A stretch of DNA of 32,000 nucleotides. It comes from Caldivirga maquilingensis IC-167 (GTDB taxonomy: Archaea; Thermoproteota; Thermoprotei; Thermoproteales; Thermocladiaceae). Below, piece after piece: positions 1 to 32,000 of this stretch. How positions within the stretch are numbered: position 1 is the first letter of the stretch; each line of letters begins with the position of its first letter. Below the pieces are notes generated by a model. The model had not been told where the DNA came from. It ran no database searches and was given only the letters and a program-made list of their open reading frames with translations. The stretch is taken from NCBI RefSeq assembly GCF_000018305.1, contig NC_009954.1, positions 1,170,001-1,202,000 of the forward strand. The letters are read 5' to 3'. The position numbers and the translations under genes were made by a program.

Positions 1-46
1 GGCACTATAATTACTAAGGCTAGGAATGGTAGGGAGGCCAGTGAAC

Positions 47-613
47 TCATAAGGAGGATCCTGACTCAATCCCATTATTAGGCTTAGTGAGTTCATCAGC
101 CCTCATTATTAATCCACCAAACTCACTCTCGTTAAACCACCCGCATCCCTGAATCCTCACCCTAATTAGTCCTGAATCCAAGGTAATGATGGCCATGGTT
201 CCATCCCCACTGTTTAAACCCATTAATGAACCAGGATTAACCACTATTAATTCACCCAGGTCCTGGATCATTGCCTTATGAGTATGGCCAGTTAACACTA
301 ATCTGGCGTTAAAGTAATGGGCTAGCCTCCTTAAATGCAGCCTAGCCTCCTTCTGATGACCATGAATAATGAGAAGCCTTAAACCCTCAAGTTCAAGCAA
401 CTCCTTATCCGGCAACGGCATTGGATCGCTTTCACCAGCAACCACTATTAATTCACCCAGTTTCCTTAAATCATTTAAAACATGTTCATTAGATAAATCA
501 CCAGTGTGGATTATTAAGTCAAAGTGCCCGTTGGTGATAAGCCTCAATAGGCAATTATCAGGTAATCCACCATTAACTATATGGGTATCACCCACTACAG
601 CTAGCCTAATCAT
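47..613 (-). CDS. Metallophosphoesterase, YfcE/MJ0936-type phosphodiesterase family
   Basis: 188 aa ORF with an ATG start. It carries the calcineurin-like motif series VVGDTH (DxH), HTGDL (GD), IHGHQ and LTGHTH (GHxH). Confidence 0.85.
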   Translation of the reverse strand: MIRLAVVGDTHIVNGGLPDNCLLRLITNGHFDLIIHTGDLSNEHVLNDLRKLGELIVVAGESDPMPLPDKELLELEGLRLLIIHGHQKEARLHLRRLAHYFNARLVLTGHTHKAMIQDLGELIVVNPGSLMGLNSGDGTMAIITLDSGLIRVRIQGCGWFNESEFGGLIMRADELTKPNNGIESGSSL

Positions 614-675
614 GCAGTTACTGGTAAGCCTCCAGTGTTATTAAACCCACACCCTAGTGATTGGCCCTGGGAATC

Positions 676-683
676 TTTATAAT
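676..683 (+). promoter_or_regulatory. TATA-like box (TTTATAAT) for the 705 CDS
   Basis: The AT box is centred about 25 nt upstream of ATG 705. The same spacing recurs across the window, consistent with leaderless transcripts. Confidence 0.45.
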
Positions 684-704
684 TTAAGCCACTGGATATT
701 AATT

Positions 705-1136
705 ATGAGTTGCAATTGCCAGTGTGAGGAATTGAAGGAACTCCTGGAGGTAATGAGGAGAATTGAGGATAAGCTTGATAAGGCTGGGTTATCAGTGTTA
801 GCTGACGTTGACCTATCATCAACACTAACATTAGTTATCAAATTATTAACTGAACCTAAGGTAATTGACCTAGTTGATAAATTAACTAAGATACTTAACA
901 TGCTAAGCCTAATAAACCCCTCAGCCCTTGTAACATTAACCTACTCCCTAAGCTGTATGAGTAAGAGCCTAGATAACGCTGAGATACTAAACGCACCTGA
1001 GGTCACATTCAATGACTTATTGAAAGAGTTATCTAAGCCAGAGTACAGTAAGGCATTGGGCATCGTACTATTAATACTTAGGAATGTGGCCAGCTGCATT
1101 GAGGGGGATGCACGTGTTAAAGGGAGTGGTACTTGA
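705..1136 (+). CDS. Hypothetical protein with a DUF1641-like C-terminus
   Basis: The track ORF starts at GTG 657, but in-frame ATG 705 (MSCNCQCEEL...) sits behind the TATA box. The C-terminal segment FNDLLKELSKPEYSKALGIVLLILRNV resembles the DUF1641 helical motif; this is from memory, not a search. The 3' end overlaps the next gene by 29 nt. Confidence 0.5.
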   Translation: MSCNCQCEELKELLEVMRRIEDKLDKAGLSVLADVDLSSTLTLVIKLLTEPKVIDLVDKLTKILNMLSLINPSALVTLTYSLSCMSKSLDNAEILNAPEVTFNDLLKELSKPEYSKALGIVLLILRNVASCIEGDARVKGSGT

Positions 1137-1770
1137 CTTGGATGGAACCCTAGCGGACACTGCGGTGATTCATGGTGAGGCATGGAGAATGGCGATGAGG
1201 GATTTAGGCATACAGGCGCGTATTAGCGTTGAGCAGTTATTGGGTAAGAGGGCTCCTGAAATAGCCCTAGAGCTTGTTGAGGGTAATACTGAGTTGGCTC
1301 AGAGATTATTGGAGAAGAAGAATATTTACTTCAAGAGTCTTGTGGGTTTAGCTAAACCCAAGGCCTGTGCAGTTGAATTACTCAAGAGCCTTAGGAATGC
1401 TGGGATTAAGTTGAGTGTAGTCACTTCATCAAACAGGGTTTCAGCATATTCAGTACTGGAGGCAGTCAACATGATTAATCTCGTGGACTACATTATAACA
1501 GGTGATGATGTGAATAAGGGTAAGCCTGATCCAGAACCGGTTATTAAGGCGCTTAGGTTAATGAATAATGAACCAAGAGAAGTAATGGGTGTGGGGGACA
1601 CTATACATGATTATGAGGCTTACTTGAGGGCGGGCTTAAAGGCAATAGTGATAGTGATTAACCCACTCATGGTTAACCACATTGCTCAATTCAAGGATGC
1701 AATAATCATTGATAACCTATGCGTACTACTTAATGCACTTGACGTAATAATGAAACATAATGCTGAATGA
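1108..1770 (+). CDS. HAD-IA family hydrolase (beta-phosphoglucomutase/phosphatase-like)
   Basis: HAD motifs are present: I VLDLDGTLADT, II VVTSS, III KGKPDPEP, IV GVGDTIHD. ATG 1108 is preferred over the upstream track start at 1084. Confidence 0.85.
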   Translation: MHVLKGVVLDLDGTLADTAVIHGEAWRMAMRDLGIQARISVEQLLGKRAPEIALELVEGNTELAQRLLEKKNIYFKSLVGLAKPKACAVELLKSLRNAGIKLSVVTSSNRVSAYSVLEAVNMINLVDYIITGDDVNKGKPDPEPVIKALRLMNNEPREVMGVGDTIHDYEAYLRAGLKAIVIVINPLMVNHIAQFKDAIIIDNLCVLLNALDVIMKHNAE

Positions 1771-1831
1771 GGTAATAACCCATCTAATGCTTGTTAGTAA
1801 CATTACTTATAAGGAATGGTATTAATGGCAG

Positions 1832-1931
1832 GAATAATCTATAATCCATGCCTCATAATGTCATAAAAGCGGCAAAATACGGCTAAACTTAATTTCATGA
1901 GTGTTGGAATATGTTAATAGAGAATAATCTA
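1832..1931. repeat. Exact 10-mer direct repeat GAATAATCTA (1832-1841 and 1922-1931) in a 276-bp non-coding spacer
   Basis: Read directly from the sequence. Both copies are followed within 1-3 nt by TCCAT. Confidence 0.6.
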
Positions 1932-2046
1932 CTCCATTGAAGTAAATAGGAAAATATAGGTAAGGTAAACTAAAGGTGGTGTTGATTCTCAATAGGCTTC
2001 TTCAGAGCGCCTAAGAGTGTATTATAAATCATAAGATGGAGTGGGG

Positions 2047-2850
2047 CTAAAGGCTCATTAATGTTAAGTACACTATGCTTGAGGGTATGTATAGTATGGC
2101 TAAATATATTATGGCAGCGTGCTCAAATGGAATTCCAGTGTCTAATGCTGTTAAGGTGGCTAGTATGGTTAATGACATTATTGGTGCTAGGTAGCTAATA
2201 ATGTAAAATGGTATTAGGACTTGCTCAGTCACATGTGCTGTAAAGTAGTAGAGTAGGCTTATTAGGCTTATTGATATGGATATTGGGACTAGTGAAACCA
2301 TTATGTTAGTTAATTCCCTAAGGTGAACAATAATTGGCTTTAACCTATATGAAATAACGTAATCAATTACCGCATAAATGAGTAGGGAAATTAAGGTTAC
2401 GTACCATGGTAACGTTGGGCCAGCGTAGGGGAATAGGATAATTAACTTAACATTAGCAATCCATGATATTAGAACACTGAGCAGAACCAGTGGTGTTGAT
2501 ATTGCCAATAGTATTAATGGATTAATGTAGTATAAGTAAACCCAAGCCGATCTAAGGGATATGAAGTTAAGAACCTTGTAGAATGTTGATAATCCGCGTA
2601 AAGCATCATTGAATTCGCTTGGAACCTTACTAAGTAATTCAGAGCCTTTATCAGTTATGAAGTATCTACCATTCCTCTTAACCACAATACCCCTAGCCCT
2701 CATCTGCTCAAGATCATACACTATTATGGATAATGGCATGTGCGGAACAAGCCTAGTAATCTCCTGAAGACTCTTAGGCCCATCCTCAAGCAGAGTAAGT
2801 AGCGTAATCCTCCTTGGTGTTGAAACTAAGCTAGCTAAATCCTCAGCCAC
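2047..2850 (-). CDS. Winged-helix (ArsR-like) DNA-binding domain fused to a polytopic membrane domain
   Basis: GTG start. The N-terminal ~75 aa (RRITLLTLLEDGPKSLQEITRLV...YDLEQMRARGIVVKRNGRYFITDKG) looks like a wHTH. Roughly six hydrophobic helices follow. Confidence 0.7.
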   Translation of the reverse strand: MAEDLASLVSTPRRITLLTLLEDGPKSLQEITRLVPHMPLSIIVYDLEQMRARGIVVKRNGRYFITDKGSELLSKVPSEFNDALRGLSTFYKVLNFISLRSAWVYLYYINPLILLAISTPLVLLSVLISWIANVKLIILFPYAGPTLPWYVTLISLLIYAVIDYVISYRLKPIIVHLRELTNIMVSLVPISISISLISLLYYFTAHVTEQVLIPFYIISYLAPIMSLTILATLTALDTGIPFEHAAIIYLAILYIPSSIVYLTLMSL

Positions 2851-2872
2851 ATGTAGCTAAGCCTGGGTTAAC

Positions 2873-2878
2873 TTTAAA
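2873..2878 (-). promoter_or_regulatory. TATA-like core (TTTAAA) for the 2850 minus-strand gene
   Basis: Centred about 25 nt upstream of GTG 2850. Confidence 0.4.
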
Positions 2879-2880
2879 CA

Positions 2881-2919
2881 ATTACCGTTTAAGTAAGTTT
2901 TATTAAGTGCATTACCGTT
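2881..2919. repeat. Exact 9-mer direct repeat ATTACCGTT (2881-2889 and 2911-2919), candidate operator pair
   Basis: Two identical copies lie 30 bp apart within the 86-bp divergent intergenic region. Both flanking genes encode wH-type proteins. Confidence 0.55.
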
Positions 2920-2936
2920 AATAGTAGGGTTAGGAG

Positions 2937-3815
2937 ATGGAGGATTTAGATAATGTTAAAAGAACAATACTTGCGTACATTCAGAGGAAGCGCAGTGTTA
3001 AGTTAAGTGAATTAAGGCAATGGGCCTTAGAAAACAACATAGGTATCCTCACACTCTACTTATCCTTAAGTAGGCTTATCCAGGAGAGGCAAAAAGACCT
3101 AACCCTAGGTCCCCCTGAACCCCTAATTAGCGGTAACATTAAGTTAATGGGTAAGTCACTTGACCTTAAGTTACCCAGTGAAATAACTATACAGGATAAA
3201 GCCAAGAGAAGGGAGGGCATTAAGGTTAATCAACGTAAACGCATAAGGGGGCAGAGGACGCTCCTAGATGTTCTCAGTAGCGAGGAAGCCACTAAGAGGG
3301 AGCAAGAGGTGAGGCAGGAGGTGGTAAATGAGGTTAAGGAGACCACTGTGCAGGTTCAAGGTGTTGAGGCTGAGGTTAAGGACCAGGGGAATCAGAGTGA
3401 GGAGACACCTATTAAGCAGCCTGAGCAGGTGGAGCAAAGTAATACCCAAGTTAATCAACTTAATCAACCTGCAGTTGAGGAGCAGGTTAAGGGTACTGGT
3501 AATGAGACTATTGACCCATCTCAATTAACTCTAAGTCAATTATCCCAATTGGTTGCATCAGAGTTAAGGATAAGCACTGAGGAAGCCACTAGGTTAATTT
3601 CATCAATTGGACAGTACTTAAACAGGTATTGGAGCGTTGGATTACTTAGGTTAATTGAGGATACTGTCAGGGGCAGTAATCCTGACTTAATTCAAAGGCT
3701 ACTTAAGGTGCTTGAGAGATTAGGCTTCATTGAATTAACCAACCCAGGCATAGTTAATAGGAGGAGGAACATTAAGTTCCCTGTTTCAGACGCGAAGATA
3801 AGTGACTTAGTTTAA
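2937..3815 (+). CDS. Hypothetical protein with helix-turn-helix-like N- and C-terminal modules joined by an E/Q/V-rich low-complexity linker
   Basis: 292 aa ORF with an ATG start. The linker (EQEVRQEVVNEVKETTVQVQGVEAEVKDQGNQSEE...QVNQLNQP) contains a 9-bp tandem duplication, TTAATCAAC x2. Low complexity explains the overlapping shadow ORFs 3264-3524 and 3328-3528. Confidence 0.65.
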   Translation: MEDLDNVKRTILAYIQRKRSVKLSELRQWALENNIGILTLYLSLSRLIQERQKDLTLGPPEPLISGNIKLMGKSLDLKLPSEITIQDKAKRREGIKVNQRKRIRGQRTLLDVLSSEEATKREQEVRQEVVNEVKETTVQVQGVEAEVKDQGNQSEETPIKQPEQVEQSNTQVNQLNQPAVEEQVKGTGNETIDPSQLTLSQLSQLVASELRISTEEATRLISSIGQYLNRYWSVGLLRLIEDTVRGSNPDLIQRLLKVLERLGFIELTNPGIVNRRRNIKFPVSDAKISDLV

Positions 3816-3937
3816 TGGGATTAATTCTCATTATCATACCAATGATGCAGGACTTCATGCATTAGGAATCTCTAGATTATGCTTTAAGCCTAGATGATGC
3901 AATACTTTTAACTGCTTCCTGAGGTGATGGATTAACT

Positions 3938-4483
3938 ATGGTTAGGTTATTTGTGGCAGTGGACTTATCCGATGAGGTGAGGGGTAAGGTAATTGCCTTT
4001 AGGGATGCAGTATCCAGTAGTGGCGCTGATGTTAAGCCTGTTGAGGATGAGAACCTTCACATAACCCTACGCTTCCTAGGTGAGGTTCGGGATAACCTTC
4101 TTCCTGAAATTATGCGTAACTTAAACTCACTAAGCTTCAGTAGCTTCAGGATGCATGTGAAGGGTACTGGAGCATTCCCATCAGCATCATCCCCAAGGGT
4201 TATTTGGGTTGGTGTCGAGGAGGGTGGTGACCAGCTTAAGGCTCTTCATGATACTGTTGAGGAGTTAGTGGGTAGGTATGGGGTTAGTGATGAGAGGGAA
4301 TTCACACCCCACATAACTGTGGCTAGGGTTAGGGGTAGGGGCAGTGTGTTGGGTAAGTTAATTAACCAATGGAGGGACTTCGACTTCGGGTGGCAGACCG
4401 TGGATTCAGTAATACTTAAGAAGAGTACGTTAACCCCAAGGGGCCCAATATACGAGAACCTACTGATCATTAAGCTTAAGTAA
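3938..4483 (+). CDS. thpR: RNA 2',3'-cyclic phosphodiesterase (2H family, LigT/ThpR)
   Basis: 181 aa with the two H-x-T-x motifs of the 2H fold (HITLRFLG and HITVARV) at typical spacing. Confidence 0.85.
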   Translation: MVRLFVAVDLSDEVRGKVIAFRDAVSSSGADVKPVEDENLHITLRFLGEVRDNLLPEIMRNLNSLSFSSFRMHVKGTGAFPSASSPRVIWVGVEEGGDQLKALHDTVEELVGRYGVSDEREFTPHITVARVRGRGSVLGKLINQWRDFDFGWQTVDSVILKKSTLTPRGPIYENLLIIKLK

Positions 4484-4550
4484 GGGTTAAGGGGGTGCAA
4501 TATTAGAGTTAGGTTTTTAAGCATTACCATCATTTTCAGTTCGAGTAGAT

Positions 4551-5627
4551 ATGCCACAGGTTAGGAGGAGGGAGAAGGCTAGTGAGGAGGTGGAGGAGCC
4601 CATTGGGAATGAGGAGGACACTGAGGCGACCACTGAGCCGTCAGCGGCACCAGTGACCACTGCTCTCCAGTCTCCGTCACAGTCCTATGACGTTGAGGAA
4701 ATAGAGGGTGTTGGTAGGGTTACGGCCCAGAAGTTAAGGGAATCAGGCTACAATACTGCCTTAGACGTAGCCTACGCCGGTGTTAAGGAGCTTGCAGATG
4801 TACTTGGCAGTGAGGATAGGGCTAGGCAAATCATTGCAGCTGCCCAGAGGCTTGTTGGTTTAAACAACTTCGTGACTGCCCTTGAGGTTTATGAACGTAA
4901 GAGGAATGTTCAATACATTTCAACCGGCGTTAAGGCACTTGATGAACTGCTTGGTGGGGGTATTGAGACCAGGGCCATAACTGAGCTTGCCGGTGAATTC
5001 GGGTCGGGTAAGACTAACTTCTGCCATCAATTATCAGTAATGGTTCAGTTACCTGAGGATAAGGGTGGATTAAAGGGTAAGGCACTATTCATTGACACTG
5101 AGAATACGTTTAGACCTGAACGTATTGTTCAAATAGCTAAGTACAGGGGTCTTGACCCTAAGGAAGCGTTAAAGAACATCTTCTATGCAAGAGCCTACAA
5201 TAGTGATCACCAGATGCTCATAATTGATGAGGCCAAGAAGATAATTCCCAAGGAGAACATTAGGCTAATAGTCATTGATTCATTGGTGGCTCACTTCAGG
5301 TCAGAGTACCCTGGTAGGGAGAATCTTGCTGAGAGGCAGCAGAAGCTTAACCACCATATTGCTCAATTACTTAAGTTAGCGGATATATATAATGCAGCCG
5401 TGGTTGTTACTAATCAAGTAATAGCGCAGCCGGATATGTTCTTCGGAAACCCATTGAAGCCGGCTGGAGGCAATGTTATAGCTCATGGAGCCACGTATAG
5501 GATTTGGCTTAGGAAGGGTAAGGAGAATATTAGGGTTGCCAGGATCCTTGACTCACCAATGCACCCTGAGAGTGAGGCGACGTTTAAAATAACTGAAGAA
5601 GGGCTTATTGATGGTGAACCACAGTAG
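4551..5627 (+). CDS. radA: DNA repair and recombination protein RadA
   Basis: HhH region [12 protein letters not shown], Walker [15 protein letters not shown] and Walker B LIVIDS are present. The sequence aligns end to end with crenarchaeal RadA as I remember it. It has an extra acidic N-terminal extension of about 35-45 aa. Confidence 0.95.
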
Positions 5628-5722
5628 TTTAATTTAATGGTGACTCACTAATATTACAGTTATCTTAACTGCAGTAAGCAGTTTAGGCAGTATATTTTAC
5701 TGTTATGTTAATAGCCAGATAA

Positions 5723-5731
5723 TTTTATAAA
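5723..5731 (+). promoter_or_regulatory. TATA-like box (TTTTATAAA) for the 5755 CDS
   Basis: Centred about 28 nt upstream of ATG 5755. Confidence 0.45.
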
Positions 5732-5754
5732 CCGGTTATTGACTATTGGTATGA

Positions 5755-6642
5755 ATGAGTTTCCCACCAACATACATGAGGGTAGTGGAGGCGTTGCTGG
5801 AGCTGTATAATATGCATAAGAGGCCGATTAAGAGTAAGGAGATTGCTGATAAGTTAGGGATGAATGAGGGTACTATAAGGAACATTATGGTTGCCTTAAA
5901 GGCAATGAACCTAGTTGACAGTAAAACTGGGCCATACGGTGGATTCATACCGTCTCAGAAGGCTGTGGAATTCGTTAAGTCACCAATGGTTATTAATCCA
6001 GTTAACGACATTGCTCAAATATTCGTAAACGGTAAGCCAATTAACGTTTACGCCACTGGCATTGAGTTAGTGAACGTGTTTAACCCATACATGAGTAAGG
6101 CCATAATAAAAATCCTCGGTAATGTTAAGGCAATTCACCCAGGTGATAATGTTAGGATTGGTCCAACAATAAACGCCAGGATTATTATTGAAGGCATTGT
6201 GCTGGAGGATAATTCATTATCTAAGGAATTAGTAATAGTGATTAAGAAGCTCCTTGCAATACCGAAGATAAGGGTACTTGACGTTATGACTAAGGAATTA
6301 GCCGTGGTTAAGCATGATGAACCATTAACAAGTGTAGCTAAGTTAATAGCGGATAGGAAGATTAGGGCATTACCCGTTGTGAATGATAATGGTGAATTAA
6401 TAGGCTTAATAACAAGCTCAGACTTGGCGAGGGCCTTTAGTGATGGGGCCCTCACGGCATTGGTTAAGGATTACATGAGGCATGAAGTCCCCATAATAAG
6501 TTGGGATAGGGACATTTACGACGCCATGAGGCTAATGATGAGTTACAACATTGGTAGATTAATAGTGATTAACCAGGAGCAGAAACCGGTGGGTATAGTG
6601 ACTAGGACAGATATATTAAGGTACCTGGCACCCTTAGGTTAA
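5755..6642 (+). CDS. Putative transcriptional regulator: N-terminal wHTH plus C-terminal CBS domain pair
   Basis: The N-terminus (KSKEIADKLGMNEGTIRNIMVALKAMNLVDS) is HTH-like. The C-terminus has two CBS-type repeats (VMTKELAVVKHDEPL...ALPVVNDNGELIGLITSSDL and YMRHEVPIISWD...RLIVINQEQKPVGIVTRTDIL). Confidence 0.85.
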   Translation: MSFPPTYMRVVEALLELYNMHKRPIKSKEIADKLGMNEGTIRNIMVALKAMNLVDSKTGPYGGFIPSQKAVEFVKSPMVINPVNDIAQIFVNGKPINVYATGIELVNVFNPYMSKAIIKILGNVKAIHPGDNVRIGPTINARIIIEGIVLEDNSLSKELVIVIKKLLAIPKIRVLDVMTKELAVVKHDEPLTSVAKLIADRKIRALPVVNDNGELIGLITSSDLARAFSDGALTALVKDYMRHEVPIISWDRDIYDAMRLMMSYNIGRLIVINQEQKPVGIVTRTDILRYLAPLG

Positions 6643-6935
6643 TGAAATGTGAGATATGTTTAATCAATGAGGCATCCAGAGTATGCAGAATATGCGGTAG
6701 ACACGTTTGCCTCGACGATTACGATGAGGGTAGGGGTATTTGCTCAATATGCAGTAGTACGCTATGTTACATATGTGGTGAAAGGCTTGCCGTGTCATTA
6801 TGCGCAAGGTGCGGTAAACCAATATGCAGGGTACATAGCGTTAGGGTTGGGTTAATTAGGTACTGCCTCAACTGCGCTAAGGAATTAGGAGTACTTAAGC
6901 AACCTAGCCACCAATCCACGGGCATTCCTCAGTAA
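6642..6935 (+). CDS. Small cysteine-rich protein with two tandem B-box-like zinc-binding modules
   Basis: 97 aa. The start overlaps the upstream stop (TAATG). The Cys pattern CxxC-x8-CxxC-x3-C-x11-CxxC occurs twice. The last 51 nt overlap the convergent hemC 3' end. Confidence 0.65.
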
Positions 6936-7802
6936 ATCTTCAGCAGCCACCCTACCAGCCTCCTCAGGGTTCCTGGCATCAATCCTGGTTGAGTTAATGA
7001 ACTTCTCAACACCATCAGGATCCACTACCCCATAAGTGAAGTCGAAGTATCCATCATCCAGTAACGCCAAGCCCCCTAAGGGTACGTGGCAACCAGCCCC
7101 TATTCTACTTAGGAAAGCACGCTCAGCCGCAGCCTCCTTGAATGTTTCCTCATCACTACTACGCCTCAGTACCTTAATTAAATCATCCCTATCCCTCCTT
7201 GCAACAACACCAATTATACCTTGTCCAGGGGCTGGTGGCATTAATTCAGGGCTTATTTCACTTACATTAGCATTAATGCTAAGTCTCTCCAGGCCTGCGG
7301 CAGCCATGATTAAGGCATCGTATTCACCATTATTAAGCTTCCTAATCCTCGTATCAACATTACCCCTAATGGGCTTCACCGTAACGTCACGCCTTAGGGA
7401 GAGTAGGAATCCCCTCCTCCTAAGGCTTGATGTACCAACAATTGAGTTGAGGGGTAATGTATCCACCGTGTACTGCCTGAGGGATACTAAGGCATCCCTC
7501 GGATTATCCCTTGGAGGTGTCATTACTAGTGTTAAGTCATTACTTATTTGAGCCGGCATATCCTTTAAACTATGTACAGCCACATCAGCCTCACCCCTGA
7601 GCACTGCCTGATTAACCTCCCTCTCGAAAATACCCTTAACCCCTATTTCATAAAGTGGCTTACTTAAGTCAACATCACCAGTAGTCTTAACTATAATTAG
7701 CTTAAACTCAACATCCTTATTAAACTCAAGTATCCTATCCATAACTATCTTAGTTTGCTTAAGGGATAACGCCGAACCCCTCGTGGCTATCCTAATAATC
7801 AT
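6885..7802 (-). CDS. hemC: Hydroxymethylbilane synthase (porphobilinogen deaminase)
   Basis: The N-terminus [15 protein letters not shown], the motifs DxAVHSLKD and GNVDTRxxKL, and the cofactor Cys region GAGCHVPLG are present. ATG 7802 is preferred over the track GTG at 7826. Confidence 0.9.
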
Positions 7803-7849
7803 CAGTAACGTTCCCCCATGACTCACTGATAAACCTTTGCTTCGTAAAC

Positions 7850-9103
7850 TTAAATGACGCGAATAGAATCAACCACCCTAGGTACCTTAACACTAGTCTC
7901 CTCAGTCTCCTCGTAGGCTATTCTACCTAACATCTCCCACTCGTTGAGGGCAACATTAGTCCAATCAAATCTCTTAATGAATATTAAGCCCTCGTTAGCC
8001 AACTGCTCCCTATACTCCTCATCAGTAAGCAGCTTAGCCGCAGCGAGAGCCATGGAGTTAATGTCCCTAAAGGGAACCCTTAAAACCGCCCTAGTCCTGT
8101 AATTAAACCTAATTGCAGGTATATCGTAAGTAACCACTGGTACACCGTGGGCTAAGGCCTCAATGACAACTAACCCTATTGAATCCAATCTAGTGGGGTA
8201 CACGAATACCCTAGCCCTAGCTAGGTAACTCAATAATTCACGCCTAGTTAAGTTAACCCTAACCTCTGTGAATTCACTTAACCCTAGTCTCCTTAACCTA
8301 GCCTTCACAATCCTTGGCGTATCATCATCAGCAGCCCCCATTATCATTGCCTTAGGCTTAAGCCCCATTCTCCTGTGCATTATGTTTAGGACTTTAATGA
8401 AGTCGAAGACCCCCTTCTCCCTCTTTAATCTACCGAAGAAGACTAAGTCAATGTCCTTATCACCGCACCTCCAACATGACTCATCAATACCCACACCTGG
8501 GTCAAGTACCTTAACCCTAGCCCTTAAACCCATGAGCCTCATCTCATAGGGTATTGACTTAGACACCGACAGCACAGTCTCCCCGGATAACACTACCTTA
8601 GCTATTAAGTACTCGAATAACTTATCGCCAATGTAACCCATACCGTTTAGCCTCAGGTTAAGGGACATTAATCTTATTGGATTCATAGGTAAGTCAATGT
8701 CAATTGCCCCAATCACCGGGGTTAATTGAAGTAAGGCAGTCCACTTAACGCCAATACTCTTAAGAAGCATCATCATGCCCACGTGCTCATGTGGAACATA
8801 TAGTAAGTCAAAGTACTGTAGATCCCTCTTAATATTATTCATGGCGTCGTAAATGTATTTAGGGTAAGCGTAGAAGCGAGTTATCTCCATGGGCGGTAAC
8901 TCAACTGTATTATTAATCACGAAGTCCCTGAACCTCCCCTCAAAGTAAACATCAAGCATGTTTAGGAGTTTAACGTAGTAATTCCTAGGTATTAGGAAAG
9001 TAGGTCTCCTAGGGTATCTGGAGGAGGTCTCCAGTATCCTCACGTGTCCCCCGGTTAGTGAGGATAATATGGTGAATAACGCTACCTGCATCTCTCGAGT
9101 CAT
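7850..9103 (-). CDS. Glycosyltransferase, GT4/GT-B fold
   Basis: 417 aa. The C-terminal half carries the Glycos_transf_1 signature ([26 protein letters not shown]). Confidence 0.8.
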
Positions 9104-9186
9104 TACAGCGCCTATTTTATTAATATTTCCGGATAATGCACTACACTTAATTCATTAATGCGTAATGCATCCCAGGTGAATAATGC

Positions 9187-9193
9187 ATATATA
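9187..9193 (+). promoter_or_regulatory. TATA-like box (ATATATA) for the 9216 CDS
   Basis: Centred about 26 nt upstream of ATG 9216. Confidence 0.45.
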
Positions 9194-9215
9194 GGTAAAG
9201 TAACCCACAGTCCCC

Positions 9216-10568
9216 ATGACTAGGAAAGTAGTCATAATAGGTGCCGGTGCCGCGGGTGCATCGGCGGCTGCTAGGGCTAGGAGACTTGACCCTGAGGCTG
9301 AGGTTACCCTTATTGATAAGGGGCCATTAATCAGTCACGCACCCTGTGGAATACCATACTACATAGGTGGTGTTGTTAAGGATGCTGGTGAATTAGCCGT
9401 ATATAGCCCGGAGGAATTCGCCAGGGAGAGGAGGATTAATGTTAGGGTTAACGCTGAGGCCATTGATGTTGATTCAAGTAACCGCATAGTGCTTGTTAAG
9501 GAGGGTAATAGTGTTGTTAAGTATGAGTGGGATGTCTTAATATTAGCCACTGGGGCTAAGCCAATAGTACCATCAATTGAGGGAAATGACTTGAGGGGTG
9601 TGTTGACGCTTAGGCTCCCCCATGAGGCAGGTAGGCTTAGGGAGGAGGCGTTGAGGGCTGATAAAGTGGCTGTAATTGGGGGTGGTTACATAGGCCTTGA
9701 ACTGGCTGAGGCCTTAAGGGCATTGGGTAAGAGGGTGATGCTCTTTGAAATGATGCCTCACGTCCTACCCTCAACCCTAGACGAGGACTTAGCTAAGCTA
9801 ATACATGATGAGTTAATTAAGAATAACGTGGAACTACACTTAAGCGAGAAGGTTGTAGGGTTCCGTGGTGTTAATGGGGAGGTTAAGAGTGTTATAACTG
9901 ATAAGGGTGAGTATAATGTTGATAAAGTATTCATGGGGGTGGGGGTTAGACCTGACGTGGACTTAGCCTTAAAGGCTGGTGTTAAGCTTGGTGAAACTGG
10001 TGCAGTTTACGTTAATGAGTACATGGAGACCAGTGTACCGGGTATTTACGCTGCGGGTGATGTGGCTGAGACGTGGAGTATGGTGACGGGGAGGAGGATG
10101 TATGTTGCCCTTGCCCCACCAGCCAATAAAATGGGTCAGGTGGCGGGTGCTAACGCGGTTAAGGGTAGGTTCCTAAAGTTCCCGGGGGTGCTTGGTACTG
10201 CGATAACTAAGGTGTTTAACCTATACGTGGCTAGGACAGGCTTAACGGAGAGGCAGGCTAGGGAATGGGGATTTAAACCATACTCAGCCACCGTTAAGGT
10301 TAAGACAACAGCCCACTACTACCCCGGGGGTGGTGTTGCCACAATAAGGCTTACAGCAGATGAGGATACTGGTAGGGTTATTGGAGCGCAGGTGATTGGT
10401 AATGATAGGCTCATTGCAGGTTACATTGATACTGCAGCAGCCTTAATAGGTAAGGGGGCTACTGTTGATGACTTCTTCTTCGCCGACTTATCCTACTCAC
10501 CGCCAACTGCACCTGTGTGGCATGGTTTAATAGTGGCTGCTAGGGTTCTCTCAAGGGGTAAGTATTAG
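9216..10568 (+). CDS. FAD-dependent pyridine nucleotide-disulfide oxidoreductase, NADH oxidase / CoA-disulfide reductase family
   Basis: FAD-binding GxGxxG (IIGAGAAGASAA), a single redox Cys in SHAPCGIPYY typical of Nox/CoADR, a second dinucleotide fold VIGGGYIGLE, and AAGD are present. Confidence 0.9.
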   Translation: MTRKVVIIGAGAAGASAAARARRLDPEAEVTLIDKGPLISHAPCGIPYYIGGVVKDAGELAVYSPEEFARERRINVRVNAEAIDVDSSNRIVLVKEGNSVVKYEWDVLILATGAKPIVPSIEGNDLRGVLTLRLPHEAGRLREEALRADKVAVIGGGYIGLELAEALRALGKRVMLFEMMPHVLPSTLDEDLAKLIHDELIKNNVELHLSEKVVGFRGVNGEVKSVITDKGEYNVDKVFMGVGVRPDVDLALKAGVKLGETGAVYVNEYMETSVPGIYAAGDVAETWSMVTGRRMYVALAPPANKMGQVAGANAVKGRFLKFPGVLGTAITKVFNLYVARTGLTERQAREWGFKPYSATVKVKTTAHYYPGGGVATIRLTADEDTGRVIGAQVIGNDRLIAGYIDTAAALIGKGATVDDFFFADLSYSPPTAPVWHGLIVAARVLSRGKY

Positions 10569-10580
10569 ATTCATGATCAA

Positions 10581-10630
10581 GGGGGTGTCAGGTGGGTAGC
10601 CGCCTTAAGTGACCCACCATCACACGCCCC
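10581..10630 (-). ncRNA. 50-nt hairpin that forms a consensus K-turn (C/D-like) only when read on the minus strand
   Basis: The minus-strand RNA reads GGGGCG-UGU-GA-U-GGUGGGU-(14 nt loop)-ACCCACC-U-GA-CACCCC. It has a canonical stem, a 3-nt bulge, tandem G.A/A.G pairs, a U.U pair and a 7-bp stem. It lies 43 nt downstream of the lig stop and 13 nt downstream of the convergent nox-like stop. Confidence 0.3.
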
Positions 10631-10672
10631 GAATTTAAATCCAGTGCATTGGGTTTTAATAGCTAACTCAAT

Positions 10673-12484
10673 TCAAGGCACTTGATCAGTTAACTTAACC
10701 TTCTTCTGATTACTGTACATTTCAAATATCTCCTTAACCGTTGTTGCATCCTCCGGCCTCTTATCAGTCCTATACCTACCTGTGAACCTTGGGAACCTTA
10801 TAGCCAACCCCACGTCACCCTTAAGCATGACGGAGCAACAAGTGTGGAGTGGGGACATGGTTATCTCCGCGCCGGTTATCTCCAGCACTAGGCCTGGTGT
10901 GAACCATATGTCCGGCTCCATTTTCGAAACAACCCTGGGGTGTCTATGCGGTATTTTATATGGTTCAAGCATTTGAGGCAGCTTCTTTAGATCCTCATCA
11001 GTGAAGCCGCTCCCAACCTTGCATACTGTGTAGAATTGATCAGAGTCAGGGTCGTATGCGGCTAGGAGGAGTGCACCATAGGTTCCGGCTCTCTTACCGC
11101 GTCCCCAGAATGCCCCAACCACCACTAGATCCATTGTGTCTGATAACTCGCTCTTATAATCCCTCTTATACTTAATCCACAACCAACCCCTAGCCCCCAT
11201 TTCATAGACTGAGCCTAACTTAACTGACTTACACATGACGCCTTCACAACCTGACGATATTGCGTCCAGGAAGAACTTCTCCAGTGAATCCGCATCATCG
11301 GTTATTATCCAGTCGGCGTGGTGAACATGCTCATGTGGCTTAATTATTGAGAACAGTACCTTCTTCCTATCGGGTAGAGGTAGGTCTGTTAAGTCCTGTC
11401 CATTAACGTACATTACGTCGAATAAGTATAGGTTAATGGGGTACTCCTCAATAGCCTCCTTAATATTATGCTTCCTCTTCCTATGCATTAATTCCTGAAA
11501 CGGCTTAAACTCCCCTGTATCCGGGTCAATTGCAACACCCTCACCCTCAACTATGAATTCCTCAGCATCAATTGCCTCACGGGCGTACTCGGCTACATCA
11601 GGGTACTGGTTAGTTATATCCTCCATCCTCCTACTGAATATTTTAACAGTACCATCCTTAAGCTTATGTATCTGCATCCTCTCACCATCATACTTAAACT
11701 CACATATGGCAACCCCACCAAGCTTATTCAAAATCTCCTTAGGGCTACTTAACCTCTCAGCAAGCATAGGCTGTATAGGTACACCAGGCGTAACCTTAAT
11801 CGCCTTAACAGCCTCCTCACCCCCCTCAGCCAGTGTCTTAGCTATCTTACCGAGGTCCGGGTAAACGTGGTAAGCCTTCTCCAGTAAATCCCTATTAACA
11901 TCAAAGGCGTCTGATAAGGCATCTAGAATAGTCATGTCAGCCACCCCCAATCTTAACCTCCCTATGACGAATCTAGTAATGTACTTAGCCTCATCGGGTT
12001 CGGCATCAGTTAATAGACTTGACAGTAACTTAACCTTAGTGTCCTGGGCTCCTTCCCCAGATGCCTTTGCTATGGCCATTAAAGTGTCGTAGACCTTACT
12101 GATCGTTAGCCTCCTCTTAGGTCCAGTGTCAATGAAGTCGAATATAGTGCCACCACCCCCCTTACTCCTCTTAATCTCCGCAGCCCTCTTAGCCACCTCA
12201 CCTGCATCACCAAGCTTCTTATACAATTCCTCAACCTGCCTGATAGGTAAGCCAGTGGCCATGGATATTGCCCTAAGTGTTAGCCTTTCAGCTAAACCAA
12301 GCTCCACACCCTCCCAGTCAGGCCTAAGGCTACCCAGTAGGAAGTATATGACCTTATCAATGACCTGTGGTGGCGTTTTAGCAAGTAGGCTTGAGAGTGC
12401 CTTAGCCATAACAGTCCTCTGCGTTGTAGCCTCCACTAACTTAAGTACGGATACAATATTGGAGAATTCTAAGTCAGATTCCAC
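10673..12484 (-). CDS. lig: ATP-dependent DNA ligase
   Basis: 603 aa with a GTG start. The adenylation motif I is [13 protein letters not shown] (KxDG). The C-terminal OB-fold region is typical of archaeal Lig. Confidence 0.95.
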
Positions 12485-12636
12485 ATCACTCTAAGCGGCC
12501 TAGATATTAATTAACCTTACGTTAGGTTCTGCATCATCATGTGAATAGCCTTATAAGTAAAGCTTATGCGTGATGCTAATTATGAATAGGCTTAGTTACC
12601 TTCTTAACGTTATTCAATTAACCCTTGAGGTGTAGG

Positions 12637-14373
12637 TCACTCGATGGTGAAGTCTTGGAATTCACCCTTATAACTACTCCACTTAATGTTTAATTCCCTC
12701 ACTTCCGCAATATTAATATTCCTCAGCGACTCTATGAACGCCTTAATATTACCCTCCTCCCCCTCAACAATTATGAGGACTGAACCATCCTCATTATTCC
12801 TAGCAAACCCTGTTAATCCAAGGGATTTAGCATTCCTCCTCACTAATGGCCTAAACCCAACCCCCTGAACCTTCCCCGTAACCATTATCTCAGCCCTCGC
12901 AAGCCTCAATGCTGCCTGTCTAGAGACGCCTTGAAGAATATTGGAGGCTATGGTTAGTTTAGTAAGCATAACCTTATCCTTAATATACCTAGTCACGTAG
13001 TCGGGAACTATTAGGGTGCCTTCACCCCTACCCACGACTTCACCTATCACCATTGGCTTTAAGCCAGGTATCTTCCCTAATTCATCTAATACATCATCAA
13101 CCAGTCCACTGGAGACCACTAGTGCCACTGCACCATTTGTGCCAGCGGTGGCGTCTGAAATAATGTAGTTTGATGCAGCGAATTCAGCAACCTCAGGGCT
13201 TATTAAAGGTATGTTACTTAACCTAATCTTAACATTAGCCGTCTCGGCGAGCTCCTTAAAGACAAATATCCCTGGGCCACTAATATCTATTGTTGCGGCA
13301 ACGTGTTCATCATCATTGAATCTCCGCCCAAGTTCAGGTAAGTGATTGTAAATTACCTTAGCAACATCAATGTTCGGTTTAGCCATTTGATTCAAGGCAT
13401 ACTCCTTAATCTCCTCAAGCTCATCAACAGTCATGACCTCCCTCTCAAACTTATCGTATAACTCCTCATCAACGTGAAGAGCAACGTAAGTCCCTATTAT
13501 GCTTAATTCACCGAAGGGCCTAGTTACAATAATCTTAAAACCCTCCTTAACCTCATTATAGAACATCGGTGGCTCCCTATCAAGCCTACTGGCCACCGTG
13601 GAGCCTATTAGTAAGTAACCTAGATTAGGCTGCTCAACATCATGCAGCCTCCCACCTAGCTCATTGACGTAAGCCTTAACCTCATTAAACAATCCATGCT
13701 TATACTCACCTGGTGCATCATACACTGGGTAGAATTCAAGGTCCTTAAAGGCACCCTTTGAGAATAAGTCATTGAGGGCATTATTTAATGCAACTGAGAC
13801 CTGTCTACGGGACGCTATTTCATCCATTGGATCTATGACTTGTATAGTATCATTGTTAACTAGGGTATAGGCATCATCCTTATTCTTAACCTTAATGAAA
13901 TCCAGGACATGAATACTGGCGTTGGGTTGAGTACTCACTATACTATGACCCTTACCTATAACTAACTCCTTATTAACCTTAGCCAGCTCCTTAAATAACC
14001 TTATCATAATGTTAGCGAATGAATCAGGATCGCTGGCGTTGCCTTGAAAAGACTCAACGAGTAGTATTAACGCATCAGGGTTAAAGTCACTAATAGTGTT
14101 AATGGGTAGCTTCGGTGAATCAACACTAGTTATAACCCTCATTAAATCTAATTCACTACCCCTGAGGACTGCCACATCCTCGCGTGGAGCTATTTTAATA
14201 TGTAATTCACCCAGTTCCCTCTTCACAATGGATAAAGCTGGGTAGAGCACGTTATAGAGGTCAACCTTAACGGAGCATCCCAATGCAAGTGAAGTTAAGT
14301 TAACCCCTATGGAGGCGTACTTACTAACATGCTTCAGGAATCTGCTCATTCTCTCTTCTTTACTTACCTTCAT
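12637..14373 (-). CDS. SelD/PurM-superfamily (selenophosphate-synthetase-like) protein with a large insertion and a C-terminal acylphosphatase domain
   Basis: SelD-like landmarks appear in order: N-terminal LALGCSVKV (the Cys-x-x-Lys loop), DVAVLRG...ITSVD, ALNNALNDLFSKGA, IIVTRPFGEL, ISGPGIFVFKEL and TNGAVALVV. The last ~90 aa (VTGKVQGVGFRPLVRRNAKSLGLTGFARNNEDGSVLIIVEG) carry the acylphosphatase signature. ATG 14373 sits behind a TATA box and is preferred; the track start at 14421 remains possible. Confidence 0.8.
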   Translation of the reverse strand: MKVSKEERMSRFLKHVSKYASIGVNLTSLALGCSVKVDLYNVLYPALSIVKRELGELHIKIAPREDVAVLRGSELDLMRVITSVDSPKLPINTISDFNPDALILLVESFQGNASDPDSFANIMIRLFKELAKVNKELVIGKGHSIVSTQPNASIHVLDFIKVKNKDDAYTLVNNDTIQVIDPMDEIASRRQVSVALNNALNDLFSKGAFKDLEFYPVYDAPGEYKHGLFNEVKAYVNELGGRLHDVEQPNLGYLLIGSTVASRLDREPPMFYNEVKEGFKIIVTRPFGELSIIGTYVALHVDEELYDKFEREVMTVDELEEIKEYALNQMAKPNIDVAKVIYNHLPELGRRFNDDEHVAATIDISGPGIFVFKELAETANVKIRLSNIPLISPEVAEFAASNYIISDATAGTNGAVALVVSSGLVDDVLDELGKIPGLKPMVIGEVVGRGEGTLIVPDYVTRYIKDKVMLTKLTIASNILQGVSRQAALRLARAEIMVTGKVQGVGFRPLVRRNAKSLGLTGFARNNEDGSVLIIVEGEEGNIKAFIESLRNINIAEVRELNIKWSSYKGEFQDFTIE

Positions 14374-14395
14374 CAATACCGCATTTCCTGTATTG

Positions 14396-14403
14396 AATTT
14401 AAA
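14396..14403 (-). promoter_or_regulatory. TATA-like box (TTTAAATT on the minus strand) for the SelD-like gene
   Basis: Centred about 26 nt upstream of ATG 14373. Confidence 0.4.
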
Positions 14404-14441
14404 GGAATGATCATTATGCATTTTATGCCTAGGTATTTCAC

Positions 14442-14451
14442 ATCTAAAAAG
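14442..14451 (+). promoter_or_regulatory. TATA-like box (ATCTAAAAAG) for the TusA-like gene
   Basis: Centred about 25 nt upstream of ATG 14472, and about 45 bp from the divergent TATA. Confidence 0.4.
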
Positions 14452-14471
14452 AAGCTTAAGTAGTCTCCATT

Positions 14472-14702
14472 ATGAGTACCCAGTATGAGATAAATGTTAG
14501 TGGTATGAGCTGCCCAACACCGTTAAACGTGGTGGCGAGGGAATTGGTTAAGGTGCCTATTGGGTCAAGGTTCGTGATAAAGACTGATGACTACGTTTGC
14601 TATATGATGCTTCTAAGGTTCTTGAAAATACTAGGGGAGTCCGTGGAGAATAATATTGAGCAAGGTAACTCCTACATAATTATTGGGGTCAGGAATACTT
14701 AA
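14472..14702 (+). CDS. TusA/SirA-like sulfur-carrier protein (CPxP motif)
   Basis: 76 aa. The N-terminal VSGMSCPTPL matches the TusA-family G-x-x-CPxP active-site motif, and the size fits the family. Confidence 0.8.
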   Translation: MSTQYEINVSGMSCPTPLNVVARELVKVPIGSRFVIKTDDYVCYMMLLRFLKILGESVENNIEQGNSYIIIGVRNT

Positions 14703-14775
14703 GTGGGGTTAAAAGCAAGCGTATCATTAATTTAACGACAGCATATTTTTAACTGCACGGCTTAGTCTAGAGGTT

Positions 14776-15585
14776 ATGATTAGGCTTAGGGAAGGTAACT
14801 CCGAGGCCATTATTTATGAAAGGGGGGCTTACCTATACTCATGGAGTATTGGGGGAAGGGATATTATCCTGAAGGGTAATCTTGATGCACCAACCAGGGG
14901 AGGTATGGCTATATTAATACCATACGCCAATAGAGTAAAGGGGGCTGAGTACGTGTTTAATGGCGTTAAGTACACGTTGCCTATTAAGTGGTGGCCACCT
15001 AGGGAGGATAATGCAATTCACGGCCTAGTCCTTGATAAGGACTTCATAGTGAAGGAGTCAACAGTCAACTCAGTGCTGCTTAACTACGTGCTTAGGCATA
15101 GTGGGTACCCGACAATACTAGATATCTTGGTTAAATATGAACTCAGTGGTGATGCATTAAAGGTTAGCTTCACCATAAGTAATATTGGGCCCTCAGAAGC
15201 ACCACTCACAGTTGGCGCCCACCCCTACTTCCTAGTATCCAGTGACTGGAATATTAGGACTGGTGGCGAATCATATCAATGCGAGGCAGTGGATAAAATA
15301 CCCACAGGTAGGTTGATTAGGCGTGAATTAAGTAGGGGTGATTGGGATGACTGCTTCATTGTTGATGACCCAATTGAATTAACATCATCGTATTCAGGAA
15401 TAGTAATGACTAGGGTTAACATGAAGTACCTCCAAGTCTACACTGGTATCCCCAATGCAGTTGCGGTTGAACCAATGAGTGGTGCACCTGACGCGTACCA
15501 TAATGGAATGGGCCTCATAGTTATTAAACCCAATGAGACTAGGGAATTCTCATTCACGATTAAGGTAACTAGGATTCCTACTTGA
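14776..15585 (+). CDS. Aldose 1-epimerase (galactose mutarotase-like) family protein
   Basis: PYANRV, AIHGL, SGYP and the GAHPYF motif occur in family order. Confidence 0.85.
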   Translation: MIRLREGNSEAIIYERGAYLYSWSIGGRDIILKGNLDAPTRGGMAILIPYANRVKGAEYVFNGVKYTLPIKWWPPREDNAIHGLVLDKDFIVKESTVNSVLLNYVLRHSGYPTILDILVKYELSGDALKVSFTISNIGPSEAPLTVGAHPYFLVSSDWNIRTGGESYQCEAVDKIPTGRLIRRELSRGDWDDCFIVDDPIELTSSYSGIVMTRVNMKYLQVYTGIPNAVAVEPMSGAPDAYHNGMGLIVIKPNETREFSFTIKVTRIPT

Positions 15586-15589
15586 AACG

Positions 15590-15598
15590 TTTTAAATA
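15590..15598 (+). promoter_or_regulatory. TATA-like box (TTTTAAATA) for the Nre-like operon
   Basis: Lies about 30 nt upstream of GTG 15626. Confidence 0.45.
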
Positions 15599-15625
15599 CC
15601 CTCAACTACTATAGTTCAGGTCGCA

Positions 15626-16840
15626 GTGACTGGGATTAGGATAAGGCCTGAATTATGCTTGGCGTGTAAGGGATACAGGAACCTATGTGGATTACCCAAG
15701 TGCCCGCTCCTGGAGAGGAGGATTACGTTAAGTCGAATTGAAAAGTACATTAATGGTAATGTTAATGGGTCCTCACCCCCATCAGTGGTGGTTGGTGAGC
15801 ATGGTTACCCATTAGTAAGGGTTATGATTGGTATACCGCCTAACGTGCATGGTGATGCAGCCTCAAGTTACGATAACCCAAGTGAATGGTGGGGTAGGTT
15901 AAGTTTATTCGATATTATTAGGCTTAGGTCATCCATGGTTGCTGCATCAACCACTGTTAAGGTTAATAACGTTGATAAACTCTATGATAATGAATTAGCA
16001 CCAGCATCAGTATCAGAGCGGCCTGTGGATATGGAGGCTTTACTTAAGGGTAAGTTAACTGGAGTCAGCATTAATGAACTACTAGCCCCCACTCCCCCCT
16101 CAGTTAGGGCGTTGAGTATTAGGATTAATGATAATCCCAAGGTACCTAAGCCCATTGAGAAGTTAATCAACGATGATGCTGAGGCCAATGATGCTGTTTG
16201 GGAGGCCTACAGGGCAGGGATTAGTGTTTACTCATTAATAAGGGCATTATCAGTGGGTATGCTGGGTAGGAGGAGGAATCGAAGACTAGTACCCACTAGG
16301 TGGGCCATTACTGCTGTGGATTCAATCATAGGTAATAGATTGAGGAGTAGAATCAAGTCAATGCCTGAGTTAAGCGAGGATCTACTCTTCTACGGCGAAT
16401 ACCTGGGTAATAGATTCATTATAGTGCTTAGGCCTGGTGCATATAGGGCTAGGTGGATTGAATTATGGTACCCGTCCTCAGCCCTTGTCCTAGGTAATGA
16501 GGCTGCTGTTCACGTTGTTGATGAGGATTATAGGGGTAGGGTTAATGACATGGATGGTGGCTTTTACGCAGCTAGGTTATCTGCATTAGAGTACCTTAGT
16601 AGGATTGGTAAATCAGCTGAAGTAATAATATTTAGGGAGGTTCTTCCAGAGTACTTCGCAACGGTTGGTAATTGGCATATTAGGGAGACTGTTAGGAGGG
16701 CTTTTGAGAAGGGCCCAATTAGTAAGGGTGATGAAGTTTACTCAACATTAGTTAATTTACTTAAAAGCAAGGAAATAGTAAAATACATGCCCAGTAGGCT
16801 TAATCGTATTACAGATTACATGGGTGTTAATAATGGTTAA
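15626..16840 (+). CDS. Nre-family (NreA/NreB-like) putative DNA-repair protein
   Basis: 404 aa with a GTG start. The N-terminal Cys cluster CLACKGYRNLCGLPKCPLL and the overall length match my recollection of the archaeal Nre family (former DUF650/DUF651). No search was run. Confidence 0.65.
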   Translation: MTGIRIRPELCLACKGYRNLCGLPKCPLLERRITLSRIEKYINGNVNGSSPPSVVVGEHGYPLVRVMIGIPPNVHGDAASSYDNPSEWWGRLSLFDIIRLRSSMVAASTTVKVNNVDKLYDNELAPASVSERPVDMEALLKGKLTGVSINELLAPTPPSVRALSIRINDNPKVPKPIEKLINDDAEANDAVWEAYRAGISVYSLIRALSVGMLGRRRNRRLVPTRWAITAVDSIIGNRLRSRIKSMPELSEDLLFYGEYLGNRFIIVLRPGAYRARWIELWYPSSALVLGNEAAVHVVDEDYRGRVNDMDGGFYAARLSALEYLSRIGKSAEVIIFREVLPEYFATVGNWHIRETVRRAFEKGPISKGDEVYSTLVNLLKSKEIVKYMPSRLNRITDYMGVNNG

Positions 16841-17534
16841 GGTGAAGCCAATAACTGAGGTGGAGACACTGATATTCCATAACATACTAGCCATAGTGCT
16901 TCTAGTACTCATGGTGATGCTCTACGACATCCTAGCCAGATACATGTTCAGAGTACCAATAGGTGTGGGTACTTCATTATCAATTCTACTATTCCTCCTA
17001 TTGGTTTCATCAGCAATGGTTCTACTCACCAGGGTCTATGTTAGGGAGAGGATTATAACCTGTAGAAACGCCAACAGCCTAGTAGGCGGTGTTACGGCGT
17101 TACTGTATATTTCAATATACTCAGCCTTAACCTACCAGTCACCCTATGCTATGGCTGCAGCTGTATTAATGGGTATTGTATTAGGCTTCGGAGTATACAT
17201 GACAACCCTGGTTGATGCCTCAATATGCCAAAAGATACCAAGCATTAGTATTAGTTTAATTGATCCTCAGCTTGAGTTTAATAAGGTCATACTGGTGAGG
17301 AATAGGGTTACAGTGGGGAGTGGTAGGGATAGTGATGTAATCCTACCTGTTAAGGCGGCTGACTTATTCATTACAATAATTAACAATAAGGGTAAGGTAA
17401 CTGTTACCGGTAAGGGTCTCATGATTGAGGATAAGGGTAAGCTTAGGAGCATTGATTCAGTGGAGATAGGTGTGGGTGAATCCTACATCATATGGATTAA
17501 CAATGTTAAGGTTAAGTTAACCCGCCTAAGCTAA
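16833..17534 (+). CDS. Membrane protein (4-5 TM) with a degenerate C-terminal FHA-like domain
   Basis: ATG 16833 overlaps the Nre-like stop by 8 nt (ATGGTTAA). The C-terminus VTVGSGRDSDVILP...VEIGVGESYIIW has the FHA G-R...D..L and terminal beta pattern but lacks the SxxH and NG motifs. Confidence 0.55.
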   Translation: MVKVKPITEVETLIFHNILAIVLLVLMVMLYDILARYMFRVPIGVGTSLSILLFLLLVSSAMVLLTRVYVRERIITCRNANSLVGGVTALLYISIYSALTYQSPYAMAAAVLMGIVLGFGVYMTTLVDASICQKIPSISISLIDPQLEFNKVILVRNRVTVGSGRDSDVILPVKAADLFITIINNKGKVTVTGKGLMIEDKGKLRSIDSVEIGVGESYIIWINNVKVKLTRLS

Positions 17535-17583
17535 GCTTAATTTAATAATACTTAAGAGTGTACACTGGGCTAAAAGCATATAA

Positions 17584-18024
17584 ATGCCCACTGGATTAGA
17601 TGCCGCGATGCATAATAATAAGGGTAATGCCACCCTTAACGTTAAGGATCTAGGAGCAGAAACAACCAGCCGTGTTGAGCAGAAGCCGGTGAAAAGGATT
17701 AGAATAACCTTCATAGAATCAACCACTGACTCACTTAAGAACACAGCTGTGGATCTTGACGTAGTGTACTTCGATTCAATAACCATAGGAAGGGCACCGG
17801 ACAACATAGTGGTTATACCTGATATAACGGTTTCAAGGAGGCATGCAGTAATATCCAGGGACTCCAGTGGTTCAATAGTTCTAGTTGACTTAAACAGTAA
17901 GAATGGTACATACGTGTATAATAATGGTGTTTTTGAACGCGTTAATAAGGTTGAATTAAAGGATGGAATAGTGATAAGGCTAGGCATATACACTATAATA
18001 AGGATAAATCTGATTCAGGGATAA
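17584..18024 (+). CDS. FHA domain protein
   Basis: A canonical FHA signature is present: ITIGRAPDNIVVIPDITVSRRHAVI...LVDLNSKNGTYV...LKDGIVIRLG. Confidence 0.85.
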   Translation: MPTGLDAAMHNNKGNATLNVKDLGAETTSRVEQKPVKRIRITFIESTTDSLKNTAVDLDVVYFDSITIGRAPDNIVVIPDITVSRRHAVISRDSSGSIVLVDLNSKNGTYVYNNGVFERVNKVELKDGIVIRLGIYTIIRINLIQG

Positions 18025-18094
18025 GATCCAAGGCACTGTAACTAGTAATTAAGTAATATGCCTCATGATTGAATACGTGTACTAAGTAACCATG

Positions 18095-18377
18095 CCTGAC
18101 CACTCGCCCTGGAGGGTTGGGTTTTCTTTGGACGGCTTATTGGCTTGTGGTTTACCGTCTTCATTCTCACTGCTTCACTGCCGGTGGGGGCTTCCCTTCA
18201 CCCTGCTCTGCTCGTCCAGCGGTAGACCACGGGCTAGGTCTTCAGCCCAATTACCCCTATCCCTCCATGGGACTCGGGGGTATGTGGAGTGGTCCCTCAT
18301 GTGGGAACACTTGAGTAAACCATCATAAACCCCACCATGAGAATGAATCCCCTACACAGGATAACCCCACCAATCCC
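18095..18377 (-). ncRNA. GC-rich structured ncRNA; candidate SRP (7S) RNA, class unconfirmed
   Basis: This is the only strongly GC-rich island in the window, and no credible ORF lies in it. Long-range complementarity forms a rod: 18098-18105 pairs with 18287-18294 (8 bp), 18111-18116 with 18261-18266 (6 bp), and 18147-18157 with 18220-18230 (10 of 11). A local hairpin lies at 18231-18248. The 5' part has two hairpins with GGUGGGG loops and a UGUAG element reminiscent of an SRP Alu domain. A TATA-like box lies about 25 nt upstream. The strand call rests on these motifs and on the promoter. Confidence 0.5.
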
Positions 18378-18402
18378 AATAAAGCATTAAACCCTACCCC
18401 GC

Positions 18403-18410
18403 CTTAAAAA
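18403..18410 (-). promoter_or_regulatory. TATA-like box (TTTTTAAG on the minus strand) upstream of the structured RNA
   Basis: It would place the transcription start near 18377 (GGGAUUGG...). Confidence 0.4.
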
Positions 18411-18453
18411 GGTGAAGCTCACCGTCCTTTGTCACACGCTTAAGTTAAATTGG

Positions 18454-20040
18454 TTAGGATTGTAGAGGGGTTGTTAAGATGCTTAGTACAGTAATAACCT
18501 CATCAATGCTTGGACGCATTTGAGGATTCATGCTTAGGCTTCTCAGTATAATGTCGGTGAGTAGTGGGGGTATGTGTGGATCCATGGGTGGTGTAATGCC
18601 TCTTAAGATGTATTGCTGTGGGTTAAAACCCATGAGCATCTCATACATTATTAAACCCAGGGAGTATACGTCAGCCCTATCCGTGGCTGCCTTATTCATG
18701 AGAACCTCAGGGGCTGAGTATGCTAGGGAGAATTGAGATATTTCAACACTCTGCCCTGCGTAAACCCTTGAAGCCCCTAAGTCACCGAGCTTAACTACCC
18801 TCCTATTCTTATCCTTGAATAGGACGTTCTCAGGCTTAAGATCAAGGTGAAGCATACCCATGCTGTGTAATTCCTTTAAGGCAATAGCCACCTCATACGC
18901 AATTCTAACAGCCTCACCTACACTTAGTTTTCCCTTCTCCCTAAGGTAACGTCTCAATGACCCATACTCCATGTAATCCATAACTATGTATGGTGGATCC
19001 TCCAGGTAAGACTCCAGGTTCCTGTAGGGTAATTTATCCTCATTTATGTGTATTTCATAAACCTTAACCACCCTATCACTGTTAACTAGTAGGTAACTGG
19101 TCATCTCTCTCTTAAAGGATTGAACAACCTTCAAGTCACTGGCTAAGGGAGTGTTACTAGGGCTGGTGTATCTGAGAACCTTAATGGCGTACTTCTCATT
19201 ACCGTAACGACCCAGTAACACGTAGCTGAATCCCCCAGTGTCAATAACCTTCTCAACGTAGTAACGGCCACCAATCCATGCATCAACCCATGTTTCAGGC
19301 GGCGGCACACCCCTATGGTATCTCACTTTCCTGAATGTTGCCAGTGCCGGTATTAGTAGGAGTGATGCTTGGGGGATAAAGATTAGTGAGGTTGATGATA
19401 ATGCAATAGCTAAAGCCCGCTTAAGCCTACTTGACTTAACCATTGGTATCGTTAACACGAAGCTCGCTAAAATGCTTAGTGAAGCTTGAAATAAACTGGG
19501 TTTTAATCTTTGACTAAGTAGAATTAGTATAAGTGGGAGTATTGAGAGAATATACATTACCCAGGATGGGTACCTGTAGGTTGATTGAAGAGGACCATTG
19601 TAGGCTCTTATCGTAATGTACATTAGCAGTAGGAAGCTGAATATCATGTATATTAAGGAGTATGTAGCGGCTGATGAAGCAACCACAAGTACGTAGTAGA
19701 CTCCAACTAGGAGGTAACGTGACCAGGCTGGTAATTGAATTACAGTTAATGAAACAGCTATTGAAACCCCCACCATTACTACCAGTTCACTTATGAACCC
19801 CAGTGAATTAAGGTTACTGTATGTGATTAAGGCCAGGGCCAGGTACAGTGCGCTTATTGTTGCGTAATTCTTAGCGAAGGGGAATAGGAGTACTGGAAGC
19901 ATGGTTAAGGTGGTTGCTATTATCATAATCATGCTCTCATTAAACGTTATCCCAACTGCCGTTACCAATACTGCTAAGGCTAGGGTTTCAGTAATCCTCT
20001 CAATCAAGTCATAGTAACTGTACCTTGGTTCACTGCGCAT
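18454..20040 (-). CDS. Membrane-anchored Hanks-type Ser/Thr protein kinase
   Basis: The N-terminal ~260 aa are polytopic, with at least 8 hydrophobic helices. The C-terminal kinase domain has the G-loop GGFSYV, the Lys in YAIKV, the catalytic loop HLDLKPENV, DLG and SAPE. ATG 20040 is preferred because the only TATA box lies 8 nt from the track start at 20058. Confidence 0.9.
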   Translation of the reverse strand: MRSEPRYSYYDLIERITETLALAVLVTAVGITFNESMIMIIATTLTMLPVLLFPFAKNYATISALYLALALITYSNLNSLGFISELVVMVGVSIAVSLTVIQLPAWSRYLLVGVYYVLVVASSAATYSLIYMIFSFLLLMYITIRAYNGPLQSTYRYPSWVMYILSILPLILILLSQRLKPSLFQASLSILASFVLTIPMVKSSRLKRALAIALSSTSLIFIPQASLLLIPALATFRKVRYHRGVPPPETWVDAWIGGRYYVEKVIDTGGFSYVLLGRYGNEKYAIKVLRYTSPSNTPLASDLKVVQSFKREMTSYLLVNSDRVVKVYEIHINEDKLPYRNLESYLEDPPYIVMDYMEYGSLRRYLREKGKLSVGEAVRIAYEVAIALKELHSMGMLHLDLKPENVLFKDKNRRVVKLGDLGASRVYAGQSVEISQFSLAYSAPEVLMNKAATDRADVYSLGLIMYEMLMGFNPQQYILRGITPPMDPHIPPLLTDIILRSLSMNPQMRPSIDEVITVLSILTTPLQS

Positions 20041-20064
20041 TTCAGTTAAGCAACCCATGTAGGG

Positions 20065-20072
20065 TTTATTAA
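20065..20072. promoter_or_regulatory. Single near-palindromic TATA element (TTTATTAA) apparently shared by the divergent kinase and dph2 genes
   Basis: Centred about 26 nt from ATG 20094 on the plus strand and about 28 nt from ATG 20040 on the minus strand. The whole spacer is only 35-53 bp. Confidence 0.4.
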
Positions 20073-20093
20073 CCTAAAGTCTAATGGAAAGCG

Positions 20094-21107
20094 ATGATAG
20101 TGGAGAATGTGTTGGTGGAGGGTATTGATGAGTTAAGGGGGATTATTAATGATAGAGTGATGATTGAGGCGCCAATAGGTCTTAATAATATTGCAGTGAA
20201 GTTATCGAAAATAATTATTGAGAAGTATGGTGTTAAGGAAGCAGTAGTAAGCGGTAGGAATGCCTGGGGGGCATGTGACATAACCACTCCACCGCCTGGC
20301 TTCGACATTATACACATTGGTCATGCGTTACCCCCGAATATTGAATCATTAATGAGGATTAATGGCTATGTGATTGAGAAGAACGGTGAAAAGGCAGTTA
20401 TCACTGGTAAGGGGTTTAAGGCATATATCCTACCAGCCTACTACATGCCTAATGATGGTGTCGTTGAGGCTTTAGTCAAGGGCCTACAGGGGTATGAGGG
20501 TTCACTAGTCCTTTACCCAATCCTATACAAGCTTTACGCGGAGTCAGTGGCTAGGGGGATACGTGGAGCCGCGGTGGGGCCGTTCACAGGATGCTTCATG
20601 CCCATTAGGGCTAATAGGATTGTGGTGGTTTCAGGGGGTTACTTCTATGCGTTAACAGCTAAGTTAATTAACCCAGGTTCAAGGGTAATGGTGGCTGATC
20701 CACATAGGGTTGTGGTTGAGGATGTGGAGTCGGTTTACAGGAGGTACATTGGTTTAAAGGTTAATTCACTGTTAAGGGCTATTGATGCGAGGAGGATAGC
20801 CATATTATTAACCAGTAAGCCTGGTCAAGGCAACATTAATCATGCCTTAAGCGTTAAACGTAGGTTACAGCAGAGTGGGAGGGATGCCTTCATACTCTAC
20901 GTTGATGAGGTCTCAGCTGAGGCTATAAATAATATTGATGCTGACGCAGTTGTTATTGAGGCTTGTCCGAGAATAGCCTTAGATGACTTAGATAGGGTTA
21001 ATAAACCACTCATAGCGCCGCTTGAGGTGAATTACATTATTAACGGTAAGATAAGTGAATATAAGGCAGCTGCAGCAACATTGATACCGCTTAATAGTGG
21101 GTACTAG
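20094..21107 (+). CDS. dph2: 2-(3-amino-3-carboxypropyl)histidine synthase (diphthamide synthesis, archaeal Dph2)
   Basis: WGACD, IHIGHA and the C-terminal ACPRIALDD...KPLIAPLE closely parallel archaeal Dph2 as I remember it from Pyrococcus. The size, 337 aa, fits. Confidence 0.9.
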   Translation: MIVENVLVEGIDELRGIINDRVMIEAPIGLNNIAVKLSKIIIEKYGVKEAVVSGRNAWGACDITTPPPGFDIIHIGHALPPNIESLMRINGYVIEKNGEKAVITGKGFKAYILPAYYMPNDGVVEALVKGLQGYEGSLVLYPILYKLYAESVARGIRGAAVGPFTGCFMPIRANRIVVVSGGYFYALTAKLINPGSRVMVADPHRVVVEDVESVYRRYIGLKVNSLLRAIDARRIAILLTSKPGQGNINHALSVKRRLQQSGRDAFILYVDEVSAEAINNIDADAVVIEACPRIALDDLDRVNKPLIAPLEVNYIINGKISEYKAAAATLIPLNSGY

Positions 21108-21167
21108 CTTATGCCTAACCATAACTTAAGCAGTGCCTTACGGCAATGACCTGGTGTTTAACTAAGA

Positions 21168-21863
21168 TTAAAGGTTTCTTAAAATGCTTAACATTGCCTT
21201 AGCGTTCTCCAGCATCCAGTGGTCATTATTAAAGAATACGTAAACCTTAATTGGATTAAGGGATTTAATAACCTTAGCCACCTCAATTAATTCACCCTCA
21301 CTGTAATTGTGGAAGTACCAATTACTCCTCCCATGCATCCTCAAGTAAACAACACCATTACTTGATCCTATCCACTTAATTTCAGGGGAGTCTATGGATA
21401 CCATTGTGACTTCAAGTTCATTAATTGAATTAACCACGCTATCATTAAACCAACCGCGCTCCCTAAACTCAACCGCAATTCTCTCACCACCTCCTATTTC
21501 ACTTATGAAGTCGTGAAGTCTACTTAAGTTATCGCTACTGTACTTGAATGATGGAGGTAGTTGAATTAAGTAGAAGTCGATGCTATTGTTAAGCGGCTTA
21601 AATAACTCAATCATCTTACGCCACCATTCAGGGGCATTACCGCTAAGCTTAGCCACATGGCTAATGTACCTATAAGCCTTAATAGACCATCTTAATGCTG
21701 AAGCCTTACTAGCCCATGAATTAACCATAGTGGGTTTAGGTAACCTATAGAATGATGAATTCAACTCAACTGCATTCAACCCACTATACTTAACGTACCA
21801 ATCCAGTGAACGCCCCTTATTCCAATCATATAACCAACCTGAGGTGCCTACGTAAATTTCCAT
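21168..21863 (-). CDS. DUF72 (UPF0759) family protein
   Basis: The N-terminus YVGTSGWLYDWNKG, together with ELNSSFYRLP and IQLPPSF, is typical of DUF72. Confidence 0.8.
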   Translation of the reverse strand: MEIYVGTSGWLYDWNKGRSLDWYVKYSGLNAVELNSSFYRLPKPTMVNSWASKASALRWSIKAYRYISHVAKLSGNAPEWWRKMIELFKPLNNSIDFYLIQLPPSFKYSSDNLSRLHDFISEIGGGERIAVEFRERGWFNDSVVNSINELEVTMVSIDSPEIKWIGSSNGVVYLRMHGRSNWYFHNYSEGELIEVAKVIKSLNPIKVYVFFNNDHWMLENAKAMLSILRNL

Positions 21864-22072
21864 TTAATCACCAATGCAGTAACCAGGATTCAGCCTTTTA
21901 AGGTATATGGACGTGGAGTTTCATACTAATTAATATAAGGCCACCTTCAGTGTGTAGTCTTTACATTAGTTAAATGTTAAATTACCTAGGTAAGTAAGTC
22001 TAGGAATTTAATCCATGTTATTAACATCATGTGAAATAAGGGATTTAATAGGCATTTAACCCCATAGCACCC

Positions 22073-22405
22073 ATGAATTATAGGGTTGTTGCACAGGTAT
22101 CGGATTTGGATAAGGTTAAGGCGGCGTTGGTGTCCTGCAGGAACCTGCTTGAGGATTTAGGTAACGTGCAGCTTGAGGTTGTTTTCAATCAAATGGCAGT
22201 TAGGGCATTAGTCAAGGGTAGTGAGTATGAGGGTGATGTTGATGAGCTTATTAAAATGGGTGTTCTTATTGTTGCCTGTAGGAATGCCATGAGGTTGAAT
22301 AATATTAATGAGGGGGATTTAATTAACGGTGTCGCCATTGTTAATGCTGGGGTGGGGGAAATTGTGAGGAAGATGGCTGATGGTTGGCTATACTTAAGGC
22401 TGTGA
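22073..22405 (+). CDS. DsrE/DsrF-like (COG1416-type) small protein
   Basis: 110 aa. VVFNQMAV, the Cys in IVACRNAM, and the C-terminal GVAIVNAGVGEIVRKMADGWLYLRL pattern match the DsrE-like family. Confidence 0.65.
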   Translation: MNYRVVAQVSDLDKVKAALVSCRNLLEDLGNVQLEVVFNQMAVRALVKGSEYEGDVDELIKMGVLIVACRNAMRLNNINEGDLINGVAIVNAGVGEIVRKMADGWLYLRL

Positions 22406-22463
22406 TGCTAACGCATAATAATTAAGCCGTTACGTAGTAATTGCCGCTCCATTTACCGGGAAA

Positions 22464-23051
22464 TCACTGCCCCGGCTTACTCTGAGGCTTCTTCTTGGCC
22501 TTAGTGGCCTCCTCAATCCACTCAATTTTACCCAAGAAGGGTTGCCTCATAGTCATTGATACGTTTAACCTAATTCCATTAGCCGTCGACACGTAACTAA
22601 CCCCAACTATCCTAGCCCTAACCACATCCCCTCTACCAACCTTCTTCTGCCTATTCTTCTCCCCCATGAAGACGCCGCTCTGCCTATCGAAGAGTACAAC
22701 GTTCTCATCCATTACCTGGGACCTATGTATGAAGGCTGTTAAGGCACCTATTCTGACGTGGGCGCCATACTCCTTAACATCAACCACATCCCCCTCAACA
22801 ATCTCATTAATCAGTGGGACGAAGACAAGTGCCTTAAAGGAAACCTTATGGTATGTTGCACCATCACCGTAAACTATGACACCCCTCTTATCAACCTTCA
22901 CATCGAATACCGCTATAAAGACCCCTAACTCCCTATCAACCTTACCCTCATAGTTACTTCTCAACTGCTCGTAGGCAATCTTATCAATAGGTTCATTAAA
23001 CACCGAGGGGGGAACCCTAATGTAATCCTCTACTGTTATTACCCTAAACAC
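22464..23051 (-). CDS. rpo7: DNA-directed RNA polymerase subunit Rpo7 (E')
   Basis: The S1-domain protein aligns from its first residues (VFRVITVEDYIRVPP) with crenarchaeal Rpo7 (MYKLIKARSIVRIPP...). YGDGATYH, VRARI and MRQPFLGKIEWI are present. GTG 23051 sits 25 nt downstream of a TATA box, so the track start at 23135 is probably too long. Confidence 0.9.
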   Translation of the reverse strand: MFRVITVEDYIRVPPSVFNEPIDKIAYEQLRSNYEGKVDRELGVFIAVFDVKVDKRGVIVYGDGATYHKVSFKALVFVPLINEIVEGDVVDVKEYGAHVRIGALTAFIHRSQVMDENVVLFDRQSGVFMGEKNRQKKVGRGDVVRARIVGVSYVSTANGIRLNVSMTMRQPFLGKIEWIEEATKAKKKPQSKPGQ

Positions 23052-23071
23052 ACCCCTACATGGATTAGGCT

Positions 23072-23079
23072 TATTTAAA
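23072..23079 (-). promoter_or_regulatory. TATA box (TTTAAATA on the minus strand) for rpo7
   Basis: Centred about 25 nt upstream of GTG 23051, and located inside the longer track ORF. Confidence 0.5.
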
Positions 23080-23172
23080 CCTTGCATCATAGGCCGCATA
23101 GGGAAATAAACCTTAAAATTAGGCTTAACAAGCAAGAAACATTTATTAACACGAATCCTTAAATGAGCCCTT

Positions 23173-25020
23173 ATGCTGGGTTATACGAATAAGATTGCGA
23201 GGATTAATTTAAGCACTGGTAAGGTTTCAATTGAGGAAACACCCGAATGGTTAATAAACACTTTCATAGGAGGCAAGGGCTTCGTCTACGGTATACTCTC
23301 CAGGGAGGTTAAACCCGGCACTGACCCGTTATCAAGTGATAATAAGATTGTTGTAGCGGCCGGTGCGTTAGCTGGATTAGCTCCGGCATCGGCTAAAACC
23401 ATAGTGGGTGCTGTAAGCCCATTAAGCGGCTTAATTCACGACACCAGCGTTGGGGAGTGGTTCTCATACATGCTTAGGGGGGCTGGCTTTGATGCATTAG
23501 TAATAGAGGGTGCCTCCAAGGAGCCGGTTTACCTGTGGGTTAATAAGGGTAAGGTGGAGATTAGGGATGCTTCAAGGATCTGGGGAATGACCACTAGGGA
23601 GGCCGCTAGGGCTGTTAGGGAGGAGACTAATAGGGCTGCCTCAGTAATGGTTATTGGGCCAGCTGGGGAGAACTTGGTTAAGATATCTAACATAATGGTT
23701 GAGGGTGAGAGGGCTGGTGGCAGGGGTGGTCTTGGTGCTGTCTTCGGTAGTAAGAGGCTTAAGGCCATTGCAGTCCACGGTGTACCGAACATTAAGGTTG
23801 CTGATCCTAACGGGTTCCTAAATGCAGCCCTAGACATATACAGGAGGTTCCAAACCTCATCTGACACCTCTGAGTCAAGGGAGTTTGGGACAACCAATGG
23901 CCTAATGTACAGTGGTTCAATAGGCACATCACCGGCCTTCAATTACGGTAGACCGAGGCTTGAGGAGGATTTAGCCCGTAAACTCAGTGGGGCTCACTTT
24001 AAGGAACTTGGCCTTGAAGTTAACTTCCCGCAGAAGCCCATTAAGATAATTGGCGCATTATGCCCGGTTAAGTGCTCAAGGTGGTTTAAGATACCTGGAG
24101 AGGAGGATCACGTTAAGCCTGAGTACGAGACACTGGGTCTAGTGGGTTCAGCCACAGGGGTGTTTGATGAGAGGTACTTCCTTAAGGCTAATAGGCTTGT
24201 CAATGACCTTGGCTTAGACGCAATAGGTGTTGGTAATGTTATTGGATGGGCCATGGAGCTTTACGAGAAGGGCCTATTAACTAAGCAGGACACTGGTGGT
24301 ATTGAGTTGAAGTTCGGTAATGGTGAGGCGTTGATTAAGATGATTGAGGACATAGCCTACCAGAGGGATTTAGGTAAGGTGCTGGCTCAGGGTGTTGCAG
24401 ATGCAGCTGAGATACTGGGTAAGGGGGCTGAGTACGCTGTCCACTTTAAGAAGATTGCCTTACCTGCCTGGTACCCTAATGGGCCATTAAGGGGCCTCGT
24501 GATATCATACTTAACAGCAGATGTTGGTGGAAGCCACTTAAGGGGTTGGCCTCAGATGCATGATCCAGATACTCCACTTAAGAATACTGTGGAATCCATG
24601 ATTAATGATAGGGATAGGAAGGTTGCAATGGATGCCATGGGGCTCTGCGTGTTTAACCCGTACTCGGTGGATGACATGGTTAAGTTGTATAATTTGGCAA
24701 CTGGTAGGAATGTTAACAATGAATACGTATTAAAGGTGAGCACTAGGATAGATACAATAGCTAGGATATGGCATGTGCTACTGGGTTACGTTGATGCGTG
24801 GAGTCAAGTACCAAGGAAGATGATTGTTGATGAGGAGGGGCCGAAGTTTAAGCGTGAGGAGATTGAGGAGGCTGTTAAGGAATTCTATAAACTGAGGGGT
24901 TGGGATCCTGAGACTGGTTTACCATCCCATGATTACTTGAGGCAATTGGGTATTGAGTGGATGATACCGTATAGGGATGAGGCTGAGAGGATTCTAAGGC
25001 AATACACCCCTAAGAAGTAG
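23173..25020 (+). CDS. aor: Tungsten-dependent aldehyde:ferredoxin oxidoreductase (AOR family)
   Basis: 615 aa. The N-terminus KIARINLSTGKVSIEETPEW...IGGKG, the motif GRGGLGAVFGSKRLKAI and the overall length are typical of the AOR family. Confidence 0.9.
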   Translation: MLGYTNKIARINLSTGKVSIEETPEWLINTFIGGKGFVYGILSREVKPGTDPLSSDNKIVVAAGALAGLAPASAKTIVGAVSPLSGLIHDTSVGEWFSYMLRGAGFDALVIEGASKEPVYLWVNKGKVEIRDASRIWGMTTREAARAVREETNRAASVMVIGPAGENLVKISNIMVEGERAGGRGGLGAVFGSKRLKAIAVHGVPNIKVADPNGFLNAALDIYRRFQTSSDTSESREFGTTNGLMYSGSIGTSPAFNYGRPRLEEDLARKLSGAHFKELGLEVNFPQKPIKIIGALCPVKCSRWFKIPGEEDHVKPEYETLGLVGSATGVFDERYFLKANRLVNDLGLDAIGVGNVIGWAMELYEKGLLTKQDTGGIELKFGNGEALIKMIEDIAYQRDLGKVLAQGVADAAEILGKGAEYAVHFKKIALPAWYPNGPLRGLVISYLTADVGGSHLRGWPQMHDPDTPLKNTVESMINDRDRKVAMDAMGLCVFNPYSVDDMVKLYNLATGRNVNNEYVLKVSTRIDTIARIWHVLLGYVDAWSQVPRKMIVDEEGPKFKREEIEEAVKEFYKLRGWDPETGLPSHDYLRQLGIEWMIPYRDEAERILRQYTPKK

Positions 25021-25602
25021 GGTTAAACCAATGTACATGAAGTAGAGGGCGAAACCCATTATTGCAGCCCCTGAAACCGTCTTCACAATGATCTCATACC
25101 TACCCCCAAGGTACCTCTTCCCAGTGTATACGGCTAATGGGTAGGTGATTATCCAGGCTAAAATACCTGTGAATAAGCCCGCAATACTGAACACACCCAT
25201 TATTGATATTAACGTTAACCCAGCTGACAACCACCACCCTATTTGATAAGGATTTGTAACACCCATCACGTACCCCTTGGTGTAATTCCTAAGTACACCA
25301 CCTAAACCATGAGCACTAGCAGTAATGCGGGAGGGCCTCAGCATTAATACGGCTAGGTAAATCATTACCCCACCACCAATGAAGTACACGTAAGATACGT
25401 AGGGTTTCACAAGCCTGTACAGGAAGTAGGTTATTATCATTAACGTTGCGTCAGCAGACATTGCACCAGCCCCAACTGCAGTACCGTGAAGAGGAGTCTT
25501 AAGGGCCTCAGCGGCTATTAACGCATTCATAGGGCCTGGTGGTACAGCCAACGATAAGCCTAGGGCTAGGCCAAGCAAATACTCGTAAACCGCATCAATC
25601 AT
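24994..25602 (-). CDS. LysE/RhtB-type exporter
   Basis: The N-terminus LLGLALGLSLAVPPGPMNA (the PGP motif) and about 6 TM helices are present. ATG 25602 is preferred over the track start at 25647. The 3' end overlaps the convergent AOR gene by 27 nt. Confidence 0.8.
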   Translation of the reverse strand: MIDAVYEYLLGLALGLSLAVPPGPMNALIAAEALKTPLHGTAVGAGAMSADATLMIITYFLYRLVKPYVSYVYFIGGGVMIYLAVLMLRPSRITASAHGLGGVLRNYTKGYVMGVTNPYQIGWWLSAGLTLISIMGVFSIAGLFTGILAWIITYPLAVYTGKRYLGGRYEIIVKTVSGAAIMGFALYFMYIGLTLLLRGVLP

Positions 25603-25659
25603 TGTTAAAGCTGGAGGAGGGTGAACTTTTAAGCATTGAATCAGCATCAGTGAACTCTA

Positions 25660-26802
25660 TTAGTGAAAAACCAATGGCGAATACTTGCTAACATACGGGT
25701 ATTTACCCAAAGCCTCCTCATTCACATTAACCCCGACTCCACTGTTCATGAGCCTTGATAGGCTTACTTCACCATCCTTAACCTCAACATCCACATTATA
25801 TATATCCTTAATCCAGGACAATGGCCACTCAACAATAGCTATATTACTTACCACTGAGGCGACGTGGAGTGTATATAAGTGGGTGAGTATTGACTTATGG
25901 GGTCTATGGTGAGGGGCCACTGGTTTACCTAACGTTGATGCTTCCTTAATAATATCCATAAACCTAATTAAACCCCCCACCTTGGATACATCTGGTTGAA
26001 TATACATTAACTTAATGCGCGCCAACTCCTTGAAACCACCTATGTAGTACTCATTCTCCCCAGCAGCTATGGGTACCGGTGACTTATCGGCAACATGGGT
26101 GAGTAATTCATAATTATTCGGAGGCCATATTGGTTCCTCAACCCAATAAGGCTCATACCTATGCACCTTATTCAGGAAATTCAATGCCTCCTCAGGTTTA
26201 TTGAAGGCGGCGTTTAAGTCTAAGGCAACCTTAACACCATAACCCATGTTTTCCCTAATGGCCTTAATTGAGTCAACGGTATCGTTAACGTGTTGATGAA
26301 GCTTAACGGTGTTGAATCCATTACTTAACGCCTTATCAACAGCCTTAACAACATAATCCACCGTTGAGTACCTGGGGAAACTGGCGTAAACCGGTACCTT
26401 ATCCCTAATCCTAACACCCAGTAATTCACTAATAGGCTTATTAAGGTACTTACCTAAAGCATCCCAGAGCGCCATCTCAAGGCCACCCATGGCGCCTGAT
26501 ACAACACCACATAACCCTGCCGTGAATAGGAGCTTCTCAAGCTTATTAACCAGCCTATGCACGTCACCCACATTCTCAATAACCTCACCAGTGACCGCTG
26601 GGATTATTACATCATTAAACACCCCAATGTATGAGTCAATGATATTACTACCGTAAACAAGCACCTCACCCCAGCCTATTAAGTCCCCTAATTCAACCTT
26701 CACGTATAGTTGACGACCCCAAGCCTCCTGAAATACTGTGGGTGGATCATCAATGTACGGTATTGAGACTGGTATTAACTTAATGGTGTTTAACTTAGGC
26801 AT
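25660..26802 (-). CDS. Enolase-superfamily enzyme (mandelate racemase/muconate-lactonizing family; probable acid-sugar dehydratase)
   Basis: The barrel ligand pattern is present: VKLH, ALDLN (Asp), WVEEP (Glu), AAGENE (Glu), IQPDVSKVGG and a late HH. Confidence 0.85.
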   Translation of the reverse strand: MPKLNTIKLIPVSIPYIDDPPTVFQEAWGRQLYVKVELGDLIGWGEVLVYGSNIIDSYIGVFNDVIIPAVTGEVIENVGDVHRLVNKLEKLLFTAGLCGVVSGAMGGLEMALWDALGKYLNKPISELLGVRIRDKVPVYASFPRYSTVDYVVKAVDKALSNGFNTVKLHQHVNDTVDSIKAIRENMGYGVKVALDLNAAFNKPEEALNFLNKVHRYEPYWVEEPIWPPNNYELLTHVADKSPVPIAAGENEYYIGGFKELARIKLMYIQPDVSKVGGLIRFMDIIKEASTLGKPVAPHHRPHKSILTHLYTLHVASVVSNIAIVEWPLSWIKDIYNVDVEVKDGEVSLSRLMNSGVGVNVNEEALGKYPYVSKYSPLVFH

Positions 26803-26808
26803 TATTAC

Positions 26809-27984
26809 TCACGCACTCACGTATAGTTTAATGGGTGAGAATTCATCATGCTGAAGCGCCTCAGCTGCGGTTAATCTACCATTCATTACCCTTAACGCGT
26901 AGTTGAAGATCCTATCCCCAGCCTCCTGTAGGCTAACCTTAAGCTCCAGTAGGTCTGATACATCAACGTCAATGTGCTCACCCATTGCCTTAACGGTCTT
27001 TGGGTTGGCTGAAATCTTGATAACAGGTATTATTGGATGACCCACCACGTTACCTTGACCTGTGGTGAAGAAGTGAAGCACAGAGCCCTTAGCGGCGAAT
27101 AACGTCACAGCCTCCGCGGCTGCTGATGAAGTGTTAACGAAGCATAAGCCCCCGTTCCTTGGTACTGGGTCCAGGTAATCGGCAACACACGTAATTGGCC
27201 TAGTGCCTAATTTCTGAATGTTGCCTAGTGCCTTCTCCTCTATTGTTGATAAACCGCCTTTAATATTGCCTTCAGTTGGCTGTGAACCAAGTAGGTCAAC
27301 GCCTTCCCTTTCAATTACCTCAACGTACTCGTTGTAAATCCTCATGAATTTACTCCTTAACTCAGGATCCTTTATGCGACTGGCTACAATATCCTCAGCC
27401 CCCGTTAGCTCTGAGGTTTCACCAAACATTACCGTATTCCCTAAATCCACCAACTTATCCACAGTATGCCCTAATGCTGGGTTTGATGCTAAGCCTGATG
27501 TGGTGTCTGATTCACCGCACTTTATACTGAACACTATGCCTGTTAAATCAACCTCAGTTCTCTGCTGCTCACCAGCATCCTGAACAAGCTCCTTAGCCTT
27601 CCTAGCCGCTGCCTCAATGGTTTTTAAATCACCATTACCCTCAATACTGAATACGTAAACCGGCTTACCCGTCTTAGCTATCACATCAGCAACCTTATTA
27701 GCCCAATTATCCTCAATACCAATAACTATGGCGCCGTATACATTGGGATTAGCCCCAGTGCCGGATAATACATGGAATAGTAGATTCAAGTCCCTACCGA
27801 ACTGTAATCTACCGTATGGGTGCGGTATAGCCACAGTACCCCTAATTAACTTAGCCACACCTAAGGCGGCTGTGTTTGATAAGTCATCAATGGGTATTAT
27901 GGCTACGTGGTTCCTTACCCCTACGCTTCCATCAGGCCTAATGTACGCCTTAATGGTTGGGTATTTGCCAGCCACATCACTCAC
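26809..27984 (-). CDS. UxaA-family (altronate/galactarate-type) dehydratase, large C-terminal subunit
   Basis: 391 aa with a GTG start overlapping the upstream stop (GTGA). The sequence is typical of the UxaA C-terminal domain (GVRNHVAIIP..., CGESDTTSGL, FTTGQGN). Confidence 0.85.
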   Translation of the reverse strand: MSDVAGKYPTIKAYIRPDGSVGVRNHVAIIPIDDLSNTAALGVAKLIRGTVAIPHPYGRLQFGRDLNLLFHVLSGTGANPNVYGAIVIGIEDNWANKVADVIAKTGKPVYVFSIEGNGDLKTIEAAARKAKELVQDAGEQQRTEVDLTGIVFSIKCGESDTTSGLASNPALGHTVDKLVDLGNTVMFGETSELTGAEDIVASRIKDPELRSKFMRIYNEYVEVIEREGVDLLGSQPTEGNIKGGLSTIEEKALGNIQKLGTRPITCVADYLDPVPRNGGLCFVNTSSAAAEAVTLFAAKGSVLHFFTTGQGNVVGHPIIPVIKISANPKTVKAMGEHIDVDVSDLLELKVSLQEAGDRIFNYALRVMNGRLTAAEALQHDEFSPIKLYVSA

Positions 27985-28280
27985 CTTTTACTTAAGTTAC
28001 CCCACCTTAATGATTTTAGATTATGTGTATGAACATGTTCCCCAGCCTTAATATCCTTCACAGCAACCCCAATTACCCTACCATACTTAATAACCTTCTC
28101 CCCAGCCTTAATATCCCTTAAAGCAATCTTATGGCCAAGTGGAATATCCTCAATAGCCTTAACTATAGGTCCATTGGACTTATCCTCAATGTATACGCCG
28201 TGAGCCTCCTCCCCGGCACTTATATCATCTATGGCTACCCCCACGTTATCCTCCTTATTATGTATCGCGAACCTAGCCAT
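27981..28280 (-). CDS. SAF-domain small subunit of the UxaA-type dehydratase
   Basis: 99 aa with duplicated DIKAGE motifs and GEHVHTHN, typical of the UxaA N-terminal SAF domain. Confidence 0.85.
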   Translation of the reverse strand: MARFAIHNKEDNVGVAIDDISAGEEAHGVYIEDKSNGPIVKAIEDIPLGHKIALRDIKAGEKVIKYGRVIGVAVKDIKAGEHVHTHNLKSLRWGNLSKR

Positions 28281-28302
28281 AGTAGACGGATTAACTGTAG
28301 AG

Positions 28303-28310
28303 TTTTATAC
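28303..28310 (-). promoter_or_regulatory. TATA box (GTATAAAA on the minus strand) for the SAF/UxaA/enolase/LysE operon
   Basis: Centred about 26 nt upstream of ATG 28280. Confidence 0.45.
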
Positions 28311-28419
28311 TTTTCCGTATACATGTGAATCAATCATGGTGTTAAGCCTTCTAGTTAAGGTCATTTGAAAAATATCTAATGCACAACGTTTAAATACTAG
28401 CACCTTAGCCATCACCAGT

Positions 28420-28776
28420 ATGAGTAGTAAACATGCAGTAAACCCAGGTAAAGAACCATTCTACTTTAAATCCTTCGACAAGGTAATAGGTGTGGCTCAT
28501 AATGCCTCAGAGTTAGCCAATGAATTTAAACGCCTATTAGGCAGTAATGAGGAGGCCCTTGAGTACCACTTGAGGGAGGGGCATATTGTGCAGTGGCTTA
28601 GGTACATTGGTGAGGATGAATTAGCCGGTAAGCTTCACGGTGTCACTGAACCCAATAAGGCCCTTGAAATAATAAGTAAGCACATTAGTAGGGCTGATTC
28701 AAGTGAAGTCGAGAAGGCTAATGGCCCACAGACCAAGCCACATAGGAAACCCAGTGCAGGGGGAAGACGGCGTTAA
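28420..28776 (+). CDS. Hypothetical small protein with a basic C-terminal tail
   Basis: 118 aa ORF with a TATA-like box (GTTTAAATAC) about 30 nt upstream. I could not make a confident family assignment. Confidence 0.45.
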   Translation: MSSKHAVNPGKEPFYFKSFDKVIGVAHNASELANEFKRLLGSNEEALEYHLREGHIVQWLRYIGEDELAGKLHGVTEPNKALEIISKHISRADSSEVEKANGPQTKPHRKPSAGGRRR

Positions 28777-28813
28777 TTAAAAACTATTTTAAATTCAGGT
28801 AATTGAAGCCTTA

Positions 28814-30013
28814 ATGTCATTTAAGGCTATTGGGCGTGAGGGAGTATTACTTGCCGTGGCCAGTTCCATAACCGGCATTATGTTCGGTGCTAACTCAGTC
28901 ATATTATCAATATACATGCTTAACATAGGTATGAAGCCGACTTTAATAGGTGTTGTTATTGGTGCTTCATCCCTCATGAGTGCCCTTGGATCATTAATCA
29001 CCGGCTACTTATCCGACTTCATTAATAAGTTAAGCCTATTCACGTTTCTCTCATTAGCAAGTGGTTCATTGATACTACTGTTGGTTACTGGTTTACCACC
29101 AGTGATAACTATGGTTTACCCGCTCATTGCCTTGCTTAACCGCAACGTTATATCCATTGCTATTTCCGGTGAGTATGCTAGACGAAGGGGGATATCCAGT
29201 GAATTCTTCAGCTTATCATCTTCACTTAACGTAGTATTCAGTGTTATTGGGTCATCAATAACTATGTTACCAAGCTACATGGGTAGAATGGGGTATGACT
29301 TAGTCTTCATTATTGAATCACTATCAGTGTACTCATCAATACCAATAATGCTTATAGCCATTAGGAGAATAGGCATTAATGTAACTGAGGTTAAGATCAG
29401 CAGGGTTAGTTTAAGGGAGTTAAGGGAGTTGAAGTCATCGTGGTTACTTAAGAGGCTTATTCCCGAATCATTAATAGGACTTGGGGCGGGGGTAATAATT
29501 CCCCTCTTTAGCCTGTGGTTTTACTTAAAGTTCCACATAAATATAAGTAACTTAAGCATAGTGTACGCTGCATCAAATGCAACGTTAGCATTAGGTACAT
29601 TAACGGCACCTATGATTTCAAGAATACTGAGAAGTAGGGTTACCTCAGTAATATTACTGGAGGGTTTAGCTACAGGTATATTAGCTTTAATGCCAATCAT
29701 ACTGAACATCCCTTCATTACTGGTACTCTTCATAGTTAGGAACACCTTAATGAATATGGCTAATCCTCTACTAACATCATTAATCAACGACCTAGTGCCG
29801 GGGGAGGAGAGGGGGAGGGTTTTCGGTATATGGATGCTCCTATCATCAATACCGCGTGCACTGGGTCCGGGAATAGGGGGTTACTTAATGGGTTCCGGTT
29901 ACCTGGATCTTCCACTATACATAACATCACTACTATACGCCACTGCAGTGGCCTTATTCTACGTTCTGCTTAAGGATGTTGAGAAGATGAGTAGGTTAAC
30001 CATAGGTAGGTGA
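28814..30013 (+). CDS. MFS transporter
   Basis: 399 aa with about 12 hydrophobic helices in two halves separated by a charged loop (RRIGINVTEVKISRVSLRELRELK). Confidence 0.8.
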   Translation: MSFKAIGREGVLLAVASSITGIMFGANSVILSIYMLNIGMKPTLIGVVIGASSLMSALGSLITGYLSDFINKLSLFTFLSLASGSLILLLVTGLPPVITMVYPLIALLNRNVISIAISGEYARRRGISSEFFSLSSSLNVVFSVIGSSITMLPSYMGRMGYDLVFIIESLSVYSSIPIMLIAIRRIGINVTEVKISRVSLRELRELKSSWLLKRLIPESLIGLGAGVIIPLFSLWFYLKFHINISNLSIVYAASNATLALGTLTAPMISRILRSRVTSVILLEGLATGILALMPIILNIPSLLVLFIVRNTLMNMANPLLTSLINDLVPGEERGRVFGIWMLLSSIPRALGPGIGGYLMGSGYLDLPLYITSLLYATAVALFYVLLKDVEKMSRLTIGR

Positions 30014-30082
30014 ACCCTGCATGATTTAAGGTTGAGGAATCTTAAGGCTTAAATTAATACAGCCTATTCAGAGTATTCCAAC

Positions 30083-31249
30083 ATGGGTGTTTTGGATAAG
30101 TTAGGTGTACGTAAGGTTATTAATGCCTGTGGTACACTCACAGTACTTGGTAGTAATAGGGTTAGTTCAAGGGTTTTAGAGGCAATGAGGGAGGTTGCGG
30201 ATTCCTTCATTGATATGAATGAACTCCTAGTTAAGTCAGGGGAATACATTGCCAAGTTACTAAATGTACCCGGTGCATTAGTAACAAGCGGTGCCGGAGC
30301 CGGCTTAGTACTGGCTGTTGCAGCAGCTATTACTGAGGGTGATGTGGATAAGATGAGTAGGTTACCCTTCACTGATGGGTTAAGGAATGAGATTATTATC
30401 CAATATCCACACACAGTGGGTAATCCATACGTTTACCTCATTAATATTCCAGGGGGTAGAGTAAGGATTGTGGGTTCACCAAGTGGTGTTAATGAAAACG
30501 ATATTAAGAATGCCTTAAATAAAAACACAGCCGCAGTACTTCACTTCCAGTATGAGCCACAGGAGGGTGAGGTGCCTTTAAGTAAGGTTATTGATATTGC
30601 CCATGAATTTAACACGCCAGTTATAGTTGATGCCGCTGCCGAACTGCCACCATTACTTAACTTAACAAGGTTCATTAAAATGGGGGCTGACTTAGTAGTG
30701 TTCAGTGGCGGTAAGGATATTGGTGCACCCGGTGATACAGGCTTGATTCTGGCTAATAATTTAAGGCTCCTTGAGGCGTGTAGGTTAATGAGCCCATTCA
30801 GTTACATTAATGTTAATGGGCAATCCAGGGTATTCATAGGTAGGGTAATGAAGATTAGTAAGGAGGATATTGTAGCCCTAGTCGCGGCACTGGAGGAGTA
30901 CGTTAAGGTTAATCATGAGGAGAGGTTAAGTGTAATGAATAAGATGGCTGATGAAGTAATAAGTGAATTAACCGCAGTATTACCGGGTATTAGGATTGAG
31001 AAAAGGCTGAATCATCCTGGGGAGAGGATAAGGCCGGTAACAGTACCTAAGGTTGAGATTAAGTTACCGAGAAGGTACACGGAATTATACATTAAGTTAC
31101 TAAGGGAGGGGGATCCACCAATATACGCATGTGAATGTGAAGGTAATTTATGCATTAACATGCATACGTTAAGCCAGGATGAGGTTCCCATTGTTATTAA
31201 CAGGTTAAAGGAGGTGATTAGTAGGTATCCGCCAGTAACTAATCAATGA
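30083..31249 (+). CDS. SelA-like (L-seryl-tRNA selenium transferase-related / DgaE-like) PLP-dependent enzyme
   Basis: VINACGTLTVLGS at the N-terminus, VTSGAGAGLVLA, and the PLP-lysine region VVFSGGKDIGAPGDTGLI parallel SelA FSGDKLLGGPQAG. Confidence 0.7.
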   Translation: MGVLDKLGVRKVINACGTLTVLGSNRVSSRVLEAMREVADSFIDMNELLVKSGEYIAKLLNVPGALVTSGAGAGLVLAVAAAITEGDVDKMSRLPFTDGLRNEIIIQYPHTVGNPYVYLINIPGGRVRIVGSPSGVNENDIKNALNKNTAAVLHFQYEPQEGEVPLSKVIDIAHEFNTPVIVDAAAELPPLLNLTRFIKMGADLVVFSGGKDIGAPGDTGLILANNLRLLEACRLMSPFSYINVNGQSRVFIGRVMKISKEDIVALVAALEEYVKVNHEERLSVMNKMADEVISELTAVLPGIRIEKRLNHPGERIRPVTVPKVEIKLPRRYTELYIKLLREGDPPIYACECEGNLCINMHTLSQDEVPIVINRLKEVISRYPPVTNQ

Positions 31250-31295
31250 TCCCAATAATGAGTCTTGTCACTGCTGGTGCGAAATTAGAGGAAGC

Positions 31296-31306
31296 TTTAT
31301 TTATAT
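31296..31306 (+). promoter_or_regulatory. TATA-like box (TTTATTTATAT) for the IPP isomerase gene
   Basis: Centred about 27 nt upstream of ATG 31328. Confidence 0.45.
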
Positions 31307-31327
31307 GCGTCACTGAGCCTATTTTGG

Positions 31328-32000
31328 ATGATTGGGGGTCGTAAGGATGAGCATATTAGGATTGCTTCAAGTAGTGATGTTGAGGTTGGTGATTCATTGT
31401 TTGATGGTGTTCAATTAATTCACAATGCTTTACCGGAGATGGATTTTAATGATGTTGACTCAACCATTGAATTGTTTAATAAGAGGCTTAGCTTCCCATT
31501 CATAATAGGTGCCTTAACCGGTGGCACTGAGACTGCTGGTAGGGTTAATGCTGTTTTAGCCAAGGCCGCTGAGGAGTTTGGGATAGGCATGTATGTTGGT
31601 TCACAGAGGATAGCATTAATGAAGCCTGAGACCGCTTGGAGCTTCAGGGTTGTTAAGGATAATGCACCAAGCGCCCTAAAAATAGCCAACCTAGGTGCAC
31701 CCCAGGTTTCTAGGCTTAGTGATAGGGATTTGGTGGATTGGGTTAATGAGGCAGTGGATATGATTAACGCTGATGCAGTGGCAATACACCTTAATCCAGC
31801 ACAGGAATTATTCCAACCTGAGGGTGAGCCATGGTTCAGTGGTGTTTTAAGTAAGTTGAAGCTCATTAGGAGGGTTGTTAATAGGCCTTTAATAATTAAG
31901 GAGGTTGGTAATGGTGTATCCATGGAGGTTGCAAGAATGCTTAACAGTATTCCACCCGATGCAATTGATGTCGCCGGCCACGGCGGCACATCATTCATTA
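31328..32000 (+). CDS. fni: Isopentenyl-diphosphate delta-isomerase, type 2 (FMN-dependent); 3'-truncated by the window edge
   Basis: My own translation from ATG 31328 gives [13 protein letters not shown]...[13 protein letters not shown]...GSQR...NLGAPQ...AIHLNPAQE...[10 protein letters not shown]...[11 protein letters not shown], matching IDI-2 hallmarks. An in-frame stop lies at 31286-31288. The gene is absent from the ORF track because no stop codon falls inside the window. Confidence 0.9.

Follow-up and report, generated by a model that had tools for sequence, protein, structure and literature searches.

The 32-kb window analysed here, a stretch of the Caldivirga maquilingensis IC-167 genome, contains an unusual pair of divergent genes. 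The larger encodes a SelD-like protein with an acylphosphatase (AcP) domain fused at its C-terminus. The smaller encodes a TusA-like protein. What might an enzyme resembling selenophosphate synthetase do when linked to AcP and placed beside a sulfur carrier gene?

The large open reading frame is on the minus strand. At its maximum extent it encodes 594 amino acids (12637 to 14421 in the window's list of open reading frames), and other in-frame starts lie at 14373 and 14349; the latter gives 570 amino acids. We consider 14373 the more likely start since the resulting 578 amino acid product (12637 to 14373, including the stop codon) matches in length both P0001, a database protein with 100% identity, and the sequence that appeared in print in 2014. 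The ATG of the upstream option (14419 to 14421) overlaps with a palindrome that is conserved in the intergenic DNA. All four motifs quoted in the original prediction, LALGCSVKV, NALNDLF, IIVTRPFGEL and VTGKVQGVGFR, are found in the open reading frame.

The protein scores 678 bits against the NCBIfam model NF038049 (SelD_rel_HyperS; cutoff 250 bits, E = 6.7e-204) and the match spans positions 2 to 464 of 465. This profile match identifies it as a member of a curated SelD-related family, with the NCBIfam title 'SelD-related putative sulfur metabolism protein'. The SelD-like family was first described by Li, Jiang, Ni, Liu and Zhang (2014, BMC Genomics 15:908). They reported the AcP fusion in all Thermoproteales, noted SirA/TusA genes adjacent to SelD-like genes and proposed a thiophosphate hypothesis. 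The Caldivirga protein was part of that work. In Fig. S1 of Li et al. (2014) its Cys-x-x-Lys motif is aligned to Sec/Cys-x-x-Lys of SelD, and its SelD-type loop, Asp and Asn residues are marked. Furthermore, the entry 'SelD-like_Caldivirga_maquilingensis' in the supplement is identical to the product of 12637 to 14373. The gene has both features described for the Thermoproteales, a C-terminal AcP domain (4.1e-24) and an adjacent SirA/TusA gene (1.6e-12), and shows no difference from the published family. The pairing of SelD-like/AcP with TusA is thus real yet already known. It is a rediscovery because the family, the AcP fusion and the SirA/TusA neighbour were published in 2014 for the Caldivirga protein itself, and the novelty that the original prediction implied for the fusion does not stand. 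A literature search recovered the 2014 paper and reviews citing it, but no experimental work on any SelD-like family member. A 2026 review still terms the function of the family speculative. Our additions to the family description are a wider range of taxa, AcP as a separate adjacent gene, YeeE/YedE-like transporters and an extra block that matches PurM-type domains.

The call of SelD as nearest relative, rather than ThiL, HypE or PurM, was borne out by both profile and structure comparisons. The top 15 Foldseek matches are all SelD/SPS proteins, with E-values from 2.4e-15, followed by HypE (6e-12) and then ThiL. The family profile detects human SPS1 at 2e-8, over the C-domain region, E. coli SelD at 6e-3 and HypE at 8.5e-3. 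Between the extra block and the C-domain is the canonical PurM/SelD-type N-domain core (residues 167–268; 13570 to 13875, minus strand), which has invariant columns and aligns with SelD sequences at 97% probability (hhalign, E = 3.4e-11). The C-domain (residues 269–477; 12943 to 13569, minus strand) is of AIRS_C type according to the SPS1 and Foldseek matches; the Pfam AIRS_C match itself is weak (1.3e-3, under the gathering score). Models for specific enzymes were not matched. Scores for the SelD equivalogs TIGR00476/NF010705 were 19.7 against a cutoff of 125 bits and 41.8 against 291. For HypE (TIGR02124) the score was 15.7 bits against 251.6, and the protein ends in AcP without a C-terminal Cys motif. 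No NCBIfam model for ThiL or PurM matched even at E ≤ 10, and Foldseek places both families after SelD and HypE.

The N-terminal catalytic-type loop, G32-C33-S-V-K36-V-D38 (14260 to 14280, minus strand), carries the SelD-type Cys-x-x-Lys motif. Residues G32, C33, K36 and D38 are invariant in 52 of 52 aligned family members. Across the same members, which represent several phyla, C33, K36, D38, D66, D175, N198, D202 and D363 do not vary. D175, on the NNDT strand (residues 173–176) of the N-domain core, is the equivalent of SelD Asp68. N198 and D202, on the NALND helix, correspond to Asn87 and Asp91. In the C-domain, D363 of the D363-x-x-G-x-G sequence is equivalent to SelD Asp227, and there is a T-A-G-T-N-G motif. 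The N-domain core has no SelD 'GGHS' motif at the usual position. Judged by its residues, the SelD-type catalytic set is kept: the G-C-x-x-K loop, the predicted metal/phosphate-binding Asp residues and the Asn.

The original prediction described an insertion of about 110 amino acids after the ITSVD strand. An insertion exists, but it is about 95 amino acids long (residues 72–166; 13876 to 14160, minus strand) and is a trait of the whole family rather than peculiar to the Caldivirga protein. Its placement also needs correction. ITSVD (residues 80–84) forms strand 1 of the inserted domain itself, and its Asp is not conserved; the equivalent of the SelD 'TTD' strand is NNDT (173–176), downstream of the insertion. 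The inserted segment has no counterpart in SelD. Its topology is beta-alpha-beta-alpha-beta-beta and, alone, it is predicted to fold with a pLDDT of 92. R79 and G140-K141-G-H143-S ('GKGHS') are invariant, and D158 is nearly so. The top Foldseek matches to the insertion are nearly all PurM-superfamily proteins (HypE, PurM, SelD and ThiL; E ~7e-4, TMq 0.5–0.67). We conclude that the insertion is, by its predicted fold, a second PurM-type domain, most likely of the N-type. Two sequence comparisons were also made with hhalign. The insertion aligned to the canonical N-domain core with an E-value of 0.024 and 2% probability, and to SelD with an E-value of 0.08. Neither result is significant and so the duplication is backed by fold evidence alone. 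In the best local alignment to SelD, GKGHS is paired with SelD GGHT. The ATP pocket of SelD sits between two dimer chains, which are joined through an eight-stranded barrel (PMC7595633). In the proposed mechanism, the extra domain with its GKGHS motif probably supplies in cis what the partner N-domain gives in dimeric SelD. The protein may be a pseudo-dimer, an idea drawn solely from fold similarity.

A flexible linker (residues 478–488; 12910 to 12942, minus strand), the sole segment of the AF2 model with a pLDDT below 50, connects the SelD-like body to the AcP domain (residues 489–578; 12640 to 12909, minus strand). The prediction of a complete AcP domain at the C-terminus was correct. Pfam PF00708 is matched at 4.1e-24 (85 bits against a cutoff of 22.5). 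The domain has a ferredoxin-like fold and superimposes on Sulfolobus solfataricus AcP (2bjd) with a TM score of 0.94, an rmsd of 0.9 Å and 42% identity (Foldseek); phmmer aligns the two over their full length (1.3e-15). Aligned to the catalytic positions of 2bjd, both the phosphate-cradle Arg of V-x-G-x-V-Q-G-V-G-F-R and the catalytic Asn ('ARNNEDGSV') are kept. By these residues, the fused AcP of the Thermoproteales is predicted to be catalytically intact.

The divergent gene (14472 to 14702, plus strand) encodes a 76 amino acid TusA-family sulfur carrier, with the active-site Cys in the sequence G-M-S-C-P-T-P. It matches Pfam TusA (PF01206; E = 1.6e-12; 47.5 bits, gathering score 28.6) and has the CPxP motif. 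Its score against the E. coli-type TusA equivalog is 16, under the cutoff of 78, and we thus regard it as a member of the TusA family and not as the TusA orthologue. TusA proteins of its class are encoded downstream of SelD-like/AcP in other genera; it is 44% identical to the Vulcanisaeta copy. The gap between the genes, predicted to be about 100 bp, is 98 bp from the start at 14373, and would be 50 bp or 122 bp with the starts at 14421 or 14349.

This intergenic region (14374 to 14471) is a putative control region with candidate promoters and operator. Two A/T boxes, TTTAAA (14398 to 14403) and TCTAAAAAG (14443 to 14451), are each ~25–27 bp upstream of their respective ATG, in line with the back-to-back TATA boxes that had been proposed. 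Between them lies the palindrome GCAT-TTT-ATGC (14418 to 14428). TTTAAA and the palindrome are kept in 6 of 6 aligned Caldivirga and Thermocladium sequences. Conservation of TCTAAAAAG is limited to Caldivirga, in the sequences that span it; the Thermocladium locus L014 is A/T-rich there instead. The arrangement would fit two promoters placed back to back that give leaderless transcripts.

We surveyed the neighbourhood of the SelD-like gene at 80 loci, each representing one species. AcP is fused in 18 loci, all of them in Thermoproteales, and is encoded by a separate gene no more than 150 bp downstream, often overlapping, in a further 35. Such separate genes occur in many orders beyond Thermoproteales. 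No AcP is nearby in the remaining 27 loci, and aerobic marine and groundwater Thaumarchaeota, like Sulfolobaceae, have SelD-like genes without adjacent AcP. TusA is encoded within 400 bp of the SelD-like gene at 66 loci. A YeeE/YedE-like transporter gene is within 600 bp at 16 loci. The cassette as observed is (YeeE/YedE-like transporter) - TusA - SelD-like - acylphosphatase - TusA, and the order YeeE-like transporter - TusA - SelD-like - AcP is seen in Pyrodictiaceae, Desulfurococcales, Thermofilaceae and Geothermarchaeota. Genes for DsrE and rhodanese recur around SelD-like loci; single loci also carry ThiF, cysteine desulfurase, DsrAB, ATP sulfurylase or a JAB protein, and in Pyrobaculum the cassette adjoins DsrAB, Sat and Hdr-like genes. 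Further members of the family come from Desulfurococcales/Acidilobales, Thaumarchaeota, Hydrothermarchaeales, Methanomethylicia, Halobacteria MAGs and one Acidobacteriota MAG. Around the Methanoperedens loci there are no sulfur genes. A 78 amino acid neighbour in S. acidocaldarius was ruled out as TusA; it has just a weak Rpc34-type wHTH match.

The window itself has a simpler arrangement. Only TusA is adjacent, and the other neighbours are housekeeping genes for DNA ligase, aldose epimerase and NreA. No YeeE/YedE-like transporter gene is present within 4 kb of the SelD-like gene; beyond that, the window was covered by a Pfam scan of each ORF. No COG2210 'Prx-like' gene adjoins the locus, and the sole DsrE-like open reading frame is 7.4 kb away. 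Within a sugar-acid cluster lies a 'SelA-related' PLP enzyme (30083 to 31249), which is an unrelated ammonia lyase of the DgaE family.

The best overall explanation, to which we give a probability of roughly 0.5, is that the locus is the Caldivirga version of a conserved archaeal cassette for ATP-dependent activation of TusA-delivered sulfur. Sulfane sulfur, as a TusA persulfide, would be handed to the mobile Cys33/Lys36 loop. It would then be phosphorylated at the PurM-type ATP site, much as SelD does with selenium, to give thiophosphate, or a phosphorylated sulfur species bound to enzyme or carrier, with AMP and Pi. The tethered or co-translated AcP might bind or hydrolyse a phospho-anhydride or thiophosphoryl intermediate or product. 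A second TusA, DsrE or rhodanese could carry the sulfur onwards. The notion of thiophosphate-like sulfur activation and transfer is that of Li et al. (2014), reached independently by the original prediction, and it is strengthened by the conserved neighbourhood that we measured. Against it, no thiophosphate-consuming enzyme has been identified. Li et al. (2014, BMC Genomics 15:908) also note that a plain SelD-like reaction leaves the role of AcP unexplained. The loci without AcP, the Methanoperedens loci and the window, with TusA alone, also fit the cassette poorly.

A more specific version, which we think unlikely, combines the pseudo-dimer and the cassette. The extra domain would create an intramolecular pseudo-dimer with one composite active site, and TusA - SelD-like - AcP would serve as a thiophosphate sulfur donor without cysteine desulfurase or external reductant. 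Thiophosphate, made by the SelD-like part from TusA-delivered sulfur and ATP, would attack acyl-adenylates or acyl-phosphates such as ThiF/E1-activated ubiquitin-like sulfur carriers. AcP would then cleave the acyl-thiophosphate at the S-P bond, leaving a thiocarboxylate. If true, this would be the first dedicated biosynthetic role for AcP and would identify a missing archaeal sulfur donor.

It is equally unlikely that the enzyme uses ATP to release or process sulfane sulfur instead of making a biosynthetic donor. Here, a TusA or DsrE persulfide (or a thiosulfonate) would be phosphorylated on its terminal sulfur, and AcP would hydrolyse the P-S or P-O-S species at once. Imported thiosulfate or polysulfide would in this way yield free sulfide or sulfite to be assimilated or used in energy metabolism. 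A short-lived phosphorylated intermediate would fit the AcP that is fused, overlapping or adjacent at 53 of the 80 loci. The transporter-containing cassettes, the DsrAB, Sat and Hdr-like genes next to the Pyrobaculum cassette and the AprAB co-occurrence reported by Li et al. (2014, BMC Genomics 15:908) also favour release. However, such a cycle would be energetically wasteful, and the family also occurs in the aerobic Thaumarchaeota and Sulfolobaceae that lack an adjacent AcP.

A selenium enzyme is a still more doubtful proposition. The protein would make selenophosphate, or related activated selenium, for an unrecognised archaeal use, with TusA and YeeE/YedE acting like YedF/YedE. The SelD catalytic set is fully conserved, and no family is closer in sequence or fold than SelD. 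In bacteria, SelD, YedE and YedF co-occur in connection with selenium metabolism, and the association of TusA-like and YeeE/YedE-family (PF04143) genes mirrors this. Li et al. (2014, BMC Genomics 15:908) leave a selenium role possible. The same authors found no known selenium-utilisation trait in any Sulfolobales or Thermoproteales genome; for C. maquilingensis IC-167 the SelA/SelB, PSTK/SepSecS, YbbB and YqeB/C traits are absent. Both SelD equivalog models failed by a wide margin, no member of the pattern-checked sets has Sec at the loop, and the neighbours (DsrE, rhodanese, DsrAB, Sat and ThiF) are classic genes of sulfur relay and sulfur energy metabolism. A search for selenium machinery found no tRNA genes in the window.

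We consider it very improbable that the protein is a PurM-superfamily kinase or ligase for a non-sulfur small molecule, with the TusA adjacency due to regulation or unrelated operon history. The superfamily spans diverse ATP-dependent chemistries, the invariant R79, K141 and H143 of the extra domain could form a new substrate site, and sulfur genes are missing from the surroundings of some loci. Nevertheless, the SelD-specific Cys-x-x-Lys loop does not vary, and a functional link is hard to avoid given that TusA is adjacent at 66 of 80 loci from several phyla and that stop and start codons often overlap. Least probable is the HypF/HypE-like logic offered as an alternative in the original prediction, in which AcP cleaves a carbamoyl or acyl phosphate and the PurM-type domain dehydrates or activates a Cys-bound acyl or thiocarbamate group with ATP: HypF starts with an AcP domain, the window's AcP matches HypF structures (1.4e-8) and HypE comes second among families in both fold and profile, but the Pfam-annotated loci have no YrdC-like, Zn-finger or Kae1-like HypF domains and no hydrogenase-maturation genes, the invariant Cys is in an N-terminal G-C-x-x-K loop rather than at the C-terminus, and the AcP is closest to the stand-alone archaeal enzyme.

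Since the question was posed for exactly this Caldivirga gene in 2014, the finding itself adds nothing new. If activation of sulfur via thiophosphate or a similar species is correct, the family would stand to sulfur as selenophosphate synthetase does to selenium, and could explain how sulfur is mobilised in archaea for cofactors and tRNA thiolation. The analysis does add experimental handles. These are a cassette of three to four genes (TusA, SelD-like, AcP and TusA, with or without YeeE) conserved in many archaeal orders, a predicted second PurM-type domain whose invariant R79, K141 and H143 are targets for mutation, and the presence of the gene in genetically tractable hosts (Sulfolobales).

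How does the system compare with those already known? It shares with SelD/SPS the G-(Cys/Sec)-x-x-Lys loop, the AIRS_C-type C-domain, equivalents of SelD Asp51, 68, 91 and 227, and an equivalent of Asn87. It differs in having an extra domain of ~95 amino acids between strands 1 and 2 of the N-domain, in the loss of the canonical GGHS site, with GKGHS in the extra domain, and in being linked to AcP in hosts without known selenium traits. HypE and HypF offer a parallel in a PurM-superfamily ATP enzyme with a flexible Cys and an AcP-domain protein that handles acyl phosphate, but SelD-like loci have no other HypF domains and no hyp genes nearby, and HypE scores below SelD in every comparison. PurL (FGAM synthetase) is the precedent within the PurM superfamily for duplicated N-type domains that, in one chain, replace a homodimer. 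In the SelD-like protein the putative second PurM-type domain is nested inside the first, and the N-type domain alone would be duplicated, without a second C-domain; PurL is absent from the top 50 Foldseek matches. Finally, YeeE/YeeD (TsuA/TsuB) and YedE/YedF resemble the 16 loci at which a PF04143-type membrane protein and then a TusA-like protein are encoded directly upstream of the SelD-like gene. Coupling of such a pair to a SelD-like/AcP enzyme is foreign to the characterised thiosulfate-uptake system.

The reverse strand of the window carries a maximal ORF of 594 aa (12637–14421), and a 76-aa ORF lies divergently on the forward strand (14472–14702). The original prediction read these as a SelD-like protein fused to an acylphosphatase (AcP) and a TusA-like sulfur carrier. 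The larger product belongs to the SelD-like family. It matched the NCBIfam equivalog NF038049 (SelD_rel_HyperS, 'SelD-related putative sulfur metabolism protein') at 6.7e-204, scoring 678 bits (cutoff 250) and covering positions 2–464 of the 465-position model. Its C-terminal 83 residues matched Pfam Acylphosphatase (4.1e-24). The 76-aa protein has a Cys-Pro-x-Pro motif and matched Pfam TusA above the gathering score (1.6e-12). All of the motifs originally quoted were found in the ORFs. Hence, with strong domain matches and every motif present, the observation is real and far beyond chance. The SelD-like gene probably begins with the ATG at 14373, which leaves 98 bp between it and the start of TusA, because the sequence published in 2014 and a database protein with 100% identity are both the 578-aa form. 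The nearest named relatives are from Caldivirga.

The 'SelD-like' family was described in Sulfolobales and Thermoproteales by Li, Jiang, Ni, Liu and Zhang (2014; BMC Genomics 15:908; PMC4210487). These authors noted adjoining SirA-like (pfam01206, i.e. TusA) and COG2210 genes. They proposed that the enzyme produces a thiophosphate compound, either from sulfide and ATP or from an acyl phosphate. C. maquilingensis IC-167 is included in their Table S1, Fig. S1 and sequence file, and their entry 'SelD-like_Caldivirga_maquilingensis' is identical to the window sequence. Thus, the novelty implied for the fusion gene was mistaken. The sulfur-activation interpretation is plausible, partly supported and essentially the 2014 hypothesis. 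Our literature searches found no experimental study of the family. The functional question is attractive, and was posed for exactly the same gene twelve years ago. The present analysis adds that a second PurM-type domain is nested in the first and that linkage to AcP is general, together with an association with YeeE, a wider phyletic range and a conserved intergenic palindrome.

Placement of the N-terminal region with ThiL, HypE or PurM, rather than SelD, had been named as an outcome that would undermine the prediction. NCBIfam, PDB profile and Foldseek comparisons all favoured SelD. With the AcP domain removed, the query scored 678 bits against NF038049, 41.8 and 19.7 bits against the SelD models (cutoffs 291 and 125) and 15.7 bits against HypE; no NCBIfam match to ThiL or PurM was obtained. 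A profile of 52 family sequences, run against PDB sequences, matched human SPS1 (2e-8), E. coli SelD (6e-3) and HypE (8.5e-3). The AlphaFold2 model of the protein (pLDDT 91.9, pTM 0.80) gave selenophosphate synthetases as the top 15 Foldseek matches (from 2.4e-15), followed by HypE (6e-12) and then ThiL. The protein is therefore nearest to SelD yet is not a SelD.

Conservation was computed over 52 family members sharing 31–89% identity. In 578-aa numbering, the invariant residues are G32, C33, K36, D38, D66 and R79; G140, K141 and H143; N173, N174, D175, T176 and D181; N198, N201 and D202; and D363, G366, G368, T409, G411, T412, N413 and G414. Equivalents in E. coli SelD were assigned from motif and secondary-structure register. 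By this measure C33/K36 correspond to Cys17/Lys20, D66 to Asp51, D175 (of NNDT) to Asp68 (of TTD), N198/D202 to Asn87/Asp91 and D363 to Asp227. In Fig. S1 of the 2014 paper it is D158, not D175, that is aligned with Asp68 (PMC4210487). We prefer D175, since it is on the strand immediately preceding the NALND helix and since 'NNDTIQVIDP' matches 'TTDFFMPIVDNP' in parallel and without gaps. The AcP domain superimposed on Sulfolobus solfataricus AcP with a TM-score of 0.94 (rmsd 0.9 Å, 42% identity) and retains both the cradle Arg and the catalytic Asn. The SelD-type and AcP catalytic sets are thus both intact.

Gene neighbourhoods at 80 loci were scored with HMMs, the seeds being neighbours annotated by Pfam. 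AcP is fused at 18 of these, all in Thermoproteales. At 35 it is encoded separately, no more than 150 bp downstream and often with overlap, and at 27, mostly in Sulfolobaceae, Thaumarchaeota and Halobacteria MAGs, it is absent nearby. TusA lies within 400 bp at 66/80 loci, and a YeeE/YedE-type transporter within 600 bp at 16/80, typically in the order YeeE-TusA-SelD-like-AcP. The linkage to TusA and AcP is conserved across phyla. TusA falls into two classes: members of the first overlap the start of the SelD-like gene and those of the second follow AcP. The divergent TusA of the window is of the second class. Genes for rhodaneses and DsrE-like proteins (called 'COG2210 Prx-like' in 2014) recur nearby. 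A Pyrobaculum locus has DsrAB-type sulfite reductase, ATP sulfurylase and Hdr-like genes, a Hydrothermarchaeales locus has ThiF, TusA, DUF169 and cysteine desulfurase, and one MAG contig (L009) has ThiF and a JAB protein. At a Thermocladium modestius JCM 10088 locus (L028, 4001–5614), the SelD-like ORF spans just 397 aa, with a separate AcP ORF 91 bp downstream. Other Thermocladium genomes have the fusion, unlike this locus, and the split is probably a frameshift, pseudogene or assembly error.

In the window only TusA adjoins the SelD-like gene; the flanks encode DNA ligase, aldose 1-epimerase and NreA. A pyridine-nucleotide disulfide oxidoreductase is encoded 2 kb away (9216–10568, forward strand). 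It is nearest to CoA-disulfide reductase, below the equivalog cutoff (458.6 bits vs 578.8), and may act on sulfur or disulfides as a reductase of the NSR/CoADR type. A 110-aa ORF at 22073–22405 (forward strand), 7.4 kb from TusA, matched DsrE/DsrF marginally (E 1e-4, 22.9 bits vs a gathering score of 22.7). In Vulcanisaeta and Pyrobaculum, DsrE-like genes directly adjoin the SelD-like gene. A PLP enzyme at 30083–31249 (forward strand) matched the 'selA_rel'/DgaE-family ammonia lyase model below cutoff (221 bits vs 385) and SelA weakly. It probably serves sugar-acid catabolism rather than selenium or sulfur chemistry, since sugar-acid dehydratase genes (25660–28280) lie alongside. A cluster at 16824–20058 encodes a membrane protein without assigned family (16824–17534), an FHA-domain protein (17584–18024) and a 534-aa Ser/Thr protein kinase (18454–20058, reverse strand). 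The three may form an archaeal module for phospho-signalling, with no relation to the SelD-like/TusA pair.

The family is rare, with only 97 clusters at E < 1e-30 among 1.84 billion representatives, and is wider than described in 2014. Lineages were placed from species-representative genomes. Members occur in Thermoproteales, Sulfolobales, Desulfurococcales, Acidilobales, Pyrodictiaceae, Ignisphaera, Thermofilaceae, Methanomethylicia, Hydrothermarchaeales and Geothermarchaeota, in marine and groundwater Thaumarchaeota, in MAGs of Halobacteria and Methanobacteriota, and in one Acidobacteriota MAG. Marine and groundwater Nitrososphaeria are not hyperthermophiles and do not reduce sulfur, so the family name, framed on a 'hyperthermophilic S-reducer', fits less well. 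Eight Thaumarchaeota MAG loci (L073, L074, L076, L078–L081 and L087) have the order SelD-like-TusA-TusA-rhodanese without AcP nearby. The Acidobacteriota locus (L065, 4001–5401; on a MAG contig of 406,733 bp) encodes a full-length member, then TusA and rhodanese, with AcP ~1 kb downstream; either the gene was transferred horizontally into bacteria or the contig was misbinned. A family fragment (P0118) is labelled Fraserbacteria. Divergent full-length relatives (P0130, P0136, P0137, P0142, P0144, P0149 and others; 430–490 aa, 250–400 bits to the family profile) have none of the exact C-x-x-K-x-[DE], GKGH, NNDT and N-x-L-N-D patterns, and may be inactive or re-purposed paralogues. A 382-aa JGI metagenome protein (P0110) has Pfam CbiX and Acylphosphatase domains. 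Its residues 141–284 match the C-terminal portion of the SelD-like body (profile 331–473) and are 51% identical to the SelD-like protein of the window. Either the gene call is chimeric or truncated, or the protein represents another kind of fusion.

The intergenic region was aligned for six sequences: the window, three Caldivirga loci and two Thermocladium loci. TTTAAA at 14398–14403, ~27 bp before the ATG of the SelD-like gene, is kept in all six. TCTAAAAAG at 14443–14451, ~25 bp before the ATG of TusA, is kept in the Caldivirga sequences covering the site; of the two Thermocladium loci, L014 is A/T-rich at this position and the second is not. Between the two A/T boxes is a palindrome, GCAT-TTT-ATGC (14418–14428), kept in Caldivirga spp., with TGCATAATATGCA at its position in Thermocladium. 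The boxes and palindrome would fit back-to-back promoters, leaderless transcripts and a shared operator. Because the palindrome is kept between genera whose flanking proteins are only ~51% identical, it is a candidate operator for some regulator.

How might these components work together? TusA-persulfide would load sulfur onto the Cys33/Lys36 loop, and ATP-dependent phosphorylation would give AMP and Pi together with either thiophosphate or a phosphorylated form of sulfur that stays bound. AcP would bind or hydrolyse a phospho-anhydride or thiophosphoryl intermediate, and a second carrier (TusA, DsrE or rhodanese) would pass the sulfur on. We give this mechanism, as a whole, a probability of about 0.5. 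An ATP-driven release of sulfane sulfur, coupled to AcP hydrolysis, would share the AcP linkage and, like it, would have to accommodate loci with no AcP nearby; we regard it as unlikely. A true selenium enzyme would suit the kinship with SelD, yet the SelD models scored below their cutoffs, and we rate this slightly lower. A kinase acting on a non-sulfur substrate is improbable beside so frequent a TusA neighbour. A HypE/HypF-type logic, for all that an AcP domain is present, is very improbable, with HypE ranking behind SelD in each comparison.

The long insertion of the original prediction is real but was misplaced; 'ITSVD' is the first strand of the inserted block, not a strand before it, and its Asp is not conserved in the family. 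The block (residues 72–166; 13876–14160, reverse strand) is found in every family member, with a loop 12 residues shorter in Sulfolobaceae. In Fig. S1 of the 2014 paper it appears as gaps in SelD, and the main text does not discuss it (PMC4210487). Modelled alone from a 29-sequence alignment, it folded as beta-alpha-beta-alpha-beta-beta (pLDDT 92, pTM 0.81). Foldseek matches were almost all PurM-superfamily enzymes (HypE 2z1u at 6.5e-4, PurM, SelD and ThiL; TMq 0.5–0.67 over ~100–115 columns). Thus, the insertion is a second PurM-type domain nested within the first, most likely of N-type. A GKGHS motif is invariant in the block, and the strand that carries 'GGH(S/T)' in SelD is degenerate in the family at the canonical site. 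When the insertion is aligned locally with SelD by profile, the best result places GKGHS opposite GGHT, at a level that is statistically not significant. The two chains of the SelD dimer join through an eight-stranded barrel, with the ATP pocket between them (PMC7595633). Hence, by analogy, the extra domain may substitute in cis for the contribution of the partner subunit in SelD.

What the first reader, a model, noticed from the sequence alone, without database searches (positions are those of the whole stretch)
15626..20058. Nre-like DNA-repair gene translationally coupled to two FHA proteins, facing a polytopic membrane Hanks kinase
Seen in sequence:
- The Nre-like ORF, with an N-terminal CxxC...C...C cluster, ends 8 nt inside the start of a 4-5 TM protein with a degenerate FHA-like C-terminus.
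- 50 nt further on lies a soluble protein with a textbook FHA domain (GR...SRRH...NGT).
- Convergent to this trio is a kinase whose N-terminal half is at least 8 TM helices and whose C-terminal half has all the Hanks motifs.
Established knowledge:
- FHA domains read phosphothreonine.
- In Sulfolobus, FHA/kinase pairs (ArnA/B with ArnC/D) control motility.
- In eukaryotes, FHA proteins are the core of DNA-damage checkpoints.
- NreA has been implicated in DNA-damage tolerance in haloarchaea.
Inference: this may be a phospho-dependent signalling module linking a membrane sensor kinase to an Nre-type repair factor. To my knowledge no such coupling has been described in archaea.
Basis: partly seen in the sequence, partly recalled or inferred. 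Interest (0 to 1): 0.7.

Follow-up and report, generated by a model that had tools for sequence, protein, structure and literature searches.

The report
Archaeal membrane kinase–FHA pair beside Nre
In the hot-spring archaeon Caldivirga maquilingensis, a conserved membrane protein kinase and its phosphothreonine-reader (FHA) partner lie next to a DNA-repair gene (Nre), but that adjacency is found only in this genus, so a kinase-to-repair link has no comparative support.

Summary
All four genes exist as described, in Caldivirga maquilingensis.
- **Nre:** Pfam Nre_N 6e-93 and Nre_C 1e-22, with a Cys4 cluster.
- **ORF2:** a 233-aa membrane protein overlapping the nre stop by 8 nt. Its C-terminus is predicted to have an FHA fold but lacks the phosphothreonine-binding residues.
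- **FHA protein:** canonical small FHA (PF00498, 9e-20).
- **Kinase:** convergent, with 8–9 N-terminal helices and a C-terminal non-RD Hanks domain.

The proposed Nre-centred signalling module is not backed by comparative genomics.
- The four-gene arrangement occurs only in Caldivirga, where general synteny is also conserved.
- In Thermocladium, Nre, the ORF2 homologue and the kinase homologue sit at three separate loci.
- In Vulcanisaeta and two or three unnamed relatives, the kinase abuts or overlaps the small FHA gene tail-to-tail in different surroundings, without Nre or ORF2.
- None of 84 other archaeal Nre loci has an FHA, kinase or ORF2 gene within about 8 kb.

The supported unit is therefore a family-specific FHA/kinase pair, which in Caldivirga lies beside a genus-specific nre–orf2 operon.

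The GC-rich 430-nt gap between FHA and kinase is a remnant of an IS200/IS605 tnpB 3′ end and right end. It is absent from other Caldivirga species.

Modest interest: a new variant of a known kind.

The parts
15589..15598 (+). TATA-like box (TTTTAAATA) about 30 nt upstream of the nre GTG. Putative promoter of a leaderless nre-orf2 transcript.
   Evidence: Read directly from the sequence. Promoter function is inferred from the usual archaeal spacing and was not tested.
15626..16840 (+). nre: Nre-family protein (404 aa) with an N-terminal Cys4 cluster and a degenerate C-terminal PIP-like tail (…LNRITDYMGVNNG).
   Evidence: Pfam Nre_N 6.3e-93 and Nre_C 9.9e-23. NCBI names it 'Nre family DNA repair protein [Caldivirga maquilingensis]'. 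Cys columns and C-terminal motif in the alignment.
16833..17534 (+). orf2: 233-aa membrane protein with four TM helices and a cytoplasmic FHA-fold domain lacking the phosphothreonine-binding residues (pseudo-FHA). Its start overlaps the nre stop by 8 nt, with GGTG 8 nt upstream as a possible Shine-Dalgarno.
   Evidence: Sequence overlap. AlphaFold model. Foldseek top hits are all FHA domains. No Pfam, NCBIfam or PADLOC hit. The family is tiny: 9 hits and 8 hits in an exhaustive HMM search of 1.8 billion proteins. Binding residues are not conserved.
17575..17584 (+). TATA-like box (CATATAAATG region) about 28 nt upstream of ATG 17608. Putative own promoter of the FHA gene.
   Evidence: Sequence. 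All orthologues begin at the Met corresponding to 17608. Inferred, not tested.
17608..18024 (+). Small soluble FHA protein (138 aa from ATG 17608; the ORF is open from 17584, giving 146 aa). It has a canonical FHA domain plus a tail of about 50 aa containing ETTS.
   Evidence: PF00498 9.1e-20. GR / SR[RK]H / NGT are invariant in 7 orthologues. Orthologues are paired with the kinase in other genera.
18085..18415 (-). Remnant of an IS200/IS605-family element: the last ~65 codons of tnpB/orfB, disrupted by stops and a frameshift, plus a right-end hairpin (core 18095-18300). It is a GC-rich insertion specific to C. maquilingensis and is not part of the signalling genes.
   Evidence: 56-61% GC against a 43% background. 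blastn to the 3' end of the IS605 orfB in Sulfolobus virus SMV1: 76.5% over 161 nt, E=2e-23; to ISDka2 in HAV2: 90.9% over 55 nt. tblastn to OrfB aa 390-432: 56% identity with in-frame stops. Conserved hairpins. Absent from the same spacer in other Caldivirga. The left boundary is approximate.
18454..20040 (-). Polytopic membrane Ser/Thr kinase (528 aa from ATG 20040; the ORF is open to 20058). It has about 8-9 TM helices, a conserved juxtamembrane motif [KR]GxxPPxxWxxxWxxG[RK][YF], and a non-RD Hanks kinase domain.
   Evidence: Pkinase 3.6e-39. Hydropathy and juxtamembrane motif in 21/21 homologues. Motif alignment. Homologues with the same architecture come from Caldivirga, Vulcanisaeta and Thermocladium, as far as sources name them.

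Best explanation
The region holds two units that happen to be adjacent in the genus Caldivirga.

**Unit A: a conserved FHA/kinase pair.** This is a convergent gene pair specific to Caldivirga and its relatives (Vulcanisaeta and unnamed related MAGs).
- One gene encodes a membrane kinase. Its N-terminal 8-9-helix domain presumably senses a membrane or envelope-associated signal. Its C-terminal non-RD Hanks domain phosphorylates Ser/Thr in the cytoplasm.
- The other encodes a small FHA-only adaptor with an intact phosphothreonine pocket. It reads a phosphothreonine made by that kinase and relays the state by binding a partner.
- The phosphothreonine may lie in the adaptor's own N-terminal [ED]-T-[TS] tail, giving a GarA/OdhI-style on/off switch, or in a third protein.

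**Unit B: a Caldivirga-specific two-gene operon, nre-orf2.**
- Nre is the PCNA-associated repair factor.
- ORF2 is a four-helix membrane protein whose cytoplasmic FHA-fold domain has lost the phosphate-binding residues. It most likely acts as a phospho-independent interaction scaffold.

**Shown**
- Domain identities and the FHA fold of ORF2.
- Conservation of the kinase-FHA pair across genera in different contexts.
- Absence of any Nre linkage outside Caldivirga.

**Inferred**
- That the kinase phosphorylates, and the FHA protein binds, in one pathway.
- The sensing role of the TM domain and the GarA-like tail switch.
- The promoters and transcription units.
- That Nre is not an output of the pathway.
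For: **Kinase-FHA pair conserved outside Caldivirga**
- The pair is tail-to-tail and abutting in L093 (32-nt overlap), L095 (14-nt overlap), L096 from Vulcanisaeta sp. JCM 14467 (2-nt gap) and L101.
- Flanking genes differ (MatE/hydantoinase; ribosomal S26e/acylphosphatase), and neither Nre nor ORF2 is present.
- FHA orthologues keep GR, SR[RK]H and NGT invariant.
- The kinase keeps its catalytic motifs and a family-specific juxtamembrane motif in 21/21 homologues.

**Nre linkage is genus-specific**
- It is seen in all Caldivirga loci with enough sequence (L086, L088-L091). L087 carries nre-orf2 to the contig end, and L100 carries orf2-FHA-kinase.
- Thermocladium Nre loci lack all three partners.
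- The Thermocladium ORF2 homologue sits alone.
- The Thermocladium kinase homologue sits next to TPR and Roadblock genes.
- 0 of 84 other Nre loci have FHA, kinase or ORF2. The FHA profile's sensitivity was 80/80 on controls.

**Other points**
- ORF2 has an FHA fold but lacks the binding residues. The Arg of G-R is Lys in 7 of the 8 homologues aligned, S-x-x-H is replaced, and N-G-T is K-G-L.
- A separate TATA-like box lies upstream of the FHA gene.
- The kinase-FHA spacer is short in other Caldivirga (22-109 nt). It is enlarged here only by an IS remnant.
Against: - The nre-orf2 8-nt overlap is conserved throughout Caldivirga even where ORF2 has diverged to 64% identity. Co-expression of Nre with an FHA-fold membrane protein is therefore real and could be functional.
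- orf2 lies directly upstream of the FHA gene in every Caldivirga locus, so ORF2 may belong to unit A rather than unit B.
- No Thr is conserved in the cytoplasmic part of the kinase. The activation segment has S-Q-F-S, so the FHA docking site is unknown.
- The ETTS-like tail motif is only semi-conserved. It is absent in L093.
- Only four or five non-Caldivirga kinase loci were examined, and one (Thermocladium) lacks the FHA neighbour.
- No expression or biochemical data exist.
- Gene-order evidence cannot exclude a lineage-specific functional recruitment of Nre.
Confidence: 0.6

Rival explanations
1. In Caldivirga the four genes form one DNA-damage signalling module. The membrane kinase phosphorylates a component, the FHA and FHA-like proteins read it, and the activity or localisation of Nre (a PCNA-bound repair factor) is controlled as the output.
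For: - Conserved nre-orf2 overlap and the fixed order nre-orf2-FHA-kinase in all Caldivirga loci.
- ORF2 has an FHA fold.
- FHA proteins act in the archaeal DNA-damage response in Saccharolobus: ArnA (PMC10470591).
- NreA is needed for repair of mitomycin C damage in Haloferax (PMC4929162).
- DNA ligase and RadA genes lie within 10 kb.
Against: - There is no Nre-FHA or Nre-kinase linkage in 84 other archaeal Nre loci, including Thermocladium.
- The kinase-FHA pair exists without Nre in Vulcanisaeta and relatives.
- Synteny within the genus extends to unrelated flanking genes, so it carries little weight.
- The ORF2 pseudo-FHA lacks phosphothreonine-binding residues.
- The FHA gene seems to have its own promoter.
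- No paper links Nre and FHA.
Confidence: 0.12
2. A three-protein membrane signalling complex of ORF2, FHA protein and kinase, analogous to the mycobacterial FhaA/FhaB(FipA)-PknA/PknB arrangement. Nre is merely co-transcribed with orf2 because orf2 landed behind it.
For: - orf2 is always immediately upstream of the FHA gene in Caldivirga, including the short metagenome contig L100.
- Both ORF2 and the kinase are polytopic membrane proteins with cytoplasmic domains.
- The FHA protein's best NCBIfam resemblance is FhaB/FipA, though below the cut-off.
- The positive-inside loop RVYVRER places the ORF2 FHA-like domain in the cytoplasm (sequence).
Against: - The ORF2 family is absent from the Vulcanisaeta-type kinase-FHA loci.
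- In Thermocladium the ORF2 homologue is unlinked to the kinase.
- The ORF2 and kinase TM regions show no detectable similarity.
- ORF2 cannot bind phosphothreonine in the canonical way.
Confidence: 0.25
3. All adjacencies, including kinase-FHA, are accidents of a compact genome with no functional meaning.
For: - Archaeal genomes are gene-dense.
- The Thermocladium kinase homologue has no FHA neighbour.
Against: - The kinase-FHA convergent pair recurs in at least three non-Caldivirga lineages with unrelated flanking genes.
- FHA domains are dedicated readers of Ser/Thr-kinase products (established knowledge; PMC5007285).
Confidence: 0.03

Closest known systems
Sulfolobus tokodaii kinase ST1565 (STK_15650) with FHA protein ST0829, and the ArnA/ArnB-ArnC/ArnD network of Sulfolobales (including ArnA's role in the DNA-damage response of Saccharolobus islandicus)
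   Same: A crenarchaeal Hanks-type Ser/Thr kinase working with a phosphothreonine-reading FHA protein. The FHA binding residues (R, S, N) shown to matter in ST0829 are present here (PMC5007285, PMC10470591).
   Different: - The FHA protein here has no zinc ribbon or DNA-binding part, and no vWA (ArnB/ArnE) partner gene is nearby.
- The kinase has an 8-9-helix N-terminal membrane domain and is non-RD.
- The kinase and FHA genes form a conserved convergent pair.
- Nothing ties it to archaellum or ups genes.
Actinobacterial FHA/kinase systems: FhaA and membrane-anchored FhaB/FipA with PknA/PknB, and the small FHA switches GarA/OdhI
   Same: - One membrane-anchored and one soluble FHA-type protein are encoded beside a membrane Hanks kinase.
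- The small FHA-only protein has an N-terminal tail carrying ETTS, the same four residues phosphorylated in GarA/OdhI (own knowledge).
- Foldseek and NCBIfam best resemblances include FhaB, OdhI and GarA.
   Different: - All NCBIfam scores are far below the family cut-offs: 51 vs 125 bits for FhaB and 40 vs 200 for OdhI.
- The ETTS motif is only semi-conserved.
- ORF2 has four TM helices N-terminal to a degenerate FHA, not an FHA followed by one TM helix.
- Kinase topology is inverted, with the membrane domain N-terminal.
- The resemblance is analogy, not orthology.
NreA of Haloferax volcanii / archaeal Nre family (PF04894 + PF04895)
   Same: Same two-domain family, about 400 aa, an N-terminal Cys4 cluster as in many non-halophilic Nre proteins, and a C-terminal PIP-like tail (PMC4929162).
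   Different: - The PIP-like motif lacks the canonical Gln (…LNRITDYM).
- The haloarchaeal equivalog model is not reached: 235 vs 700 bits.
- The only gene-neighbour link reported for Nre is NreB with SplB-like radical-SAM genes, not FHA or kinase (PMC4929162).
- No biochemical activity is known for any Nre.
Phospho-independent FHA-like domains of membrane machines (T3SS YscD/PrgH cytoplasmic domain PF16697; T7SS EssC N-terminal domains)
   Same: The ORF2 C-terminal domain has the FHA beta-sandwich but lacks the conserved Arg/Ser/His/Asn pocket, and it is attached to a membrane anchor. YscD-type and EssC entries appear among the structural matches, and PF16697 is the only, insignificant, Pfam hint.
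   Different: - There are no secretion-system genes nearby.
- Domain order and TM number differ.
- The family is limited to Caldivirga and Thermocladium plus a few unnamed fragments.
IS200/IS605 (IS1341-type) tnpB 3' end / right end, the region that encodes the omega/sot RNA
   Same: The GC-rich island matches the 3' end of orfB and the right-end hairpin of IS elements in SMV1 and HAV2 at nucleotide level. It also gives a weak hit to Rfam sot0042 on the same strand.
   Different: There is no intact tnpB or tnpA. The reading frame is broken, and only about 200-330 nt remain. Whether an RNA is still made is unknown.

Membership tests
Archaeal Nre family (Nre_N PF04894 + Nre_C PF04895) | Both Pfam domains above their gathering scores, in N-to-C order, in a protein of about 400 aa. 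| tested here: met
   Nre_N 311.9 bits (cut-off 25) at residues 20-285. Nre_C 80.6 bits (cut-off 27) at residues 304-369.
Archaeal Nre family (Nre_N PF04894 + Nre_C PF04895) | N-terminal Cys4 metal-binding cluster. It is common but not universal in the family (PMC4929162). | tested here: met
   C11, C14, C21 and C26 align with invariant or near-invariant Cys columns of 17 Nre proteins.
Archaeal Nre family (Nre_N PF04894 + Nre_C PF04895) | C-terminal PIP motif and PCNA binding (NreA type). | tested here: inconclusive
   The C-terminal …LNRITDYMGVNNG aligns with Qxx[IL]Dx[FW] tails of other Nre proteins but lacks the Gln. PCNA binding cannot be tested with these tools.
FHA domain (PF00498), soluble protein 17584/17608-18024 | Pfam match above the gathering score, plus the phosphothreonine-binding residues (Gly-Arg, Ser-x-x-His, Asn-Gly-Thr). 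| tested here: met
   71.3 bits against a cut-off of 20.7. GR, SRRH and NGT are invariant in 7 orthologues.
FHA domain, ORF2 C-terminus (residues ~137-231) | FHA beta-sandwich fold. | tested here: met
   AlphaFold pLDDT 72-85 over the domain. The 34 best Foldseek PDB matches are FHA domains, prob 1.00. This rests on a predicted structure, not a solved one.
FHA domain, ORF2 C-terminus (residues ~137-231) | Sequence-profile membership and a conserved phosphothreonine pocket. | tested here: not met
   No Pfam hit at E<=0.01; best is PF16697 at E=0.15. hhalign against the true FHA family gives E=0.046. The pocket Arg is Lys in 7 of the 8 homologues aligned, S-x-x-H is absent, and N-G-T is K-G-L.
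Hanks-type (eukaryotic-like) Ser/Thr protein kinase | Pkinase profile above threshold, with a catalytic Lys (VAIK-type), an HxD catalytic loop with Asn, DFG-type Mg-binding Asp, and APE. | tested here: met
   135.2 bits against a cut-off of 31.7. YAIK, HLDLKPEN, DLG and SAPE are conserved in homologues. The variants are HLD (non-RD) and DLG.
ArnA/ArnB-type motility/DDR repressor module | An FHA protein with an N-terminal zinc ribbon, encoded with a vWA-domain partner. | tested here: not met
   The FHA protein has no Cys-rich N-terminus and only FHA-type Pfam hits. No vWA gene appears among the neighbours annotated.
GarA/OdhI small FHA regulators | Equivalog-level similarity, plus a conserved N-terminal ETTS phospho-acceptor that binds its own FHA domain. 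| tested here: not met
   NCBIfam OdhI 40.2 bits against a cut-off of 200. ETTS is present in C. maquilingensis, but orthologues read ETTR, EATS, DTS and TETE, and L093 has none. The intramolecular switch cannot be tested here.
   The arrangement is present only in Caldivirga. It is absent in Thermocladium, in Vulcanisaeta-type loci and in 84 other Nre loci.
IS200/IS605 element (GC-rich island 18085-18415) | Intact tnpB (and tnpA) between left and right ends. | tested here: not met
   Only the last ~65 codons of orfB are recognisable, with stops and a frameshift. No other TnpB similarity is found in the window. The 3'-end and right-end homology itself is significant at E=2e-23.

The most novel reading that the evidence does not exclude
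In the Caldivirga lineage, the ancestral kinase-FHA pair was recruited next to nre. The membrane pseudo-FHA protein ORF2, co-translated with Nre, would tether or hand over Nre (and through it PCNA-bound repair complexes) under control of the membrane kinase. That would be the first phospho-regulated Nre pathway and a membrane-to-chromosome damage or stress checkpoint in an archaeon.
Probability: 0.1. Interest if true: 0.65.

Novelty: new variant of a known kind. Interest (0 to 1): 0.3.

Why it matters
Ser/Thr phosphorylation is the main signalling currency of Crenarchaeota, which lack two-component systems (PMC5007285). Very few kinase-reader pairs are defined, and all come from Sulfolobales.

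This locus offers three things for Thermoproteales.
- **A conserved, genetically paired kinase and FHA reader.** The kinase has an unusual architecture: a large N-terminal polytopic sensor, a family-specific juxtamembrane motif and a non-RD catalytic loop. This makes a clean candidate pair for biochemistry.
- **A tiny family of membrane-anchored pseudo-FHA proteins.**
- **A correction to an attractive idea.** The evidence does not support an Nre-centred checkpoint, and Nre's biochemical function remains an open question.

Tried and rejected
- **GC-rich spacer as a structured RNA.** Rfam at gathering and at E<=10 thresholds, and ARAGORN, gave no family or tRNA. I first suspected a structured ncRNA because the + strand folds with z=-2.95. 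I rejected this after the IS605 orfB 3'-end homology on the − strand was found.
- **Exact 25-mer from the island against metagenomes:** no hit. An 18-mer against viral contigs gave one 18-nt match only, which is not informative.
- **PADLOC:** only generic kinase-domain hits (mad6, PD-T4-6) and nothing for Nre, ORF2 or FHA, so a defence-system reading was rejected.
- **Kinase membrane domain.**
  - It has no Pfam or NCBIfam family.
  - The AlphaFold model is poor (pLDDT 55).
  - Foldseek against PDB gave nothing (all E>0.5).
  - The afdb50 library was unavailable.
  - What the kinase senses therefore remains unknown.
- **ORF2 TM region against the kinase TM region:** no similarity.
- **ORF2 FHA-like domain as a recent duplicate of the neighbouring FHA gene:** rejected, on two grounds. 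hhalign gives E=0.046. ORF2 also exists on its own in Thermocladium.
- **Conserved phospho-acceptor Thr on the kinase for FHA docking:** none found.
- **Vulcanisaeta thermophila kinase P0150:** its context could not be retrieved because the gene is not on record.

Full report
**1. What is there**

The window comes from Caldivirga maquilingensis. Sources give this name for the 100%-identical ORF2, Nre and kinase proteins. The same contig was recovered from a public run.

Six-frame ORF listing gives four genes:
- Nre, 15626-16840 (+)
- an overlapping ORF, 16824/16833-17534 (+)
- an FHA ORF, 17584-18024 (+)
- a convergent 534-aa ORF, 18454-20058 (−)

Pfam results:
- Nre: Nre_N 6.3e-93 and Nre_C 9.9e-23
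- third ORF: FHA 9.1e-20
- fourth ORF: Pkinase 3.6e-39 at residues 268-522
- second ORF: nothing

Flanking genes are ordinary and unrelated: aldose 1-epimerase, TusA, an acylphosphatase fusion protein, Dph2 and DUF72.

**2. The individual proteins**

*Nre.* It carries the Cys4 cluster on conserved columns and a C-terminal PIP-like tail without the canonical Gln. Published knowledge on the family (PMC4929162):
- Haloferax NreA is needed for repair of mitomycin C damage in a PIP- and PCNA-dependent way, in the UvrABC pathway.
- No biochemical activity is known.
- The only gene-neighbour association reported is NreB with SplB-like genes.

*ORF2 (233 aa).*
- It starts at an ATG that overlaps the nre stop by 8 nt, with GGTG eight bases upstream.
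- An AlphaFold model built on nine orthologues has four membrane helices of low confidence and a confident C-terminal beta-sandwich.
- Foldseek against PDB returns FHA domains for the first 34 matches, including CT664, Rv1747, OdhI, GarA and MDC1.
- Sequence evidence is weak. No Pfam hit was found, and hhalign against the true FHA family gives E=0.046, although in the correct register.
- The pocket residues are not kept. The Arg is Lys in 7 of the 8 homologues aligned, S-x-x-H is missing, and N-G-T is K-G-L.
- ORF2 is therefore a membrane-anchored pseudo-FHA.
- The basic loop RVYVRER between helices 2 and 3, with four helices in total, places the domain in the cytoplasm. This is an inference from the positive-inside rule.
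- The family is tiny:
  - nine proteins of 64-100% identity, those with names from Caldivirga;
  - only eight hits in an exhaustive profile search of 1.84 billion representatives;
  - the only full-length outlier comes from Thermocladium.

*FHA protein.*
- Seven orthologues keep GR, SR[RK]H and NGT invariant.
- All orthologues begin at the Met equivalent to 17608, and ATATAAAT lies about 28 nt upstream. The gene is probably 138 aa with its own promoter.
- The tail of about 50 residues contains ETTS, the four residues phosphorylated in GarA/OdhI (own knowledge). The motif is only semi-conserved: ETTR, EATS, DTS, TETE, and none in L093.

*Kinase.*
- It is non-RD (HLD), with DLG for DFG, YAIK and SAPE.
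- A juxtamembrane motif [KR]GxxPPxxWxxxWxxG[RK][YF] is present in 21 of 21 homologues.
- Hydropathy gives at least eight peaks, and a low-confidence model gives nine to ten helices.
- Neither profile libraries nor Foldseek say anything about the membrane domain.
- No Thr is conserved in the cytoplasmic part; the activation segment carries S-Q-F-S.
- Full-length homologues, as far as sources name them, come only from Caldivirga, Vulcanisaeta and Thermocladium. Below them the hits drop to generic kinase-domain similarity.
- A shared TATA-like element between the kinase and Dph2 fits a start at ATG 20040 (528 aa), as in the NCBI model.

**3. Is the neighbourhood conserved?**

*Within Caldivirga.* ORF2 identity falls as low as 64%, yet the order epimerase-nre-orf2-FHA→←kinase-Dph2 is kept, including the 8-nt overlap. 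A short metagenome contig shows orf2-FHA-kinase. The unrelated flanking genes are also syntenic, so this says little about function.

*Outside the genus, the pieces separate.*
- **Thermocladium.**
  - Nre lies between FAD oxidoreductases and an ornithine/arginine decarboxylase gene.
  - The ORF2 homologue sits alone.
  - The kinase homologue sits beside TPR and Roadblock genes.
- **Vulcanisaeta sp. JCM 14467 (L096) and unnamed relatives (L093, L095, L101).** The kinase is convergent with a 130-151-aa FHA gene, and the 3′ ends abut or overlap. Flanking genes differ, and Nre and ORF2 are absent.

*Broad baseline.*
- An Nre profile scan of one genome per species returned 593 loci. The 80 kept span Thermoproteota, methanogens, Thermococci, Bathyarchaeia and others.
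- Neither single-sequence nor profile searches found an FHA, Hanks kinase or ORF2 gene in them or in four further Nre loci.
- The FHA profile detected 80 of 80 FHA-bearing control loci.

The conserved unit is therefore the kinase-FHA pair. The Nre association is a feature of one genus.

**4. The gap between the FHA and kinase genes**

- The spacer is 429 nt here, against 22, 64 and 109 nt in other Caldivirga.
- It contains a 56-61% GC island in a 43% GC genome.
- Rfam and ARAGORN found nothing.
- blastn against phage and virus records matched the 3′ end of IS200/IS605 orfB genes: SMV1, 76.5% over 161 nt, E=2e-23; ISDka2 in HAV2, 90.9% over 55 nt.
- On the − strand, the last ~65 codons of a TnpB are recognisable, with two in-frame stops and a frameshift.
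- The conserved hairpins and the right-end hairpin align with the viral IS copies.
- The weak Rfam hit to sot0042, a sense-overlapping transcript of IS1341-type transposase genes, lies on the same strand.

The island is an IS remnant inserted between the two convergent genes in this species only. It is not part of the signalling genes.

**5. Mechanism and comparison**

The best-supported reading is a membrane sensor kinase with a dedicated small FHA reader.
- The closest archaeal precedents are ST1565/ST0829 and the Arn network (PMC5007285).
- The closest architectural analogy is the actinobacterial design of soluble and membrane FHA proteins with PknA/PknB, and the GarA/OdhI switches.
- The FHA protein is not a member of those families: scores are far below the cut-offs, there is no zinc ribbon, and there is no vWA partner.
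- ORF2 most resembles the phospho-independent FHA-like domains of membrane machines.

The conserved nre-orf2 overlap is the one observation in its favour.

An FHA role in the archaeal DNA-damage response is already published for ArnA (PMC10470591). No paper in the searchable library links Nre with FHA.

**6. Verdict**

- Novelty: a new variant of a known kind.
- Interest is modest (0.3).

Noticed in passing
window 18085-18415 (− strand; core 18095-18300): A GC-rich island (56-61% GC against 43%) between the FHA and kinase stop codons. It is a remnant of an IS200/IS605 tnpB 3' end plus right-end hairpin, homologous at nucleotide level to IS copies in Sulfolobus virus SMV1 and HAV2. It is absent from the same spacer in other Caldivirga species. 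It may still encode an omega/sot-like RNA downstream of the kinase gene.
   Followed up: partly
window 17584 vs 17608; 20058 vs 20040: The longest-ORF starts are probably too long. FHA orthologues all begin at the Met of 17608, with a TATA-like box about 28 nt upstream. The kinase probably begins at 20040 (528 aa, as in the NCBI model), about 30 nt from a TATA-like element shared with the divergent Dph2 gene.
   Followed up: partly
L093 7580-7611; L095 7616-7629; L096 7653-7656; L101 ~6332-6357: Outside Caldivirga, the convergent kinase and FHA genes overlap or abut at their 3' ends (32-nt and 14-nt overlaps, 2-nt gap). Their transcripts must run into each other, so antisense or transcriptional interference between the pair is conceivable.
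   Followed up: no
L082/L083/L084 4457-4960 (Thermocladium Nre loci): A dual-specificity/PTP-type protein phosphatase gene lies about 3 kb upstream of Thermocladium nre, separated by two FAD-oxidoreductase genes. This is probably coincidence, but it is the only phospho-signalling gene seen near any non-Caldivirga Nre.
   Followed up: no
window 12637-14421 (−); L095 5677-5952; L096 5461-5736: A 594-aa protein with a C-terminal acylphosphatase domain and a weak AIR-synthase-related (PurM-like) C-domain hit lies next to a TusA gene. In the two Vulcanisaeta-type loci, a stand-alone 91-aa acylphosphatase is divergently adjacent to the kinase gene.
   Followed up: no
window 4551-5627 (+) and 10673-12484 (−): RadA/Rad51 recombinase and ATP-dependent DNA ligase genes lie about 10 kb and 3 kb upstream of nre. 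The ligase-…-nre order is kept in other Caldivirga (L088-L090). This is a loose grouping of DNA-metabolism genes and has not been tested for significance.
   Followed up: no
L084 2230-3597 (−): One Thermocladium assembly has an intact IS605 OrfB/Cas12f-like TnpB gene inserted a few kb from nre that is missing in two sister assemblies. This shows the element family is active in this clade.
   Followed up: no
L001 3592-4943 vs window 9216-10568: The Logan assembly of the same strain splits a pyridine-nucleotide-disulfide oxidoreductase gene into two ORFs (145 + 305 aa). The gene is intact (450 aa) in the window and in relatives, so this is most likely an assembly error in that record.
   Followed up: partly
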